NCBI GenBank assembly: GCA_036444275.1
Contig: JAZGAD010000033.1
Span: 1 to 64,000, forward strand
DNA: 64,000 bases
Source: Candidatus Hydrothermarchaeales archaeon
GTDB taxonomy: Archaea; Hydrothermarchaeota; Hydrothermarchaeia; Hydrothermarchaeales; JAZGAD01
Reading direction: 5' to 3'
Position numbers and translations under genes: made by a program. How positions within the stretch are numbered: position 1 is the first letter of the stretch; every line of letters begins with the position of its first letter. The notes under the pieces were generated by a model that searched no databases, was not told where the DNA came from, and saw only the letters and a program-made list of their open reading frames with translations. Positions 1-64,000 of this stretch are shown piece after piece.

Positions 1-309
1 CACATCCCTCCCTCCCTTTGCCCGGAGGCTCACGCTATCCATGAATCGGATTTTCCCCTCTCCCTCTAGGGCCTTAAAATCCCATCCAAAGGGCGCCATG
101 TTTCTGATTATCTTTTCGGGCGGCTCATCCAGTGTTACGTATACCCCAGGTGCGCCGTAATCCTTGGCACCAGAGTATAGAAATTGTGCAGAGAAGATTG
201 ATTTCCCGCTTCCTGGACCGCCCACCACCAAAATTTGGTTGCCCCTGGGACAGCCGCCACCCGCAAACAGATTATCCAAATCCGCGATACCGGTCTTCAC
301 GAAGTCCAT
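1..309 (-). CDS. RAD55/KaiC-family RecA-like ATPase, N-terminal part (runs off window edge)
   Basis: Manual translation MDFVKTGIADLDNLFAGGGCPRGNQILVVGGPGSGKS...YVTLDE; Walker A and KaiC-type N-terminus; not in ORF track. Confidence 0.85.
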   Translation of the reverse strand, partial: MDFVKTGIADLDNLFAGGGCPRGNQILVVGGPGSGKSIFSAQFLYSGAKDYGAPGVYVTLDEPPEKIIRNMAPFGWDFKALEGEGKIRFMDSVSLRAKGGRDV

Positions 310-422
310 AAGTTACAGTCTCTTTATGGATATAGTTAAAATTTACCTTGACTTCATCGAATAAAAATCTTATGCGAAACTAGCCTACATCCAGTCTTTT
401 AAAATTTACAAAAATCAAGAGT

Positions 423-2141
423 CTACACATTCACCTGCTTCTGCATCCCATACATCTCTACGAGTTCACTGACAGTGTTTGAGTCTTCTGCTGCTTTATC
501 ATCCCTTATGAAGCCCTGGGCACGAGGAAAGCGCAGCGCATAGCCCGACTCGGTATCTGTCTTCCCTGCAGTATGCATGGGCGAGCGCGTTATCTCATCG
601 GCAGTTACGGTTATCACATATCTCGGCTCTACCCAGACATCAGGCTCCAAGAGAGAGTCCACCCTAGCAGGCTTATGCTCAATTGCTATCTCGTCTAGCG
701 TCTCCCTCAGACTGACCCATCCCTCTTCAGTGAAACCCGAGCCCACCTTTGATACGGTCTTGAATGCATCTTCCTCGGGCTCATACACAGCTCCTAGAAC
801 GGCGCCTATGCCGAACTTGGCACGCAGCCCACGCCCCATGAAGTAGCCCACGATGCAGACATCTATGGTATCAGAGAGTTCACCCCTGTAGCTCCTCTTC
901 AACTTTATCCAGTCGAAATTCCTCGCACCAGCAGAATAAGGAGCGTCCAAACGCTTGGCAATGATCCCCTCTAGGCCCTTCTCCAGCTCTTCCTCGAAGT
1001 ACTCCCGCACTTTCTTGTAGTCATCGGTTATGATGAAGTCAGAGAGCACTATCACTTCGTCAGAGATGATGTCATCCAGCTTCTTCCTACGTTCGATATA
1101 GGGCTTCTCGGTGTAGTCCATGCCATCCAGGTATAATAGGTCGAATGCAAAGAGCTTGAGCGGGTGCTCCTTAGCCGCCTCTTCTATGCCGTGCTTCCTC
1201 TTCCTCTGAACCGTCACCTGGAAAGGTAATAGCTCGCCTGTGACCTCATTATAGGCTAATGCCTCTCCCTCGAAAATAGCACTCCTAGCCTTGATGTTCT
1301 TCGCAGCCTCCACGATTTCTGGGAACATATGTGTCATCCTCTCCAAGTTGCGGGAGAATATCTCAATCTCGCTGTCGTTCTTATGAACCTGACACCGTAG
1401 GCCATCGTATTTTCCTTCGATAGCGCACTTGCCTATCTTCTTGATTATCTCCTCAGAGGATGGCAGCCTCTCACATAGGGCCATTCTGATGGGATAACCC
1501 ACTGTTACATGGATTGCACGTATCCCTTCTTGCCCTTCCTCAAAGAGTGTCTTGGCTACATAACCTAGGTCAGAGCAGAGATTGTAAGCCCTCTCCAGCT
1601 CTTCCCTAAAACCTCTATCAACCTTTGCTATGCACAACCCCTCTAGTACCGTAGGGTCACCGACCCCCAGACGCAGCCTGCCAATGACAAAACGTGCTAT
1701 ATACTTCCCCTCCTGCGGAGAGACGCTTGAGAGCAAGTCACCCAAGAGATTAATCTTCCTCTCCACACTGCCCTCGCCGCTCGTCCTCGCCACTTCCATG
1801 ACTGCGGTGTATACTTCTACTACACCCCGCCCCTCGCCTTCACTATGGCTGAGGTTCTCAGCTGTCTTACCCATGTCGCCACTGGCCTTGTAGTCAAACC
1901 ACACATCGGTTACACCTACCCCCGAGGAGTTGGATATAGCGCGTGCGAGGAGCTTCTCGCTCATCCCTATCTCGAGCCCCTTAAACGCTGGAAGGAGCCT
2001 GCCCTGGATAAGGTATATTATCTCTTTTATCTCCTCTGCTTTCGCTTGCTCGAAGATCTCAGCGAGGATGTCAAACATCTCCAGGCGCTTCGTCGTAGCA
2101 TCGAGCCTCTCAAAGCCTTCTACCAGCTCCAGGAATCTCAT
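423..2141 (-). CDS. lig: ATP-dependent DNA ligase
   Basis: KxDG motif EGKYDGLR, EGIIAK, WIKLK, LRFPR; N-terminal DNA-binding domain. Confidence 0.95.
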   Translation of the reverse strand: MRFLELVEGFERLDATTKRLEMFDILAEIFEQAKAEEIKEIIYLIQGRLLPAFKGLEIGMSEKLLARAISNSSGVGVTDVWFDYKASGDMGKTAENLSHSEGEGRGVVEVYTAVMEVARTSGEGSVERKINLLGDLLSSVSPQEGKYIARFVIGRLRLGVGDPTVLEGLCIAKVDRGFREELERAYNLCSDLGYVAKTLFEEGQEGIRAIHVTVGYPIRMALCERLPSSEEIIKKIGKCAIEGKYDGLRCQVHKNDSEIEIFSRNLERMTHMFPEIVEAAKNIKARSAIFEGEALAYNEVTGELLPFQVTVQRKRKHGIEEAAKEHPLKLFAFDLLYLDGMDYTEKPYIERRKKLDDIISDEVIVLSDFIITDDYKKVREYFEEELEKGLEGIIAKRLDAPYSAGARNFDWIKLKRSYRGELSDTIDVCIVGYFMGRGLRAKFGIGAVLGAVYEPEEDAFKTVSKVGSGFTEEGWVSLRETLDEIAIEHKPARVDSLLEPDVWVEPRYVITVTADEITRSPMHTAGKTDTESGYALRFPRAQGFIRDDKAAEDSNTVSELVEMYGMQKQVNV

Positions 2142-2198
2142 GCTCCCTATATTATCTTTGGCAATACTTATCTTTGTCGGATGCGAGAAAGAATGAGG

Positions 2199-3908
2199 AT
2201 GAAAAATCAGGAAGTAGCTAAACTATTATACGACATTGCCAACTTGTTAGAGCTGAAGGGGGTGAACGTCTACCGTATTGTTGCCTACCGCGAAGCAGCC
2301 AGAAACGTAGAGCATCTCCCCGAACCCATTGAAGACCTTGACGCAGAGGGCAAGCTCATGGAAATACCAAGAGTGGGCGAAGCAATAGCTAAGAAGATTC
2401 ACGAGTTCCTTACCACGGGCACGTTAGGGTATAGGGACGAGCTCAGGAAGGAATTTCCCCCAGGGTTAATGGAGGTGCAGGAGGTCCCCAACATCGGCCC
2501 AAAGTTGACTAAGCTCCTATACGAAGAGTTAGGAATAGCCTCGGTAGAGGACCTAAAGAAGGCTGCAAAGGAGCACAGAATAAGGCATCTGCCCAGGATG
2601 GGAGCAAGGGCAGAGGAGAAGATTCTGAAGGGAATAAACATGCTCAAGGAGCGGAGCGGCCGCTTATTATTGGGTGTTGCCCTGCCAGCTGCTGAGGAAG
2701 TTATGGAATACCTAAAGGGAAAGGGTGTAGAGCATATTAGCCCGGCCGGCAGCATACGAAGGGGAAAGGAGACCATTGGAGACATTGACATACTCATTGC
2801 CTCAAAGACACCAAGAGAAGTAATGCAAGACTTTACCACGCTTCCCATAGTCAAGGAGGTATTATTGACTGGTGAAACCAAGAGTAGCATCCTAACCAAA
2901 GGTAATCTGCAGATCGACCTCCGTGTCGTGCCACCTGAAAGCTGGGGAGCTGCCCTGCAATACTTCACAGGCAGCAAAGCCCACAATATAAGGCTAAGGG
3001 AGAAGGCATTGAAGAAAGGTTGGAAGATAAACGAGTACGGCATATTCGAGGGTGACAAAAAGATCGGTGGCGAGCAAGAGGATGACATCTACGAGTTGCT
3101 GGGCCTGCAATACATTCCACCCGAGATGAGAGAAGATACAGGAGAAATCAAAGCTGCAGAGAAAGGAGAGCTACCCGAGCTATTATCCCTCAGGGACATA
3201 AAGGGGGACATACATGCGCATACCACTTGGAGTGACGGCAACGCCAGCATAGAGGATATGGCCAAGGCAGCTAGAGCAATGGACTATGAGTACCTTGCTG
3301 TCTGCGACCATGCGAAGTCATTGGGTATAGCGGGAGGTCTTACCGAAGAGCAATTATCAGAGCAAAGGAACGAAATAATGAGGGTACGCGAGGAGCTCGA
3401 TTTCCATCTCCTAACGGGCGTGGAGGTCAATATTATGAGCGACAGAAGCCTAGATCTAGAGGACAGCACTCTCAAGGACTTGGATATAGTCGTCGCTGGT
3501 ATTCACACTGGATTCAATCAGAGCAGTGAAAAGATCACCTCTAGAATAGTCTCGGCAATGGAGAATAAGCACGTGGACATCATTAGCCATCCCACCGGGA
3601 GGCTGATTGAGAGGAGGCCACCCTACGAGGTGGACGTGGACAAGATCCTAGAGGTAGCCAAGGAAACGAAGACATCTCTGGAAATAAACGCTGCCCCAGA
3701 TAGATTGGACTTGAAGGACATGGACGCTAGGAAGGCAAAGAACAAAGATGTGAGGATAGCGATAAGTACTGACGCCCATTCTACTGATACGCTGGACTAC
3801 ATGAAATTCGGAGTAAGTACAGCTAGGCGAGGATGGCTTGAAGCGAGGGATGTACTGAATACCCGCTCCTTTGAGGGATTGAAGAAATGGCTTTCAAGTA
3901 GGAAGTAA
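2199..3908 (+). CDS. polX: DNA polymerase X with C-terminal PHP domain
   Basis: MKNQEVA start; GSIRRGKETIGDIDIL, YFTGSKAHN, PHP motifs HAHTTWSDG and STDAH; start moved from 1845 to 2199 to avoid overlapping lig. Confidence 0.92.
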   Translation: MKNQEVAKLLYDIANLLELKGVNVYRIVAYREAARNVEHLPEPIEDLDAEGKLMEIPRVGEAIAKKIHEFLTTGTLGYRDELRKEFPPGLMEVQEVPNIGPKLTKLLYEELGIASVEDLKKAAKEHRIRHLPRMGARAEEKILKGINMLKERSGRLLLGVALPAAEEVMEYLKGKGVEHISPAGSIRRGKETIGDIDILIASKTPREVMQDFTTLPIVKEVLLTGETKSSILTKGNLQIDLRVVPPESWGAALQYFTGSKAHNIRLREKALKKGWKINEYGIFEGDKKIGGEQEDDIYELLGLQYIPPEMREDTGEIKAAEKGELPELLSLRDIKGDIHAHTTWSDGNASIEDMAKAARAMDYEYLAVCDHAKSLGIAGGLTEEQLSEQRNEIMRVREELDFHLLTGVEVNIMSDRSLDLEDSTLKDLDIVVAGIHTGFNQSSEKITSRIVSAMENKHVDIISHPTGRLIERRPPYEVDVDKILEVAKETKTSLEINAAPDRLDLKDMDARKAKNKDVRIAISTDAHSTDTLDYMKFGVSTARRGWLEARDVLNTRSFEGLKKWLSSRK

Positions 3909-3919
3909 GGTGGATTTTT

Positions 3920-4132
3920 TCATATAATAAGTGCCGCTTTTTTGAACTCTTCTAGCCCGTGAACCCTCCCCTCTTCCTTATCCTTTAGCCCTTCATCTAT
4001 CTTTACAACAAGCTCTCTGTTAGCGAGTATCTCAACCTCTTCCTTGAGGTTTTCCAGCTCCTCTTCTATCCTCTCTATTGCACCGACAATTTCTATCAAA
4101 TCAGACTTTCGGATGGTAAGGGTTTTGGACAT
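3920..4132 (-). CDS. Small antitoxin-like protein (RelB/Phd-like C-terminus), orphan
   Basis: 70 aa acidic coiled protein with EILANRELV..I.EGLKD..EGRV, typical of archaeal antitoxins. Confidence 0.55.
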   Translation of the reverse strand: MSKTLTIRKSDLIEIVGAIERIEEELENLKEEVEILANRELVVKIDEGLKDKEEGRVHGLEEFKKAALII

Positions 4133-4217
4133 AACAGATTACTCTGGAAGTTATAATAAAAGTCTTTTCAAGAAGAAATTGTGCCATCAAAATAGTTGGC
4201 GCACCCCCCATACACCC

Positions 4218-4967
4218 TTATCTCTTCTCTGTGGTGAATTTAATGATTCCAACTATAAGTAGTCCCAGTATCCATGTCAAAAGCTTTATTATTTGGGCAA
4301 AAACATCCTGGAGGGTTTTTCCCTCAAGCATAACCTTCCTCAAGCTTTCATTAGCCAATGTTATAGGTGAATTAGTCGCAATTTGTCCCAATAGCGAGGG
4401 CATATCTATGACAGGAATCAAGTCACCACTCAGAACCAAAAGAATGAGAACTACAAATGGAACCAGCTGCACCGCCTGCTCCTTTGTTTTTGTGAACACC
4501 GAGAATAACAGACCCAGTAGTAAACCAACCAAAGAGAGCATGAAGAGCAACAAGAGAAATACGTATAGGCTTCCTTTCATCGTCATGTTATAATATTCCC
4601 CAACACCGAGAAATAGAACGCATTGAATTAATGAGATCACTACGCCTGCAAGAAATTTACCCAGAAACATACCTGACTTAGATATCGCCAACAAATCCCT
4701 ATCTAGTGTACCATAGGGTGCTCTTTCCCCCACGATCCGTAGGACCATCAACTGCGTTGAGATGAATATCATGGACGTCGAGAAGATGAGGGATGCATAA
4801 AAGTCGAAATATGTATATCCATAGCAAAAAGAACAATCTGCCGCTCCTGCTTCTGCCAATACAACTCCGATCATTATAGGAATAAGGAGGTGGGAAAAGA
4901 AGCGGGTGTTACTCTCAAGGATATGCCTCATCTCAAGGCGAAAAGCCTTCCCAAGTCCCTGCATCAC
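4218..4967 (-). CDS. ABC-2 type permease
   Basis: About 6 TM segments; ER..GTLDR and LSG.LIP motifs; ATGA overlap with upstream ATPase fusion. Confidence 0.85.
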   Translation of the reverse strand: MMQGLGKAFRLEMRHILESNTRFFSHLLIPIMIGVVLAEAGAADCSFCYGYTYFDFYASLIFSTSMIFISTQLMVLRIVGERAPYGTLDRDLLAISKSGMFLGKFLAGVVISLIQCVLFLGVGEYYNMTMKGSLYVFLLLLFMLSLVGLLLGLLFSVFTKTKEQAVQLVPFVVLILLVLSGDLIPVIDMPSLLGQIATNSPITLANESLRKVMLEGKTLQDVFAQIIKLLTWILGLLIVGIIKFTTEKR

Positions 4968-7405
4968 TCCACATCCTCAGGGTATACACCAGTATAATAG
5001 ACGAATACTTCTTTCATCCCGGCCTTAGCGATCTTAGCCTCTTCAATTACACCGCCAAATTCCTCGATTTTTTGGGAGATCTCTATTGGCTTAGGGGAGT
5101 CCATGATAAACTTTAACACCCTGCCCTCCCTGATAACCTTCCTAACGCCTTCCAGACTAGAAATTTTAGAAACCAGATCTTCACTGACCTCCTCCAAGAT
5201 GATATGCACGACCTTGCCTCTCCCGGGCATCTTTCTCGCGAGTTCAGAAGGAGAGCCCTTCGCTAGGATCTGGGCATTGCCCACGATTATTACCTCGTCG
5301 CAGTGCTCTGCCTCGTCCATAAAATGAGTTGTAAAAACGACTGTCTTTTTCTCAGAAGACACGACTTTGCTCAACGCTGTCAAAATCTGATCTCTACTTG
5401 TCGGGTCTAGTCCGGTTGTGGGCTCGTCTAAAACTAAGATTGGCGGTTCTCTGATGAGTTCCATTCCTAGGGATAGGCGCTTCAACTGGCCTCCAGAAAG
5501 GTTTTTTGCAATAACATCTTTTCTTCCAGAAATGCCAAGTTGTTTGAGGATCTTCTCGGATTTTGCTTCAGCATCTTTCACATTCCATTTTAAGGCGCTG
5601 TTCATCATGTTCTGCCAAACTGTTTGATCGAGGTAGAGTTCTGGGTGCTGGGGCACGAAGCCGATGAGTTGGTTGATCTTCATTCGGTCTTTCTTGGTGT
5701 CTATACCTAGTATTTTGATTTCTCCTTTGTCCGGTGGCGTTCTACCGGCAACCCCTTCGATAAGTGTAGATTTTCCACCTCCTGAAGAGCCGACGATTCC
5801 GCAGAGCGTTCCCTGGTCTATTTCAAAACCGATATTTTCCAAAATCACAGACTTTTTGTAGCTCTTCGATAATCCAGCTACGGAAATAGCCTTTGCTGTA
5901 GTCGTAATAGGCTCTTCCTTTGTTTCCATTACTCTTGTTTCACGGCCTTTCACCCTTCTTCCCTTTGGCCTAGATGGAATCGATCTGAGTTTTAAGAAAA
6001 GACCCATTGCAACTATGCCTAAAAACACTATAACCCCAAGGGACGAGTACACCTTCATCCTAGCTTCGCTTAGCAATTTATCAGCATTCAAAATATGTTC
6101 TTTAGCAACTGCTAGATTCCCAGAGTTAAATGCGCTGTCCACTGCTAGGATTTCATTCCTAGCAAGAATTAATCTTTGTTCAGCAGTCCCTCCAATCATC
6201 AAGCTTTTCCCGAAGTTTACAGTGGACTCCGTACTTGCCACATTATCGCTTAGCTTCTTTTTTATCGCAGAGTAAAGCAGGGGCTTCGCCTCGTCGAGCA
6301 TCGTCATTCCAGAAGCTCCCTTGGTATAGGCGTCGTTTCCATAGTTCATCGCAGACAGATAATCCCCTTCCCCGGATTTTTGCAGTGCCAGAGTGTAGCT
6401 ATTGTTGGCTTCTTTCAAAATGAGTGTCGCACTCAAAATCTTTTCCTCGGCAGCAGAGACATCTGCACCGATCTTCTTTCCTGTACTAATGAGTCCGGTT
6501 AGATCAATCACTAATTTTTCAGTAGAACTGATTCGATCTCTAACTGTAGTCTGGATGTCTTCTGGAGAAGTGATTGCCTTTTCCTCAGCTTTAGGTGGAG
6601 GCGTAGTAGGCGGTGGAGTGGTGGGTGGTGGTGTAGTAGTTGGGGGAACAGTTGTAGGAACTACGTCTGGACACCCATCAGTATCCAGATAGTCGTTGAA
6701 AGTTTCAGGCTCGTTGGGGCATGCATCGTTATCATCAACGATACCATCGCCATCGGAATCTTGAGGAGGCTTGACATCTGGACACCCATCAGCGTCTTGA
6801 TATCCATTGAAGTTTTCCGATTGTGTAGGGCACTGGTCAACATTATCCATTATGCCGTCGCCATCGGTGTCTTTCTGGCTAGCCGCGCATCCATTCGCAT
6901 CCACCACGGCTCCAGATGGTGTATTGGAGCAGGTATCTCGCGAGTCGGGGACGCCATCATCATCCGAATCAGGCTCTGTTACAGTTATAGTGCTATCGAA
7001 ATAATTTGTAAATACAACGTATCCTGGCTCCATCACCGGATGTCCACTCACAACAACACGAATCTTATAGGTGCCTGGAGATGCCAAATTTGTAAACAGT
7101 ACGTCAAATTTAATAGTCTTGGATTGACTAGGAGTTAAGGGTCCTACACCGATCCTACCGGGATGAATTTCCCTCCACTTTGTTATTCCCTCATAATTAT
7201 AACTTGTACCTTCAAATAAGCCTAGCAACGCATCAAAATCTAACGTCTCAGTACCGGTATTTGTAATAGTCACGACTACGGTGCCAAATCCACCCGGGGG
7301 AGCAGAGGTAGTAGAAATTGACGCATCAACATCATAATCAGCTGCTAAAACGATAGATGGAGAGACCAGAATTGTCAATAAAATAACAAATAGAATTTTG
7401 TGCAT
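4964..7405 (-). CDS. Fusion: signal peptide, Ig-like domain, TSP3 repeats, P/T linker, helical stalk, TM helix, ABC ATPase
   Basis: DxDxDG/DxCP repeats, TTPPP repeats, TM LGVIVFLGIVAMGLFL, Walker A GSSGGGKS, LSGGQ, LVLDEP, TTH. Confidence 0.85.
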   Translation of the reverse strand: MHKILFVILLTILVSPSIVLAADYDVDASISTTSAPPGGFGTVVVTITNTGTETLDFDALLGLFEGTSYNYEGITKWREIHPGRIGVGPLTPSQSKTIKFDVLFTNLASPGTYKIRVVVSGHPVMEPGYVVFTNYFDSTITVTEPDSDDDGVPDSRDTCSNTPSGAVVDANGCAASQKDTDGDGIMDNVDQCPTQSENFNGYQDADGCPDVKPPQDSDGDGIVDDNDACPNEPETFNDYLDTDGCPDVVPTTVPPTTTPPPTTPPPTTPPPKAEEKAITSPEDIQTTVRDRISSTEKLVIDLTGLISTGKKIGADVSAAEEKILSATLILKEANNSYTLALQKSGEGDYLSAMNYGNDAYTKGASGMTMLDEAKPLLYSAIKKKLSDNVASTESTVNFGKSLMIGGTAEQRLILARNEILAVDSAFNSGNLAVAKEHILNADKLLSEARMKVYSSLGVIVFLGIVAMGLFLKLRSIPSRPKGRRVKGRETRVMETKEEPITTTAKAISVAGLSKSYKKSVILENIGFEIDQGTLCGIVGSSGGGKSTLIEGVAGRTPPDKGEIKILGIDTKKDRMKINQLIGFVPQHPELYLDQTVWQNMMNSALKWNVKDAEAKSEKILKQLGISGRKDVIAKNLSGGQLKRLSLGMELIREPPILVLDEPTTGLDPTSRDQILTALSKVVSSEKKTVVFTTHFMDEAEHCDEVIIVGNAQILAKGSPSELARKMPGRGKVVHIILEEVSEDLVSKISSLEGVRKVIREGRVLKFIMDSPKPIEISQKIEEFGGVIEEAKIAKAGMKEVFVYYTGVYPEDVE

Positions 7406-7515
7406 CTAATTCCCTCTTACCTACCTTTCTGTGAACTCTTATATACATTATTTATTTATCTACTACTTACTGGGGTTTACCTTTATTATTTAAAAAAACG
7501 CAGAAGTGTTAAGGC

Positions 7516-7971
7516 TCAGCCACACTTACAAAGATTAATCGAACCAACGTAGAAGAGAACTACCCATCCAATAATCATCAAAAGCAAAATTGAATACATT
7601 ACATGGCTGGTTTTTATTGGAAAATCTGGTTTCTTTTTTATGATTTCAAAATTCATTTTGTGATTATTTTCCATCTCTTCCATTCTATTTTCTATCTCTT
7701 TAGCTTGCTTTATCCTAAGACCTATATACGACCATCCTCTACAAATCGCAAGTAGAAATCCGATTCCTATAACTAACCCAAAAGCAGATACTATAACGAG
7801 AATCTTCCCATTGAATTCACCCCTCAGTGTTAAGGCTGTTATAAGAATGGAATTGACTATGAGATAACTTCCAAATTTAGTCCAAATGAGTGTATTTTCA
7901 TTATTAAGAAGCTGAATAATCCCTTTCCACCTTTCAAACAATTTTTCTGTCTCATCATCCATTATTTCCAC
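7516..7971 (-). CDS. Hypothetical 3-TM membrane protein in AT-rich patch
   Basis: 151-aa ORF with hydrophobic segments; AT-rich codon usage. Confidence 0.6.
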   Translation of the reverse strand: MEIMDDETEKLFERWKGIIQLLNNENTLIWTKFGSYLIVNSILITALTLRGEFNGKILVIVSAFGLVIGIGFLLAICRGWSYIGLRIKQAKEIENRMEEMENNHKMNFEIIKKKPDFPIKTSHVMYSILLLMIIGWVVLFYVGSINLCKCG

Positions 7972-8070
7972 ACTGTGTTCTCCTTATAGTATGTTAAATT
8001 GATTTTCTCGCATAAAAATCTTAGTTTTCTAGGAAGTTATGTTATGCTGTCCTCCCAGTTGCTCTTTCAT

Positions 8071-8280
8071 CTATACAAGAAAGGATAGTTCTTTTTTATC
8101 TTCAAAATCCGCCTTTGTGTAAAACTCCCCGACTAAAGAAAGTTTCTCCTCCAAAAAAGCCTCTTGAATTTCCCTAATTAGAGTTTCAATTTCCTTTAGT
8201 GGATCATCAGAAGAAAAATCACCAACGAATTCGATCTTTATTTTAGGGTCTACTTTCCATTCCTTATTCTTTATTTTCAT
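8071..8280 (-). CDS. Small acidic hypothetical protein
   Basis: 69-aa ORF preceded by a GGGG-rich RBS-like sequence, in AT-rich patch. Confidence 0.45.
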   Translation of the reverse strand: MKIKNKEWKVDPKIKIEFVGDFSSDDPLKEIETLIREIQEAFLEEKLSLVGEFYTKADFEDKKELSFLV

Positions 8281-8510
8281 CCCTTTAACCCCCTATAGTT
8301 CCGTAATCTAAAAATAGTAGCCAATCCAAAATAAACTTTTTCAGCCGTGTCACCCCAGGTTGAGTACGAATATATTTGAGTATGTAATATAGATGAGTGA
8401 GTCAATATCATCAGGCTTTATCTCCTTTTACTGCGAAATAGCGTTGAAACCAAAATTTTATACTATCTCCCCGCTGAATAGCCTTGCAAGAAGCAGGTTT
8501 GAGTGATTTA

Positions 8511-9437
8511 ATGGACGCCATCGAAGTTAGGGAGCTTACAAAGAAGTACGGCGGCTTCACAGCCTTAGATGGAATCAGCCTATCCGTGGAGAAGGGGATA
8601 ATCTGTGGTCTCTTAGGGCCTAATGGGGCTGGAAAATCTACGTTGATACGGGTGCTCTCATGCCAGAGCCGGCCTAACGATGGAAGCGCTTACGTCTCTA
8701 ATTTGGATGTGGTACGTGACAAGGGCGAAGTCCTCTCAGTAATCGGGGTCGTGCCACAGGAGCATAGCTTCTACGGTGAGTTGAGCGTGATAGAGAACCT
8801 CCTCTACTTCGGATCCCTCTACGGGGTAGGTAAGGTCGATGCCAAGAAGAGGGGCAATGAGATACTCAAACTCTTGGGAATTCTGAAAAGAAGGGATAGC
8901 AGGGCCAACACATTATCAGGGGGTATGAAGACCCGGTTGAACATAGCCTGCGCTCTACTGCACAAGCCAGAGGTCTTGATCCTGGACGAGCCTAGCGTAG
9001 GGCTGGATCCAGTAGCTAGGATATCTCTGTGGAAGACCATTAGGAAGCTGAAGAAGGAAGGCGTCACCGTATTATTAACGACGCATTACATGGAAGAAGC
9101 TGAAGAGCTCTGCGACAGGATATTCATCCTCAACAAAGGAAAGGTCGTTACCCAGGGCACGCCGGATGAACTGAAAAAAAGCGTAGGGGAAGAGGTCATA
9201 AGAATCAAGAGCAGGCCCGGCAAGCTGGACAATGTAAAGACGAAGGTTAAAGAGTTAAAAGGCATAAGCTCCTGTCACGTTGCAAAAGGAACGCTCCAGA
9301 TAACTTCCAAACAGCGAAATCTAGAGGACCTCTTTAAAATATTCAGAGCCTGCAAGGAAACAGTAATCCACGTGAACATTACAGAGCCAAGCTTGGAAGA
9401 CGTATTCATCCATGCCACCGGGGAGGAATGGCAGTGA
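8511..9437 (+). CDS. ABC-2 type ATP-binding protein (DrrA/NodI-like)
   Basis: GPNGAGKS, LSGGM, ILDEP, TTHYMEEAE, EPSLEDVF. Confidence 0.92.
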   Translation: MDAIEVRELTKKYGGFTALDGISLSVEKGIICGLLGPNGAGKSTLIRVLSCQSRPNDGSAYVSNLDVVRDKGEVLSVIGVVPQEHSFYGELSVIENLLYFGSLYGVGKVDAKKRGNEILKLLGILKRRDSRANTLSGGMKTRLNIACALLHKPEVLILDEPSVGLDPVARISLWKTIRKLKKEGVTVLLTTHYMEEAEELCDRIFILNKGKVVTQGTPDELKKSVGEEVIRIKSRPGKLDNVKTKVKELKGISSCHVAKGTLQITSKQRNLEDLFKIFRACKETVIHVNITEPSLEDVFIHATGEEWQ

Positions 9438-11347
9438 GGATACTGCCTATCATTGGAAAGGATTTGAGAATATACTTCAGGCAGAGAAAGACCCTCCTTC
9501 TCATGTTTCTTACGCCCATACTGATAATGCTCGTCATCGGCTCAGTGTTCTCTGATGCAGCTCCGAGCGGCTTAAAGGACGTGAAGCTGGGAATCTCGGG
9601 ATACCAGACTCCTATGGGGGAAAAAATAATAGAAAGTCTGTCCAAGGAGGGTATGTTCACCATTGTCGAGGAGGCTAATGCAACCCCAGAGGCCATGGAA
9701 GCCAAAGTAAAGAACGGCGAGTATAGTGCTGGCATCATTTTGCCAACCAATGAGAGCAGGGCAATAAAACTCTACATAGATAACTCACAGCTGCAAGTAG
9801 CGCCAGTGGTAGCAAGCGTCTTCCTCACCGTCACCGAGAAGATCTCTTACGAGATAACCCTCGGGTTCATAGAGCATCTGTGGACGAACCTCGAGAAGAT
9901 GGAAGCCCAGATGGAGCCGCTGGAAGAGGAAGTGAAGAGAGTAAACGCCACCATCAACGACATCAACAGCGACACCAAGCAAATAAAGGCGTCTCTCGAC
10001 GGCTTGAACACGACAGGGCTCAAGAGCTCTCTAAGCGCTATGGAGGCTGTGCTTGATGGGATGGCGGGAAACCTTACCCAGAGTAGGCACGACTTAATAG
10101 ACACCAGGAGAGAAATATTGGAGTTGAATTCCAGTATATCGACGATAAACTCTGACAGCAGTGAACTGAGGGATGAACTGAAGATCGTAGTGGATAACAT
10201 CGAGGCAACAGACCAGGCACTACTAGAGCTGCAGACTGGGTTAAAAAACGTGTATAATTCTACGTGCTGGAACCAGAGTCAAGTCTTTTTGAATCCGCAG
10301 TGCGTGTCCATAAATCAATCCATTGAGCAGATAGCATATACCAAAAATCTTCTCTCTAACCGAACTTCGAGGATAGTCTCCCTCTACGAAAACTTAGATA
10401 ACGTGGCCAACACCAGTGCAGAGCTCCAGGTAAAGCTGTCCGAGATCGATGCAAGGCTGGAGAGGATGGACGCATCGATAGTTGACTACATCTCAGATAT
10501 GCAGGATATACGGGTTGGGATATCGCCAATAGAGGAGACCATTACATCTGTAGAGGAGATAAGGGAACAGGCAGGGAACACCTTCGCCCTGGTCGACTCT
10601 ATAACCCATGAGATAAATGTGAACTCGGCGAAGCTTGTTAAAGACATCGAGGAGAGCAAGTCGATGCTTAGGGAGGTGTTAGCAAGGCATCCAGCAGCTG
10701 TAATAGCTCCTGTAACCCTGGAGAGATACATAGCCTTCGAGGAGAGGAGCCGCCTAGATTTTCTCATGCCTGGGATAATAGCCATAGTCCTGATGTTTGT
10801 CTGCTTCCTCCTAGCTTCTATAACAGTAATCCAAGAGAAGAGCGGCGGCACACTAGCCAGAACCATAGTCTCTCCGATAAGCCTGCACGAGCTTCTAATC
10901 GCCAAGATGATAGCACTGCTGGTGATCTCCTTTATACAGGCATTGATTTTACTGGGCATCGCTCGCTTCCTCTATGGCATAGTGCTTCCTACAGCCCAGT
11001 TCTTTCCCTTGATTGAGGCAGTAGTCGTTTACTCCATTGCATTCATCTCTATCGGCATGGTCATAGCAGCCTTTGCGGACTCTGAGAATACCGCTATGCT
11101 CTCCTCCCTGGTACTGAGCATACCCATGCTCTTTCTCTGTGGCGTCTTCTTTCCCTTCGAGATGATGCCACCGGCCATGGCCGCATTCGGCTCAGCGCTT
11201 CCGATAACTCTAGGGGTAGAGCTATTCAAGGACATCCTGGTCTACCAGAACCCCATAACCCCTGGGAACCCCCTCCGCCTCGCTGGATACTCTGCTGTTG
11301 CCTACGCAATAGCATACTTGGAGATGAGGTATAGGCTACAGGATTAA
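9428..11347 (+). CDS. ABC-2 permease with long extracellular coiled coil (YhgE/Pip-like)
   Basis: N-terminal TM, roughly 270-aa heptad region, C-terminal ABC-2 TM bundle (FLMPGII, EK.GGTL, GVFFP). Confidence 0.85.
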   Translation: MAVRILPIIGKDLRIYFRQRKTLLLMFLTPILIMLVIGSVFSDAAPSGLKDVKLGISGYQTPMGEKIIESLSKEGMFTIVEEANATPEAMEAKVKNGEYSAGIILPTNESRAIKLYIDNSQLQVAPVVASVFLTVTEKISYEITLGFIEHLWTNLEKMEAQMEPLEEEVKRVNATINDINSDTKQIKASLDGLNTTGLKSSLSAMEAVLDGMAGNLTQSRHDLIDTRREILELNSSISTINSDSSELRDELKIVVDNIEATDQALLELQTGLKNVYNSTCWNQSQVFLNPQCVSINQSIEQIAYTKNLLSNRTSRIVSLYENLDNVANTSAELQVKLSEIDARLERMDASIVDYISDMQDIRVGISPIEETITSVEEIREQAGNTFALVDSITHEINVNSAKLVKDIEESKSMLREVLARHPAAVIAPVTLERYIAFEERSRLDFLMPGIIAIVLMFVCFLLASITVIQEKSGGTLARTIVSPISLHELLIAKMIALLVISFIQALILLGIARFLYGIVLPTAQFFPLIEAVVVYSIAFISIGMVIAAFADSENTAMLSSLVLSIPMLFLCGVFFPFEMMPPAMAAFGSALPITLGVELFKDILVYQNPITPGNPLRLAGYSAVAYAIAYLEMRYRLQD

Positions 11348-11397
11348 AAACAGAAAACATCGATGGTGAGGTTGAAACTCGTCCTCTAAAAATTGAA
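11276..11397 (+). repeat. 122-bp direct repeat, copy 1 (3' end of permease plus downstream DNA)
   Basis: Matches 13162-13283 with 2 mismatches. Confidence 0.95.
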
Positions 11398-11448
11398 CTG
11401 TATACTTGTTTCCATAACAACTCCTATATGTCTACCGGAGCCCGCACT

Positions 11449-11538
11449 TCATCCCAGAGTTTTCCTTTTGATTTCTTTTATTTTGTCGAAATCCTTCCTC
11501 GCAGTCTCCACTATCTTCTTGCTGTCCCATTTTCCCAA
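11449..11538 (-). CDS. Possible 29-aa basic micro-protein
   Basis: TTG start MGKWDSKKIVETARKDFDKIKEIKRKTLG with AGGTG upstream. Confidence 0.3.
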   Translation of the reverse strand: MGKWDSKKIVETARKDFDKIKEIKRKTLG

Positions 11539-11717
11539 GGCAAACACCTGCCTTAACTAGCACTTGTCACACTATAAAAGTTTCTAGGATAGGTTTAATT
11601 GGAAATAACGAATGTATCATTAAACGAATGAAAAACTTATTTAACCAACGTTAAATGTCGTATTTGCTCGTCTGTTTCTAAAATATATTTACAATGTTAT
11701 GTCTCTAATATAGAGAC

Positions 11718-12644
11718 ATGATGAGCAGGAAACTACTGGGGGAGTATCTGGTCTTGCATGGTGAATACAGGACACAGCCATTTACCCTCGAAAAAACATC
11801 CCAACTACTAGCCACACCATCATCAAAGCTGAGAAACGAGCTATACAAGATGAGGAAAAACCTAGCCTTACAACATCCCAAACGAGGGGTCTATCGAACC
11901 ATAGACCCAGATAAATGGATCGGCCTAGCCATGGGAGTACAGAGATTCCCTGAGCTAATGCCGGTATTCCAAACAATCCAGCCAAGACTCCACCACATTA
12001 AATCCATAATGATATACGGTAGCCGTGTTAGAGGCGACTATAGAGAAGATAGTGACTATGACCTCCTTCTAGTAACTGACGGATCACCCATGCTCTCAGA
12101 AGAAGAGATAAATGCTCTAAAAAAACAGGGTTTTGAACTAGATTTTGGTTCCGAATTAGATCTTCGGAAAGAGATCCAAGACACCCCGGTTTCCATAGTG
12201 CCTATCTTAAAGGAAGCATGGCCCCTGTTCAATAGATATGTCCGGAACAGTCTGCTCAAAGGCTACCGTGAGAGACACCTGCTAAAGGATTTAAAAAGGC
12301 TGTCAAGAACAATTATAACGAATAAATATACCGCCCAAGGCAGCATGAAAGCGGATACGAAGAGGAGTTTTCTTTTCCTATCCCTCGATGCATCAAGACA
12401 ACTATGTTTGATGGAGACACTCCTCGGACAAAAGCCGTTCACTACCCAGAGATGGCTTGACAAGACCTCAAGAGCCTGGGGGATGAAACCAGATGAGGTG
12501 CGGAGGCTTTATAGGATTTATAAAGAAGTGGAGAGGGAGAAGAAGCCAAGGATGGATTATCTGACAAGTGAAAAGGCAAGGAGTATAGTAGAGGGCAACA
12601 TACAATATCTCGATGCAATAATGAAAATATGGGAAGAAGAATAA
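11718..12644 (+). CDS. wHTH plus MNT/pol-beta-like nucleotidyltransferase plus helical C-terminal domain
   Basis: YGSRVRGDYREDSDYDLL (GS..DxD) motif; N-terminal wHTH ending KRGVY (AbiEi-like). Confidence 0.75.
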   Translation: MMSRKLLGEYLVLHGEYRTQPFTLEKTSQLLATPSSKLRNELYKMRKNLALQHPKRGVYRTIDPDKWIGLAMGVQRFPELMPVFQTIQPRLHHIKSIMIYGSRVRGDYREDSDYDLLLVTDGSPMLSEEEINALKKQGFELDFGSELDLRKEIQDTPVSIVPILKEAWPLFNRYVRNSLLKGYRERHLLKDLKRLSRTIITNKYTAQGSMKADTKRSFLFLSLDASRQLCLMETLLGQKPFTTQRWLDKTSRAWGMKPDEVRRLYRIYKEVEREKKPRMDYLTSEKARSIVEGNIQYLDAIMKIWEEE

Positions 12645-12874
12645 TGCCTAAAAAGAAGAAGCCCAGCACTAAGAAGATGTTAAAGAAAAAACGTGGATAC
12701 CAAAGGGTGAGAGCAAAACATGTGGCAAAGATCAGAGAAGACTTACAGACAGGCAGACTGCTGGAGTCTATTCCAAAAATGAAAAGAGAGATAAACGGCT
12801 ACGATGTGAAGATCGGCGGATACAGTGAGCGGGTGGATAGACGGAAGAAAAGAGGGACCAAACGGAAAAAATAG
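12644..12874 (+). CDS. Small, very basic hypothetical protein
   Basis: TAATG stop/start overlap with the MNT gene; K/R-rich, 76 aa. Confidence 0.5.
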   Translation: MPKKKKPSTKKMLKKKRGYQRVRAKHVAKIREDLQTGRLLESIPKMKREINGYDVKIGGYSERVDRRKKRGTKRKK

Positions 12875-12962
12875 AACAGCACCGATTAATTAAAAAAAAG
12901 CAAACCCCACATTAAAGGTCGAAAAAACTTATTTTTGTGGGAGGATGTATAAGGTTGACCGC

Positions 12963-13113
12963 AACCCCGAAATTGGTAAACCTTTGAGAAATGTTTTGAA
13001 ACACGAGAGACGTATTCACATAGGGCCTTTCGTGCTGATCTACAAAATTGACAAAAAACACCAAGACAATAACGCTTCTCGAGCTCAACCACCACGACAG
13101 GGCATACAGATAA
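12963..13113 (+). pseudogene. RelE/StbE-family toxin remnant (5' truncated, frameshifted)
   Basis: NPEIGKPLRNVLKHERRIHIGPFVLIYKID; removing one A from the A6 run at 13053-13058 restores KNTKTITLLELNHHDRAYR*. Confidence 0.75.
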
Positions 13114-13161
13114 TTACACCCCCATTCTTTCCTATAAAACAATTTTATACCCCCCCCCCTT

Positions 13162-13283
13162 CGCCTCGCTGGATACTCTGCTGTTGCCTACGCAATAGCA
13201 TACTTGGAGATGAGGTATAGGCTACAGGATTAAAAACAGAAAACATCGATAGTGAGATTGAAACTCGTCCTCTAAAAATTGAA
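13162..13283 (+). repeat. 122-bp direct repeat, copy 2
   Basis: Matches 11276-11397. Confidence 0.95.
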
Positions 13284-13322
13284 TAGTTACCAGGGCAATA
13301 ATTGTTCCATGTTTAAGGTGAA

Positions 13323-13739
13323 TCAGTCGATTATTCTCACTACTGGGAAATTGTCTAGGTGTTTGTCGAAGGAGTAAATCTCTTTTACATCTCTATCTAG
13401 CATGGTGATATACGCTAGTGCATCGTTTGCTCTGCTCGCTTTATCCTCTGCCAGGAAGAGTGCAGCCATATATTCGCCCCTGCCGACGTCCACCACTGTG
13501 ATATTAGGTTTTGTCATCAAATCCCTAACAAATTCCAGGGCAAAAGTCTGATTTACCGCATTTTCCAAAAAATTTGCAATCTCGCTCAAGTGCACAACGC
13601 TCGTTAAAACTTCTTCTCCGCGGTCTATCCTTCGAAATATGTTCTTCGCCTTTTCTTTGATTTGACCTTCCGCTTGAGTTAGCTTCCTTTTTGGTTTCAG
13701 AAGCGCATAAATAAAGATATTTGTATCAACAAATCTCAT
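13323..13739 (-). CDS. vapC: VapC PIN-domain toxin
   Basis: FVDTNIF, NDAL, IYSFDKHLD. Confidence 0.9.
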   Translation of the reverse strand: MRFVDTNIFIYALLKPKRKLTQAEGQIKEKAKNIFRRIDRGEEVLTSVVHLSEIANFLENAVNQTFALEFVRDLMTKPNITVVDVGRGEYMAALFLAEDKASRANDALAYITMLDRDVKEIYSFDKHLDNFPVVRIID

Positions 13740-13975
13740 TCTACCGACTTTCTAAGCTCTTTTTTAAGGAGATGGTAATCCGAGAAGTCCTTCAACTCGA
13801 TCTCTATAGCATCGATGTATTTCTCAAGGCCAGCATTTTCTGGAAGGACCTCAACCCGGTCCTCTAGCTCGATTACAATTACATCTCTACTCCCACCAAG
13901 AGCTTTCTTCCTCCATGATATGGGAATAGATATCCTTCCATGGGAATCTACTTTCTTTTTTTCCACTTTTATCAT
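13736..13975 (-). CDS. vapB: AbrB/MazE-type VapB antitoxin
   Basis: VDSHGRISIP motif; ATGA overlap with vapC. Confidence 0.85.
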   Translation of the reverse strand: MIKVEKKKVDSHGRISIPISWRKKALGGSRDVIVIELEDRVEVLPENAGLEKYIDAIEIELKDFSDYHLLKKELRKSVE

Positions 13976-14081
13976 ATGATTACCATTATCTTATGATTAT
14001 ATAACATATAAAAATATTTTTGGGAAAACGTATATAAGGTTGACCACAGCCCTCTAAAAATAAAAAAAAGAAAAAGGGGGT

Positions 14082-14366
14082 TTATTTCGTAATAAGGTCG
14101 ACAGCCCCGAGTATAGTCCCTACTGCTACAGCGACGAATCCTATCACTGAGAGTATCAGTGTAACCCAACTGGTAACAAAGTGTATACTGGGCAGAACTC
14201 TGACTGTAAGAGTCAGTACTCCTCCCAGTAGGTAAGCAAGTGCTCCGGCCATGATGTAGTCAAAGTTTTTCCCTAACTTATCGGCTGTTCCAGCGTATTT
14301 CAGTAGAACCCCCACTACAAATAGTGTCACCGCCAGCGATACTTCCCCTACCAATACCATATGCAT
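14082..14366 (-). CDS. Small 3-TM hypothetical protein
   Basis: Hydrophobic 94-aa ORF followed by a T-tract on the minus strand. Confidence 0.65.
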   Translation of the reverse strand: MHMVLVGEVSLAVTLFVVGVLLKYAGTADKLGKNFDYIMAGALAYLLGGVLTLTVRVLPSIHFVTSWVTLILSVIGFVAVAVGTILGAVDLITK

Positions 14367-14498
14367 TCACCCCAACGAGGCATGGTTTTTGCCTCCATAA
14401 ATAATTTTCCATTTGATTTAGCATTGGTCCCTAAATTCTGGCATGACAAGCTTTATTATGCACAAGTGATAGCCAGTGTCAATAGAGGTGACCAAGCA

Positions 14499-14858
14499 AT
14501 GAGAAAACCATTGAATAACAAGACACTGGAGAACCTAGTAGCAGTCTATATGGATGCCCGTTTCAAGAAGGATTTTCATTTAGTACCTGAAGACATCATA
14601 GCCAAACTCGGATGCAGCAAAGAGGAAGCAAGGAACTACCGAGATGCTGTAAGTGCTATCTGGGACCTAGAACACAAATTCAGTAGGTATCTCCAGGATG
14701 TGAGAATGAAGCAGGAATTAGGCATGGAGGCATACAGGGATTTCTTCCAGGGTTTGAAAGAAAGGATGAGCGCACCAGAGCCAGAATATGCCTTTGCTGC
14801 AACGGAACTCCCACAAAATTTGGATACACCCGCGTATTCACGCCGAGAATTACACTAG
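14499..14858 (+). CDS. Hypothetical protein
   Basis: GAGGTG RBS before ATG 14499; bracketed by 14-bp direct repeats. Confidence 0.6.
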   Translation: MRKPLNNKTLENLVAVYMDARFKKDFHLVPEDIIAKLGCSKEEARNYRDAVSAIWDLEHKFSRYLQDVRMKQELGMEAYRDFFQGLKERMSAPEPEYAFAATELPQNLDTPAYSRRELH

Positions 14859-14933
14859 CGAGTTCGTTTTCTAGCTTCTAGCCTTGACGGCGAAGGCTTT
14901 TGATTTAGCATTTTGTATGCCCTAGTAGGTCTA

Positions 14934-15017
14934 CGCCGAGGGCAGGATTTGAACCTGCGAGCTCTTGCGAGCACCAGATCTCGAATCTGGCGCCTTCCCG
15001 GGCTAGGCTACCTCGGC
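14934..15017 (-). tRNA. tRNA-Ser(CGA)
   Basis: Cloverleaf GCCGAGG...CCTCGGCG, anticodon arm CCAGA-TTCGAGA-TCTGG, long variable arm. Confidence 0.95.
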
Positions 15018-15144
15018 TAGTGGTTATTTGTTTTTGGTATTATAAAATTCTTGTTGCAATTGCAATTGAAAAAACAGCCGAGAAGAGAGGTTTTATATTT
15101 TATGATTTTTTATTACAGTTGTTAACCGGCGAGAGGAATCTAAC

Positions 15145-16263
15145 ATGGCTGTAACCGAAGATGAGATCCTGCAGTGTAGGTGGCTCGGAAGAGAAGAGGG
15201 CTTCACCGCTTTGGAGCACGAGGTAGTATTCCGGGATCTATGCTGTGGATGCGGAGCTTGCGCCGCTGTATGCCCTGATAAGGTCCTAGAGGTAGACGAG
15301 TTCCCAAAGCTCACAGGGAAGTGCACCGAGTGTGGCTACTGCTTGGTAGAGTGCCCCAGGACATTCTTCGATCCAGAGGGTATAGAAGAGAAGCTTTACG
15401 GCAAGGTAGAAGACCAAGATCTACTGGGCCATATTGAGGTAAAAGTGGCTGCACGGGCAACCAATGGAAAGATTCGTAAAGTGGGCCAAGACGGTGCCTT
15501 CGTAACCGCACTGCTGACATACTGCCTAGAGAAGAAGCTCATAGATGGCGCCATAGTAAGCGGATTCAACGAAGACTGGAAGCCTTCGCCCATGCTGGTC
15601 ACATCACCAAAGGAACTCATGAAGAGCGGTGGCACCAGGTACTCTAATTGCGCTAGCCTATCATCCCTTCAGGACGCAAAGGAGAAATGCCTAAAGAAGC
15701 TGGCCGTAGTTGGGCTACCCTGCCAGATAGAAGGAATAAGGAAGATCCAGCACTACCCAATTGAAGACGTGGACCTCAAGGGTAGGATAGAGCTTACCAT
15801 AGGCTTGTTCTGTAAGAGCAACTTCCTCTATGAGGGACTAATGAGAGAACTCTTGCAGAAGAAGTATAAACTTAACTTGAAAAAAATGAAGAAGATAGAT
15901 ATAAAAGGCAAAAAGGTCATCGCCTACACCGAGAAGGGCGAAGTGGAGATACCCTTGAAAGAAGCACATGAACACGAGCGCAAAGGATGCAAGGTCTGCT
16001 GGGACTTTACCTCCCGTCTATCTGATTTCTCAGTGGGCTCAGTCGGCACACCAAGCGGATACACTACAGTCTTAGCTAGAACTAAGAAGGCTGCAAAAAT
16101 CCTGAAGAATATGGAGAAGGATAAAGCGTTAGAGATCATGAAATTAGATGACGTAAGCAACATCGAAAATCTGCAGAATTATAAGGAAAAACAGGCAGTA
16201 AAAGCAACGAGAAGAAGGATTCGAGAGGTACTGCCTTCTCCATATAAACACCTTAAATTCTGA
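15145..16263 (+). CDS. FrhB/FpoF-family F420-dependent oxidoreductase subunit with 2x[4Fe-4S]
   Basis: CCGCGACAAVCP, CTECGYCLVECP, GQDGA.VTA, VGLPCQ, IGLFC, C..C.DF. Confidence 0.9.
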   Translation: MAVTEDEILQCRWLGREEGFTALEHEVVFRDLCCGCGACAAVCPDKVLEVDEFPKLTGKCTECGYCLVECPRTFFDPEGIEEKLYGKVEDQDLLGHIEVKVAARATNGKIRKVGQDGAFVTALLTYCLEKKLIDGAIVSGFNEDWKPSPMLVTSPKELMKSGGTRYSNCASLSSLQDAKEKCLKKLAVVGLPCQIEGIRKIQHYPIEDVDLKGRIELTIGLFCKSNFLYEGLMRELLQKKYKLNLKKMKKIDIKGKKVIAYTEKGEVEIPLKEAHEHERKGCKVCWDFTSRLSDFSVGSVGTPSGYTTVLARTKKAAKILKNMEKDKALEIMKLDDVSNIENLQNYKEKQAVKATRRRIREVLPSPYKHLKF

Positions 16264-16272
16264 GGGCCAACA

Positions 16273-16791
16273 ATGAATACAAGAGTCACATCATGGCAGG
16301 TTTCAAATGTACCCGGGCCAAAACTGGGTAGAGCAGTCACGCCGGATGTCGCGGCGAGGATAATAGATAAGGCCGAGAACCCACTCCTCGTGGTGGGAGC
16401 GAACATCACTGAGTTAGACTCGCTGCTGGAGCTTGTAATTAGACTCTCAAAGACAGGCATAACCCTGACAGCTACTTCTAATTCAGTCAAGCACTTCCGG
16501 GAGCGAAAAGTAGATGTGGAAGCTCTAGGCCTCTCGGAACTCACGAATCTATTGCGGGACGAGGAATGGAAGGGCTTTAATGGCAAAGGGAACTACGACC
16601 TTGTCATATTCCTGGGCATTGAATACTGGCTCCTCTCGCAGATGGCTAACACCTTGAAGAACTTCACAGATATAGAGACTCTCACTCTAACGAGGTATTA
16701 CCAGCCAAATGCAACTTTCTCCTTTCCCAACTTAAGTGACGATATATGGATCGAGTATCTGAATAAAGTATGCAAGAAATTGGAAAGCTAA
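16273..16791 (+). CDS. cdhB: CODH/ACS complex epsilon subunit (CdhB-like)
   Basis: NVPGPK.G, PLLVVG, W.GF.G.GNYDLVIFLG, YYQPNA.FSFPNL. Confidence 0.85.
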   Translation: MNTRVTSWQVSNVPGPKLGRAVTPDVAARIIDKAENPLLVVGANITELDSLLELVIRLSKTGITLTATSNSVKHFRERKVDVEALGLSELTNLLRDEEWKGFNGKGNYDLVIFLGIEYWLLSQMANTLKNFTDIETLTLTRYYQPNATFSFPNLSDDIWIEYLNKVCKKLES

Positions 16792-16822
16792 ATTTCGACA
16801 AATATAGTCGATAAACAGAGGA

Positions 16823-18271
16823 CTACGTCTTTTTCTCGATCCCAACAACCTTGAAGAACTTGTCCACTATTGCTTCTTCAGCTAGACTCAAAAGCGAGTC
16901 CTTATCCTTTACTTCGCCAAATAGTCCAAGAGGTACCTTTGCTGCAGCTGCTTGGGCATGGCCTCCTGCTTCACCTATATCCCCGAAGGCCTTAGTCATA
17001 GCATCACCCAGATTCAACCGGATGTCTCTGTTTCTACCGGATATATGAACCACATTCTTCCCTACGCCGTAAACGAGCACTGTAGAGATACCTTCTAGGC
17101 TTAGCAGGTAGTCTGCAGCCTGGGGCAGAGTGTCCCGCTCTCGAATGAAACCAACGTTTGAGATAAGGTAGCTGCCTTCGATCCTCCTATTCTTGATCGC
17201 TTTCCCCAAGATATCCAGGCTCTCAGACGACATTGGAGGCGTCCCTATCCTTGCCAGCAGGTCGTGGTTTGCCTTTGGATAGAGCTCAATCACCGCCCGC
17301 AAGTCCTCTGGTGTCGCACCCCGGGTGAAGTCCTTGGTATCTGTCTTAATGCCGTATAGGAGCACTGTAGCAAGTTCCTCGTCTAACTCTCGATCCAGGT
17401 AAGTTAGATACTCTGTCATTATAGTCGACGTGGCCCCAACCTCGGGCCTAATATCCCGGAAGTCCGCTTTGACCTTCTTCATGTTCGCGGGGTGGTGGTC
17501 AATAATGATATCAGGCACTATGCCTTTGTCCAAGGAATTGTTCTCTCCAGGTATTGATGCCTCGATTAATGCTATCTTGGAGTAGCCCCTTAAATCCTTG
17601 ACCTTTGACCTATGAATCATCTCTATGCCCATAAGATTGACCAGGGCACGGTTCTCATCGTAGCCTATCTCTTCACCATAGATTATGTCAGCCTTCTTAC
17701 CCTGCCCCTCGGCAATCCTCTTCAATGCTAGAGCGCTTGCAATAGCATCTGGATCAGGGTTATCCTGCGTTACTATTGCTAACCCCTTATCAGCGCTTGC
17801 TATTATCTCTTTCAACCTCTTGAATTTCTTCTTAAACTCCATCGCCTCCAAACTCTGTATCGTGTAATCCGCAAGTACATTGGTGGGGTATATCACTACA
17901 TCGGCTTCGTCCTTGAACTCATTCTTTGTGCTTTTGGGTCCGGCTCTAACTATAAGCACCGCATCCTTCCTCAGTTTTTTAACAAGCCGAACTGCCTTTT
18001 TATTCAGCTCTAAATCGTTGGCCATTATGAGGACAGCGCTCGCCCTACTTATACCGGCCTTTTCCAAGATTTCCTTATTGGTCATATTCCCCTCCACCAC
18101 CTCTAGGCCACGCTCCCTGAGGCTGGCAACCCTCTCTGGATTCTTCTCCACTATAACTACGTCCTTCTCCAGATCCTGCAGCCTGCTCGCAGTGAAATAG
18201 CCAGTAGTACCACACCCCAACAACAGATACATGTGCTTATCCCTCAAACGCACCAAAATAATAAATACCAC
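16823..18271 (-). CDS. TrkA_N (RCK) plus DHH/DHHA1 phosphoesterase
   Basis: GCGTTG Rossmann motif, NPDPDA, IIDHH, AGGH. Confidence 0.88.
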   Translation of the reverse strand: MVFIILVRLRDKHMYLLLGCGTTGYFTASRLQDLEKDVVIVEKNPERVASLRERGLEVVEGNMTNKEILEKAGISRASAVLIMANDLELNKKAVRLVKKLRKDAVLIVRAGPKSTKNEFKDEADVVIYPTNVLADYTIQSLEAMEFKKKFKRLKEIIASADKGLAIVTQDNPDPDAIASALALKRIAEGQGKKADIIYGEEIGYDENRALVNLMGIEMIHRSKVKDLRGYSKIALIEASIPGENNSLDKGIVPDIIIDHHPANMKKVKADFRDIRPEVGATSTIMTEYLTYLDRELDEELATVLLYGIKTDTKDFTRGATPEDLRAVIELYPKANHDLLARIGTPPMSSESLDILGKAIKNRRIEGSYLISNVGFIRERDTLPQAADYLLSLEGISTVLVYGVGKNVVHISGRNRDIRLNLGDAMTKAFGDIGEAGGHAQAAAAKVPLGLFGEVKDKDSLLSLAEEAIVDKFFKVVGIEKKT

Positions 18272-18336
18272 TCATAGGCAAAAAAGCTTAAATCTTTATG
18301 CTTAAATGTTTTGCCTTCAGAATTGGAAGTGATAAG

Positions 18337-19614
18337 ATGCACGAAAGATATGCTCTTCAGGTGAGAGATGCCTTAAAGAAACACCATTCTTGGATGAGGG
18401 AATGCCTCCCTATGATCGCCAGCGAAAACATAACAAGCACTTTAGTTAGAGAAGCAACTGCCAGCGATTTTGGACACCGCTATGCCGAGGGACCACCTGG
18501 CAATAGGTTCTACCAAGGCTGCAAGTATATAGACGAGGTCGAGGAGCTGGCCGTGAAGCTGGCTAAGAAGCTCTTCGAGGCACCCTATGCCAATGTGCAG
18601 CCTACCTCGGGTGTAGTGGCGAATCTCGCTGCCTACTATGCTCTCGCTTCTCCAGGCGACGTGATGATGTCCCTCAAGATACCTCACGGCGGCCACATAA
18701 GCCATGCTGAGATAAGTGCTGCTGGAGTGAGAGGACTAAGGGTAAAGACATTCCCCTTTAATGCACAGGAGATGAACATTGACGTTGATGAGAGCATACA
18801 GAAGATCTTGAAGATTCGGCCTAAACTCATGCTCTTCGGGGGAAGCGTCTTTCTATTTCCACATCCAGTAAAGGAATTGCGCACAGTAGCTGACGAGGTT
18901 GGAGCTACAGTGCTCTATGATGCTGCACACGTCCTTGGACTAATAGCCGGGAAGCGATTCCAACAGCCTCTAAAGGAAGGGGCAGACGTTATGACCAGCT
19001 CAAGGCATAAGACCTTCCCAGGACCACAGGGAGGATTAATCCTGGCTAAAGAGGAATACGGGAAGGCGATAAACAGGGCGGTGTTCCCTGGCCTCGTATC
19101 AAATCATCATCTGCATCACCTAGCTGGACTTGCCATAGCTCTGGCTGAGATGCTGGAGTTCGGCGAGGCCTATGCTGATCAGATTATAAAGAATTCTAAG
19201 ACGCTTGCTCAAGCACTATATGAACTCGGCTTTGACGTCTTATGCGCAGACAAGGGATTTACGGAATCCCACCAAGTACTGGTAGATGTCTCGAAGAACG
19301 GGGGAGGCACCTTCGCCGCAACCACCTTGGAGAGAGCTAATATAATCGTGAATAAGAACCTCCTACCCTGGGATGACCTAGAGAAAACCAAGGACCCGTC
19401 CGGTTTACGGCTTGGCACCCAGGAGCTGACCCACTTGGGTATGAGGGAGAATGAAATGAAGGAGATCGCAGTATTCTTCAAACGCCTCATAATGGACAGG
19501 GAGCCCGAGGAAAAAGTTAAAAAAGACATAATAGAATTTAAAAAGGGCTTCAATGAGGTAGAGTTCAGCTTCGATCAGGGAAACGCCTACGAATACTTTG
19601 AATTCTTTAAGTAA
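18337..19614 (+). CDS. glyA: Serine hydroxymethyltransferase (archaeal type)
   Basis: IASEN, RYAEG, GGHISH, DAAH, HKTFPGPQGG, SGLRLGT. Confidence 0.95.
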   Translation: MHERYALQVRDALKKHHSWMRECLPMIASENITSTLVREATASDFGHRYAEGPPGNRFYQGCKYIDEVEELAVKLAKKLFEAPYANVQPTSGVVANLAAYYALASPGDVMMSLKIPHGGHISHAEISAAGVRGLRVKTFPFNAQEMNIDVDESIQKILKIRPKLMLFGGSVFLFPHPVKELRTVADEVGATVLYDAAHVLGLIAGKRFQQPLKEGADVMTSSRHKTFPGPQGGLILAKEEYGKAINRAVFPGLVSNHHLHHLAGLAIALAEMLEFGEAYADQIIKNSKTLAQALYELGFDVLCADKGFTESHQVLVDVSKNGGGTFAATTLERANIIVNKNLLPWDDLEKTKDPSGLRLGTQELTHLGMRENEMKEIAVFFKRLIMDREPEEKVKKDIIEFKKGFNEVEFSFDQGNAYEYFEFFK

Positions 19615-19647
19615 CCTATAAGATAGCCCTTACCAAGGTGATAGAAA

Positions 19648-21093
19648 GTGAAGTTAGTGGTCTTCGACCTAGACAGTACCCTGATAGACGGGGAATCCCT
19701 TGATAAATTCGGGAAGCTGGTGAAGAAGGGCAAGAAGATCTCTGAGATTACTAAGAAAGCCATGGTGGGCGAAATATCATTCGAGGAAGCCTTGAAGAAG
19801 AGAGCCAATCTCCTGAAGGGCCTTGAAATCGAGAAGATTCACAAGGCTGCCAAGGATATACCTCTGATGAAAGGAGCCCATGAAGCTGTATCCGCTTTAA
19901 AGGAGCGGGGCATTAAGACCGCAGTGATAAGCGGGGGCTTTAGTATAGTGGCAGAAAGGGTGAAAGGGGAGCTGGGTCTAGACTATGCGGTAGCTAATGA
20001 ATTTGTAGTCAATGACGGCAAGATCACTGGAGAGGTATCCGGCCCCCTCACAGAAGAGGGGTCTAAGGGGCAGGTCTTCGAGGAGATAGCAGCTGAAGCG
20101 GGGGTAACGCTGGAGGACTGCGTTGCCATAGGAGATGGAGCTAACGATGTTTCTATGCTGCAGAAGGCCGGCCTAGCCATAGCCTTTAATTCTAAACCCG
20201 TGCTCGACAAAGTGGCGGATGTTGTTATAAAGAAGAACGACCTGCGGGAGATCTTGCCCCATGTGCTAAGGCACAACGCTAAGGACATGGTTCAGGAGCT
20301 GAAAGAAGTAGAGCAAGAGATTGCGAGGCTCAAAGAGGCGTTATCAGCCAAGAAACTATCTCTAACGGAGCTTTCTAGAAAGAGGAAGGAGCTGATAGAC
20401 TCTATCAAGTTCAAGAACGCAGATGCAAATAAGCTCAAGAAGCAGAGGGATGAGCTGAATGCCAGGGTCCAAGTCCATAAGAAGGAACGAGAGACTGCTA
20501 ATGCAAAGATAAAGGATCTAATATCCGAGTACAAAAAGCTCCAAGAGGGTGTTCCTAAGACTGACTTTAAGAATGCACAGAGACTGAAAAACTCCTTAGA
20601 ATGGAAGCTCCAGACCAGCGTGATGGAAATCAAGAAGGAAGATGAGTTGGTAGAGAAGATCGAAAAGCTGAATTCAGAGCTTGGAGACTATAAGGGGTTG
20701 ATAGAGCTCTCTGATAGAATAGACGAGCATAGGAAGACCTCTACGAAGGTCCATGATGCTATCATAACCCTCTCTACGGAGTCGCAGACCTATCACGAAA
20801 AATTCTTGGAGGCCGTGAGGAGTATCAAAGAACTGGAGCGCCAGATAGACCATGTTAATTTGGAAATGGATGCCGTAGGTGGAGAGCTGGATGAGTTAGG
20901 TGGAAAGCTTAATGCTAGGATAAAGAGATCCAAGGTACTGGAAATGGATCTAAAGCTTGTGGAATCCAAGGCCCATGGAAAGAGCGACAGAGAATTACGA
21001 GAGCATGCCCGATTGATATATGAGCGTTTCCAAAAGGGGGAAAAGCTCAGCCTAGGGGATATTTACTTGCTGAGAAGATTCAACTTGGTGTGA
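19648..21093 (+). CDS. serB: Phosphoserine phosphatase fused to archaeal coiled-coil domain
   Basis: FDLDSTL, SGGF, GDGAND HAD motifs; C-terminal coiled coil ending F..GEKLSL.D. Confidence 0.9.
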   Translation: MKLVVFDLDSTLIDGESLDKFGKLVKKGKKISEITKKAMVGEISFEEALKKRANLLKGLEIEKIHKAAKDIPLMKGAHEAVSALKERGIKTAVISGGFSIVAERVKGELGLDYAVANEFVVNDGKITGEVSGPLTEEGSKGQVFEEIAAEAGVTLEDCVAIGDGANDVSMLQKAGLAIAFNSKPVLDKVADVVIKKNDLREILPHVLRHNAKDMVQELKEVEQEIARLKEALSAKKLSLTELSRKRKELIDSIKFKNADANKLKKQRDELNARVQVHKKERETANAKIKDLISEYKKLQEGVPKTDFKNAQRLKNSLEWKLQTSVMEIKKEDELVEKIEKLNSELGDYKGLIELSDRIDEHRKTSTKVHDAIITLSTESQTYHEKFLEAVRSIKELERQIDHVNLEMDAVGGELDELGGKLNARIKRSKVLEMDLKLVESKAHGKSDRELREHARLIYERFQKGEKLSLGDIYLLRRFNLV

Positions 21094-21153
21094 TTAAAGA
21101 TTAAAGATAAGGTTTTTAAGCAGATTTATTCATAAATCCTCTAGGTACTTCGC

Positions 21154-22221
21154 ATGGAATACGAGAGGATTCTGGTGGTATGCGTAGATAGGGATGCCGA
21201 TATCTACAGGAAGGCAGGGGAGAGGGGACCAGTTATTGGTCGAAACAATCTTCTGGATACAGCAGTAAAACTGGGCCTAGCTGATCCTACGGAAGCTGAC
21301 ACCAACGCCCTCTTTGAGACCATAAAAATCGGCGACGAGCTGAAGAGGAAGGGGAAAGAAGTCGAGGTTACTGTCCTTGTAGGTGATAAAGATGTGGGTA
21401 TTACATCTGATATGGAACTCTCCAAGCAGCTGAGTGAGGTGTTAGAGAAATTTGAAGCAGACGGTGTGATACTCGTTACCGATGGAGCTGAAGACGAGCA
21501 TATTCTGCCTATCATCCAATCCAAAGCAAAAGTGATATCCCTGAAGCGCGTGGTAGTGAGGCAGAGTGAGCACCTGGAGAGCACATACTATATTATTAAA
21601 GATTTCTTGAAAGAGATTGTGAGCGACCCCAAGTTATCTAGGCTCGCCATAGGACTGCCGGGAGTTGCAGCTATCCTGTACATGCTCTTCGGGCAACATG
21701 GATGGAGGCTTATAATAGGGGTGATAGGGGTGTTCCTCTTAGTAAAGGGCTTCGGCCTTGAGGATACCCTCCAAAAGGGCTATGATGAGATAAAGGCATC
21801 CTTCATCGCCGGTAGGATAAGCTTTTTTACCTACGTGGTGGCAGTGCTTATAGGCACCGTTGGCTTGATTGTGGGCTACACCGAGGTTGCTAGAAGGGCA
21901 GTGCCCTATAGCGCTTTATTAACAGCAGGACCCATCTTCCTATCAGAATCCGTAGACCTGCTTATGCTTGCCGCCATAATTGCATTGATAGGTAAGAGCA
22001 TAGATTCCATTGTGGAGCAGAGGGGTGTATGGAGGTACTTCCTCCTTATCGTATTCGTTGTAGCGCTACGCTTAATAGTCGACGCGGTAAGTCTATTCCT
22101 ACTGGGCGAGATAAGCATGACAAAATTCGCGGTATCCATACTCCTAGGGCTCATACTTTCCATATTTTCTTTCTCATCTATAATGGCGGTTCGAAGACCA
22201 TTGGAAGCTGAAGGAAGCTAA
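21154..22221 (+). CDS. DUF373-family membrane protein
   Basis: LVVCVDRD.D, VTDGAEDE, VVRQS..LESTYY; C-terminal TMs. Confidence 0.85.
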   Translation: MEYERILVVCVDRDADIYRKAGERGPVIGRNNLLDTAVKLGLADPTEADTNALFETIKIGDELKRKGKEVEVTVLVGDKDVGITSDMELSKQLSEVLEKFEADGVILVTDGAEDEHILPIIQSKAKVISLKRVVVRQSEHLESTYYIIKDFLKEIVSDPKLSRLAIGLPGVAAILYMLFGQHGWRLIIGVIGVFLLVKGFGLEDTLQKGYDEIKASFIAGRISFFTYVVAVLIGTVGLIVGYTEVARRAVPYSALLTAGPIFLSESVDLLMLAAIIALIGKSIDSIVEQRGVWRYFLLIVFVVALRLIVDAVSLFLLGEISMTKFAVSILLGLILSIFSFSSIMAVRRPLEAEGS

Positions 22222-22390
22222 AGGCTCTTTTTAGTTCATTAGTTCAGTGTATGAGGCATAGATTTAGCATCTATTCACCATTATGCTTATAACTTCCAAG
22301 GGCATATTTCATATTGCTTGTTCGAGAGACTGGGCGAAAAAGAATTAAACTATAACTTGCTGACGCAGGTGTATCTCTGAGGCGGTCTTA

Positions 22391-23728
22391 ATGGAATCTG
22401 AACTAGAGGGTTTAAAGGAGCTAATCGAAAGGGCGGATTATCAGAGGCTTAGAGAAAAAGTTAAGGCAATCCATCCCCACGATCTCGCGGAATTGTTAGA
22501 GCAGCTGAAGCCAGAGGAAAGGAACCGCACGCTGGTGAATCTGGAGCATGCTGTAGTGATAGATCTCCTGCCTGAATTACCAGAAGAGATGCAGTTGGAG
22601 TATGTAAAGGTTCTTCCCCCAAAGCAAGCAGCTGAACTCCTCGCAAGTGTACCCCCGGATGATATGACAGATGTTCTAGGCGACCTTTCCCTTGAGACGC
22701 GGAGAAAGATCGTGGATTATTTCACCAAGGAGAAGACCAAAGAAGCAAGGGATCTCCTTAAGCATCGGGAGGATACTGCAGGTGGCCTCATGACCACACA
22801 AGTCATGGCACTACCCAGCGACCTTACTTGCGCAGAAGCTGAGGACAATATCCGGGACAAAGCCAAGGAATACGAGACAGTATACTATATCTATGTACTG
22901 GAAGGCCAGAAGCTCGTAGGTGTGCTCTCCCTCCGCGAATTAGTGCTAGCTGATCCTACTACAAAACTCAGGGATGCCATGAGTCCAGAGGTAATAAAGG
23001 TACTGCCCAGCCTCGACCAAGAGGAAGTCGCTCGTATCATAGCAGACTACGACCTCCTAGCAATACCGGTGGTGGACCCGAAGGATAGGCTTTTAGGTAT
23101 AGTCACAGTAGACGATGTGATAGATGTCATAGACGAAGAGACAACTGAGGATTTAGCTCATTTCTCAGGCACGCCTGTGCAGATGGATAAACTTATAGAT
23201 GCCCCTATTTTTACTGTAGTAAAGGCCCGGTTGCCATGGTTACTTGTCACCCTAGTCGGTGGTCTATTAGCCGGCACGATAATTGGACTATTCAAAGAAA
23301 CCATAGCCACCATTATAACCCTCGCCGTCTTCATACCGATCATAATGGATATGGGCGGTAATGTTGGAGCACAATCCTCCACAATCTTCATTCGCGGGAT
23401 TGCCACTAAAGAGGTAGGAGACATTATGGATTATTTTCTACGAGAGATAAAGATAGGCATCTTGATGGGCTTAGCAACTGGTATCGGGGTCGGGATAGCT
23501 GCCTTCCTCTGGCAGAAGACATTGATGCTGGGCGTCGTAGTAGGTGCAGCCATGTTCTTCGCGGTATCCGTAGCATCGACTATGGGGGTACTCGCCCCAA
23601 CCCTATTCACTCACTTAAAACTCGATCCAGCGATTACCGCCGGACCCTTGATCACCACGGCAACAGACATAACTGGACTGATCATATATTTCAGTTTGGC
23701 AACGATGTTGCTTCATTATTTAGTCTAA
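22391..23728 (+). CDS. mgtE: Magnesium transporter MgtE
   Basis: TAGGLMT, CBS pair, RLPWL, GGNVGAQ, DPA..AGPLITT.TD. Confidence 0.95.
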   Translation: MESELEGLKELIERADYQRLREKVKAIHPHDLAELLEQLKPEERNRTLVNLEHAVVIDLLPELPEEMQLEYVKVLPPKQAAELLASVPPDDMTDVLGDLSLETRRKIVDYFTKEKTKEARDLLKHREDTAGGLMTTQVMALPSDLTCAEAEDNIRDKAKEYETVYYIYVLEGQKLVGVLSLRELVLADPTTKLRDAMSPEVIKVLPSLDQEEVARIIADYDLLAIPVVDPKDRLLGIVTVDDVIDVIDEETTEDLAHFSGTPVQMDKLIDAPIFTVVKARLPWLLVTLVGGLLAGTIIGLFKETIATIITLAVFIPIIMDMGGNVGAQSSTIFIRGIATKEVGDIMDYFLREIKIGILMGLATGIGVGIAAFLWQKTLMLGVVVGAAMFFAVSVASTMGVLAPTLFTHLKLDPAITAGPLITTATDITGLIIYFSLATMLLHYLV

Positions 23729-23735
23729 TGGTGGT

Positions 23736-24509
23736 TTGATGATTGCCATAATCGGCGGCACCGGCATCTATGATCCCAAGCTTTTTGGGGATGTAGAAGC
23801 TAAGACTGTAGAGACTCCATATGGGTCTGTTGAAGTATACTTAGGGGAGGTATACGGGCGAGAAGCAGCTTTTCTATCCAGACATGGCAGCGGGCGGCAT
23901 GCTTTACCACCTCATAAGATAAATTATCGGGCCAATATCTATGCCCTCAAAGCATTAAACGTAGAGAGGATAATATCAATGAATTCCGTTGGAACGATAA
24001 ATAGGAACCTAGCACCAGGGAATGCGGTAGTTCCAAATGACTTTATAGATATCACAAAGGGTAGGGAGGGAACATTCTATGATACAGAGGTGGTCCATGT
24101 GGATCTCTCCAATCCATACTGCCCAGAGCTACGGAAGGTCCTACTAGAAGCTACTGAAGAAGTAAAAGGCAAGGTCTTCGATGGAGGCGTCTATGCATGC
24201 ACACAAGGCCCTAGGTTCGAGACACCGGCAGAGATAAGGATGCTGGCCGCTTGGGGCTGCGACCTAGTGGGCATGACTGGGCTGCCGGAAGCCGTTTTAG
24301 CAAGGGAGCAGGAGATGTGCTTTGCATCCCTATGTACAGTGACAAACTACGCTGCAGGCATTGCCGAGAAGTTAACGGCAAGCGAAGTCAAGGAAGTCGT
24401 CGAGAAAAGCTTGGAGGATACGAAGAGTATAATACGCGGTGCAGTAAAGAGGATTCCCGAGGAAAGAGGTTGCACCTGTGGGGAAACGCTTAAAGAAGCG
24501 AGGATGTAG
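23736..24509 (+). CDS. mtnP: 5'-methylthioadenosine/inosine phosphorylase
   Basis: IIGGTG, RHG, INYRANI, GPRFETPAE, VGMT. Confidence 0.88.
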   Translation: MMIAIIGGTGIYDPKLFGDVEAKTVETPYGSVEVYLGEVYGREAAFLSRHGSGRHALPPHKINYRANIYALKALNVERIISMNSVGTINRNLAPGNAVVPNDFIDITKGREGTFYDTEVVHVDLSNPYCPELRKVLLEATEEVKGKVFDGGVYACTQGPRFETPAEIRMLAAWGCDLVGMTGLPEAVLAREQEMCFASLCTVTNYAAGIAEKLTASEVKEVVEKSLEDTKSIIRGAVKRIPEERGCTCGETLKEARM

Positions 24510-24565
24510 CAGGGAAACTAAAGTTCGAATCTTTATTTTACGTTTGATTTATTTGAGGCATTGTT

Positions 24566-25039
24566 ATGGAGATCTTCTTCTTAAGACGCAAAAAAGCAGT
24601 TGGAAAGGAATTCCTGGAGAGATATAGTGACCTCCAAGTGCTGGATTCTAGGTATATCGCTGGGAGAGAGCACATTGAGTTCGCTTTAAACCAAGCTGAA
24701 AAGGCCTTCGAGGAAGGGACAAACATAAGCAAGAAGCTATTTGTGGAGATCTTGGTGAGGGCCTCGTGCCAGAGGCAGATCAAGAAGGCATTAGCGCTCT
24801 TCAGCCTAGGCTCGCGAGAGATAGTGGTGATATGTAAAGAGCTTCCAGAGGAATTATCTCGCTATGGGTGTCAGGAATTAGCGGAAGAGGTCTTTGAGGA
24901 TAAATACGAGGGGATAAAGGAGGCCTTTGAAATCACTGAGACAGAAATCCTAGCTGTGTCTGGAGAAGCCTTTCACGATAGAGTTAACGCCCTGAAGGAG
25001 ATAATAAAGGAGAGAGTCGCACTAGTTGCAATAGGTTAA
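24566..25039 (+). CDS. cgi121: KEOPS subunit Cgi121
   Basis: H..FA..QA.KAF..G.NIS....EIL..AS.QRQI..AL; ERVAL terminus. Confidence 0.88.
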   Translation: MEIFFLRRKKAVGKEFLERYSDLQVLDSRYIAGREHIEFALNQAEKAFEEGTNISKKLFVEILVRASCQRQIKKALALFSLGSREIVVICKELPEELSRYGCQELAEEVFEDKYEGIKEAFEITETEILAVSGEAFHDRVNALKEIIKERVALVAIG

Positions 25040-25096
25040 TGCATTGAAAGTACATAAAGAAACATATAAATATTACCACCGGTAATAAATTGGCTT

Positions 25097-25663
25097 ATGT
25101 ACCGTGTGCCTGAGTTTAGAGAGCTTCGAAACCTGAGGCTAAAGCTGGGGCTGACTCAGACAGAGCTGGCTAAGAGGGCTAAAATCAGCCAGCCACTGAT
25201 AGCAAGGATAGAAGCAGGGAACGTTGATCCTAGAACGTCGACCCTGAAAAAGATCCTCAATGTCCTGCAGGAGAACAAGCATGGGAAGGGTTTAACAGCG
25301 GCAGATGTAATGAAGGCACCAGTAGTTCATGCTAGGCCAGAGGATACAATAGGGCATGCTTCTAAACTCATGGAGAGCTATGGTATCTCACAGCTTCCTG
25401 TCCTTATGGAGGGAATACAAACAGGGAGTATTTCTGAGGCGAGGATAGTGGAGGAATTAACTAGAGAGAGGGACTACTCTAAGGTCTCCAGCAAAAATGT
25501 AGCGGAGTTGATGGGTGAGGGATTTCCAACAATCAGCCCCCATATGGACTTGGAGACCCTATCCCAACTGGTAGGGAGCTATCCTGCAGTACTCGTGGTT
25601 CAAAAAGGAAAGGTTATGGGTATAGTAACCAAGGCAGACCTCCTTAAACTTACTGAGGAATAG
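25097..25663 (+). CDS. XRE-HTH plus CBS-pair transcriptional regulator
   Basis: LTQTELAKRAKISQPLIARIE; two CBS domains. Confidence 0.9.
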   Translation: MYRVPEFRELRNLRLKLGLTQTELAKRAKISQPLIARIEAGNVDPRTSTLKKILNVLQENKHGKGLTAADVMKAPVVHARPEDTIGHASKLMESYGISQLPVLMEGIQTGSISEARIVEELTRERDYSKVSSKNVAELMGEGFPTISPHMDLETLSQLVGSYPAVLVVQKGKVMGIVTKADLLKLTEE

Positions 25664-25721
25664 AGTAGATTACTTTCTGCATACTAGGGCTATCTACTTA
25701 CTTATTCACTAATAACGCAAC

Positions 25722-26645
25722 TCAAAAGAAGTGTTCGATCGAGCGTTGGTTCTTGCTCAGTTTCTGCTGATGGGATATTATAAACTCGTGGAAGTGCTCT
25801 AGGTTCTTGAACTTCAGGCTTTTCACAGCCTTAAAATTCCAGTCTGTCGCAGTGATGCTAGCTACGCTATTCGCTACATTCGCTGCTTTTAAAGCATCTT
25901 CGGTTTTTGAATAGACAGAGAGAAAGGAACCAGCGAAGGCATCACCACAGCCTGTGAGGTCCGTAATCTTAGGCTGGATAACCGACGGTGCGAAGGTGAC
26001 CTCGCCTCCTTCGAGAATAACGCTGCCATATACCCCCATGGTGACGACTATCAGGTTGTGGTCTATCTTCTTCAATGCATTGAGGGCATGTTCAAAGCCC
26101 TTCGTACCTGTGAGCTTCAATGCCTCCCCGTCGTTTATAGTGAAGACATCCACCTTAGAGACAAGGTCTACAATATCCCTGCGGTATTTTGGTAGGTATC
26201 CTATATGTGTATTCAACGAGACCAATGCATAGGTCCTATTCCTGAGGTAGTCGACAAATGCCCTCTGCTTGCTAGCAGCCATTGGAGCGATATGGAAGGC
26301 ACTGGCCGAGAGATATTTCCTAGGTATGTCCTCAGGCCTTATATGAATGCCAACGTTCAACTGGTAGGTATCGTAGTGGGCAACTCCATCATCGCTATAT
26401 TCTATTGAGAAAACGGTGCTCTTTCCCCTGAGCTTCTTCAAGCCAAGAGTATCTATGGAGGACTTCCTAAGAATAGAGTAATACTCAGGCGGGAAATCCC
26501 TCCCTACTCTAGATACTATACCGGTTTCAGAGAATATCTTCGCAGCCATCGCAGAGTATATCGCAGCGCCTCCCAGCTGGGTACTTCTTTTACCCCGCAT
26601 CTTGACCTCGTCTATACTAGCGTGGCCTATGGCTACTACTTCCAT
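25722..26645 (-). CDS. PfkB-family carbohydrate/nucleoside kinase
   Basis: GGAAIYSA, VGRDF, DLTGCGDAFAG. Confidence 0.88.
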   Translation of the reverse strand: MEVVAIGHASIDEVKMRGKRSTQLGGAAIYSAMAAKIFSETGIVSRVGRDFPPEYYSILRKSSIDTLGLKKLRGKSTVFSIEYSDDGVAHYDTYQLNVGIHIRPEDIPRKYLSASAFHIAPMAASKQRAFVDYLRNRTYALVSLNTHIGYLPKYRRDIVDLVSKVDVFTINDGEALKLTGTKGFEHALNALKKIDHNLIVVTMGVYGSVILEGGEVTFAPSVIQPKITDLTGCGDAFAGSFLSVYSKTEDALKAANVANSVASITATDWNFKAVKSLKFKNLEHFHEFIISHQQKLSKNQRSIEHFF

Positions 26646-26798
26646 GGAGCCACTTCTTAAAGAATCAAGCTAAATATGTTTCTGGTTATGTCTGATAGAA
26701 GGGATGGAGAACCCTAGCAACGCACTTACGGCGCCTGCAACAGGAAGCATGCAGACAACAACGACAAATAGAAAGCCTCGAATTTTAGAAACGAGACA

Positions 26799-27617
26799 TC
26801 ATATTATGTGTTTTGGGCTCTTGACCACCAACACAGGTACTTCGGCGTGATCTATTATCCTACTGGTAACGTCCCCTAGAAGATATCTGCCCAGCCCCCA
26901 GGTAGCATGTGCGCCTACTACTAATAGGTCATAGTTGCCCGCGCTTGCCTCAGCAAAGATTTCGTCTTCCACTAGACCATATCTCAACTTTGCCTCTCCT
27001 GTTACGCCTAACTGCTTCAATATGGCTAATCCCTTTTTAAGGTGCTTTGTCTCTCTGGTTTCCTCTTCGAGGGACGTAGATAAGACCTGTTTTTCCTTCT
27101 CTTGTATATCCACCATAGGAATCTGGGATACGCAGTGCAAGATATTAACATCTGCTCCAGTAGCCTTGGCGATTCTACCACCGAATTTTATATCCTCTTC
27201 CCCGCGTTCACCTCCACCGGTGCATATCATGATATTTGAAACAGCACTAGGCTTCCCTCTTACTACTAAGACAGAGATCCTCGCATATTTGAGTATCTTG
27301 ACAGCAGTTTGGCCCAATAGGAACCTCTTAAGGCCGCGTCTGCCTATAGCGCCTATAATAATCAGATCATAGCCCTCTTCACTCTCTTTTACTATCTCCT
27401 CATCTGCGTATCCCTCCCTCATTTTGGTCTCTATCTTTAAATCCGTAAGGAGGTCCTCTGCCTGTTTAAGGGATTCCTCCACACCCGCTATATTCCTTGG
27501 TCTCTCTGCAACCCCAAGAATCGTTACCTCGGAGCCAAGACCCTTAGCTATGGGATACCCAAAGCGTATGGCATCCTCGGCTTGCTTCGAACCATCGGTG
27601 CAAATTAGTATCCGCAT
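26799..27617 (-). CDS. Tandem universal stress protein
   Basis: Two Usp domains (DGS; G..GR.GL..FLLG; PVLVV). Confidence 0.9.
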   Translation of the reverse strand: MRILICTDGSKQAEDAIRFGYPIAKGLGSEVTILGVAERPRNIAGVEESLKQAEDLLTDLKIETKMREGYADEEIVKESEEGYDLIIIGAIGRRGLKRFLLGQTAVKILKYARISVLVVRGKPSAVSNIMICTGGGERGEEDIKFGGRIAKATGADVNILHCVSQIPMVDIQEKEKQVLSTSLEEETRETKHLKKGLAILKQLGVTGEAKLRYGLVEDEIFAEASAGNYDLLVVGAHATWGLGRYLLGDVTSRIIDHAEVPVLVVKSPKHII

Positions 27618-27629
27618 CTTATCCTCCTT

Positions 27630-28673
27630 CTAGATCAGCAATAGACCAATAGGCACTAGGAAAGTAGCTATGAGGAATGCTGCTAGGTTTCTATTTGATC
27701 TGCTGATTATTAGTAGAGAATCAAGTATGAATCTTTCGTATGCGTGAAAAAAGAATGCTAGGACTACTGCTGAGACAACGGCTATACCAACTATCTCTGC
27801 TAATACGATGGTAAAGGCCGAGGGATTGGCCAGGAGAATAGCAATTACTAAGGTGTCGCTGAAGGTAGATATGTTAGCCCCCATTATGTAGGGCACGAGG
27901 TTCTCAACTTTGATGTAGCCCCTAACCGATAGGGGTACAAGCAAGCCTAGGGATATAGATACTGATGGGGTGATCATGGTAAGAATGAATCCCAAGGAAA
28001 ACATTACCCATGGCCGATAGATGTAGCGGGAAGTCTCCTTAAACCTAGTTTCCTTCAGTTTCACCTTGGGCAATGCACCATCGAACAACTTAAAGCTCGC
28101 TATTATAATTGCAAGTCCAAATAAGAAGACCAACCAGCTACCTAGCTTTTCAGCCAAGAAATCCACAATTGGATTGAAGAACACATCAATGGTTGAGGTT
28201 AGAAAAGCTGGAATGCCGAATTGCAGAAAGTCCAGGAGATCGTACCTCAATATGAAGATGCCTATCAAGATCGCTCCAAGGTATATGGTGTAGGTAACTA
28301 ATAGTGTGAGTATCCCTAGGGAGATGCTAGTGTGCCTCTCGTGGCCTCTCATATGGTAGATGAAGCCTATGAGGAGGATCGCGAAGGATACACCAAATCT
28401 AGCGCCATTTAACATGGCAAAGGCTTCCAGTTCAGTTAATACACCGCTGTCAAAAAATGCCAGAGCAGAGGCAGCAATAGGTGAGCCACTTAATATTAGG
28501 CTTGCTGACAGCCAGCCAAAGCCTAGGGTATTAAGGGGATTATCTAGGTTGAAGGCATATTTTAAGGTATAACCGAGATCGCTAGCACCCTCCTCCATCG
28601 CTTGAATTGCCAAGATAAATAGAAAGACAGCTACAGAGAATAGAAAAGCCCTCCTTGGATTAATATCTATCAT
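27630..28673 (-). CDS. Na+/phosphate symporter-like membrane protein
   Basis: About 10 TMs; SGSP and YIMGANIST repeats of the Na/Pi cotransporter fold. Confidence 0.7.
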   Translation of the reverse strand: MIDINPRRAFLFSVAVFLFILAIQAMEEGASDLGYTLKYAFNLDNPLNTLGFGWLSASLILSGSPIAASALAFFDSGVLTELEAFAMLNGARFGVSFAILLIGFIYHMRGHERHTSISLGILTLLVTYTIYLGAILIGIFILRYDLLDFLQFGIPAFLTSTIDVFFNPIVDFLAEKLGSWLVFLFGLAIIIASFKLFDGALPKVKLKETRFKETSRYIYRPWVMFSLGFILTMITPSVSISLGLLVPLSVRGYIKVENLVPYIMGANISTFSDTLVIAILLANPSAFTIVLAEIVGIAVVSAVVLAFFFHAYERFILDSLLIISRSNRNLAAFLIATFLVPIGLLLI

Positions 28674-28819
28674 CCATGTATCTCTCCGTCCTTTTTTTAA
28701 GGCATTTTACTCATATCCTATCGATAGAATTTAATTTCCAAATACAGAATAAGTCTAGCGGTGCATGTAACCTACCTACGACCTAAACGTTTTTAAATTT
28801 TAGCCTATTATCAGATTCT

Positions 28820-29713
28820 ATGTTAGAAATCGCGGGAATCAAGGTAGAAGATACTTACTGCGAGGCATTTGATGGCCTCTTCTCGAGGATATTGATTACT
28901 GCAAGAGATGTGAAGAGGCTTAGGAAGGCGGCTCTAAGCGCAACGGCTCTGCCTTCTACTGTTTTCGATGAATCCGAGGGAGGAGTCGAGAAATGGGTGG
29001 AGAAAGATGAGACGCCTGACAAGAGAAAGGGAGCGATTGCTCAGATATGGGTCAACTACGGGAAAAATGCGCCTGAGAAGTTGGAGCATGAAGTGGCTAA
29101 ACGTATCAGACAAGGGGTCCTCGTTGTTCCAACTGCCTCGGTCTTCAATGCCCTTAAGTCAGCAGAGAGATTTGATGCAATGGAGAAGATAGGCCACTGC
29201 GGGGATGGCTACGAGACACTTGAGACGCGCTTTGGACGCGAAGTTATTAATATCCCCCTGATGATGGGAGAGTTCCTCATAGAGAGATACCTTGGCTATG
29301 CAAAGGGCGTGATGGGTGGCAATATATGGTTCTTCTGTGAGACTCAAGATGCGGCTTTGGAAGTAGGGGATAAAGCTGTTGAGGCTGTTGCCAAGATCGA
29401 TGGCGCTATAACCTCCTTTGATGTATGCTCAGCCGGCTCAAAGGTTGAAACTAAGTACCCTGAGATCGGTCCGACTACGAATCATCCATATTGTCCTACA
29501 CTAAGGACTATAATTAAGGATTCAATGGTACCTAAAGGTGTAGTGTCAATACCAGAGATAGTGATAAACGGCATTTCTCTTGATGCTGTAAGGGACGCGA
29601 TGAAGGCAGCTATGCTAAGTGCAGCTGGTGTAAGCGGTGTGGTCAAGATATCGGCTGGCAACTATGGAGGAAAGCTGGGGAGATATAAAATTTACTTAAG
29701 GGATATGCTGTAA
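28820..29713 (+). CDS. ftr: Formylmethanofuran-tetrahydromethanopterin formyltransferase
   Basis: EDTYCEAF, GVMGGN, SAGSK, TTNHPYCPTL, EIVING, SAGNYGGKLG. Confidence 0.93.
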   Translation: MLEIAGIKVEDTYCEAFDGLFSRILITARDVKRLRKAALSATALPSTVFDESEGGVEKWVEKDETPDKRKGAIAQIWVNYGKNAPEKLEHEVAKRIRQGVLVVPTASVFNALKSAERFDAMEKIGHCGDGYETLETRFGREVINIPLMMGEFLIERYLGYAKGVMGGNIWFFCETQDAALEVGDKAVEAVAKIDGAITSFDVCSAGSKVETKYPEIGPTTNHPYCPTLRTIIKDSMVPKGVVSIPEIVINGISLDAVRDAMKAAMLSAAGVSGVVKISAGNYGGKLGRYKIYLRDML

Positions 29714-30105
29714 TGAGTATATACTGAGCAATATATCTTGATTTACCATAACATGGACCAATATGGGATTTCTGCATTTCTTTATAGATTATAGGATATT
29801 TTAAGAAGCGAAAAAAGAGAGTATTACAAATTCTAGAAGTTTATATAAAAATAGGTCTATTATAATTTCTAAAACTAAATAAAGTGATGATGAAACATAT
29901 TGGAACAATTAGAAGTCATAATTAGTATTATTTATTTTTTAAGATTTTATTTTTCCATCGAGTACACTGCGAAAACAAAAAGGAACACAACTAAACTTAT
30001 TAAAACAAAAAGAGTGCTTTAACACGGATATTTAGTGCTCTAAAGCATAAAATTTCTACAAAACATATAAATAATGCTTATTAACCTCTATTAACAGTGG
30101 TAGAA

Positions 30106-30207
30106 ATGAAGGAAGTATATTTGTCCGTGCTCCTAGGCCTTGTAAGCGTCCTGCTGGGTATGGCTCTAACTCTATTCGTAAGCCCCAAACCACGGGTGGT
30201 TAGATGA
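30106..30207 (+). CDS. 33-aa single-TM micro-protein
   Basis: MKEVYLSVLLGLVSVLLGMALTLFVSPKPRVVR; ATGA overlap with next gene. Confidence 0.5.
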   Translation: MKEVYLSVLLGLVSVLLGMALTLFVSPKPRVVR

Positions 30208-30425
30208 AGTTCGGGAACACCGCCAACAAGATAAAGGCAATCTTGAATGTGATTTCCACGGGAGAGAAGATCAAGGGACGGGAGATAGTCAGGAGGCTTA
30301 AGCGTCTCGGGTATAGAGTGGACGAGGGGCACATAAAGATGTTTATCTATCACTACATGCTCTATAAGTATCTAATTAGAGAACGAATTAACGGGGTTAA
30401 CTATTACACTCTAAATCGTGCTTAA
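30204..30425 (+). CDS. Small basic winged-helix-like protein
   Basis: 73 aa; helix-helix-helix then beta wing (RERINGVNYY). Confidence 0.6.
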   Translation: MKFGNTANKIKAILNVISTGEKIKGREIVRRLKRLGYRVDEGHIKMFIYHYMLYKYLIRERINGVNYYTLNRA

Positions 30426-30475
30426 GTCTTAGGCCGCCAAAAGACTTTTAAAGGACTACCTACACCTTGTAGCCC

Positions 30476-30643
30476 ATGAATAATGTTAGGACCATTGTAT
30501 GCCCACATTGCAATAAGGAGATAAAACTGGACCTCATCCTCACAGACATACGAAAACTCGAATTAGGGATAGGGATAAAGGTTTTCAAAGAACAAGCAAA
30601 GGAAAAAGAAAAACAAGGCAAGAAAACAAAGAAATCCAAGTAG
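30476..30643 (+). CDS. 55-aa CPxC micro-protein with Lys-rich tail
   Basis: MNNVRTIVCPHCNKEIKLD...KKTKKSK; below ORF-track cutoff. Confidence 0.5.
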   Translation: MNNVRTIVCPHCNKEIKLDLILTDIRKLELGIGIKVFKEQAKEKEKQGKKTKKSK

Positions 30644-30648
30644 CTACC

Positions 30649-31140
30649 CTACCTGCCGAGCTCTTTCTTTGTGTATTCGACTAGGCCTCCAGATTCTAGT
30701 AGGTCGAAGAGGAACGTTGGTAAGGGCTTAAAGGACCGTCTCTTCTTGCTATCTAGATTTCTTACCTCACCCTTGGCGAAGTCTATCTCCAGCTTATCAC
30801 CGTCTTCAGCTTCTACCTTACATTCTACTAGAGGCAAACCTATGTTTATAGCGTTCCTGAAGAATATCCTAGCAAAGGAGCTTGCTACTACACAGACTAT
30901 GCCGCTTCCCACTAAAGCGCGGGGTGCATGCTCTCTGCTGGAGCCGCAACCAAAGTTCTTACCAGCTACGATTATGTCTCCCGGTTTAACGCGTTCAGCG
31001 AATTCTGGTCTTGCGTTCTCAAATGCATGCCTCGCTAATTCCTCTGGATCTCCGGTGGTAAGGTACTCTGCGGGTATGATCTGATCTGTGTCTACATTGG
31101 CACTGAATTTCCAGGCTCTGCCTTTGATCTTTTGTTTCAC
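30649..31140 (-). CDS. leuD: Isopropylmalate/homoaconitase-family dehydratase small subunit
   Basis: VDTDQIIP, NFGCGSSREHA, FARIFFRNAIN. Confidence 0.9.
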   Translation of the reverse strand: MKQKIKGRAWKFSANVDTDQIIPAEYLTTGDPEELARHAFENARPEFAERVKPGDIIVAGKNFGCGSSREHAPRALVGSGIVCVVASSFARIFFRNAINIGLPLVECKVEAEDGDKLEIDFAKGEVRNLDSKKRRSFKPLPTFLFDLLESGGLVEYTKKELGR

Positions 31141-31151
31141 TTCATGGCCTC

Positions 31152-32426
31152 CTATTCCAATTCTGTGGGATCAGTTATCCTTCCGGTGATAGCACTTGCA
31201 GCGACGACAGCTGGACTTGCTAGGTAGACCTCGCTGTCCTTGTGCCCCATCCTGCCCATAAAATTTCTATTAGTCGAGCTGATGCACCGCTCTCCACTAG
31301 CTAGGACACCCATATAGCCACCTAGGCATGCGCCGCAGGTTGGCCCGGAGACGTATGCATTTGCCTCCATGAGTACCTTCAGTAGGCCTTCTTTTAGTGC
31401 CTGCATGAATACTTCTTTGCTCGCCGGTACGACAATCATTCTTACCTGCGAGTGTACCTTCTTGTCCTTCAGTATCCTCGCAGCGATTCTAAGGTCCTCG
31501 ATCCGTCCATTGGTGCAAGAGCCCAGGTAGGCTTGGTCTATGGTTATATCGCCTAACTCTGACGCTGGTGCTGTGTTAGAGGGTAGAAAAGGCTTGGCCA
31601 CTGTAGGCTGGATCTCTGAGGCATCATATTCAAAGGTCTCAGCGTAGACTGCATCTTTATCAGCGTATACAGGGGTGTATCTGCCTCTAATTCTATCCTT
31701 TAGGTACTCAGAGACCTTTTCATCTGGTGGTATTATGCATGCCTTTGCTCCTGCCTCTACTGCCATGTTCGCAATAGTGATGCGGTCTGCCAAGTTCATT
31801 GCCTCTATCGTCGACCCATAAAACTCCATAGACTTGTATAAGGCGCCGTCTACGTCTATATCGCCTATGATGTGCAGTATTACGTCTTTTCCCGTTACGT
31901 ATCTGGCGAGCTCTCCCTCGACTATGTATTTCTGGGTTTCCGGCACCTTGAACCATAGCTTTCCAATTGCCATGGCTGATGCTGCTTCTGTAGAGCCTAC
32001 GCCTGTTGCAAATGCTCCTAGAGCACCATAGGTGCAGGAATGAGAATCTGCTCCTATTATCAGCCTTCCTGGTGCAGCGAAGCCCTGTTCTATCATCACC
32101 TGGTGGCATATACCGGCGCTGCCAACCTCGAAGTAGTTGGGCAGGGAATACTTCTTCGCGAAATCACGCATAGCTTTTGCCTGTTCAGCTGAAGCAACAT
32201 CCTTGTTGGGGACGTAGTGATCTGGAATGAGGACTACTTTCTCATTCATGGGTGTGGTATGGAATCCCTCGAAAACCTCAAATGCGGGCAGGCCGGTGAT
32301 ATCGTTGACCATGACATAGTCTACTTCTGCCTCCAGTATTTCGCCGGGAGAGACGTCTTTCCTCCCTGTTTTCATGGCAAGGATTTTCTCTGTTATTGTC
32401 ATAGTTGCCTCGGGGGGGATTAACAT
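31152..32426 (-). CDS. leuC: Isopropylmalate/homoaconitase-family dehydratase large subunit
   Basis: DHY, GICHQV, DSHSCT, GSCTNGR, CGACLG, STNRNF. Confidence 0.92.
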   Translation of the reverse strand: MLIPPEATMTITEKILAMKTGRKDVSPGEILEAEVDYVMVNDITGLPAFEVFEGFHTTPMNEKVVLIPDHYVPNKDVASAEQAKAMRDFAKKYSLPNYFEVGSAGICHQVMIEQGFAAPGRLIIGADSHSCTYGALGAFATGVGSTEAASAMAIGKLWFKVPETQKYIVEGELARYVTGKDVILHIIGDIDVDGALYKSMEFYGSTIEAMNLADRITIANMAVEAGAKACIIPPDEKVSEYLKDRIRGRYTPVYADKDAVYAETFEYDASEIQPTVAKPFLPSNTAPASELGDITIDQAYLGSCTNGRIEDLRIAARILKDKKVHSQVRMIVVPASKEVFMQALKEGLLKVLMEANAYVSGPTCGACLGGYMGVLASGERCISSTNRNFMGRMGHKDSEVYLASPAVVAASAITGRITDPTELE

Positions 32427-32494
32427 ATAAAAACCTTTACTTAGAGTTAAGAATTGGGCGTTCTACAAATAACGATGCCTGTAGGTAAAGCTAG

Positions 32495-33136
32495 TTAGAT
32501 GTATCTTCTCTGGAGGGCATTGCTATCATTATGGGCGAAGTATTCAGTACCGGTACGGTTTAGCTCCACCCCTATCGATGTGTGGCATCCTAGGCATGTG
32601 AAATAGCCCTTGGCATAATTAGCGCCGGTTTCGTTAAGATACTGGGAGTCGTAGCCGCTAGATTGGTCGAACCAGCGCTCATGAACATTTGTAATGTTGC
32701 CTAGCTTGGGTCCCATGCTTCTGGCTTCTGGATATAAAGTATCGTTCTCATAGGTCTCGTTGTCGCCGTGACAGCTCAGGTCTGTGCAAGGTCTGACGAG
32801 TATCTGGGTATGAGTCTCTATGGTTGTCTTCGCGAGGTGGCACATGCTGCAGAACTTGTTATCTGTAGAATTGCTCACGTTGGGATTCAGTAAAGTGGAA
32901 GTATAGGTTGCGTTGCCGGCTGCATTTCTATGGGCTAGGAGAACTTCTCTTGACTCTTGTGTCAGATTAAGTTCATCGAAGATGTACTCGTGACACGTGG
33001 TGCATCGGAACTCGGTGGCTCCTCCACTCTGGTTGAACTCCATCGTATGACTGCCTGCAAACCTAGCTGTGGCAGAGGGAAAGAGGTATATCCCGACAAT
33101 AAGCAATGAGAATATCAAAAGAATCTTCCATTCCAT
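32495..33136 (-). CDS. Secreted tetraheme c-type cytochrome (nanowire-like)
   Basis: Signal peptide then ARFAGSHT; CTTCH, CSMCH, CTDLSCH (CX4CH), CLGCH. Confidence 0.85.
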   Translation of the reverse strand: MEWKILLIFSLLIVGIYLFPSATARFAGSHTMEFNQSGGATEFRCTTCHEYIFDELNLTQESREVLLAHRNAAGNATYTSTLLNPNVSNSTDNKFCSMCHLAKTTIETHTQILVRPCTDLSCHGDNETYENDTLYPEARSMGPKLGNITNVHERWFDQSSGYDSQYLNETGANYAKGYFTCLGCHTSIGVELNRTGTEYFAHNDSNALQRRYI

Positions 33137-33263
33137 GACAATAATTCCGTGTTACAATTCATTTAAATATTCCCATCTCATATGAATGACATTGAAAGTA
33201 CTTTGCGCCACCTTCCAGAACATGCGCTTCCAGCGTAACTATGTATATCTCTAGGCACTAAAT

Positions 33264-34103
33264 TCATGCCTCGTATATCCTTGCGTATTTTCTACTTTCA
33301 AAGTTGGTGACAAGGGCGAAGAGGACGAGCACCACTATAATGAGAGGCCCATATTCATGGACGAACATGAGGCCCTCCCTGACAAAGTCGAACATGGGGT
33401 CCATGCCAGGCATATATGTCTTGTAAGGCATGAAATACCAGCCTATATTCTTTACTACCACCGGCTTTCCGTTGATCATAACCGCCTTTCCCACAATATT
33501 CTCCCTTGTGAGGGTCCATTCATCCAGACCGCCGAAGTCCCCTGCTGTCCGAATATATTCATTGCTAATCGATGATATCCTGTGAATGACGGGGTTTACT
33601 CCCGTAGGTGGTGTAAACATCACTATGTCACCTGCCTCAAAGTCCCTAGAGAATCCTTCCAGTAATACTATGTCTACAGCATATAAAGTGGGCACCATGG
33701 AATTGCTGAGAACCAGACCGAAGAAGAGCATATGCTTCAAGATGGCGATTCCTATAAGCATGAGCCCTAGGTAGCTGCTGGAGCGTATGACGTCTCTTAG
33801 CTCTGTTTTTTTCTCTAGTAGGAAGGTGTATTCATCTCTAACCCTCCTATCCATATCCTTTCTTTGAAAGCGTCTGTAAAGGTAGGTGAAGATGCTGGTA
33901 CATCCCCTCCACAAGGGCAGCACGTAGCCCTTCTTTTTTAGGTAATATAGAACGAAGGGAATCAATGCTATAGCTACGGAAAGAAGAACCGGCCTGAACG
34001 GCACATCATGGAGCATCTGAAAGAAGGACAGATAGGTTTGATAACCAGGTTGCACCTGGTAGCCATACTGATATTGATACTGGTATTGAAACTGGAATGC
34101 CAT
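33264..34103 (-). CDS. Signal peptidase I (S26/Sec11-type) with extra TMs
   Basis: SNSMVPTL, VIHRI, TAGD, IVGK; QY-repeat N-terminus. Confidence 0.85.
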   Translation of the reverse strand: MAFQFQYQYQYQYGYQVQPGYQTYLSFFQMLHDVPFRPVLLSVAIALIPFVLYYLKKKGYVLPLWRGCTSIFTYLYRRFQRKDMDRRVRDEYTFLLEKKTELRDVIRSSSYLGLMLIGIAILKHMLFFGLVLSNSMVPTLYAVDIVLLEGFSRDFEAGDIVMFTPPTGVNPVIHRISSISNEYIRTAGDFGGLDEWTLTRENIVGKAVMINGKPVVVKNIGWYFMPYKTYMPGMDPMFDFVREGLMFVHEYGPLIIVVLVLFALVTNFESRKYARIYEA

Positions 34104-34107
34104 CTTC

Positions 34108-34890
34108 TTACTCCGTAGATTTTACGCCGATTAAAAATATATACATCTTTTGCATCTGACCGACGATGTTATTAAAGTAGCTGCGGAACTCTCTTATAGG
34201 TAGAAATTCTATTCTTGGTGCTATCTCTTCCCCTATACCTTTTGCACCCGCTACTCTCCCAACCAAGTTTTCCTGCTTAAAAACCTTGGAGGTGTGGCAG
34301 ACCGGACAGGCTTGCATTATCACAGGCTTGTGGACATCGTGTAATCTCACAGCTTTCTTGGCGGAAAGATGGCAGAAAGAACACTTATTATCCCAAGGCG
34401 GCCTGACCACTCCGGATACTGGCATCCTCTTTAATGCTTCACCCCACAGTGGAACGCTAACTTTACTGGTGTTATATCCTCCTGGGTAGGCGTGGCATGG
34501 CGCACACTCTACTCCTTCTTCTCTCAGGCTGACGTTCTCAGGGTATTCGATCTTCCAGGGGGGGAGAAGAGAGGAGAAGTTAAAATGGATTTCGTGGATG
34601 TCGTATTCCCCGTCTTTCTGTACGTGGCAGTTCTTACACACCTTCTTTTGTATATGCGTCGAGTAGCGTGCGTTGCCCATCCTTCCCCCGGGCTTTGATC
34701 TATGGCATGGCTTTTCATAGCATGGATTAAATCTTTTTAGCTCAGGCCTATCTTCGACAAATCGTGTATGGCAGTCAGTGCAAAGTGCACCGGGATGCTT
34801 AGCGGGGTCTACATAAGGAGTATATCCATAAACAACACCGGCACCAACAAGAAGGATGCAAGCAAAAACCAAGAGCATGTTTCTAGCCAT
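34108..34890 (-). CDS. Multiheme c-type cytochrome (6 heme motifs)
   Basis: CTDCH, CYEKPCH, CKNCH, CAPCH, CSFCH, CPVCH; signal peptide from MARNML. Confidence 0.88.
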   Translation of the reverse strand: MARNMLLVFACILLVGAGVVYGYTPYVDPAKHPGALCTDCHTRFVEDRPELKRFNPCYEKPCHRSKPGGRMGNARYSTHIQKKVCKNCHVQKDGEYDIHEIHFNFSSLLPPWKIEYPENVSLREEGVECAPCHAYPGGYNTSKVSVPLWGEALKRMPVSGVVRPPWDNKCSFCHLSAKKAVRLHDVHKPVIMQACPVCHTSKVFKQENLVGRVAGAKGIGEEIAPRIEFLPIREFRSYFNNIVGQMQKMYIFLIGVKSTE

Positions 34891-34920
34891 ATCTACCCCA
34901 CCGGTATAAAAGAATAACAT

Positions 34921-34968
34921 AAAAAAATAAAAAAAAAGAAAGAGGGAAGGGACTTTTGTTTAGTCCCT
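34921..34968 (-). terminator. Hairpin plus long T-tract after cytochrome gene 34983-35753
   Basis: agggact/agtccct 7-bp stem at 34948-34968 followed on the minus strand by a run of about 17 nt that is nearly all T. Confidence 0.55.
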
Positions 34969-34982
34969 AAATCCTATTGGTT

Positions 34983-35753
34983 CTAGGTCCACACTGATAC
35001 ACCAGCGGTCTTGTTTAGATCCGTTGTGTTGAATCCAGTGACGCTTGGCTCGCTAACATTAAGGCTTCCATCGGGATTGATCTGAATGGTATACGTTGTC
35101 GCAGTGCTTCTGGTAATCCCAATGTTAACCCCGACGTGGGTGTGGCATCCCATACAAGCGTAGAAACCAGCCGTATATGCGGTGTCGTCTTCCCTATAGT
35201 AATTGGTATTATTATAACCCTCAAGTGCATCGAACCATCCACTGTGGGCCTCTGAACCAACTGTCAGCTTTGGTCCTACTTCTGCGCCTGATGGTATAGC
35301 ATTATCTCCAGAAGTATTACCTGTCTGATTCCAACCTTCCGCATTTCCAGTTGTATTGCCTCCGTGGCATCTGTTGTCAGTGCATACCCTAACCGTTACC
35401 ATGGTATGGGTACCTTCAATGGTAAGGTTTAGTTGATGGCAAAGCATGCATATGTTATCCGTAGTTACTGGGGACGGCGCATTATCGATATTTAGGTAGT
35501 TTGTGTAATTATCGTTTTCGTAGGCAAGCTTATGGGCGGTGAAGACATTGTCAGAGGGCGACCCAAAGCTCAGATTAATCTCGCCTGCAATGTAGTTATG
35601 ACAGATACCGCAACTCATATTCGCCATACCATCACTAGACATCTCCACGGTGTGAGAGCCGGCGAACCTAGCTGTAACACTCGGCAAGACATAGATACCT
35701 AATATCACTATACTAATCAAGGAGTATAACGCAACTTTCCGCATTCTACACAT
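34983..35753 (-). CDS. Secreted tetraheme c-type cytochrome (nanowire-like), paralog of 32495-33136
   Basis: ARFAGSHT; CGICH, CMLCH, CTDNRCH, CMGCH; many N-x-S/T sequons. Confidence 0.88.
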   Translation of the reverse strand: MCRMRKVALYSLISIVILGIYVLPSVTARFAGSHTVEMSSDGMANMSCGICHNYIAGEINLSFGSPSDNVFTAHKLAYENDNYTNYLNIDNAPSPVTTDNICMLCHQLNLTIEGTHTMVTVRVCTDNRCHGGNTTGNAEGWNQTGNTSGDNAIPSGAEVGPKLTVGSEAHSGWFDALEGYNNTNYYREDDTAYTAGFYACMGCHTHVGVNIGITRSTATTYTIQINPDGSLNVSEPSVTGFNTTDLNKTAGVSVWT

Positions 35754-35999
35754 CCTTCCATTCTTCTTTTAACTTTTAACCTTTCCTATAAATCTCTATT
35801 TCTTATATTTAAATCTTTGGCCCATTCACTGGGGGATTGCCTAATTATCCAACCTTGCCCAACGTTGGTTTTTCAGTCCTCTTCCATAGATAGGCATTCA
35901 TAGTAGATAAATATCCAGTTTACATCCCCGCTTCCTTAAAAGCATTTATGGACTCAGCCGCCATATTTGCTACAAGGGCAAGGGCCGGCGAATGAAACT

Positions 36000-36255
36000 G
36001 ACAACTGCCCATTCATGTATAATCCCCTTCAGACAGAGTATGACTTGGTGTGGCTTCCACCACTAGGTAAAGATACCTTTAATATCGGGAGCACTATTCC
36101 AGTTAAGTTCTCAATATGATTATTTAACAGGTAAATTCGTCGCAGACAACACTGTTATTGTGGATATCTATGATGTCACTATGAACAATGTCTTTAACGC
36201 TACTCACGGCGAGGGCGATGTTTTTGTCATAGGCGATATATCCCTCATTTCTTAA
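36000..36255 (+). pseudogene. Remnant of a TSP3-repeat/PxKF-domain surface protein
   Basis: DNCPFMYNPLQ...WLPPL...GSTIPVKFSI, then stop at 36117 and continuation in another frame. Confidence 0.55.
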
Positions 36256-36377
36256 CTCCTCCGTTGCTATGCTTCTAGCAATTACAGAGGTCTGGTGAAG
36301 CTCTCCATTCTCTCCATAAAGCATACAGACGCTAACCTTATATATTAAAATGAATAAATTTAATACACGGTGATATA

Positions 36378-36680
36378 ATGCCTGTTACAATTACAACGCG
36401 AGCTGAAGAAGGGTTAGTGAAGCTTATAGATGAGATAGCGAGAAAAGAGGGAATGGATAGGTCAACTGTGCTACGAAGATTCTTACTTAAAGGGACAAAA
36501 GAGTGGCTAATAGAAAACTCGCTGAAAGATTATGAAGATGGAAAGATAACCCTATGGCAGGCTGCTAAGAACTGCAATATCTCGCTCTGGGAGATGATAA
36601 ATGAGGTAAAAAAACGCAATATCCATGTCTCCTATACACTTGAAGAGCTGAAGAAGGATGTGAGGGGCCTGCATGGCTAG
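36378..36680 (+). CDS. RHH/UPF0175-family antitoxin
   Basis: DRSTVLR RHH; Y..GKITL.QAA...ISLWE. Confidence 0.85.
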   Translation: MPVTITTRAEEGLVKLIDEIARKEGMDRSTVLRRFLLKGTKEWLIENSLKDYEDGKITLWQAAKNCNISLWEMINEVKKRNIHVSYTLEELKKDVRGLHG

Positions 36681-37182
36681 GATGGTATCCAATGCGACTC
36701 ATCTGATCTATCTAGCAAAAATTGGAAAATTATATCTGATAAAATCGGTTTTTAAAGAAGTTGCTATACCAGAGGAAGTAAGGAGAGAAGTCGTAGACCG
36801 AGGAAAAGCGAGGGGAGAAAAGGATGCTTATATCATCGAGAAAGCAATCAATGCGGGTTGGATAAAGGTCTACGAAATAGAAAAATTAGAGCTTCCGATA
36901 AAGCTGGATGCAGGGGAAACAGCAGCTTTGAGTCTGGCAAAGAAGCTACATAAAGATGTCTTAATCGATGAAATATCAGCCAGAACTGCTGCAGAGATTA
37001 TTGGACTAACTCCGAGGGGTACAGTTTTTGTTCTTTTAAAGGCCCTTGAGATGAAAGAACTGAATTTTGAGGAGTTTCTAGAAACGCTGGCTCGACTAAT
37101 CCAAGAGGGCTTCAGGTTGAGAGAAGATGTTTATATAGAGGCTGTTGAAATCGCAGAGAAAATTCAGAGAGACAAAAAATAG
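36673..37182 (+). CDS. PIN-like DUF3368-family toxin
   Basis: VSNAT.LI.LAKIG, LDAGE..AL.LA, LIDE..AR, GT.FVL. Confidence 0.85.
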   Translation: MARMVSNATHLIYLAKIGKLYLIKSVFKEVAIPEEVRREVVDRGKARGEKDAYIIEKAINAGWIKVYEIEKLELPIKLDAGETAALSLAKKLHKDVLIDEISARTAAEIIGLTPRGTVFVLLKALEMKELNFEEFLETLARLIQEGFRLREDVYIEAVEIAEKIQRDKK

Positions 37183-37565
37183 GCAAAATACTTTCAAACA
37201 TGCTTACACCTCAAGGGATAAGGAAAGACTTGAAAGAAGGGAGACGTTCGTTAGTGAAAAGAATACGGTACTCCTGAATAAAATATAAGCAAAACCTGAA
37301 GAAAAGAATGCTGGAGCTTCTTGGCTATTTTGCAGACAAATTCTCTGAGGCAAGAGTTACAGAGGAAGACATAGGGAATGAGGTTGCTTTTAGCTGGTAG
37401 ATGAATTTGTGTCCGATCCTCTCCAGGTGATGAGGAGAGAGATATTTGGTTTGGATTTGAACAAACGCAAACGAAAAAAGTGACCTAAGGATTTAGGGAT
37501 TTAGTGTCGGCATTGGCATTGACAGAAATGCTTATACCTCATCATCCCATTATTATAATGGGAAA

Positions 37566-37866
37566 ATGGAAGAGACAACTATCGATGAGAGAGGCCGCAT
37601 CGTCGTACCTCAACCTATCCGAGAACGACTAGATATACACGCCGGCACCATATTCGAAATCAAAGAGGCAGAGGATAAGATCATCTAAAACCTGTGAGGA
37701 AAAAGAAAAAAACCATGAAAGACCTCTGCGGCCTTGATCCAGAAAGGACGGGAAAACCGGAATGGGCAACGCCAGAGGAGATCAAGAGCATTTGGGAATA
37801 GATACCAATGTTTTAGTATCCTTTTGGACAAGAGACATCCCAAGGGATGAACATCCCCCCCCCTGA
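37566..37866 (+). pseudogene. Decayed vapBC pair (frameshifted AbrB antitoxin, truncated VapC)
   Basis: MEETTIDERGRIVVP...; premature TAA at 37686 repaired by +1 nt gives ...EIKSIWE*; overlapping LGIDTNVLV PIN start ends at a C9 run. Confidence 0.75.
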
Positions 37867-37937
37867 GTTGGCACCAGATGAAAGAATAAAATAGAAAAAC
37901 GGAATTTATTTAAACTCCAGGATGAAGGGTATACATC

Positions 37938-38367
37938 ATGCAAGCGCGGGTCAGCCGTTTCAATATCCTCATAAAGAACCACATCCAGCTTATAGGTTCC
38001 AGGGGGGCTTGTGGAAGCGATAGCTAGGGACTACCACCTGAGGGGTTTCGTATACACTGATAAGAGCGGCTTTGTTAAGATAGTCTGCGAGGGTGTAAGG
38101 GGAGACGTAGATGGATTCCTAGACGACCTCCAGAGGATTTCCAGGGACGTGGAGATAGAGAAAAAGGAGATACGGGACGAAGCCTTCCTCCCAGATGAAT
38201 TCGGCAGAGTCGTTGTAGAAGATGAATACAGCCTCAGACTTGACAGGGGCCTCGAGCTATTAGGAGGGATTAAAAACAACCAGAAGACGATGATAGGCAA
38301 TCAATCCAGCATGATAGACAACCAAAAAACAATGATAAAGCTGTTAAGGAAGATCTCTGAGAAATAA
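37938..38367 (+). pseudogene. Acylphosphatase-like protein with heptad-repeat tail, frameshifted in a G6 run
   Basis: MQARVSRFNILIKNHIQLIGSRG / LVEAIAR..LRGFV...G.VKIVCEG; one extra G at 38002-38007. Confidence 0.65.
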
Positions 38368-38531
38368 ATAGCTTGCGACGTAGACGTAGCTAAATAAATA
38401 ATCATATTTCAATTCAACCAAATTATTTATCTTATCTAACTCCCACTTGTTTTTGGTACTGGGGAAAATTTAAAGAAGAGAACACTGCTATGCTATCTTA
38501 TACCCCTAGAATGAAGCAGAGGGACAGTAAG

Positions 38532-39224
38532 ATGAAGGTAAAGCTACTTAGGTGTACAGAAAACGGCGTGGAGCTCGTGGCACAGTCAGCCAGGGTGAGC
38601 GGCGTACCCCCTGACATGAGCGACGAAGAGATCATTAGGATGATCGTGGAGAATGACTATTCCTCAGCCTTAGAACACATATCCTTCTCTTTTGAACTGC
38701 GGGGAATTAGCATAGCGCTGAGCAGGGAGCTCCTGGAGCACCGCATAGCATCGCACACCGCTAGGAGCACGCGTTACCAGGAAGAGGAGGACTTCGGCTA
38801 CTACGTCCCAAAGGAGTTCCATAATCAAGCCGAGGCACTTGCGCAATACAAGGCGATAATGCGGAAGCTAGCCGAGACCTATAACGGACTCCGGAGTATG
38901 GGCGTATCAAGGGAATCCTCGAGATACCTCCTTCCACTGGCTACTCACACAAACTATATCTGGACCATCAACGCCAGAAGCCTCATCAACTTCCTAGGCC
39001 TCCGTCTCTGCGTCAGGGCATCGCCTGAGATGCGGGAGTTAGCCAAGAAAGTCCACGAGATCGTGGTCGAGCTCTATCCACAGGTCTTCGAGAACATCAA
39101 CTGCAGGGGCTGGAACCTCGCTGCCTGCCCAGAGAACAAGGTCAGAGATAAGGCCAAACCAGCCTGCCCATACCAGAAAAAAGTACCTACCAAGGAGGAG
39201 ATTAGGGAAAGGACTCCTCGATGA
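38532..39224 (+). CDS. thyX: FAD-dependent thymidylate synthase ThyX
   Basis: S.LEH, HRIASHTARSTRY, E..RYLLP, NARSL.NFL.LRLC.RA..EMR. Confidence 0.9.
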   Translation: MKVKLLRCTENGVELVAQSARVSGVPPDMSDEEIIRMIVENDYSSALEHISFSFELRGISIALSRELLEHRIASHTARSTRYQEEEDFGYYVPKEFHNQAEALAQYKAIMRKLAETYNGLRSMGVSRESSRYLLPLATHTNYIWTINARSLINFLGLRLCVRASPEMRELAKKVHEIVVELYPQVFENINCRGWNLAACPENKVRDKAKPACPYQKKVPTKEEIRERTPR

Positions 39225-39654
39225 CTACTTCATCCCCTATAACTACCTTATTTCCCATGGTGAAATTCGCACTAACCTCAAGTACATACCTCGCGGGCTT
39301 AGCCGGCTGATACACCTCACACGGTTCTTGCCTGCAGGGTTCTGCACTCATCTTTATGTCAACCACCTTTAGATCAGAGCTCAGCCATATTATATCGATT
39401 GGGAAATTCATGTTCTTCATCCAGATCGTATAGTAACCATCGTAGCTGTAGGAAAAGAGCATACCCTCATTTTCCCCAATGTTTTTTCTAAACATCAAAC
39501 CCGTGCTTATTTCCGTGGGATCGCTCACTATTTCCACCTTGACCTGCGCTCCATTCGGGAAGCGCGCATACACCCCACCATAGTTCTTGACGAAGATAGC
39601 CGCGGCGATGGAAAACAGGAACAATAACAGTGCTGCCAGTTCCTTGGTATCCAC
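39202..39654 (-). CDS. DUF192-family protein
   Basis: GLMFR, GMLF, WMKNM.FPIDII, YVLEV. Confidence 0.88.
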   Translation of the reverse strand: MDTKELAALLLFLFSIAAAIFVKNYGGVYARFPNGAQVKVEIVSDPTEISTGLMFRKNIGENEGMLFSYSYDGYYTIWMKNMNFPIDIIWLSSDLKVVDIKMSAEPCRQEPCEVYQPAKPARYVLEVSANFTMGNKVVIGDEVVIEESFP

Positions 39655-39698
39655 CCTTTCACCTCATCATTCGAGCTATTCTAGATGCCTGTTCTAAG

Positions 39699-40721
39699 CT
39701 AAAAGGCTTCTATGCTACGGATAACGAGCTTGACTGCATTCTTGATATCTTCTATCTTGGCAACCTCTACAGGACTGTGTAGGTAACGCGTTGGTATGGA
39801 AACAACTCCTGATGGTATCCCTTCCCGGGTTAGATGGATGGCTGAGGCATCAGTAGTCCCTCCTTCCCCAACTTCCAACTGATAGGGTATCTTATGCTTC
39901 TCTGCAGTTGAAACCAAAAGCTCCTTCACATCCGGATGGGTTATCAAACCTCTTCCACTGGCATCTGCTATGGTTATCACCGGGCCCTTACCAAGCTTTG
40001 TTTGGACCTCTTCTTTGGCACCTGGGAAATCCCCTGCAAATGTGACATCTAAGGCGATAGCGATATCAGGATTTATCTTGTAGGCAGCTGTCCTGGCACC
40101 CTTTAGGCCTACTTCCTCTTGGACTGTGCCGACGGCATAGATAGAGACGTTCTTAGGCTTTGCATGCCTAGCTATCTCCACCATTGCAGCACATCCCAGA
40201 CGTGCGTCGAAGGCTTTCCCGGTAATATATCCATCGCCAAGCTCCTTGAAGGTCCTATCAAAGGTTATATAGTCACCGACGTTGAGACCACGTTTCTTTG
40301 CAGCCTTCTCATCCCTCGCACCGACGTCTATAAACATGTCTTTATACTCTACTGCCTTCTTTCTCTCCTCAGCCTTCAGTAGGTGCGGTGATTTAGAGCC
40401 TATCACGCCGTAGAGTTGCCCCTTAGAGGTATGCACAATTACGCGTTGACTCAGGAGTGTTTGGTCAAAGAAACCGCCGAGGGTTGCAAATTTTATGAAC
40501 CCATTCTTGTCGACCTGCCTAACCATTAGGCCGATCTCGTCCATATGCGCAGCAAGCATGAACTTCCGTTCCCCATCACCCTTCCTCCCTATGAGGTTGC
40601 CGAGCTTATCAACTTCGACTTGGCAGTACTTCGAGAGTTCCTGGGCCATTATCTCCCTGACGTCCCCCTCTGAGCCGGGTACTCCATGCGCCTCCGATAA
40701 CTTTTTAACCAAATCTAGCAT
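39699..40721 (-). CDS. M42-family (TET) aminopeptidase
   Basis: AHMDEIG, KAFD.R, QEEVGL, GTTDA, RYLHS. Confidence 0.93.
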   Translation of the reverse strand: MLDLVKKLSEAHGVPGSEGDVREIMAQELSKYCQVEVDKLGNLIGRKGDGERKFMLAAHMDEIGLMVRQVDKNGFIKFATLGGFFDQTLLSQRVIVHTSKGQLYGVIGSKSPHLLKAEERKKAVEYKDMFIDVGARDEKAAKKRGLNVGDYITFDRTFKELGDGYITGKAFDARLGCAAMVEIARHAKPKNVSIYAVGTVQEEVGLKGARTAAYKINPDIAIALDVTFAGDFPGAKEEVQTKLGKGPVITIADASGRGLITHPDVKELLVSTAEKHKIPYQLEVGEGGTTDASAIHLTREGIPSGVVSIPTRYLHSPVEVAKIEDIKNAVKLVIRSIEAF

Positions 40722-40794
40722 GCACTCACATCCTATTCTAGCTACCTATTACTTTATTTATTTATTAATATTCGTATTTGTATACTAATAAGCG

Positions 40795-41277
40795 ATGATC
40801 GGCATTATTTCAGACACCCATGATAACCTAGAGGCTATCGATAAGGCAGTAGAGCTCCTCAACTCAAGCAAGGTATCGCTTGTGATCCATGCCGGCGACT
40901 ACGTAGCCCCTTTCACGGTACCGAGATTCGGAAAGCTGACATCGCCTTTGAAAGGTGTCTTTGGGAACAACGATGGAGAGAAGAGGGGTCTAGCGAATAA
41001 GTTCTCGGAGATAGGGGTCGAGATAAGGGATTTTCTGGAGTTCGAGCAGGATGGATTGAGGATATGCGTATATCATGGCACCCTCAGTGAAGTAGTAGAT
41101 GCACTGATAAAGAGCAGGAAATACGATGTAATCGTAAGCGGGCACAGCCACAAGCCTGAGGTAAAGAAAGTAGGAGGAGTATGGTCTGTTAACCCAGGGG
41201 AAGTATGCGGCTACCTAACCGGCAGGCGTACTCTCTGCCTCCTTAAGTACGATGAGCCTGAGATCATCGAATTCTGA
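40795..41277 (+). CDS. MJ0936/YfcE-type metallophosphoesterase
   Basis: SDTHDN, HAGD, GNND, GHSH, NPGE. Confidence 0.9.
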   Translation: MIGIISDTHDNLEAIDKAVELLNSSKVSLVIHAGDYVAPFTVPRFGKLTSPLKGVFGNNDGEKRGLANKFSEIGVEIRDFLEFEQDGLRICVYHGTLSEVVDALIKSRKYDVIVSGHSHKPEVKKVGGVWSVNPGEVCGYLTGRRTLCLLKYDEPEIIEF

Positions 41278-41682
41278 TTATCTGTATTCAAAGTCAAAGA
41301 AGCGTTTTACAAGGGCTCCGAGGAAAGAACCTATACCATCTGATATAGCATCGGCGATACTGGGACTTCGAAGAGGAACGAAATATTGGTGCACCTCATC
41401 GGTTATGCCATAGAAAAAGCCTATCAATGTAGCGAGGAGAAGGGCTCGCTCCACAAAGCTAGAGTTCTCAGTGCTAACAAAAGCCCTAAAGAGAAGGAAA
41501 CCAAAGATGCCATACTCAACGAGATGCAGAAGCAGCCGCTCTGGGTCTATCTGCTCCAAACCCACAATGCCGGACCCTGGTACGTAGGGTAGGGATGATA
41601 GGTAGAATATTACGCCGGCATATACCAATACAGGCATCCAGTATACAAGGGCACGTCGCATCCTTCGGCATTTTCTAGGCAC
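41278..41682 (-). CDS. VanZ-family membrane protein
   Basis: IFYLSS, H..EY, DEVHQYFVP.R. Confidence 0.85.
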   Translation of the reverse strand: MPRKCRRMRRALVYWMPVLVYAGVIFYLSSLPYVPGSGIVGLEQIDPERLLLHLVEYGIFGFLLFRAFVSTENSSFVERALLLATLIGFFYGITDEVHQYFVPLRSPSIADAISDGIGSFLGALVKRFFDFEYR

Positions 41683-41699
41683 ATTTTAAATATTTTTGG

Positions 41700-42062
41700 A
41701 TGCAATCATCTGCTATGGACTTAGACAGGATTCTTGAACACTTAAAGCCTGGTCTCAAGCTGAAACTTTCTATAGGAGAGAAAGAGTTTCTTGATGTAAT
41801 TACAGAGGAAGATAGGATCGAGGTGAGAATCTTAGACATGGAGTTGCTTAAGGACAGACTCCCCAAGTCGAAGTCTAAGACAGGTATTGGGAGCTTAGCA
41901 GATGCTGCCAAGAGCCTGGAAGACAGAGGGTATACCCTCGACGTCCTAAATGGGGATAAGCTGTTGTTGCGTGTAGGTAGAGATGCTAGACCAGGGCTGT
42001 TAACGTTTTTCGGCCCTGTTCAAGTAGTGGATCTCAGGGCTGTCTTAAAACTATTAGGATGA
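41700..42062 (+). CDS. Hypothetical protein
   Basis: ORF co-oriented with the downstream operon. Confidence 0.6.
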   Translation: MQSSAMDLDRILEHLKPGLKLKLSIGEKEFLDVITEEDRIEVRILDMELLKDRLPKSKSKTGIGSLADAAKSLEDRGYTLDVLNGDKLLLRVGRDARPGLLTFFGPVQVVDLRAVLKLLG

Positions 42063-42079
42063 CGGGGATTAGTGAGTGA

Positions 42080-43111
42080 GTGATGCTGGCGGTCCGTGTG
42101 GAAAGGGGTTTAGCTGAGGAAACTAGAAAATTGCTATTAGCTACAGGTTGCCTGGACGAAAAAAGACTCATCCTACAGAAGGGGAATTTCGTGGAATTGC
42201 CAGTATTACAGCAACCTCCTTCAATGGATCTGAAGGTTGTGGAGCAGGAGAAGCCAGAATACAAGAGGCCCAGACTCAGTTTCCAGTTAATCATGGAAAG
42301 ATTGAACTTGCAAGAGGACGAAGCGGCGGCTCTCAGACACTGGGAGCTTATAGGTGATGTATTAGTAGTGAAGCTGTCCGATGGAATGGCCCGCAAGAAA
42401 GAGATAGGAGACGGGCTATTAAAGCTCATTCCCAATGCAAACGCAGTGGTTAATAGGCAGAAGGTACAGGGGGTATATCGTGAGCCAAAAGCAGAGTTGA
42501 TAGCTGGCAGTAGAACCGAGACCCTGCACAAGGAAAACGGCTGCCTCTTCAAGCTGGATCCAATGAAGGTAATGTTCTCAACGGGAAACCCGGAGGAAAG
42601 AAGAAGGATGGCCTCTATCGTTGGCGATGGCGAGGTTGTTCTGGATATGTTCGCTGGGGTAGGCCAGTTCACTATACCCGTGGCGAAACACTCGCGGCCT
42701 AAAAGGGTGTTCGCAGTAGAGAAGAACCCAGTTGCATTCGCCTATTTAGAAGAGAACGTGCGGCTCAATCAGCTGCAAAACGTGTACACCTTACTGGGAG
42801 ACTGCTCAAAGGTGAGTCCTCAGGGAGTGGCGGATAGGGTTATAATGGGCTTCTTTGACCCCTTAGCCTTCCTACCCGCAGCTGTTGGAGCCCTTAGAGA
42901 AGAGGGCATTATCCACTATCACACTTTAACCCAAAAGAAAGAACTGAAGCTGGTGGCAGAGCGTTTATTACCTGAGTTTAAAAAGCTCGGCTGCAGTATC
43001 GAGGTTCTGGGTGAGAGGTTAATCAAGTCCTATGCTCCAAGGCTTTGGCATGCTGTCATAGACCTCAAAGTGCATAGGTGCCAAAATATAAGAGGAGCGG
43101 GTCCAAATTAG
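42080..43111 (+). CDS. Trm5/Taw2 (Met-10+) family SAM-dependent tRNA-modifying transferase
   Basis: HKENGC.F, MFS.GN..ER, DMFAGVG.F, EKNP, KSYAP. Confidence 0.85.
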   Translation: MMLAVRVERGLAEETRKLLLATGCLDEKRLILQKGNFVELPVLQQPPSMDLKVVEQEKPEYKRPRLSFQLIMERLNLQEDEAAALRHWELIGDVLVVKLSDGMARKKEIGDGLLKLIPNANAVVNRQKVQGVYREPKAELIAGSRTETLHKENGCLFKLDPMKVMFSTGNPEERRRMASIVGDGEVVLDMFAGVGQFTIPVAKHSRPKRVFAVEKNPVAFAYLEENVRLNQLQNVYTLLGDCSKVSPQGVADRVIMGFFDPLAFLPAAVGALREEGIIHYHTLTQKKELKLVAERLLPEFKKLGCSIEVLGERLIKSYAPRLWHAVIDLKVHRCQNIRGAGPN

Positions 43112-43115
43112 GCAC

Positions 43116-44702
43116 ATGGCGCTAGACGTGAGCGAGATTGAAGCACTGGTGAGGAACGGCGAGACCGAGAACGTAGAGTTCAAGGAATACCTGCGTAGAA
43201 AGATCCACTTGGAGAAGGATAGGAAGCAGGGCTTGGCCTCCCAGATGAAGTACCGCGTATTGAATGGCAGGGGCAGAGCCATATACCTCGTCGGCGTAAG
43301 CGATGGTGGGGAAATCAAGGGTCTGCCTAGAGGGAAATTTGACGAGACCATTGATGTACTAGGTTCCATAGCAAAGGAAGCAGGGCTAGCGATAACTGAG
43401 AAGAACTACTTTCGCTATAACGGTGGAACAGTTGGAAAGCTCGTTATTGAAGAATGGAAGATGAGTAAGGAGCACCTCCTCATCGGCACTGCTGGACACG
43501 TAGACCATGGGAAGAGCACCTTGGTGGGAACCCTCGTATCAGGGCAGCTGGACGATGGCAGCGGTAAGACCAGGAGGTACTTGGATACCCAAAAACACGA
43601 GATAGAGAGGGGCCTATCCGCAGACCTGAGCTACGCAGTATACGGCTTCGGAGACAACGGCAAAGCTATAAGACTCAATAACCCCCTCAGCAAGAAAGAG
43701 AAAGCCAGCGTGGTAGCGAACTCAAAGAAGATCGTCACATTCGTGGACACCGTTGGACACGAGCCATGGCTCAGGACGACTATCCGCGGTATCGTGGGGC
43801 AGAAACTGGACTACGGCGTCCTCACCATAGCTGCCGACGACGGCATAACCCATGTCACGAAGGAGCACCTAGCAATCCTCCTTGCCATGGAGCTACCGGT
43901 TATCATCGTCATAACAAAAAACGACAAGACAATAAAGCATGACCTTGAAGATGAGATTGCAGGGCTATTGAGCCTCATCGGCAAGGTACCGAAGTTCATA
44001 TACTCTGAACGTGACCTAGAGCTACTCCCACCCTTCTGGGAAACCATGGTTTTAGTACCTGTAGTTAAAACCTCGGCGAAGAGTGGCGAGGGCTTGGAGT
44101 TGCTGGACAAGCTTTTCATGCGCCTGCCCAAGCGTGCTTCTGTGGTTGATAGGGCGAAAGAGTTTCTAATGTACCTAGACAAGGTATACCACGTCCCAGG
44201 TGTTGGAACAGTAGTGAGCGGGAGCATCAAGCAGGGGGCAGTCAAGAAAGGGGATGAACTCTTCTTAGGACCGGATGTAGATGGAAAATTCCACAGGGTT
44301 AGGGTTTCTTCTATGGAAATACACCACTTCTCAGTAGACAGTGCCGAAGTTGGAGAGATAATCGGGATAGCCCTCAAGGGCCTCGATATGGAGATAGAGC
44401 GTGGCATGGTACTTACGGCAGTGCGCAATTTAGAGACCACCAAAGAATTCGAGGCAGATATAATCGTACTGAATCATCCAACCAAGATTTCAGATGGCTA
44501 TGAACCGGTCATTCACCTGGAGACCCTCTCAGAGAGTATTAGGATCACGCCCCTAGATGCAGAGTTCCTTGCAGCCGGAGATCGGGGCAGGGTTAGAATG
44601 AAGTTTAAGTATCACCCCTATTACCTTAAAGAGGGTCAGAAATTTGTCTTCAGGGAGGGCAAGAGCAAGGGGGTAGGTACGGTGATAAAACTAATAAAAT
44701 GA
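43116..44702 (+). CDS. Archaeal GTPBP1-family translational GTPase
   Basis: N-terminal NVEFKE domain; GHVDHGKST, DTVGHE, TKND, EF-Tu-like barrels. Confidence 0.9.
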   Translation: MALDVSEIEALVRNGETENVEFKEYLRRKIHLEKDRKQGLASQMKYRVLNGRGRAIYLVGVSDGGEIKGLPRGKFDETIDVLGSIAKEAGLAITEKNYFRYNGGTVGKLVIEEWKMSKEHLLIGTAGHVDHGKSTLVGTLVSGQLDDGSGKTRRYLDTQKHEIERGLSADLSYAVYGFGDNGKAIRLNNPLSKKEKASVVANSKKIVTFVDTVGHEPWLRTTIRGIVGQKLDYGVLTIAADDGITHVTKEHLAILLAMELPVIIVITKNDKTIKHDLEDEIAGLLSLIGKVPKFIYSERDLELLPPFWETMVLVPVVKTSAKSGEGLELLDKLFMRLPKRASVVDRAKEFLMYLDKVYHVPGVGTVVSGSIKQGAVKKGDELFLGPDVDGKFHRVRVSSMEIHHFSVDSAEVGEIIGIALKGLDMEIERGMVLTAVRNLETTKEFEADIIVLNHPTKISDGYEPVIHLETLSESIRITPLDAEFLAAGDRGRVRMKFKYHPYYLKEGQKFVFREGKSKGVGTVIKLIK

Positions 44703-45220
44703 AGCCCAGACTCTTTGTATATCATGCCAGGCAGTGCAACCCAAATGCGTGCACCGCCCTAAAACTTAAGAAATTCCACCTAGTGGAGATATTGCACTCG
44801 CTAAAGAGGATTCCAAGGAATGCTTTGGTGCTAAGCCCCTTCGCAGAGAAAGCCCTCTCTAGGCGTGACGAAACATACTTGAGAAATGGGCTTACTGCCT
44901 TGGACTGCTCCTGGAAGCGGGTTGAGGAGGTATTCAAGGAGCTGAAGACAATTGAAGATAGAGCGTTACCTCTCCTTGTTGCCTCTAATCCCATCAACTA
45001 TGGCAAGCTAAGCAAGTTGAGCACAGTTGAAGCCCTGAGCGCATCTTTATATATTCTGGGATATATAGAAAAGGCGGAAAAACTCCTCTCAAAGTTCAAG
45101 TGGGGCACAACCTTCTTGGATTTGAATAGGGAACTGCTTGATAGCTACTCTCAGGCTGCAAGCAGTGCCGAGGTCGTAAGGATACAAAAGGAATATTTCT
45201 CGGAGGTATTGGATGGCTAG
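44699..45220 (+). CDS. tsr3: 16S rRNA aminocarboxypropyltransferase Tsr3
   Basis: QC.P..CT..KL, LDCSW, R.LP.L.A.NPINYG, F.WG..FL.LN. Confidence 0.92.
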
Positions 45221-45359
45221 GTTTCCAGAAGCTGAGAAGCGGTTGTTCCACTTTAAGATATGCAGGAAATGCAAGGCCAAGAATACATGGGGCGCGACTA
45301 AGTGCAAGAAATGCGGATCAAAAGCGCTGCGGCCCAAGAGGAAGGAGGTAAAGGCTTGA
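45213..45359 (+). CDS. rpl40e: 50S ribosomal protein L40e
   Basis: [19 protein letters not shown]...A.KCKKCG...LRPK; not in ORF track. Confidence 0.93.
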
Positions 45360-46102
45360 GAGTGCTGAGATATTTAGAGAAAGAGTCAGTGAAGGAGCCT
45401 CTGCACTTGACCCTCATTGATCCTGATAAACAATCCCCGAAAGAAGCGGCTGATATCGCCTCTAACGCTTTTGATGGTGGTACGAAGGGGATAATGGTGG
45501 GCGGCTCGGCTGGCGTATTTCAGCAGAACCTCGACGAGACCGTGGACGAGATCAAAGGGAGAGTCGAACTCCCGGTAATTCTGTTCCCTGGCGATGTAAC
45601 TGGTATATCAGCCAATGCAGATGCCATCTTCTTCATGTCACTTTTGAATTCTAGGAATCCATATTATATCACAGGGGCGCAAGCTATAGGAGCAGCGGTA
45701 GTGAAGAAAGTAGGGATAGAAGCAATACCCATGGGCTACCTATTGGTGGAGCCAGGTGGGGCAGCTGGCTATGTGGGCGATGCACACCTTATATCCAGAG
45801 ATAGGCCCGAGATAGCGGTTGGTTATGCCTTGGCAGCGCAGTACCTAGGGATGAAGCTTGTTTATCTAGAAGCGGGATCTGGAGCTGCGGAACACGTGCC
45901 TGAAGATATGATTTCTGCGGTTAAGGGGAACATTGACATACCATTAATAGTGGGGGGTGGAATAAGGGACGGAAAGGATGCGGCGAGAGTAACTAGAGCC
46001 GGTGCTGACATAATAGTTACCGGCACCACAGTTGAAGGGGCGGGAGATGTAAAGAAGACGATAAGAGAGATAACTCAAGCTATGGCTGGAGCTAGGGCTT
46101 GA
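45356..46102 (+). CDS. Geranylgeranylglyceryl phosphate synthase (group II)
   Basis: [33 protein letters not shown]; TTG start overlapping the L40e stop. Confidence 0.93.
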
Positions 46103-47198
46103 CTGCTGGAATGGTTGTGGAATAGGCGTAGAAGGTCCCGCTGCTCTTCAGTAGTTCTTCTCTTGTGGTGGATAGACACGGCTCGGGCCTCCATGGATCA
46201 GCGCCTGCTTTTACAGATATTGCACCGCTTATTATCCCTTTATCCAGTGCGTATGCAAGAAGCGCAGTTACCGCACCGCCATCCTGTCCCCTATTCAAGA
46301 TTTTTTCATCTTTTGCTCTAACTGCTTTGATGCTGAGGAATTCTCCTAAGCCTTCTTCTGAGGAAACTTCGCCATTGAGGACGCGTTTTTTCAGAGCTTT
46401 TATCGGTAAATGATTCCTAGGGCAAGCAAAATAACAGAACCCATATCCATCGCATTTCGCTACTAGCTCGGGTCTCTCGTCTACCACCTTTATCGCGTCT
46501 ACAGGACATACAGCCTCGCATATTCCACATGCAGAGCATAATCCATTATCAATTATCTCATAGTTCAAATCATTAAAGACCTTCTTCTCCCCCTTCTTTA
46601 GACCCTCTATCTCGCTATCCATTGAGTGAAGATGAGGCACATTTACCCCTATTTCCTCCCTCTTCTGTACCTCTGCCAGAGCACCATCCAGCTTCTGCTT
46701 GGATATCTTCTTGATAAGATTGGTACCAGGCTTGACCTCCTGGATATCCTGGGTTTCTATGTAGCCCTCCCTTTCAGCTCCTTGCAGTAGCTCCTCTCCC
46801 TTCTTGGTTCGTGTTATGACTGTGCTCCATTTCTTTGGAGTGCCTACTGCACCTACTGATATGTCAGCCAGTTCAGCAGTAAAGTCCAAGCATACTAAGC
46901 AACTGATTCTGACGTAGGGCTTGGATTCTTTCAGAGGAAATTCCACCTTGTCTCCGTTGCTGAGGTAGGCAATGATGTTTCCCTTCTTTATATCAAACTT
47001 TTTGACTTTCTCAAGATCAACGCCGTAGTCATCCTGCAGAAGTGCCCTGAAACAGGAGTAAGACCAGTTCTCCCTACAGAAAAGGCCAATCTGGAGTGTC
47101 ACCTTCTCCATCCAATCCTGCCCTATATCTCTAGAAACAGCTGCAACCTTCCGCAGCCCTTCTATCTGGCATGGAAGCCCAACATATGCTAATTCCAT
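46092..47198 (-). CDS. Circularly permuted FrhB/FpoF-family protein
   Basis: Order FrhB_C (VGLPCQ, IGLFC, CLVCLDF), then Fe-S dicluster, then FrhB_N (GQDGGAVTA, SGTFY). Confidence 0.85.
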   Translation of the reverse strand: MELAYVGLPCQIEGLRKVAAVSRDIGQDWMEKVTLQIGLFCRENWSYSCFRALLQDDYGVDLEKVKKFDIKKGNIIAYLSNGDKVEFPLKESKPYVRISCLVCLDFTAELADISVGAVGTPKKWSTVITRTKKGEELLQGAEREGYIETQDIQEVKPGTNLIKKISKQKLDGALAEVQKREEIGVNVPHLHSMDSEIEGLKKGEKKVFNDLNYEIIDNGLCSACGICEAVCPVDAIKVVDERPELVAKCDGYGFCYFACPRNHLPIKALKKRVLNGEVSSEEGLGEFLSIKAVRAKDEKILNRGQDGGAVTALLAYALDKGIISGAISVKAGADPWRPEPCLSTTREELLKSSGTFYAYSTTIPAVKP

Positions 47199-47293
47199 CG
47201 TCTTAATACCAGTTACTAGATTTATAAAAACTTATCGGGATTTAGAATTTAGAGTATGCTCTACTGCTCTACCCTGCTTTTATCTACAAGTTG

Positions 47294-48016
47294 CTATTTG
47301 CAGCCACTTTTCAGATAGCCTAATGCCTTTTTTAAGTCGGCAGGGTCTTCGCTCATAAACTCAAGGCAGAGCTCAGTGTTCTCACATATCTCTAAAACGG
47401 CAGTAAAATCCAGCTCTCCTTTACCGGGTGGCAATGCACATGAGTCTTTAAGATGAAGCTCCACGATTTCATCCCTAAAATCCATAAGTGTTGATATAAC
47501 ATCTTTCTCACCTTCGTGAATGTGACATGTATCTGCCGCTAGAGCAACATTATCCCTGTTTATCGCCTTAACTAACTTAGAAACCTCTGCTAAAGATGGG
47601 GAGAAGGCGCTTCTCGTTGGACTGAGGGCCTCCACCAATATGTTGACGTCACTCTCAGAGGAAAGCTCTCTGAACGTCTCGACGCATGTTTTGAATGGTG
47701 CGGAAACCAAGTCGAAGCCATAGGTGGGCACAGCTATCACATTAGCAGCTCCAACTTCTCTAGCGATCCCAATGGTTTCCTTTATATGCATTGTAGCGGC
47801 TTCCCTAGCGTATTTATCCCTGCTTAAAAGGTGTAGATCATGAAGGCGATATGCCTGCACAGACCGGATATCAATAGAAAAAGAACTTAGTATGCTGAGA
47901 TCCCTTTCACTGATATTCACCAGCTCCAACCATAGGCCAAGCTCATCGAGGGTCTCTAACTTATCCTCTAGAGTTCCCGGTAGGCAGAATTCTACGCAGC
48001 CAAAGTGTTCAGTCAT
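47294..48016 (-). CDS. Sugar phosphate isomerase/epimerase TIM-barrel protein
   Basis: LVEAL, DTCH, LHLKD, PGKG.LDF, LEF. Confidence 0.8.
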   Translation of the reverse strand: MTEHFGCVEFCLPGTLEDKLETLDELGLWLELVNISERDLSILSSFSIDIRSVQAYRLHDLHLLSRDKYAREAATMHIKETIGIAREVGAANVIAVPTYGFDLVSAPFKTCVETFRELSSESDVNILVEALSPTRSAFSPSLAEVSKLVKAINRDNVALAADTCHIHEGEKDVISTLMDFRDEIVELHLKDSCALPPGKGELDFTAVLEICENTELCLEFMSEDPADLKKALGYLKSGCK

Positions 48017-48046
48017 GGAAAAGAATACTTCATCAAGGTGGATTGA

Positions 48047-48119
48047 TGGGCCCGCCCGGATTCGAACCGGGGACCTTCAGTATGTGAGACTGACGTCATA
48101 GCCACTAGACTACGGGCCC
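48047..48119 (-). tRNA. tRNA-Val(CAC)
   Basis: GGGCCCG...CGGGCCCA, anticodon arm TCAGT-CTCACAT-ACTGA, GTTCGAATC T-loop. Confidence 0.95.
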
Positions 48120-48256
48120 CTATACTTAGATTAATATCTACTAATTTTAAATCTTTCCATGAGCGGGGTTTGAGGCCATGTAAGCCAAATCCCATTGGGG
48201 TAACTGTAACTGACGTGTCGAAAAAGGAAATAGCTACCTAGGGGTAAATCTCGAAA

Positions 48257-49303
48257 TCAAAGAATGTTTTTTATCAGGTCCACTATCCCCTGCGGTCCTG
48301 TCATCATCACATCTCCCATGGGCGTAGGAAACTCTACTCCTAGCTTTGCTCCTACCATTAAGTCACGATTTGGACCAGTTGCAAGAATACGCTTCACGTT
48401 TCCCATGCCAACCGCCTTCTTTACATGGCAACCATGCCCCTCATCATTGAAGACCTCTTCATTGGTCAGCTCCCCATCAGCGAATCTACGTATCATGCCC
48501 TCCAGTTTCTTCCTATCCAAGAGCCAGGTGTGGTGCTCCATAAGCCCCAAGAGCTCGTAGCCCTCACCCACCAACGCAGCCATAGTGTGGCCATTCCCAA
48601 CGTCTATAGCGATAACAGGCCTCTCCTTGACTCCGTGCAGAGCACCCGCGATGGCTGCCACTTTAGTATCCACGACGAAGGCCCGGCCTTGGAAGAATCT
48701 CCTCACGGTTCTCAGGGCACCGTTCATCCTAGTAAAATAGCTAGGTGGCTCCTCATACAAGAAATCCTGGAGTTTGGCTCCCTTCTCCAGGGCCTCTCTA
48801 AACTTCTCAAATCTGAACTCTCTATCGGACTTTCCCTCGGCGTAGCCATGATCCTGGACTGCAATGCCCAGACAGTCAAAATCGTATTCACCTATCTCAG
48901 AAAGTAATTGGCAGAGCAGATCGAGATCCACATCTCTAGTCTCAAGGGTATAGAAACCCTCTCCCTCGTTCTCGCCTTTAGCTATCTCGACCCCCATCTC
49001 TGATACTTCCTTCAGGTTGTCCCTCAGGCTCTTTGCAGCCCTAGGCGTCATCCTCACGGTATAGCCCTTCTTTAAGTGCTCCGAGACAGCCATGGTCAAG
49101 GGGCCACCACCCATGGTCTCACCATGTAGGAATACATCGCCTTTGACCTCTTGAATCTTCTTAGCCAGGACCCGGGTCATGGCAGGAAGCACAAACTTGA
49201 TGTTGTTCTCCGGGTTCTTAGAATCATCATAGAGCAGGAGATCTTGAGTGCCTACTCCAACGTCTATGGCGAGGATCCTATGCGCAAGCATGAAAAAACT
49301 CAT
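48257..49303 (-). CDS. DUF1786-family (ASKHA-like) protein
   Basis: IDVGVGTQD, MGGGP, AVQDHG, GNGHT, EHHT, GHGC. Confidence 0.85.
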   Translation of the reverse strand: MSFFMLAHRILAIDVGVGTQDLLLYDDSKNPENNIKFVLPAMTRVLAKKIQEVKGDVFLHGETMGGGPLTMAVSEHLKKGYTVRMTPRAAKSLRDNLKEVSEMGVEIAKGENEGEGFYTLETRDVDLDLLCQLLSEIGEYDFDCLGIAVQDHGYAEGKSDREFRFEKFREALEKGAKLQDFLYEEPPSYFTRMNGALRTVRRFFQGRAFVVDTKVAAIAGALHGVKERPVIAIDVGNGHTMAALVGEGYELLGLMEHHTWLLDRKKLEGMIRRFADGELTNEEVFNDEGHGCHVKKAVGMGNVKRILATGPNRDLMVGAKLGVEFPTPMGDVMMTGPQGIVDLIKNIL

Positions 49304-49330
49304 ATATGCACTATATATTAAAACTCACCT

Positions 49331-51259
49331 ATGGAACTGCGGATAAGGCAAATTTTTAAGCCCTTCGCCATGGTTGCGGCTCTTTTATTGAATAAGACGA
49401 AGCTCTCCATGAAGGCTACTTTCCTCTATTCCCTCCTCATCACTATTCTAGGAGTAGCGTCCTTCTATTTCTTATATGAGGACCCTTGGAATTACGGGCT
49501 GATGCTCCTCTCCATAGCCCTCGTATTCTTGAATGCCTTCTCAGACGAGCTGTCGAGAGAATTCTCTAAACTGAAGAAGCTGAGCGAGCTTGAGAAGGTC
49601 GGCTTACGCCTGCATGGTTATGCTGATGTTCTCTTGATCTTTGCAGCCCTTTACTACCTCAGCCTAGGGGAATATGACCTCGGCGTAGTGAAATTCATGA
49701 AGCTGAATGAATATCTGGCATTAGGCGTGGCTGTCTTCTTAGGCATCTATCTCATGAGCCGTACCAGCAAGCGAAAGGCGAACCCCTGGTTGGAAGCTAG
49801 ATCAGAACGCATGTTCTTCTTGACAGCCTTCATGATTGCCGGCTACACCCACGGTACTTTTCCAGAGTATCTCTTTGTGGGCATAATAAGTTTGGGAGGT
49901 ATCTTATACTTGGGGCTAATACACGGAGCCTATAAGAGCTACGTTCATGAGCACGCAATCGGCTATGACATATGGAAGCTAACTAGGCCTATCAAGTATC
50001 TATCCATGGAGTTCGTCGACTTCTTAACGAGACTCACCCGCATTATCCTTGGTGCAACAAGTAGACTCCAGCGTACTGCAGAAGAGTCGACTGAGGAAGA
50101 AGTTGCCCAAGAAGATGAACAACCCATGTCAGGGCACAATTTTACAGCCCTCGTCACTGATGGAACATCGTCACAGCCAGTGGCCCATGCAAAGGTTATA
50201 TTGAAGAATACTGATAGCAATAAAAAGATTGTGAGGTACACTGATTCCTCAGGGAAAAGTAATTTCTCCAACGTCGTTGAGGGGCAATACAATATCTCTA
50301 TCCAGGTTGAGGGCTTCAAAAAAGAGGAATACGAGAGGTACCTCAGTATGGATTCTGGAGAGTCCTTTACTCTTTCTAAACATTCTTCTGATTTGAGCGT
50401 GGTAGTGACCGATTCTGAGAGGCGCAACCCAATCGGAAGAGCAACTGTCACCTTAGCATTCGAAGGAAATGAGTACGCCTCTAGGACCGATAACTTGGGA
50501 GTCGCATACTTCGGGGAGTTGGAGATAGCACCCTATGATATTACGGTCGACGCAGAGGGTTACCAAACAAGTAAGGGAAAGATAAACCTGGCTGAGGAGA
50601 ATCTCAAAGCCATAGAGCTGGAAAGAATCACGCCCGGCATGGAGATGGATAGACAAGAAGAGCCGAGCATGGAAGAGCGTAGGGTGGAAAAGACAGGAGA
50701 AGAGGACGAGTCAGCTAAGGATAAAGATAAGGCTAAACAGAGAATCACGCAAGTGCTTGGAGAGTCAGCACTCGTGGAATATACTGCATCTAGCAAGGTG
50801 GAAGACGGTATAGCGAAGATCATGGGGGAATGCCTGAACAACGATAGAGATGTCTTCCTAGTTTCATCGCCTCCACGAACAGAGATATACAAGGCTAAAT
50901 TCAAAGAGGAGATACAACAAGGCAAGGTGAAGCTGATTAACCTTGCAGCCATCGGTTCGCCCAGTGAGACAGGAGATATACCTATGACAGATTTGAAGCA
51001 ATTCAAGGCAGTATTCGAGGAGATGTCAGCTGGCAGCGTGATGATCTTCGAGGCGCTGTCTAATTTAATCTTGAGTGCCGGCGGGGTATCGGCGTATAAA
51101 TTCATATCCGAAACAGTAGAACATTTTTCTACTGAGGGGCTATGCGTGGTATGCTTTTTGAGTAAGGAGGCCCACGAGGCCAGGGAGACCTCCAGCTTCA
51201 AGAACCTATTTGTAAACCTCGTGAAAATGGAGGGAGACAAGTTCTCCCTAGGTACATAA
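49331..51259 (+). CDS. Fusion: degenerate CDP-alcohol-transferase-like TM domain, 2 CarboxypepD/CnaB-like beta domains, DUF835-like domain
   Basis: About 6 TMs with RSER motif; TD.SG...F..V.EG.Y.I...EGF repeats; C-terminal IFEALSNLI...YKFI. Confidence 0.6.
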   Translation: MELRIRQIFKPFAMVAALLLNKTKLSMKATFLYSLLITILGVASFYFLYEDPWNYGLMLLSIALVFLNAFSDELSREFSKLKKLSELEKVGLRLHGYADVLLIFAALYYLSLGEYDLGVVKFMKLNEYLALGVAVFLGIYLMSRTSKRKANPWLEARSERMFFLTAFMIAGYTHGTFPEYLFVGIISLGGILYLGLIHGAYKSYVHEHAIGYDIWKLTRPIKYLSMEFVDFLTRLTRIILGATSRLQRTAEESTEEEVAQEDEQPMSGHNFTALVTDGTSSQPVAHAKVILKNTDSNKKIVRYTDSSGKSNFSNVVEGQYNISIQVEGFKKEEYERYLSMDSGESFTLSKHSSDLSVVVTDSERRNPIGRATVTLAFEGNEYASRTDNLGVAYFGELEIAPYDITVDAEGYQTSKGKINLAEENLKAIELERITPGMEMDRQEEPSMEERRVEKTGEEDESAKDKDKAKQRITQVLGESALVEYTASSKVEDGIAKIMGECLNNDRDVFLVSSPPRTEIYKAKFKEEIQQGKVKLINLAAIGSPSETGDIPMTDLKQFKAVFEEMSAGSVMIFEALSNLILSAGGVSAYKFISETVEHFSTEGLCVVCFLSKEAHEARETSSFKNLFVNLVKMEGDKFSLGT

Positions 51260-51326
51260 TAATTCTAGGCGAACCATGGGAAGGGAAGGTCTTCCAATCT
51301 CAAATTTTAAATAGGGAAATAATAGC

Positions 51327-51527
51327 GTGATACGAGTGAGGTCGCTGGAAGTGAAGGTTAATTTCTTCTGCCCGGAGATAGTCAAGATCCAGAACAATAA
51401 CTACAACTTCTTCTGGTGTAGGCTGAAAAACCAGCCTATCGGTCTGGGATGCGAAGGGTGTAGCACTGGGCAGGTGCAGATAGAGCCGAGCGCATCCCCC
51501 GATGTCGCTACAGAAATGAGTTATTAA
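51327..51527 (+). CDS. Small Cys-containing hypothetical protein
   Basis: Four Cys (CP..WC..CEGC); GAGGT upstream of GTG 51351. Confidence 0.4.
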   Translation: MIRVRSLEVKVNFFCPEIVKIQNNNYNFFWCRLKNQPIGLGCEGCSTGQVQIEPSASPDVATEMSY

Positions 51528-51637
51528 TGGCGCATTCGACTTAGGTACACTTTGCATATCACCGGAGCAAGTTGCCTTGACTATGCTATATATAAATTAT
51601 ATAAGGGCATGACTTGCATCAAGATATGGTGATCGCT

Positions 51638-52330
51638 ATGGATGTGAAGACCCTTAGGGAGATCCAGCGGAAGGAACGCATGTCGCCCTATCTTCAGGAA
51701 TTAGGGAAGGATTTCTATAGCGAGTTAGAAGGCTATCTCAAGGGGGTCCGCTCTAACTACCTCGAGGAATCTAAGAAGGGGGAGATATCTAAGCTAAGCA
51801 TTGCCTTGAGTGAGCTTGAAAATATAAAGGCCATAATAAGCGACATCTATGAGACTAGGGAGAAAAAGATCGTATCCAGTGCATTATATTATGTCAGATC
51901 CGAAACGGAAATGGGCCGGGAAAACCTTACAAAGGAAGAGGCGGACATGCTCAAGAAGATTATAGAGGTATTGAGGGAAAAGCGGGCGTCTGTTCTGGAA
52001 AAGGTAGTAGCTGAAAAGGGTTTCACGATCTATCGAGGGGCGAAGGAGAAAGCAGGCGCTACTCCTGTGGTAGAAGCAAAAGTACCCAAGGAGGTTGCTG
52101 AAGTCAAATCAGACAGGGAGGAAAAAGTGGAAGAGGAGGAGCAGATTAAGGCGGTGCAGAGTAAGACCACAGTCAGGATCCTGAAGGACCTTCCATCTAT
52201 AGTGGGGGTAGACGGCCATGTTTACGGCTCCTTTAAACAGGAGGATGTTGTCACTATACCTGAGCCTAACGCCAGGGTATTGATAAACCAAGGGGTTGCT
52301 GAGCAAATAGACGTTGAGGCTGGAAGATAA
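51638..52330 (+). CDS. GINS complex subunit (Gins15/51-like)
   Basis: LREIQRKER, FY, R.KKI, C-terminal B-domain GVDG..YG.F..EDVVT.P..NA. Confidence 0.88.
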   Translation: MDVKTLREIQRKERMSPYLQELGKDFYSELEGYLKGVRSNYLEESKKGEISKLSIALSELENIKAIISDIYETREKKIVSSALYYVRSETEMGRENLTKEEADMLKKIIEVLREKRASVLEKVVAEKGFTIYRGAKEKAGATPVVEAKVPKEVAEVKSDREEKVEEEEQIKAVQSKTTVRILKDLPSIVGVDGHVYGSFKQEDVVTIPEPNARVLINQGVAEQIDVEAGR

Positions 52331-52632
52331 TTTTATAGCCGACGTTATGCGATCCGTATAATCTATTTATAGCTTAACAGGCAGCTGGTTGATTCAAGTC
52401 ACTTCTACAAAGAAAGAGTATACAGTACTGCAGTACGATGCAAGGTAAGGTTTTTAAGCATAGCGGAGACCAAATGAAGACTAATTGATCCTTAGAGATG
52501 TGATATGCTTAAGCAGAACTAGAATGGACAGACACATCAACTGTGCCCCGTCTAGGTACAGTGTTTAGCGGTAGACTGTAAGTAACGTTTATAAACATAG
52601 CTTTAGAAATGAGGTTCTTTCAAGGTGAAGTT

Positions 52633-52914
52633 ATGAAGATCCCCAGTGAACGTAGGACTTATTGTCCGACTTGCAAGAAGCACACCCTGCATGAACTACT
52701 CAGGGTTAAGAAGCGGAAGGCCAGTGAACTCAAGGCAGGCCAAAGGCAATTCAGAAGGGTGATGAAGGGCTACGGTGGTTTCCCTAGGCCGCAACTTAGT
52801 GGGGCTGGAAAACCCAGCAAGAAGACCAGTTTAATCCTTCGCTGCAAGGAGTGTAAGAAAGCAAGGAGCCTACAGGGATTCAGGACAAAGAAGTTAGAAA
52901 TTATAGAGGCATAG
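52633..52914 (+). CDS. rpl44e: 50S ribosomal protein L44e
   Basis: [25 protein letters not shown]. Confidence 0.95.
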
Positions 52915-52916
52915 AT

Positions 52917-53108
52917 ATGCACTCAGAAGAGATACCCCATCCAAAGAGTAGATTCCTAAGGCTGAGATGCACTGACTGCGGTAATGAGCAGGTTGCCTTC
53001 GGCAATGCATCCAGCATAGTTAGGTGTCTTGTCTGCGGAAAAACATTGATCAAGCCGCGGGGTGGAAAGGCAGAGATATTGACCAAGATCATAGGGGTCC
53101 TAGAGTAG
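52917..53108 (+). CDS. rps27e: 30S ribosomal protein S27e
   Basis: SRFL..RC.DCGNEQ, C..CG..L..P.GGKA. Confidence 0.95.
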
Positions 53109-53136
53109 AGTAGCATAGTCTATGGGTGGGATTTAG

Positions 53137-53949
53137 ATGGTGTTTAAGAGACAGAAGATGCCTGGCGAAAACGACTTAGTGATCTGCACCATATCCAAAG
53201 TATTCTCGCATGGTGCCTTCGCTAGGCTCGATGAATATGAGGACAGAGAAGGCTTTATCCATATTTCTGAAGTGGCATCCACCTGGATCAAGAACATAAG
53301 GGACTTCGTCAAGAAGGGTCAAAAAACCGTTGTAAAAGTGCTCAGTGTGGATCTCCAGAAGGGACACATCGACCTGTCCCTTCGCCGTGTGGGAGAGACC
53401 CAAAAGAAGACAAGGATGCAGGAGTGGAAGAGGGCTCAAAAGGCAGATAAGCTCCTTGAGTTGGCTGCAAAGGAGATGGGAAAGGAAGTGAAAGAGGCAT
53501 ATCGCGAAGTGGGATTCAAGTTGGAGAACAAATACGGAGAGGTCTACGCCGGCTTCGAGGAGATATCCATATCAGGGGAGGAAATCCTAAAGGAGCTGGA
53601 GATACCTCCTGAGTGGTTCAAGCCCATAATCACCCTTGCCCAGGAGAATGTTACAATACCCAGTGTGGATATAACTGGTTACCTTGATCTAAAGTGCTCC
53701 CTGCCTAACGGTGTAGATATCATCAAGGAGGCCCTCTTGAAAGCTAGGAAGGATGCAGAGGATAGGAAGGAGACAGACGATATAAAGCTGGATGTAGTAT
53801 ACACCAAGTCTCCGAGGTTCAGTGTCACTGTGTTTGCCCCGGATTATAAGGTCGCAGAGGAGGCTCTCAAGGAATATGCCGATAAGGCGATAGAGATAAT
53901 CACCACCCATGGTGGAACCGGCCAATTCGTAAGGGAAAAGACAAAATAG
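53137..53949 (+). CDS. eif2a: Translation initiation factor aIF2 alpha
   Basis: S1 domain GFIHISEVA..WIKNIRD, IDLSLRRV, APDYK.AE. Confidence 0.95.
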   Translation: MVFKRQKMPGENDLVICTISKVFSHGAFARLDEYEDREGFIHISEVASTWIKNIRDFVKKGQKTVVKVLSVDLQKGHIDLSLRRVGETQKKTRMQEWKRAQKADKLLELAAKEMGKEVKEAYREVGFKLENKYGEVYAGFEEISISGEEILKELEIPPEWFKPIITLAQENVTIPSVDITGYLDLKCSLPNGVDIIKEALLKARKDAEDRKETDDIKLDVVYTKSPRFSVTVFAPDYKVAEEALKEYADKAIEIITTHGGTGQFVREKTK

Positions 53950-53981
53950 AAGAAGAGATGCTTCAGTAGAAGGCAAGAGAA

Positions 53982-54149
53982 ATGAAACTCAGGTACTGCA
54001 AGCTCTGTAGGATCTACACGCTTGCTGAGGCCTGTAGGGAATGTGGAGCGCCTACAACTACGCCGCATCCCGCAAGATTCTCACCTGAGGATCCTTACGG
54101 GAAGTACAGAAGAAAATTGAAGCTGGAGTTGCTGAGTAAGGCAAAATGA
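53982..54149 (+). CDS. nop10: H/ACA RNP protein Nop10
   Basis: C..C..YTL...C..CG...HPARFSPEDPYGKYRR; not in ORF track. Confidence 0.93.
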   Translation: MKLRYCKLCRIYTLAEACRECGAPTTTPHPARFSPEDPYGKYRRKLKLELLSKAK

Positions 54150-54173
54150 AGTGGAAAGAAAAGAGGGCTTGAG

Positions 54174-54956
54174 ATGGACTTTGATTTAAAGATAACTAGG
54201 GAGCCAAAGGTGAAAAATCCTGTCCTGATCGAAGGACTTCCAGGCATAGGACACGTAGGAAGGCTTGCCGCCAGGCATCTAGTCATAGAGCTGAGGGCAA
54301 AGAAGTTTGGAATCTTGCACTCTGACCATTTCCCACCTCAAGTCTTGATCGGGGAGAACGGGATAATACAGACTATGAAGAATGAGTTCTATTACTGGAA
54401 AGCTGAGAAGAAAAATCAGAAGGACCTCATCTTAGTTATAGGCAATACCCAGAGCGCCAGTAGTGAGGGTCAGTATATGCTCAGCAAACAAATCCTAGAT
54501 GTCGCTGGCAAATACTCACCTGAATCCATCTTCACCCTTGGGGGCTTGGGCATTGGCAAAGTGGTGGAGAAGCCTAAAGTATTCGGAGCTGTTACCCACA
54601 AGAAGTTTATCCCTGAACTCGAGAGATTGGGTGTAACAGTAAGTAGGGACGGCATGGGCCAGATCATAGGTGTATCAGGCCTGCTCTTGGCAATGGCTAG
54701 GCTACGGGGCCTAGATGGGGCCTGTCTGATGGGAGAGACCTCCGGCTTCTATATAGACCCGAATTCCGCCAAGGCCGTATTAAAAGTCCTCTGCGGGCTT
54801 CTCAACGTAGAGGTGGATATGAAGAACCTCACGAAGAAGGCGAGAGTAGCGAAGAAACGTGTGGCAGAGGCTCAGCGTATGGAAAAGAAGATGATGGAAG
54901 ACTTGGGCATGATTCACCGAGAGCCCAGCGCAGAGGAAATGCGATACATAGGATAG
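54174..54956 (+). CDS. Proteasome assembly chaperone PAC2 family
   Basis: EGLPGIGHVG, FPPQV, TLGG, LMGETSG, C-terminal YIG. Confidence 0.92.
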   Translation: MDFDLKITREPKVKNPVLIEGLPGIGHVGRLAARHLVIELRAKKFGILHSDHFPPQVLIGENGIIQTMKNEFYYWKAEKKNQKDLILVIGNTQSASSEGQYMLSKQILDVAGKYSPESIFTLGGLGIGKVVEKPKVFGAVTHKKFIPELERLGVTVSRDGMGQIIGVSGLLLAMARLRGLDGACLMGETSGFYIDPNSAKAVLKVLCGLLNVEVDMKNLTKKARVAKKRVAEAQRMEKKMMEDLGMIHREPSAEEMRYIG

Positions 54957-54969
54957 AATTGGTGATGCT

Positions 54970-55401
54970 ATGATAGATGAAGTTGGATCTAAAGACTTTA
55001 GAATTCGAGTCTCAACAGTGAGGGCCATAATGAGCAGGAATGTAGATACCCTCCCAACTGAAGCCTATGTCATCGAGGCGATAAAAAAGATGTTTGATAA
55101 AAAAATAGGGAGCATAGTAATCGTCGAGGGTGCGAAGATGGTGGGCATACTTTCAGAACGTGATTTGGTGTACAAGCTATACTTAAGAGCGGATAATCCG
55201 GTGTCTGTAAAAGTTACGGAAATCATGTCCAAGGATCCAGTTAGTATCTCCCCTGATGAAAGCATCCTGGACGCTGCAGTCCTTATGCAAAAGAGGGGTT
55301 TCAGAAGGCTACCGGTGCTAGAGAATAATAGGCTAGTAGGCTTTATAACCCAATCAGACTTACTGAAAGCCATGGTATCAGGAATTTCTAGGTTCGAGTA
55401 A
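54970..55401 (+). CDS. CBS-pair protein
   Basis: Two CBS motifs (GILSERD; RRLPV..GFIT..D). Confidence 0.88.
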   Translation: MIDEVGSKDFRIRVSTVRAIMSRNVDTLPTEAYVIEAIKKMFDKKIGSIVIVEGAKMVGILSERDLVYKLYLRADNPVSVKVTEIMSKDPVSISPDESILDAAVLMQKRGFRRLPVLENNRLVGFITQSDLLKAMVSGISRFE

Positions 55402-55584
55402 AACTGGTATTTCTCCTACTTTTACGCTCAATTTCAATCTTCCTACAGTACAACTCCCCGCGAATATTGGCGAATAAAGAAATCCTCAATTACACGATAA
55501 AATATATAGTAGCGCATAACAGTGGCGGTTGCCCGCCATAACTATTTATACCGGGAGGTAACACTTTATATCAGGAGGTAAGCC

Positions 55585-55827
55585 ATGGCCATGGATGAAC
55601 TTACCATGCTCAGTTTCGTGGGGATCTATTTGCTGCTCCTCGGCAACTTCGTCTACAACTTCTATCTGAGCAAGAGGACATACCATATCTTGGAAAGCAT
55701 AGGAGAGGTTATAGCTCTAACCGCGGACATTCCGAAACGTGCTATGGAGCTAGAGGAAACCAAGAGCAAGGGAACTATGAAGAGACTGATAGAAGAGGGC
55801 ATGGAACTGGAGAAGCAAGGAGAATAG
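55585..55827 (+). CDS. Small single-TM hypothetical protein
   Basis: Strong GGAGGT RBS; N-terminal TM. Confidence 0.65.
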   Translation: MAMDELTMLSFVGIYLLLLGNFVYNFYLSKRTYHILESIGEVIALTADIPKRAMELEETKSKGTMKRLIEEGMELEKQGE

Positions 55828-55930
55828 AACTCCAACTAGTCATATTAATAATAACAACACTAAAAATCCTTCTTCATGAGTGGATTTTTCGGTATATATC
55901 CCGTGAAGCGACCACCTCACACCACTTTTG

Positions 55931-57343
55931 CTAGTTAGACACGGCGTATTTTCTCTCTTTGAGGACGAACTCATCGTGCAGTCCTTTAGCTGCTCCTTTG
56001 GCGTCTCGAAGATCGACGACGAAGGAGATGTTCGCTTCAGATGAACCCTGAGATATCATGATAATATTCGAACCTGCTTTTGCAACTGCTGTGAATACCC
56101 TGGCAGCCACACCCTTGGCGCCACGCATGCCTGCCCCTATCACCGCTATCACTGCCACATCTTTCTCGCAGCGAACATCCTTTATAATATTGCGGCCGGC
56201 GAATTCCTGAGATATCGTCTTGGTTGCTTTATCCATATCGCTCTTTTCCACAACCACTGAGATGTTCACTTCAGATGAACCCTGAGATATCATGATAATA
56301 TTCACCCTTTCTTTAGCTAGTGCCGTAAAGACCCTGGCGGCTACACCAGGCACGCCTATCATGCCTATTCCCTCAATAGTGAGCAGGGCGACATTCTTCA
56401 TTACACTGACCGCTTTCACTATGTCGGCGATCTCCTTCTGTCGCTTAACTATCAACGTACCCGGATTCTCTGGTTTGAAGGTATTCCTAACCCTCACAGG
56501 TATCCCAGCTTCCATAGCAGGCTCTATAGTCTTGGGATGCAGGACTCTCCCCCCGAAATACGCCAGCTCAGCTGCCTCAGCATATGACATAACATCTATC
56601 ACTCTCGCTTCCTTTACCAACTTGGGGTCAGTACTCATTATTCCATCCACGTCAGTCCAGATCCAGATTTCATCTACATCAAGGGCAGCCCCTAGTAGGG
56701 CCGCTGAATAATCAGAGCCCCCTCTACCCAGGGTGGTTGTCCTACCCTTCTTGTCTCCTGCTATAAATCCAGTTACCACTGGGATGCATGCCTCCATCTT
56801 CGGCTTCAACACTTTTTTCGCCTTCTTCGTAGTCAAATCCCAAATGACTTTCGCATTCCCGAAATTTGAGTCAGTGATAATGCCGGCCTCAAAGCCTGTA
56901 AGCCACATGGATTTTATGCCTGTACTATTAAGTGCCCCTGCTATGATGGGTGCCGACAAGCGTTCCCCGAAAGACAGAATGTAGTCCAGAGACAGAGGAG
57001 TGAGCTCTCCAACGTAGGATACACCTACTAGAACCTTCTCCAGCTCAGCGCATAGGCGGCCTATCTCGATTATAGCGGCCTCTTGGTCCGTACTTATGGT
57101 TTCCTTTATCATCGCCAGGTGCTCTTCCCTGAGATCCCCAGTGAACCTCTTAATTTCTTCCTCCGAGGCACCAGCGGCAACCTTGTTGCTCATCTTTATC
57201 AGCATATCAGTAACGCTAGCCGTAGCAGAGGCTACCACTAGGGTTTCTCCAACCCTATGCTCCCTGACAAGCTCCGCTACCCTTCGTATCTTCCTACCGC
57301 TAGCTATAGAGGTACCTCCGAATTTCATCACCAGCTTATCCAT
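55931..57343 (-). CDS. lysC: Aspartate kinase with two ACT domains
   Basis: KFGGTS, SFGERLS, LGRGGSD, WTDVDG, ISQGSSE twice. Confidence 0.95.
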   Translation of the reverse strand: MDKLVMKFGGTSIASGRKIRRVAELVREHRVGETLVVASATASVTDMLIKMSNKVAAGASEEEIKRFTGDLREEHLAMIKETISTDQEAAIIEIGRLCAELEKVLVGVSYVGELTPLSLDYILSFGERLSAPIIAGALNSTGIKSMWLTGFEAGIITDSNFGNAKVIWDLTTKKAKKVLKPKMEACIPVVTGFIAGDKKGRTTTLGRGGSDYSAALLGAALDVDEIWIWTDVDGIMSTDPKLVKEARVIDVMSYAEAAELAYFGGRVLHPKTIEPAMEAGIPVRVRNTFKPENPGTLIVKRQKEIADIVKAVSVMKNVALLTIEGIGMIGVPGVAARVFTALAKERVNIIMISQGSSEVNISVVVEKSDMDKATKTISQEFAGRNIIKDVRCEKDVAVIAVIGAGMRGAKGVAARVFTAVAKAGSNIIMISQGSSEANISFVVDLRDAKGAAKGLHDEFVLKERKYAVSN

Positions 57344-57814
57344 ATACCTCCCTCTCAAATACTGGTTCCTTATTTAACCTTTCCCTTGAGAGTGGCTTTG
57401 CACCCAAATACTAGATTTCGTGTTAATAAAAGTGCAAAATAAGCTTTGCTACTAATCTCTCTTTTTCAGCGTACTTTAAGAGTAAATAGCGACTTTGATA
57501 GTAGAATATTTATAATATGAACGCTAATATACTACGTAAGAATGAAGCTTTCTCAGAATTATAGGGGGTGGGAAAAGAAGGTTTGCCCATATGTTCATGT
57601 AACCATAAGCCTAATATATGCAGTATAGAGTGTTGGAACTACAAAATGAGCTTTAAATCAAAAACTTTATATGTATCCACTCTGCTAAATCTAGGTCTAA
57701 GAATGATTAAAGATAGACGGAGGTCTAGTGAGGTTATGCTGGGTATAGCGGGACTATTCTATATTTTTATGACCTCATCTCACTTCCAAACACCCCTTAG
57801 GAGGTTATGTTTCG

Positions 57815-58753
57815 ATGGTACCCATTAGAGTGGCTGTTTTAGGGCCGGCAGGAACATACACAGAAAAAGTAGCTCAAGAGAAATGGAAAAACCCTGCGCT
57901 ACATTATTGTGAAAACATACCTAAAGTATTCAAATACATGGCTGATGGGGAGGCAGAGTATGGAATCGTTCCCATTGAAGACTCAGCAGAAGGAGATGTC
58001 AACATCACCCTCGATTTACTCAGGGATTACGATTTTTATATAGTAGGAGAATCATTTACTGAAGTAACCCATACTTTGCTCGGAAAAAAAGACGAAAAAA
58101 CCCTTAAAAAAATTGGGTCTCATCCACAAGCATTAGCACATTGTCGGAAGTATTTGGAGATATCTTTTCCAGATATAGAGCAGGAACTTGAGCCGAGTAC
58201 AGCCTTTGCAGCAAAAAAAGCTTCAATGGATGTTACTTATGGAGCGATTGCTGATGAAAGAAATGCTGGAATTTATGGTTTGACGGTGTTAGCTAGAGAA
58301 ATTCACGACTGGGGAAGTAATTTAACTAGATTCATTACTATTGCACCAAAACCTATAACACCAACTGGCCGAGCCAAAACATCAATTATAGTTTACCCTC
58401 GTGATGACAAGCCTGGGCAGCTCTTCAGTGTTTTAAAAGAATTTTCAGAAAGAGAAATCAATCTAACTAAAATTGTATCACGTCCTTCAAGAGGACGGAT
58501 AGAGGAGAATGTTTTTTATATCGATTTTGAAGGTAACCAAACAGATTCGGATATAAAAAGTGTGTTAGAGAATATTGAGAACCTAGATACGATTAGTGCA
58601 ATTAGGATATTTGGGTCATATCCATATAGTCCTCCAGATTCTAAGCCTAAAGAAGTCGTGGAAACTGTAAAGGAACCAGAATCTGCAACTCTTTTTGCCC
58701 GACCGTTCGAGTTTTGGGACAATCCAGAGGACAAAATTTATGAGTCGTTATAG
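57815..58753 (+). CDS. pheA: Prephenate dehydratase-ACT with about 40-aa antitoxin-like C-terminal tail
   Basis: LGPAGTYTE, PIEDS.EG, SHPQALAHC, N.TRF, NLTKI.SRP, F.IDFEG, GSYP; tail ...PFEFWDNPEDKIYESL. Confidence 0.85.
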   Translation: MVPIRVAVLGPAGTYTEKVAQEKWKNPALHYCENIPKVFKYMADGEAEYGIVPIEDSAEGDVNITLDLLRDYDFYIVGESFTEVTHTLLGKKDEKTLKKIGSHPQALAHCRKYLEISFPDIEQELEPSTAFAAKKASMDVTYGAIADERNAGIYGLTVLAREIHDWGSNLTRFITIAPKPITPTGRAKTSIIVYPRDDKPGQLFSVLKEFSEREINLTKIVSRPSRGRIEENVFYIDFEGNQTDSDIKSVLENIENLDTISAIRIFGSYPYSPPDSKPKEVVETVKEPESATLFARPFEFWDNPEDKIYESL

Positions 58754-59348
58754 GCAGGGAGATGTTGTTTTAATAGCTTTCCCTTTTACAGACCTTACCG
58801 ATAAAAAACCACGTCCTGTAGTTATAATATCTTCAGATTGGTATAATGATAGAAGGAAGGACATCATTGTTTCAGCAGTAACTTCACAAATCCCCACCAA
58901 TATAAGAAGAGACGAATTCTTAATTAATACGAAACGTGACCTCCACGCTAGTAGATTACCAAAACCTTTTGTAGTTAAATTAGGCAAAATAATGACTTTG
59001 GAAAAGCGTGATGTCATAAAGTCATTTGGTAGGCTTCCAGAGGACACAACTAGGAAAATAATCAAAAAATATTTCGATGTCTTAGGGCACCCCGAATATG
59101 CGTATGTTGAAAAAAAAGATGTTGAAGAATATCTGAGTGAACAAGAAAGCAAATTAAGGAGGATTTTTGGATTTGAGAAAGAAGAAAAAAAGAAACCTGA
59201 TTATTACTTCAAATCCCCAGAGTTTGATGAAACAAAAGTCATCCAAGAGCTATCTAAATTGAAAACAGATATGGATTGGGTTAAAAGACTGCTTTGGCTT
59301 ATAATCGGTTCCCTTATATGGTTAGTAAAAGCGAACCTTGGAAGCTGA
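58740..59348 (+). CDS. MazF/PemK-family toxin with coiled-coil plus TM C-terminal extension
   Basis: YRQGDVVLIAFPFTDL...KPRPVVIIS...TS, GRL; tail ELSKLKTDMDWVKRLLWLIIGSLIWLV; 14-nt overlap with pheA. Confidence 0.85.
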   Translation: MSRYRQGDVVLIAFPFTDLTDKKPRPVVIISSDWYNDRRKDIIVSAVTSQIPTNIRRDEFLINTKRDLHASRLPKPFVVKLGKIMTLEKRDVIKSFGRLPEDTTRKIIKKYFDVLGHPEYAYVEKKDVEEYLSEQESKLRRIFGFEKEEKKKPDYYFKSPEFDETKVIQELSKLKTDMDWVKRLLWLIIGSLIWLVKANLGS

Positions 59349-59565
59349 TTTGAGATCAATAAAGTGCGAAATTGGGTGCAACTCCCATCTCCATCATCTC
59401 GTGAATCAAGACCACTATGTTATGAGCTATCACCTTACATAGTAACTCGTTTTTCTGAGCAATAGGATTCTTTGATTTTAGGTGCAACCTTCTGAATAAA
59501 AGTGCAAAGCCCTTAAGAGTGGATAATACCTTTAAATTAAATGCAGCGATTTAACAAATATTACC

Positions 59566-60213
59566 ATGTTCCCGATAAAAGATGATAATCCAACGAAAAA
59601 GAAGGCATGGGTGACATATTCCATTATCCTCATTAACATTGCGGTCTTTGCCTATGAAATTGCTTTGACAAGTCAAGGTGCGCTGCAAGGCTTCATCTAT
59701 TCCTATGCAATTATACCTATGCATGTCGTAGCAGGCATTCATCTCCACACCCTTTTTACCTCAATGTTCCTCCACGGCGGGTTCATGCACATCTTTGGCA
59801 ACATGCTGTACCTCTACATCTTTGGCAATAACATCGAAGACATAATGGGCAAAAGACGCTTTCTAATATTCTACATACTCTGCGGTCTGGTGGCGTCCTT
59901 CCTCCAAATTCTTGTAAATCCAGCCTCTAAAATACCTAATCTAGGTGCCTCTGGAGCGATAGCTGGAGTGCTAGGCGCATACCTGGTGATATTTCCACAC
60001 GCGAGGATACATACAATATTGTTCTTCGGCTATTTCGTCCGCTGGGTACGGTTGCCGGCGATCCTAGTCCTAGGCTTCTGGTTCGTGATACAGCTCTTCT
60101 CAGGGTTGGGTAGTTTGGCCTATGCAACCTCAGATGCGGGCGGCGTAGCATTCTTTGCACATGTGGGCGGATTTTTGGCTGGAATGCTCTTGGTCTGGGT
60201 ATTCAAAAGATGA
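59566..60213 (+). CDS. Rhomboid intramembrane serine protease
   Basis: FLHGG..H..GNM, GASGA, AHVGG. Confidence 0.93.
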   Translation: MFPIKDDNPTKKKAWVTYSIILINIAVFAYEIALTSQGALQGFIYSYAIIPMHVVAGIHLHTLFTSMFLHGGFMHIFGNMLYLYIFGNNIEDIMGKRRFLIFYILCGLVASFLQILVNPASKIPNLGASGAIAGVLGAYLVIFPHARIHTILFFGYFVRWVRLPAILVLGFWFVIQLFSGLGSLAYATSDAGGVAFFAHVGGFLAGMLLVWVFKR

Positions 60214-60287
60214 TTATAAGTTATATTTACAGAAAAGTATAGAAAACTTGATTATCCCAGATTCCGGAGTCAGAGGATAGTAGCTCG

Positions 60288-61823
60288 TCATCCTCTGGAG
60301 AATACCTTTTTGAGGAATCCGCCGAATGTCGGGGCTGCTTTTTTTCGCTTCTGCCGGCTCCTCACTAACTCAACTGAGACACCGCCGTGCCTGGTTTTTC
60401 TGACCCTGATGTCTACGAATATGGGTTGCTCCACGACATCTCCTACAACTAAGGCTACTCCAGGCTGAAGCTGTTTTATCTCCTCCTCCATTTCTTGGGT
60501 GAATCCCTCAATACTCTGGCTTATAGCGCGTAGATCATTTGGATTAGTAACCTTCAGTATGATTTGGGTGTTGCACTGGCTCAGCACGTTCTTATCTATC
60601 CTGGCAGGCCTCTGAGACAAAACGCATAACCCCATGCCGAATTTCCTGCCTTCACTGGCAATGGTACGGATTATCTTAGAAGCGGCGGTTGTGCCAAAGC
60701 TACGCTCTGGTGCGAAGTTATGGGCTTCCTCAAGGAGGAAAAACAGAGGGGGTATCTTGCCACGCTTCCTGTCCTCAAAGATCTCATCGCTAATGCGTGC
60801 AACGACTATCTCTTGGATATCTGGATGTATCCCTCTTAAGTTGATTATCGAGACGGTGTCTCTCTTAACGATGTCTACTGGATGTACAGGAGACCCCTCG
60901 AAGATCCTACTCTCCCGGAGCATCTCTAGGTTCGTAATCAGGTTCCACTTGGACTTGCTCTCATGCTCGTGGATAATCTTTATTAGATCCTCGATAGTGT
61001 ATTTGCCGTAGCTCTTCACCAGCTTCAAAGCTTCGAATAGTATGCCCTTCTGGTTATCACTTAATCTGCTGGGCAGCATCTCCATGAAGTCAGCGATGTT
61101 CATCTGGGTTATATCCAAGGTAAGCTCCCTGTCTGCACGTGGGTTTACGTGCTGGTTGGGCGTAAACTCCACCACATTGTCGTATCCCTTCGGTGAGACG
61201 CCGAACTTCTGCATACCCTCGATCTCCCGCGGGTTTGTATTGGGATTCTTGAGAGATGCATACTCCCCATGAGGGTCTATGATGACGACAGGCACATTCT
61301 TCTCTATTAGTTCCTCTATCAAGACCCCAACAGTGTAGGATTTTCCGGCGCCGGTTTTTGCTAAGACGCATATGTGCTTCTGGATCAGCTTATTGGCATT
61401 CAGATAAACAGGGACTGAAGCTTCATGGCCTTCCAACAAACCTAGGTAGATCCCAGATTTTACCTCCAGGTTCAGCGCCTTCCTTATTATATTACCGTCT
61501 GCCTCATACACCTTTTCCCCGGGGCGAAAGGGCATCTTCGGTGCCTTGAGCAAGCCCCTCTCGTCGAGGTAGCCAATTACTTTGGCATTCGCCACTATAC
61601 GCTCCGATGCGTCTTCCCTAGGTATTGAGCTCCCAGTCATGGCACTGAGGGAGTACATCTCGTTGTATCTGCTTATAGAACTTACTTGAGCAAGGACCCA
61701 GCCATAGGCATCGTGGTTGACCTTGACGTACTCTCCCTTCTGGAGGTTAGATTCCTTGCTAACGATGAAATTGAAGTCCCCATAGCCTACTTCACCAAAG
61801 AGTATACCCACTATCTTGACCAT
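60288..61823 (-). CDS. HerA-like (HAS barrel plus DUF87) ATPase
   Basis: AKTGAGKS, IDPHGEY, LEEAHNF, EGRKFG, SQRP. Confidence 0.9.
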   Translation of the reverse strand: MVKIVGILFGEVGYGDFNFIVSKESNLQKGEYVKVNHDAYGWVLAQVSSISRYNEMYSLSAMTGSSIPREDASERIVANAKVIGYLDERGLLKAPKMPFRPGEKVYEADGNIIRKALNLEVKSGIYLGLLEGHEASVPVYLNANKLIQKHICVLAKTGAGKSYTVGVLIEELIEKNVPVVIIDPHGEYASLKNPNTNPREIEGMQKFGVSPKGYDNVVEFTPNQHVNPRADRELTLDITQMNIADFMEMLPSRLSDNQKGILFEALKLVKSYGKYTIEDLIKIIHEHESKSKWNLITNLEMLRESRIFEGSPVHPVDIVKRDTVSIINLRGIHPDIQEIVVARISDEIFEDRKRGKIPPLFFLLEEAHNFAPERSFGTTAASKIIRTIASEGRKFGMGLCVLSQRPARIDKNVLSQCNTQIILKVTNPNDLRAISQSIEGFTQEMEEEIKQLQPGVALVVGDVVEQPIFVDIRVRKTRHGGVSVELVRSRQKRKKAAPTFGGFLKKVFSRG

Positions 61824-61984
61824 TTCTGCCCCTCTTTATTTGCTTAGATTACGGAATGCGTAATAAAGCTTATCATGCCATGTAGAAATATTTATTCCCG
61901 TGAATAACAAAATGGTTGAAATGTGACTCACAGCCAGTGCCGAGCAAATTTAATGCTGTGAGATAAGCAGAAGGAGGTGACTAC

Positions 61985-62368
61985 GTGACTTTGGAGGACC
62001 TTAAAGCTAAGGATGTGATGATCACAGAGCTAGTTACGGTAAGCCCGAATGAGAAGATTGCCCTAACAGATCTTATCATGACCAGGCGCAATATAGGGGG
62101 CCTGCCGGTGATAGATAAAGGAAAGTTAGTGGGGATTATAACTCAACGCGACATCATGTTCGCCAGGAACTATGATATCGGCGGGTTAATGACTAAGGAT
62201 CTAATGACCAAGGAACTCATCACCGTTGAACAAGAGGCATATCTCAAAAACGTTTTGGGGTTGATGCTGGAGAACAAGATAGAGAGGCTGCCCGTGGTCG
62301 ATGATGGAAGGCTCGTCGGGTTGATAGTTCACGACCGCATCTTAAGGGCGGTGTATGAGGCTCTCTAA
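61985..62368 (+). CDS. CBS-pair protein
   Basis: GGLPV..GIITQRD; ERLPVV..G. Confidence 0.88.
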   Translation: MTLEDLKAKDVMITELVTVSPNEKIALTDLIMTRRNIGGLPVIDKGKLVGIITQRDIMFARNYDIGGLMTKDLMTKELITVEQEAYLKNVLGLMLENKIERLPVVDDGRLVGLIVHDRILRAVYEAL

Positions 62369-62479
62369 AAGCCTCTCATCGTAGGGCTTTTGAGGACCAG
62401 CTCATCGCAGACCTTGGAGAAGTTATCTCCGTCTAACCTAATGAAGGCGGAATGCTCTATCTTCAAACCAGAAAAGAGC

Positions 62480-62749
62480 TCACTCATGTTTTTTAGTATA
62501 CACTATGTTCTTCAACAGCACTATATCCCCAATAGACTTCACCGCCATATAAGGCACCACTATGCCCTTCCCTGTCTCTTCCAGGCCAGCCCTCTTGGCG
62601 AAATCCCCAACTAGCTTAGTCAGGACCACCCCCAGGACCTTCCCGGTCTCTGGGTCTACGGTGATGTCTTGGAGAGCGCCGATGTGCTTCCCGTCTTCGG
62701 AGAATACATCCAAACCCCTTATGTCATTCAGCCTTGAAACCATATACAC
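62480..62749 (-). CDS. PRC-barrel protein (CdpB-like)
   Basis: G..V.SEDG..IG...D..VD...G.V; VPY.AVKSIGDIVL. Confidence 0.85.
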   Translation of the reverse strand: MYMVSRLNDIRGLDVFSEDGKHIGALQDITVDPETGKVLGVVLTKLVGDFAKRAGLEETGKGIVVPYMAVKSIGDIVLLKNIVYTKKHE

Positions 62750-63360
62750 TACCTCCTTTCAGTCACGATCATCTTTGAATCCACTGCAACTGCTCCAGTT
62801 TCATTTACCACCAGTTTTATATCCATTTCTATTATTTCTTTTTTTTTCATCCCAAGCCTAGAAATATTGACTAGTGCATTGCTCGCTTCTGCCATATCTC
62901 TGTCACTCAAGACCTCATTAGCTCCTATCTCCTCCATCATTTTTAAAGCTTCTTCCTTGCTCACTGGGGCTAACCTATAAGTTGATTCCTTTAAGATACT
63001 GGAAAAGATGCCTCCCAGGCTCAATGTTACTGCTACTCCGAATCCCGGGTCACGTAGTAGGCCTATAGTAACTTCTTTACCAGGGGGAACTTTCCGAACG
63101 AAGACTGCTTTGCTCGAAGCTTCATCGTATACCGTGTCGCCTGCCATGACGCGATATGCAACCTTCAAATCATCCTCCGAAGCAGCTATCTCCCTTCGAT
63201 CATATGCATCGGGAAACCAGAGTACAACAGGATAACCCAATCTCTGTGCCATGTCCAAAGCTCCTGTCTCGCCCTTTGCTAAGCCGCCTTCGGAAGTAGG
63301 TATGCCGTATTCCCTGAGGATATCTGTGGCCTCAATTTCCCCTAAGAACCGTTTCATCAC
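62749..63360 (-). CDS. ADP-forming acyl-CoA synthetase beta-like ATP-grasp protein (divergent)
   Basis: L.EYGIP, GYPVVL, IG..RDP.FG, GGIF, RLAPV, E.DI. Confidence 0.7.
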   Translation of the reverse strand: MMKRFLGEIEATDILREYGIPTSEGGLAKGETGALDMAQRLGYPVVLWFPDAYDRREIAASEDDLKVAYRVMAGDTVYDEASSKAVFVRKVPPGKEVTIGLLRDPGFGVAVTLSLGGIFSSILKESTYRLAPVSKEEALKMMEEIGANEVLSDRDMAEASNALVNISRLGMKKKEIIEMDIKLVVNETGAVAVDSKMIVTERR

Positions 63361-63490
63361 ATCACTGCTTAGATTATTTTAAATAATTTCGGTGCCCAAG
63401 TGGAGGATTCTGCTTCCCACTCCAACTCCACTGCACATTGCATTGCACATTATCATTGGTACTATAACGACCTGTAATCTATCAATTTGC

Positions 63491-64000
<510 letters not shown>

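Follow-up and report, generated by a model that had tools for sequence, protein, structure and literature searches.

What kind of mobile DNA placed a prephenate dehydratase gene (pheA) and a mazF-like gene between lysC and a rhomboid gene in a Candidatus Hydrothermarchaeales archaeon, and what might the two genes do there? We addressed this question in a window of 64,000 nucleotides, the whole stretch of contig JAZGAD010000033.1 that was analysed, for which a preliminary description had proposed a non-autonomous cargo element with IS903-like GGCTTTG termini and a 9-bp target duplication, assembled from stacked miniature ends and mobilised in trans. The analysis bears out that proposal in part. 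The block at 57394-59511 is very probably a fossil, a transposase-deleted and non-autonomous member of an IS903-related archaeal family of cargo transposons, with a predicted toxin-antitoxin pair as its cargo (Table 1). An enzyme-fused antitoxin, as predicted for this pair, is a less expected and more general point than the remnant of a transposon.

Table 1. Features of the element in the window, and members of the same transposon family in other sequences.
Feature	Position in window	Strand	Length	Basis
Left copy of 9-bp target-site duplication, CTTGAGAGT	57385..57393	.	9 bp	8/9 against 59512-59520
R-type transposon end (downstream of transposase): terminal GGCTTTGCACCCAAAT and one inverted subterminal repeat AATAAAAGTGCAAAAT (57425-57440)	57394..57441	.		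Alignment and pattern match
Copied sequence from a molybdopterin-oxidoreductase-like gene: its promoter, 5' leader and start region	57644..57741	+	98 bp	90% identity to G000:C48:64897-64993, same genome
Second prephenate dehydratase gene (pheA), PDT and ACT domains	57815..58753	+	312 aa	Pfam PF00800 E 1.6e-49, ACT E 7.6e-8
MazF/PemK-like toxin gene (mazF)	58740..59348	+	202 aa	Pfam PF02452 E 2.6e-15, residues 5-107
Transposase relic: last 43 codons and stop of a ~400-aa DDE (PF01609-type) transposase	59356..59487	-	43 codons and stop	Family profile E 2.9e-20, positions 354-394
L-type transposon end (upstream of transposase): terminal GGCTTTGCACTTTTATT (minus-strand reading) and one direct subterminal repeat GTTGCACCTAAAAT	59470..59511	.		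Alignment
Right copy of 9-bp target-site duplication, CTTAAGAGT	59512..59520	.	9 bp	8/9 against 57385-57393
Full element L113			3,722 bp	Perfect 9-bp duplication CCTGCGCCT
Full element L114			5,463 bp	Perfect 9-bp duplication TCCATGATT
Full element L115			6,207 bp	Perfect 9-bp duplication GGTAGGGAT
MITE L117			68 bp	Perfect 9-bp duplication GTCTCGGGA
MITE L070			57 bp	Perfect 9-bp duplication TCGACCAAA
MITE G001:C2			66 bp	Perfect 9-bp duplication GCTCTGGGG
MITE G020:C153			66 bp	Duplication 8/9

The block spans 2,118 bp and is bordered by perfect 10-bp terminal inverted repeats: GGCTTTGCAC occupies 57394-57403, and an exact reverse complement of it occupies 59502-59511. These termini are the only two matches to GGCTTTGCAC in the 64-kb window, where 0.06 are expected and where none of 100 shuffles gave two or more. 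By our own arithmetic, agreement at eight of nine positions between two fixed 9-mers, as seen immediately outside the termini, has a chance of ~1e-4. End-like motifs recur inside the block: AATAAAAGTGCAAA occurs exactly at 57425 and 59495, TTGCACCCAA lies at 57398 with its inverse at 59372 (two of the three copies in the whole 1.49-Mb assembly), a variant lies at 59358-59370, and GGTGCAAC lies at 59481. The core hexamer TTGCAC/GTGCAA is present in 7 copies in the element, against 0.71 expected, and in 5 copies in 220 bp of end zones, against 0.07 expected. The inverted repeats, the flanking 9-mers, a 13-bp repeat to which we return below, and the recurring motifs all lie where they had first been reported. 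The GC content is 0.33-0.42 within the block and 0.45-0.52 in either flank, a foreign composition.

A search for the same ends elsewhere, as had been suggested, recovered them in full transposons and in MITEs. In this archaeal family, each end starts with RGCTTTGCAC and continues with two or three 12-13-bp subterminal repeats of the TGCACCTAAAGT type, which run as direct repeats at the L-type end, upstream of the transposase gene, and as inverted repeats at the R-type end, downstream of it. The intact transposase is ~400 aa long and combines an N-terminal Cys/His finger with a DDE_Tnp_1 core (PF01609 E 6.9e-26 for the protein of L113). Delimited members measure 3.7-7.6 kb and all carry passenger genes, which in the full relatives are restriction-modification and similar genes. 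Perfect 9-bp duplications flank three of the four large elements and three MITEs, and one further MITE has an 8/9 duplication; a matching duplication is absent at the fourth large end pair, L116, and at a 61-bp MITE-like pair within L114. An R-type end lies downstream of the transposase gene at 14 of 80 transposase loci (1.2-kb flanks, architecture judged by eye). At each of the eight insertion sites inspected, an A/T-rich TATA-like stretch is found ~0-15 bp from the duplication, as judged by eye with no statistical control, and the insertion in the window has a TATA-like stretch on either side of the element.

A search for 16-mer inverted repeats up to 350 bp from 40 full-length transposase genes gave only weak, unrelated pairs, because the cargo pushes the ends further out. 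Counts of AAGTG[CT]AAA in the 80 transposase loci were uninformative, and the matches in L082 proved to be unrelated sequence. L ends sought through the duplication next to the R end, up to 1.2 kb upstream of the transposase, gave no convincing candidate; they were located by whole-genome pattern searches. A full-text literature search found no published description of the archaeal family.

The R end of the window element can be aligned with those of four full elements and with two MITEs, 20 columns being invariant, and its L end with those of four full elements and with the 68-bp MITE L117. The element has one end of each type, oriented correctly around the transposase relic, and one subterminal repeat per end, one fewer than full members. 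It had been called transposase-less, which holds in the sense that no working transposase is present, but the C-terminal end of a DDE transposase gene remains. Only codons ~365-407 are kept, in the position and orientation that are standard for the family within the element, and the relic is 81% identical to the C terminus of P0007 over its length. A Pfam search with the 43-aa relic alone, which starts after the C-terminal Y-(2)-R-(3)-E-(6)-K motif, gave no match, the peptide being too short; in a second relic of the source genome (G000:C54; PF01609 E 2.1e-8), that motif is present and reads YHKRSNVETTFHMLK. The L end of the window element directly abuts transposase codon ~365, where the deletion junction lies.

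The 3' end of the relic gene holds two repeat-like motifs (59358-59385). The 10-nt match to TTGCACCCAA inside the relic may be a vestigial inner R-end repeat or a chance occurrence in coding sequence (GVAPNF). One part of the preliminary description has to be replaced: the motifs that it took for stacked miniature ends are the family's normal subterminal repeats, and the element is an internal-deletion derivative with a 43-codon relic. A transposase bounded by the same ends, for which a search had also been proposed, is present in full elements elsewhere, but within the source assembly, which is 81% complete, the family transposase is represented by three C-terminal relics and no intact gene. 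The family as a whole can be read as a decay series that begins with full cargo transposons, passes through a cassette that keeps its cargo but has its transposase deleted, and ends in MITEs of 57-68 bp.

The insertion site also agrees with the original proposal. In four relatives (G012, G004, G021 and G020), lysC and the rhomboid gene are adjacent and divergent across a 51-55-bp spacer that holds no cassette, and pheA lies on other contigs. No pheA-mazF pair is present at the lysC site in any of the 13 relatives in which this locus was read; the pair found in G027 lacks the ends and occupies a different locus. The pattern named beforehand as one that would refute the preliminary description, ends confined to this site together with a syntenic pair in relatives that lacks them, was therefore not observed. 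Removing the element in silico leaves a 95-bp spacer, compared with 51-55 bp in relatives that belong to other families (60-72% LysC identity) and therefore do not offer a near-identical empty site. In G001, the closest relative, the locus shows a rhomboid deletion and not an empty site. Across the element region, Rfam gave no match at E values up to 0.1 and ARAGORN predicted no gene.

From the family and from IS903, we infer a cut-and-paste origin for the block. A family transposase would have bound the subterminal repeats, cut the element out and inserted it at a 9-bp staggered cut, whose repair would have produced the 9-bp duplication. The promoters of lysC and the rhomboid gene stand back to back, and the target would have lain between them, with both TATA-like boxes left outside the element. 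A later internal deletion would have removed the first ~364 codons of the transposase gene together with one of the L-end repeats, after which the element could have moved only with a transposase supplied by a relative, and the duplication would have acquired its single mismatch afterwards.

Mobilisation in trans, as the preliminary description had it, is a separate issue. The cassette could still be active today, moved by a same-family transposase whose gene lies in the fifth of the genome that the assembly lacks or on co-resident DNA, and several observations speak for this: both ends have a perfect terminal 10 bp and keep a subterminal repeat, the assembly is 81% complete, and in two public sequencing runs single contigs link this terminal sequence to different flanking DNA (loose ends 59508 and 59512), with lysC at ~98.8% identity in one of the two. 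We nevertheless consider present-day activity unlikely. The assembly (81% complete, and repeats often remain unassembled) contains only the three C-terminal transposase relics and no second copy of the cassette, the two copies of the duplication differ at one position, and both ends have lost one of the subterminal repeats seen in full members. Two of the four runs considered contain part of the stretch (word shares 0.16 and 0.06), and no read or contig in the runs examined joins across the element; its interior is almost uncovered in the run that has the flanks at ~97-99% identity, a gap in cover that is not readable as absence.

Two or more independent MITEs, either flanking a resident pheA-mazF pair or stacked, might also mimic a single element. 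Family MITEs of 57-68 bp do occur in relatives, and end-like motifs are repeated within the right 160 bp of the block. We regard such an arrangement as very improbable: the outer ends are one L-type and one R-type end oriented as in a single element, the shared 9-mer flanks the outer ends and not the inner ones, and what look like 'inner' motifs (59356-59487) form the 3' end of a transposase gene that occupies its normal family position. In addition, pheA-mazF is resident at this site in none of the 13 relatives, and the low GC extends across the whole block. A genomic islet inserted by a site-specific recombinase is hardly credible: the 13-bp direct repeat CCCTT(G/A)AGAGTGG that would supply its attachment sites does flank the block with one mismatch, but it consists of the 9-bp duplication plus the element's terminal GG/CC, which match the flanking CC/GG by chance, so that it is no separate feature and four of its bases are the element's own inverted termini; moreover, no integrase gene lies in or beside the block, no tRNA is present, and the same termini occur in seven other elements flanked by unrelated 9-mers.

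In the transposase-deleted cargo transposon that we favour, the passenger slot downstream of the transposase gene would hold a two-gene module, apparently run by a copied host promoter. The copied 98-bp segment holds a BRE/TATA-like sequence, AAAAACTTTATATGTATCC, that points at pheA, and it is absent from all others of the 41 genomes searched; it would presumably serve as the promoter of both cargo genes. Between the R end and pheA, the element has just one other open reading frame of 40 aa or more, at 57568-57828 (86 aa); it was rejected as a small antitoxin or other gene, since it has no Pfam match and spans the copied promoter. The native pheA of the same genome (G000:C3) encodes 275 aa without a tail. 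In contrast, the PheA of the element has a C-terminal tail of ~40 aa (about 58628-58750) that ends in FEFWDNPEDKIYESL, and mazF overlaps the end of its gene by 14 nt. MazF consists of a toxin domain (residues 1-118) and, after it, an 82-aa extension whose end is hydrophobic, and the closest solved chain is MazF6 (E 1.5e-5).

The end of the PheA tail, FWDNPEDKIYESL, is the motif that closes MazE antitoxins in the same phylum, and this motif is conserved in eight sequences. W-(D/E)-N-x-E-D-x-x-(W/Y) ends PheA in the window and in G027, and the same motif ends the small proteins encoded upstream of four further, paralogous MazFs; two of these small proteins belong to PF04014 (MazE_antitoxin). The pair of tailed pheA and mazF recurs in G027 with 41% identity for PheA and 42% for MazF, and MazF adjoins both of the tail-bearing PheA genes that were seen in context. 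The clade of tailed PheA is small, with about 5 clusters among 1.84 billion representatives; a search with the PheA region found 2 proteins, and a scan of metagenome contigs with the tailed-PheA alignment gave a single locus at 30% identity with no module context.

The complex model of the tail and the toxin scored 0.79, a value that may reflect likeness to the MazE-MazF complexes already solved, and the best of three controls scored 0.01. In a benchmark, 116 of 157 solved complexes and 2 of 215 mismatched pairs attained that mark, although this calibration holds only roughly here because our own alignments were used for the model. The model runs agree in at least 65% of contacts, the partner pLDDT is at least 54, and the modelled interface places PheA tail residues 293-312 on a MazF dimer. 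Both the motif and the model support a MazE-like, toxin-binding role for the tail, in which case PheA would act as the antitoxin of an endoribonuclease toxin encoded by the overlapping gene. A toxic MazF held in check in this manner would penalise loss of the cassette.

A more specific proposal, which we put forward tentatively and at somewhat less than even odds, is that the antitoxin also works in metabolism, as a prephenate dehydratase (PDT and ACT) that is regulated by phenylalanine and bears the toxin-binding tail of MazE. The amount, turnover or ligand state of PheA, instead of a labile DNA-binding antitoxin, would then govern when the MazF RNase is released, aromatic amino-acid status would be linked to growth arrest, and a transposon would have captured the pair as an addiction module. 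If MazF is truly neutralised by the PheA tail, one protein serves both as metabolic enzyme and as antitoxin, which bears on cell-state sensing by toxin-antitoxin systems. The passenger slot of the family can hold a predicted toxin-antitoxin module besides restriction-modification genes.

The family is related to, and distinct from, known bacterial elements. Among 72,556 plasmids, IS903B is the best tblastn match of the family transposase (22% identity, E 6e-7 to 1e-6), and GGCTTTG is found at both of its ends, as the preliminary description had stated for the IS903 group of the IS5 family; the IS903B copy has GGCTTTGTTGAATAAATC at both ends where the window element has GGCTTTGCAC. The best NCBIfam model is the IS5-family model NF033579, for which two full-length members score 129.4 and 132 bits, below the 140-bit cut-off. 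IS903B makes a 9-bp target duplication (PMC9769513), and the archaeal family shares with IS903 both this duplication length and a DDE_Tnp_1 transposase. It differs in the size of its transposase (~400 aa, with the extra N-terminal Cys/His finger) and in its ends, which have two or three subterminal repeats arranged differently at each end. The IS903B copy measures ~1.06 kb between its ends and holds the transposase gene only, whereas every delimited archaeal member has passengers. The window copy is no simple ~1-kb IS, as it measures 2.1 kb, carries two passenger genes and lacks a transposase; compared with intact family members, it is transposase-deleted, shorter, and distinguished by a predicted toxin-antitoxin cargo with a putative enzyme-fused antitoxin.

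Like a MITE, the window element has inverted termini and a target duplication, lacks a working transposase, and is an internal-deletion derivative of an autonomous element, but at 2,118 bp and with two intact genes it is neither miniature nor non-coding. We take it to be closer to what ISfinder calls a 'transporter IS', minus its transposase. A toxin-antitoxin pair as a passenger inside a transposon is also a feature of the Tn3 family, where such passengers have been proposed to stabilise the element (Lima-Mendez et al, 2020; PMC7157771). However, Tn3-family transposons have a transposase of another family, belong to another domain of life and use a different mechanism, and their antitoxins are ordinary small proteins. 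The module itself resembles MazE-MazF (PemI-PemK) in its PemK/MazF toxin domain, in the overlapping upstream gene, and in the acidic/aromatic tail of a PF04014 MazE. It departs from MazE-MazF in two respects: the MazF described here has the extra 82-aa C-terminal extension, and in the putative antitoxin the usual DNA-binding domain (AbrB/SpoVT, RHH) is replaced by a complete PDT and ACT enzyme.

The 2,118-bp block between lysC and the rhomboid gene (57394-59511) belongs to a transposon family, of which it is a non-autonomous copy in decay, in agreement with its preliminary description as a non-autonomous cargo element: it carries pheA-mazF cargo, with its transposase reduced to a relic. Within the 64-kb window, GGCTTTGCAC occurs just twice, at 57394-57403 and, as the reverse complement, at 59502-59511, compared with 0.06 expected, and none of 100 shuffles gives two. 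The 9-mers outside these terminal repeats, CTTGAGAGT and CTTAAGAGT, are identical at 8 of 9 positions. AATAAAAGTGCAAA occurs in exact copies at 57425 and 59495, while TTGCACCCAA at 57398 and its inverse at 59372 account for two of the three copies in the entire 1.49-Mb assembly. The TTGCAC/GTGCAA hexamer is found seven times in the block (0.71 expected), five of them in the 220 bp of end zones (0.07 expected), and GC content is 0.33-0.42 within the block versus 0.45-0.52 in both flanks. The terminal repeats, flanking 9-mers and inner motifs reported previously were all confirmed at their positions. The 13-bp direct repeat is not a separate feature, consisting of the 9-bp duplication and the element's terminal GG/CC abutting flanking CC/GG.

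Features of the window's element, transposase relics in the same genome (G000), and family elements in other genomes
Feature	Location	Strand	Length	Details
Prephenate dehydratase gene with ACT domain	57815-58753	plus		PF00800, E 1.6e-49
PemK/MazF-like gene	58740-59348	plus		PF02452, E 2.6e-15; overlaps dehydratase gene by 14 nt
Transposase relic	59356-59487	minus	43 residues	matches transposase C-terminus
Other transposase relic	G000:C54:2364-2591
Other transposase relic	G000:C19:17883-18014
G020 element	between nikR-like gene and transporter gene		66 bp	flanks TTAGGTAAC / TTGGGTAAC
G001 element			66 bp	perfect GCTCTGGGG duplication; third instance, from pattern search of 38 genomes of the class
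Element	L113		3,722 bp	flanking 9-mers CCTGCGCCT, perfect
Element	L114		5,463 bp	flanking 9-mers TCCATGATT, perfect
Element	L115		6,207 bp	flanking 9-mers GGTAGGGAT, perfect
Fourth large end pair	L116		7,582 bp	flanking 9-mers do not match
MITE	L117		68 bp	flanking 9-mers GTCTCGGGA, perfect
MITE	L070		57 bp	flanking 9-mers TCGACCAAA, perfect
MITE-like pair	inside L114		61 bp	flanking 9-mers do not match

A DNA search of 41 related genomes matched the leftmost 47 bp of the window's element in G020. The 9-nt terminal pattern is present in 24 of 80 loci around full-length transposases, and by inspection 14 of those 24 share a common architecture downstream of the transposase gene (R-type end), with RGCTTTGCAC(C/T)(T/C)AAA followed by ~17 nt and then two inverted copies of ACTTTAGGTGCAGA. 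The L-type end, upstream of the transposase, shares this terminus and continues with two TGCACCTAAAGT repeats in direct orientation. Pattern searches over the whole of five genomes with such loci paired L-type with R-type ends. The scan for the same ends elsewhere that had been suggested finds them in other genomes, both on full transposase-bearing elements (L113-L116) and on elements of 57-68 bp. As cargo, full elements carry genes for a D12 DNA methyltransferase, type I-like methylase and specificity subunits, a fused restriction-methylase, and ParB-like and radical-SAM genes. The full transposon in L115 also contains a 106-aa ORF (4428-4748) with a TATA-binding-protein match (PF00352, E 8.6e-8), which is curious since the family apparently lands beside TATA boxes. 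In L114 (5536-6621), another family end directly follows the duplication of the 5.46-kb element, with the MITE-like pair ~1 kb further; these ends are adjacent or nested family insertions at one spot. Among the papers listed by full-text search of the literature, none is on this transposon family.

The left end of the window's element can be aligned with the R-type ends, 20 columns being invariant. The element's right end retains the terminus plus a single direct repeat, and its alignment partners are the L-type ends and MITE L117. Read in the sense of the transposase, the order is L end, transposase (the minus-strand relic), passenger slot and R end, as in the family. The L-end repeat GTTGCACCTAAAAT abuts codon ~365 directly (CTAAAATCAAAGAATCC, versus CTTAAATCCAAGAATCC in the relic on contig C54), and this junction marks an internal deletion. 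Ends of both types, the family order and this deletion thus identify the element as a cargo transposon that has undergone internal deletion. The stacked miniature ends proposed earlier give way to this reading, as the outer ends are one R-type and one L-type, in single-element order around the relic. The two inner motifs at 59358-59385 lie in the relic's final codons (GVAPNFALY); they are either possible vestiges of inner R-end repeats or chance matches.

Because the last tenth of the transposase gene is retained, the cassette is not strictly transposase-less. The relic alone matches no Pfam model and is 81% identical to the end of the relative P0007, while the 76-aa relic of the same gene on C54 includes the DDE_Tnp_1 C-terminal region with motif YHKRSNVETTFHMLK. 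The database holds at least 750 relatives of the transposase; most of the 120 listed have PF01609, a length of 390-415 aa and an origin in metagenome bins of archaea, and four also have a precomputed SWIM (PF04434) match. A whole-transposase profile search of the assembly gave three C-terminal relics alone (profile positions 308-393, 354-394 and 347-393 of 398), and the 76-aa query gave C-terminal pieces alone, in 6 of the order's 35 genomes. The traces in five other genomes of the order (L022, L023, L024, L025 and L026) are every one C-terminal. No recognisable transposon ends lie near the C54 or C19 relic, and the assembly holds no second copy of the cassette. An intact transposase may sit in the missing part of this 81%-complete assembly. 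We read the window copy as a fossil because its duplication is mismatched and one repeat has been lost from each end.

The lysC locus was read in 13 relatives by tblastn. In four relatives (G012, G004, G021 and G020), the rhomboid gene divergently adjoins lysC with nothing in the spacers of 54, 54, 55 and 51 bp, and pheA is on contigs other than that of lysC; G014, G007 and G005 look the same from DNA-search coordinates alone. The rhomboid gene is absent from the fetched lysC locus in 8 of the 13. As to the suggested search for an empty lysC-rhomboid site, four relatives thus have the two genes adjacent without the cassette; a near-identical empty site does not exist because the relatives are distant, and no contig in two public runs joins across the element. 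When the element is taken out in silico together with one of the two duplication copies, the remaining spacer is 95 bp long and has TATA-like boxes on both sides. The locus in G001, the sole same-family genome, was rejected as an empty site: the rhomboid gene is deleted there to its last 18 codons and lysC adjoins a HerA-like gene (L018, G001:C31, 3009-3140). The junction from this remnant to the lysC upstream region is no more than ~2 bp away from the 9-bp target seen in the window and lies in a CTTT microhomology. In the window, the element splits back-to-back TATA-like boxes (57368-57378 and 59530-59541), with each gene keeping its own box. A TATA-like stretch was seen by eye, with no control, at most ~15 bp from the duplication at all eight family sites examined. 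In runs X1 and X2, single contigs match the element's right end (59473-59512) and then diverge into other sequence. One public-run contig covers the element's last 18 nt and, at ~97% identity, runs on into the rhomboid gene. In another, AGCTTTGCTACTAA, which follows the left end in the window, lies ~16 nt from the right-end repeat, a hint that the element also exists in a form lacking cargo.

The cassette PheA has 312 aa and the C-terminus ...FARPFEFWDNPEDKIYESL, and the native protein (G000:C3) has 275 aa and ends in ...GSYPKG. In G027, which belongs to a different family of the order, a second pheA encodes 315 aa with the C-terminus ...FSFWNNEEDRAYDSLY, and a 120-aa MazF gene lies 12 nt downstream. 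This pair (L124, G027:C127, 2333-3655) is 41% (PheA) and 42% (MazF) identical to the window's, and the 7 kb around it contain no transposon ends, so that the two-gene module also occurs without the transposon. An exhaustive search with phmmer, covering 1.84 billion representatives, gave 11,839 PheA relatives, and among the best 150 the alignment spans the tail in five (P0123, P0124, P0126, P0127 and P0137), to which P0122 was added from a word search. The tail motif is conserved across eight tailed sequences, with F298, F300, W301, N303, D306 and Y309 invariant in the seven that are full-length.

A further 12 MazF places were found in the phylum, and their upstream frames were read. Of those preceded by a small ORF, the five closest encode upstream proteins with a related C-terminal motif (FWENEVDEAWNTA, LWENPEDEVWDRV, LWENPEDEVWDTV, LWDNEEDSIWDEY and DWLRPEEDEAWTDL), two of these proteins matching PF04014 MazE_antitoxin and one DUF2281; the other places have more distant relatives with different antitoxin types (AF2212-like, or tails ending ...KVRYK). 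Because a related motif ends these five upstream proteins, the PheA tail is, on sequence comparison, the predicted toxin-binding tail of a MazE-type antitoxin grafted onto the enzyme. A complex model of two MazF(1-120) chains and PheA 262-312, built from our own alignments so that calibration is only rough, scored 0.79 versus 0.01 for the best of three controls, a mark that 116 of the 157 solved complexes attained, as did 2 of the 215 mismatched pairs. Contact agreement between runs was at least 65% and partner pLDDT at least 54, and in the model PheA tail residues 293-312 would contact MazF residues 11-26, 46-51 and 74-83. This pass may reflect likeness, because solved MazE-MazF complexes exist. 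MazF K23, R25 and P26 are invariant in nine relatives and PheA has TRF and SRP motifs, which we take to mark active enzymes. The MazF-like protein has an 82-aa C-terminal extension (59100-59348) that is absent from the 120-aa G027 relative, matches no family, and has a hydrophobic C-terminal end (WVKRLLWLIIGSLIWLV), a possible membrane helix.

Upstream of pheA, 98 bp (57644-57741) are 90% identical to G000:C48:64897-64993 (L002 1501-1597), which is on another contig and spans the promoter and leader of a Tat-signal molybdopterin-oxidoreductase-like gene together with its first codons. The stretch includes a BRE/TATA-like AAAAACTTTATATGTATCC directed toward pheA, is absent from the other 40 of the 41 genomes searched, and seems to be a copied host promoter. 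The cassette and this lineage have therefore traded sequence, either around the time that the cassette arrived or later.

Toxin-antitoxin pairs are known as transposon passengers for Tn3 (PMC7157771), and among the papers listed by full-text search none is on a PheA-antitoxin fusion. The putative enzyme-fused antitoxin is the part of the element that merits experiment; a decayed transposon is by itself of moderate interest. The proposed link to IS903 holds as a distant relationship, based on model score, plasmid matches, termini and target repeat. The NCBI IS5-family model NF033579 is the best-scoring model for the family transposases (129-132 bits, below its 140-bit cut-off), and the best tblastn matches among 72,556 plasmids are IS903B transposases (22% identity, E 6e-7 to 1e-6, 94% query coverage). 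The IS903B copy examined has GGCTTTGTTGAATAAATC at both ends, and a 9-bp direct target repeat is given for IS903B in an extract of PMC9769513. Unlike IS903, the archaeal family has an N-terminal Cys/His finger, subterminal repeats and obligatory-looking cargo.

Follow-up and report, generated by a model that had tools for sequence, protein, structure and literature searches.

The accepted picture of a type II antitoxin is that of a DNA-binding module joined to a toxin-binding tail. In the 64,000-nucleotide stretch of a Candidatus Hydrothermarchaeales genome analysed here (hereafter the window), the gene directly upstream of a MazF/PemK toxin encodes a prephenate dehydratase (PDT) with an ACT domain, and a metabolic enzyme thus seems to stand in the antitoxin's place. 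Is this protein, which we call PDT*, a candidate antitoxin, and how did it come to lie beside a toxin gene?

Organization of the PDT*-mazF gene pair

The N-terminal and central parts of PDT* matched the Pfam families PDT (PF00800, E = 1.6e-49) and ACT (PF01842, E = 7.6e-8; Table 1), and the protein scored 237.8 bits against the NCBIfam model NF008865 'prephenate dehydratase', above its cut-off of 219 bits. Beyond ...FGSYP, which ends at residue 270, a 42-residue extension follows (YSPPDSKPKEVVETVKEPESATLFARPFEFWDNPEDKIYESL), composed of a linker whose length and sequence differ between aligned relatives and a terminal tail. The Pfam and NCBIfam matches and the sequence itself confirm the architecture proposed in an earlier note on this DNA, namely a PDT+ACT protein running past GSYP into a P/E-rich linker and a tail.

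Table 1 Features of the PDT*-mazF locus (positions in the window).
Feature	Position	Strand	Remarks
Low-GC island with the whole module, about 2.2 kb	57359..59565	.	Between aspartate kinase and rhomboid-like gene
Perfect 14-nt direct repeat, left copy	57425..57438	+	Brackets the island; family D5, spacing 2070 nt
PDT*-ACT-tail gene, proposed antitoxin	57815..58753	+	312 aa; Pfam and NCBIfam matches
Prephenate dehydratase domain of PDT*	57830..58351	+	Residues 6-179; TRF kept; clade-specific N56D, Q109H
ACT domain of PDT*	58406..58579	+	Residues 198-255; 'ESRP' motif reads VSRP
P/E/K-rich linker of PDT*	58625..58684	+	Residues 271-290; after GSYP; from alignment
MazE-like tail of PDT*, predicted toxin-binding	58685..58750	+	Residues 291-312; contains F-E-F-W-D-N-P-E-D-K-I-Y-E-S-L
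Overlap of PDT* stop region and mazF start	58740..58753	+	14 nt
MazF/PemK toxin gene	58740..59348	+	202 aa; ATG at 58740; PemK domain residues 5-107; Arg25, Thr48
C-terminal extension of MazF	59103..59345	+	81 residues; charged stretch, then hydrophobic end; LLWLIIGSLIWLV
Perfect 14-nt direct repeat, right copy	59495..59508	+	Family D5

The PDT* gene lies immediately upstream of mazF in one operon arrangement, as does the antitoxin gene of type II MazEF/PemIK systems. The overlap reported in the earlier note is present (Table 1) and suggests translational coupling. A GGAGG sequence lies 10 nt 5' of the PDT* ATG, and GAGGA at 58727-58731, within the tail codons, lies 8 nt 5' of the mazF ATG; given the overlap and this ribosome-binding site inside the tail codons, both proteins are probably produced together. 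We found no other antitoxin-like ORF between the aspartate kinase gene (55931-57358, minus strand) and mazF, in agreement with the claim that a separate upstream antitoxin is missing. PADLOC matched neither PDT* nor the window MazF.

The PemK domain of the toxin was recognized as PemK_toxin (PF02452, E = 2.6e-15); profile comparison matched it to MazF6, S. aureus MazF and EndoA, which have solved structures, and R25 and T48 align with the conserved motifs RP and (V/I)T. This Arg/Thr pair forms the catalytic residues of MazF according to an excerpt of PMC7354611. The MazF proteins of the window, L005, L008 and L093 have equivalents of both. The Arg is also kept in G032, a second genome of the window's phylum, and in P0122, the closest relative of the window MazF (121 aa, 69% identical); the Thr position holds Thr, but Ser in P0122. 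From its sequence, the window MazF is a predicted toxin.

The tail motif recurs in MazE antitoxins

The motif F-x-F-W-[DEN]-N-x-E-D-x-x-Y-[DE]-x-L forms the C-terminal end of 8 of the 120 homologues listed, the window protein included. The seven others show 44-69% identity, and G032 encodes one more PDT ending in the motif, which refutes the concern that the fusion is unique to this assembly or a read error. F300, W301, D306 and Y309 are invariant in all nine tail-bearing proteins (the eight listed homologues and that of G032), and a whole-library profile search added the further tail-bearing P0131, P0132 and P0139.

Relatives of the tail itself were located by reading loci and with an exact-match DNA pattern encoding W-[DE]-N-x-E-D-x-x-[YW]-[DE], run over 38 genomes of the window's phylum with the reversed pattern as control. 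The pattern matched five times, the control not once, and every match ends a gene immediately 5' of a Pfam PemK gene. The carriers comprise two PF04014 MazE proteins (from L008 and L014, both with the C-terminus LWENPEDEVWD), one DUF7557-like protein, one 61-aa protein and PDT*. The earlier note had pointed to acidic W/Y tails on small antitoxins beside FPFTD-type MazF toxins, and these matches bear it out, with a Pfam MazE among the carriers. Of the genes that precede mazF at the 12 other MazF places in the phylum, five have the tail, one has a looser variant, and six are other antitoxin-like genes. A tail-only homology search (41 aa against proteins of 22-72 aa) gave no candidate with three shared 5-residue words and is uninformative.

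MazF is encoded directly 3' of both tail-bearing PDTs whose neighbourhood was read (window and G032); this count leaves out P0003, P0004, P0005, P0007, P0010, P0012, P0131, P0132 and P0139. Of the 38 genomes, these two alone carry a tailed PDT, and P0002/P0122, whose contigs are equal in length, is probably a further PDT-MazF pair. A metagenome scan with the tail-bearing alignment yielded 17 loci, none of which combined an intact tailed PDT with downstream DNA that could be read; mazF was not found in these loci, which leaves the pairing count unaffected either way.

Predicted contact between the tail and the MazF active site

We modelled two MazF chains (residues 1-118) together with residues 268-312 of PDT*, alongside three controls. 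The complex scored 0.78, 0.78 and 0.75, whereas the best control reached 0.02, so that the modelling of tail and MazF dimer envisaged in the earlier note came out in favour of a predicted interaction. Of 80 solved complexes, 58 reached the mark that the model passed, as did 2 of 110 mismatched pairs. Between runs, at least 75% of contacts agree, with a partner pLDDT of 60-62. The modelled interface comprises PDT* residues 291-306, 308-310 and 312, and MazF residues 23-26 and 46-51; W301, D306 and Y309 meet MazF residues 25-26 and 46-50. The tail is accordingly placed by the model over the catalytic Arg25/Thr48, from which we infer binding. Because MazE-MazF complexes have already been solved, this pass may partly reflect likeness to known complexes; the tail itself had no sequence match among solved chains.

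We propose, with a probability of roughly 0.7, that the locus is a horizontally acquired MazEF-type two-gene module in which a PDT-ACT paralogue replaces the small DNA-binding antitoxin. Following this swap, a flexible linker of ~20 residues after GSYP would lead into the acidic aromatic tail common to MazE and other small antitoxins, and the tail would occupy the MazF dimer's groove and mask Arg25/Thr48, blocking RNA cleavage. PDT-ACT family proteins are oligomers; a PDT* oligomer would therefore offer several tails, and could in this way replace the MazE dimer. Being a large folded enzyme, PDT* may not be labile like classical antitoxins. We regard the PDT*-MazF pair as a real, undescribed MazEF variant with a predicted function.

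PDT* belongs to a clade with altered prephenate dehydratase residues

In a PDT tree of 72 rows, all nine tail-bearing PDTs fall within a 15-row clade (SH-aLRT 100), and the 57 rows outside it include the canonical PDT of the window genome. The TRF triad (T171, R172, F173) is conserved in PDT*; excerpts of PMC13217925 describe the roles of TRF in prephenate dehydratase catalysis and of the 'ESRP' motif in the ACT domain. The near-invariant N of the ENS motif and Q of the SHPQALxQC motif are not kept in PDT*, which has D56 and H109. N56D is found in 15/15 clade members (N in 98/107 other PDTs) and Q109H in 14/15 (Q in 107/107). We take both positions to be prephenate-binding, as N160 and Q215 of the E. 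coli P-protein. In the ACT domain, the regulatory motifs GALV and ESRP read GQLF and VSRP, and the ESRP Glu is replaced in 13/15 clade members (E in 104/107 other PDTs).

Because ESRP reads VSRP, phenylalanine sensing by PDT* cannot be assumed; of the Phe-sensing enzyme put forward earlier, the ACT domain stands and the sensing does not follow. PDT* is presumably still an enzyme, and an aromatic ligand may control the PDT*-MazF pair. P0006, P0008, P0009 and L062 have an alternative C-terminal domain without a Pfam match, for which AlphaFold2 reached a pLDDT of 57 only (2-row alignment). Viral contigs contained no relative of the PDT* clade.

The module lies in a low-GC island

GC content is 0.34-0.40 within the island (Table 1) versus 0.47-0.50 in its flanks, and in 7 of 9 loci from relatives the orthologues of the two island-flanking genes are direct neighbours in divergent orientation. 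Alignment of both island flanks with the relatives' intergenic DNA revealed nothing clear. The ORF at 59356-59487 (minus strand) was considered as a transposase remnant and rejected: it had no Pfam match, and an 87-nt relative lies on contig C54 between ordinary genes.

The canonical pheA of the window genome is located on another contig, where it adjoins chorismate mutase, and the PDT* gene is outside any aromatic amino-acid operon. Both of the 38 genomes with a tailed PDT also have a canonical copy, and in both the PDT*-MazF module is a low-GC insertion. By these marks, PDT* is identified as an imported paralogue and the module as horizontally acquired, rather than PDT* being the genome's pheA, as the earlier note had supposed.

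Alternative readings of the pair

The same PDT clade occurs in another phylum, where 6 of 66 genomes combine a clade PDT with a MazF-like part, three of them as a single PDT-ACT-PemK frame of 437-447 aa and the remainder split; further fused PDT-MazF-like forms, P0029 and P0140, come from metagenomes. The clade PDT is the sole PF00800 match in all six genomes. In L016 and L062 the clade PDT gene has decayed pheA remnants next to it, and once, among the other-phylum cases, a clade PDT sits beside a decayed canonical pheA. The other phylum thereby lends indirect support to the suggestion of the earlier note that the pair may be an addiction device locking in pheA. The MazF-like parts are without the Thr48 equivalent, one also without the Arg, and the tails are without the W motif; the link between PDT* and MazF can thus persist without toxin-antitoxin hallmarks.

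These genomes bear on an extension of our proposal, which we offer tentatively: the PDT*-MazF pair could be a mobile 'double-addiction' cassette, its antitoxin a working phenylalanine-pathway enzyme able to supplant the resident pheA. The ligand-site changes N56D, Q109H and VSRP may let an aromatic metabolite set tail availability, yielding an amino-acid-gated RNase, and where a clade PDT has replaced the resident pheA, a cell that lost the cassette would lose phenylalanine synthesis along with its control of the toxin.

The other-phylum pairs, with their sole PDT and their partners without the catalytic Thr, and the fused metagenome forms are also what a domesticated partnership would produce, the MazF-like protein acting as a regulatory or RNA-binding subunit of PDT* rather than as a toxin to be neutralised, and the tail as the docking peptide of a stable complex. 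We consider this unlikely for the window pair, however: the window, G032 and P0122 proteins keep the Arg with Thr (or Ser) at the second position, the tail is that of Pfam MazE antitoxins, and a sporadic low-GC island together with a redundant canonical pheA is typical of selfish toxin-antitoxin modules.

The 81-residue extension of the window MazF is absent from the P0122 and G032 proteins, unmatched in Pfam and without relatives across the 38 genomes, and the toxin might be altered or inactive through it. The window genome also has another mazF, interrupted by two stops. Both observations would suit a decaying relic, in which read-through added 81 codons and thereby disabled MazF, the pair being carried as neutral cargo, but the PemK domain and catalytic residues are intact, as are the antitoxin frame and the overlap, and by our estimate a chance open frame of 81 codons at 35% GC is unlikely; we judge such decay to be improbable. 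That a solitary mazF lies beside a normal pheA whose extension means nothing, by chance or through an assembly artefact, can practically be dismissed: nothing was found in its favour, and against it stand the conservation of the tail at 40-70% identity, the pairing in G032 and probably in P0002/P0122, the confinement of the motif to genes 5' of mazF in the 38 genomes, and the separation of the clade from canonical PDTs.

Comparison with known systems

In the result lists of full-text literature searches we found no paper that connects prephenate dehydratase or ACT domains to MazF antitoxins; one apparent 'PheA' match was the word 'pheatmap'. Archaeal MazF toxins are poorly studied, and the present loci supply candidate partners for them.

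PDT* resembles PheA/P-protein in its complete PDT and ACT domains, its TRF triad and its score over the NCBIfam equivalog cut-off, and differs in N56D, Q109H, the ESRP change and the C-terminal extension. CapRel(SJ46) and EzeT are single-chain toxin-antitoxin fusions; the other-phylum PDT-ACT-PemK frames likewise hold both parts in one polypeptide, whereas the window genes are separate and the fused other-phylum forms are without the MazF catalytic Thr. In Myxococcus xanthus, MazF-mx is neutralised by the transcription factor MrpC, also a MazF inhibitor with another cellular job; MrpC, however, is a regulator encoded elsewhere, whereas PDT* is an adjacent, probably co-transcribed metabolic-enzyme paralogue with what appears to be a grafted MazE tail.

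A further parallel is MazE-MazF/PemI-PemK of E. coli, B. subtilis and S. aureus, with which the window pair shares a PemK-fold toxin with the Arg/Thr pair, an antitoxin gene directly 5' and overlapping, and an acidic aromatic antitoxin C-terminus, here modelled over the active-site groove; a Pfam MazE of the same phylum bears the identical motif. The window toxin differs in its 81-residue extension, and PDT* in having 270 residues of PDT and ACT in place of the ~45-residue AbrB/RHH DNA-binding dimer. No DNA-binding family was matched in PDT* by Pfam or NCBIfam, and since PDT and ACT replace the DNA-binding part, autoregulation through operator binding is not expected. The predicted neutralising tail would thus sit on a biosynthetic enzyme with an allosteric domain. 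If this reading is true, unrelated proteins can receive the neutralising peptide as a portable graft, direct metabolic control of a toxin has a natural route, and a selfish module of the MazEF type could make itself essential by taking over from a biosynthetic gene of its host.

Architecture of the gene pair

The earlier note described a complete PDT-ACT protein that continues past the usual GSYP end and overlaps the start of a MazF/PemK toxin, with no separate antitoxin gene upstream; all of these observations were borne out. The tail-bearing protein (tailed PDT) matches the Pfam PDT and ACT models and scored 237.8 bits against NCBIfam NF008865 'prephenate dehydratase', exceeding the cut-off of 219. 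In the alignment, canonical relatives end at GSYP or shortly beyond it, and the tailed PDT has 42 residues more, consisting of a P/E/K-rich linker followed by FARPFEFWDNPEDKIYESL. The two frames share 14 nt, a GAGGA lies inside the tail codons 8 nt 5' of the mazF ATG, and ORF reading of the locus found no second plausible antitoxin ORF upstream of mazF.

The MazF protein outruns its closest relative, P0122 (121 aa), by 81 residues, a charged stretch with a hydrophobic end, LLWLIIGSLIWLV. This extension has no Pfam match and no relatives in the 38 genomes of the phylum; it could represent an anchor to the membrane, fusion with another gene, or read-through. Just 3' of mazF lies a short repeated element of 87 nt, whose copy on contig C54 (85% identical) sits among ordinary genes.

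Coordinates of the features in the window and at other loci
Feature	Location	Position	Strand	Details
Tailed PDT ORF	window	57815-58753	+	312 residues
PDT domain	tailed PDT	residues 6-179		Pfam PDT, E 1.6e-49
ACT domain	tailed PDT	residues 198-255		Pfam ACT, E 7.6e-8
GAGGA	window	58727-58731		
MazF frame	window	58740-59348	+	202 residues; starts ATG
PemK_toxin domain	MazF	residues 5-107		Pfam, E 2.6e-15
MazF extension	window	59103-59345		
87-nt element	window	59395-59481		
87-nt element, copy	L061	1501-1587		
Low-GC island	window	57359-59565		about 2.2 kb
14-nt direct repeat	window	57425-57438, 59495-59508		perfect
Second mazF of the genome	L002	1298-1731		interrupted
Alternative C-terminal domain	L020	3811-4038		
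tyrA 3'-end copies and pheA remnant	L016	2812-2902, 5311-5401, 5409-5650		
Clade PDT, other domain type	L062	63-1067		frameshift near start
Canonical PDT remnant	L062	1195-1452		last 86 codons

The tail upstream of MazF genes

The MazF query matched 13 places in 10 of the 38 genomes of the window's phylum (the window's own genome included), and the upstream gene was examined at the 12 places besides the window's. The same terminal motif (W motif) was present at five: on a second tailed PDT in G032 (L005; tail ...FSFWNNEEDRAYDSLY), supplying the pairing that the earlier note had proposed to seek in other genomes; on AbrB-type proteins with a Pfam MazE_antitoxin match (L008, L014; ...LWENPEDEVWD); and on 61-62-aa proteins (L006, L009). 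A DUF2281 protein showed a looser variant (L015; 1/12), AF2212-like proteins ended in another acidic tail, ...EDAEELFE-L/F (L007, L010; 2/12), and one family without a Pfam match ended in ...SEEPE-x-YS-x-KDLKVRY, or ...KDLKVRYK/R (L002, L011, L012, L013; 4/12). At L002, on contig C29 of the window's genome, the second mazF is interrupted by TGA and TAG, and an intact 63-aa antitoxin-like gene of this family (...SEEPE-x-Y-x-x-x-D-x-KVRY) precedes it.

An unbiased DNA-pattern scan of the 38 genomes with W-[DE]-N-x-E-D-x-x-[YW]-[DE] gave five matches, including a new case in G015, whereas the reversed pattern, used as the control, gave none. In all five, the matched codons close a gene that immediately precedes a Pfam PemK gene, in agreement with the earlier note, which has such acidic tails end many small antitoxins paired with FPFTD-type MazF. 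Since the tail is shared by unrelated genes in this position, the W motif is a portable, putative MazF-neutralising element, carried by four or more N-terminal domains unrelated to one another, PDT-ACT among them.

We modelled tail residues 268-312 with two copies of MazF(1-118) using custom alignments, and binding was predicted with scores of 0.78, 0.78 and 0.75, against 0.02 for the best of three controls; the score mark was reached by 58/80 solved complexes and 2/110 mismatched pairs, a calibration only roughly valid here. At least 75% of contacts were common to the runs, and the partner pLDDT was 60-62. The modelled interface comprises tail residues 291-306, 308-310 and 312, residues 11, 14-17, 23-26, 46, 48-51, 74-75, 80, 83 and 85 of one MazF copy, and residues 41, 85-88 and 91 of the other, with W301, D306 and Y309 meeting MazF residues 25-26 and 46-50. 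Because MazE-MazF complexes have already been solved, this result indicates likeness, not proof; a search by sequence found no solved chain covering the tail of the local MazE.

Distribution of the fusion

At a threshold of E <= 0.001, a word-indexed homologue search with the tailed PDT returned 647 proteins. Of the 120 best matches, eight (P0001, the window's own, P0002, P0003, P0004, P0005, P0007, P0010 and P0012) ended in F-x-F-W-[DEN]-[NS]-x-[ED]-D-x-x-Y-[DE], four (P0006, P0008, P0009, P0013) had another domain, 60-90 residues long, at the C terminus, one (P0029, 426 aa) joined PDT, ACT and PemK in one chain, and P0011 had a 35-residue tail without the motif. The fusion is not unique to this assembly, a doubt raised earlier: seven other proteins of these 120 and the G032 protein bear the tail. 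In a 72-row tree (the first 70 listed homologues, the G032 protein and the canonical PDT of the window's genome; the 50 proteins P0071-P0120 omitted), the 14 tailed, other-domain and fused proteins, P0011 included, formed one clade with the G032 protein (SH-aLRT 100), the other 57 rows, canonical PDT included, lying on the opposite side of the split. The PDT-tail fusion is genuine and marks out a clade.

At E <= 0.001, a profile search over 1.84 billion representatives gave 18,624 proteins resembling PDT; in the top 150, only five tail-bearing representatives (P0004, P0012, P0131, P0132, P0139) were recognised, with a few of the other-domain type (P0013, P0134, P0135) and a single fused form (P0140). 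This family is rare. The alternative domain, conserved in P0006, P0008, P0009, P0013, P0134 and P0135, replaces the W tail with ...I-D-A-x-N/D-L-E/D-I-G-x-x-Y-P-x-x-Y...R-P-x-K/R-G-x-L, has no Pfam match and gave a poor AlphaFold2 model (pLDDT 57). At L020, a 77-aa ORF follows it, which is not MazF.

Ligand-site changes

Set against 107 PDTs from outside the clade, its 15 members showed D at N56 of the ENS motif in 15/15 (N in 98/107 others), H at Q109 of SHPQALxQC in 14/15 (Q in 107/107), and replacement of the Glu of the ACT 'ESRP' motif in 13/15 (E in 104/107). We take the N and Q positions to be N160 and Q215 of the E. coli P-protein, which affect prephenate binding; clade-wide N56D and Q109H in near-invariant motifs hint at a changed substrate or ligand. 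PMC13217925 names TRF as critical for PDT catalysis and GALV/ESRP as regulatory motifs. With the TRF triad retained alongside the clade-specific changes, catalysis by clade PDT is plausible, and its substrate or effector specificity may differ from that of ordinary PDT. That a ligand might act as a gate through the pockets of PDT or ACT is an appealing but unsupported idea, and the altered ESRP motif counsels caution.

Genomic setting

The window's genome also has a canonical PDT on contig C3 (275 residues, ending GSYPKG), beside an 89-residue ORF read as a putative chorismate mutase. Within the 38 genomes, tail-bearing copies occur only here and in G032, both of which have a canonical copy. 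Orthologues of the module's neighbours, an aspartate kinase and a rhomboid-like gene, stand side by side and divergent in 7/9 relatives' loci, so the island between them is an insertion. Its GC is 0.34-0.40, against 0.47-0.50 outside, and the G032 pair also lies in a low-GC stretch (0.32-0.38 vs 0.49-0.54). The direct repeat bracketing the island may be an insertion scar; a 15-nt imperfect repeat neighbours it. The tailed PDT is a paralogue, and its module an imported island.

In the phylum of G038, 6/66 genomes have a clade PDT with a MazF-like part: as separate genes in G038 and G039, joined in one 437-447-aa frame in each of G102, G103 and G105 (L081, L083, L082), and, in G104, as a single copy cut by contig ends. 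In 6/6 the clade PDT is the sole PF00800 match, genome completeness not being stated. The W motif is absent from these PDT tails, and the MazF-like parts lack the Thr48 equivalent, one also the Arg. The single frames of 426-447 aa (L081, L082, L083; P0029, P0140) comprise PDT, ACT and a PemK-like part without the catalytic Thr. At L016, ORFs read as probable aroE and tyrA precede the clade PDT, a MazF-like gene and an HNH gene; 3' of the last, 91 nt from the 3' end of tyrA recur (79% identical), followed by a canonical pheA of which some 23 residues from the N terminus and 48 from the C terminus are left (tblastn E 7e-16), suggesting displacement of resident pheA. At L062, the canonical PDT remnant begins 128 nt after the clade PDT. 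We read these findings, which show the partnership in further states, as evidence that clade PDT can probably serve as a working enzyme and displace the resident gene, and also as a sign that taming of the toxin partner is apparently possible.

Proposed mechanism

We favour, with a probability of about 0.7, a MazEF-type module in which tailed PDT-ACT would stand in for the antitoxin's DNA-binding domain and present MazE-type tails to MazF. A stable enzyme-regulator partnership without toxin dynamics is unlikely. A relic with a disabled MazF is less likely still: PMC7354611 gives Arg25 and Thr48 as key catalytic residues of MazF, and R25 and T48 of the window's protein stand in the catalytic Arg/Thr columns of the alignment. 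Chance neighbourhood or artefact is a very improbable explanation of a pair that recurs in G032. A full-text literature search found no paper connecting PDT/ACT with MazF antitoxins; one seeming match to 'PheA' proved to be the word 'pheatmap'. Compared with classical MazEF, the MazEF-type module favoured here is alike in its toxin, operon logic and neutralising peptide; it departs from that pattern in the domain that carries the peptide and in this domain's evolutionary behaviour.
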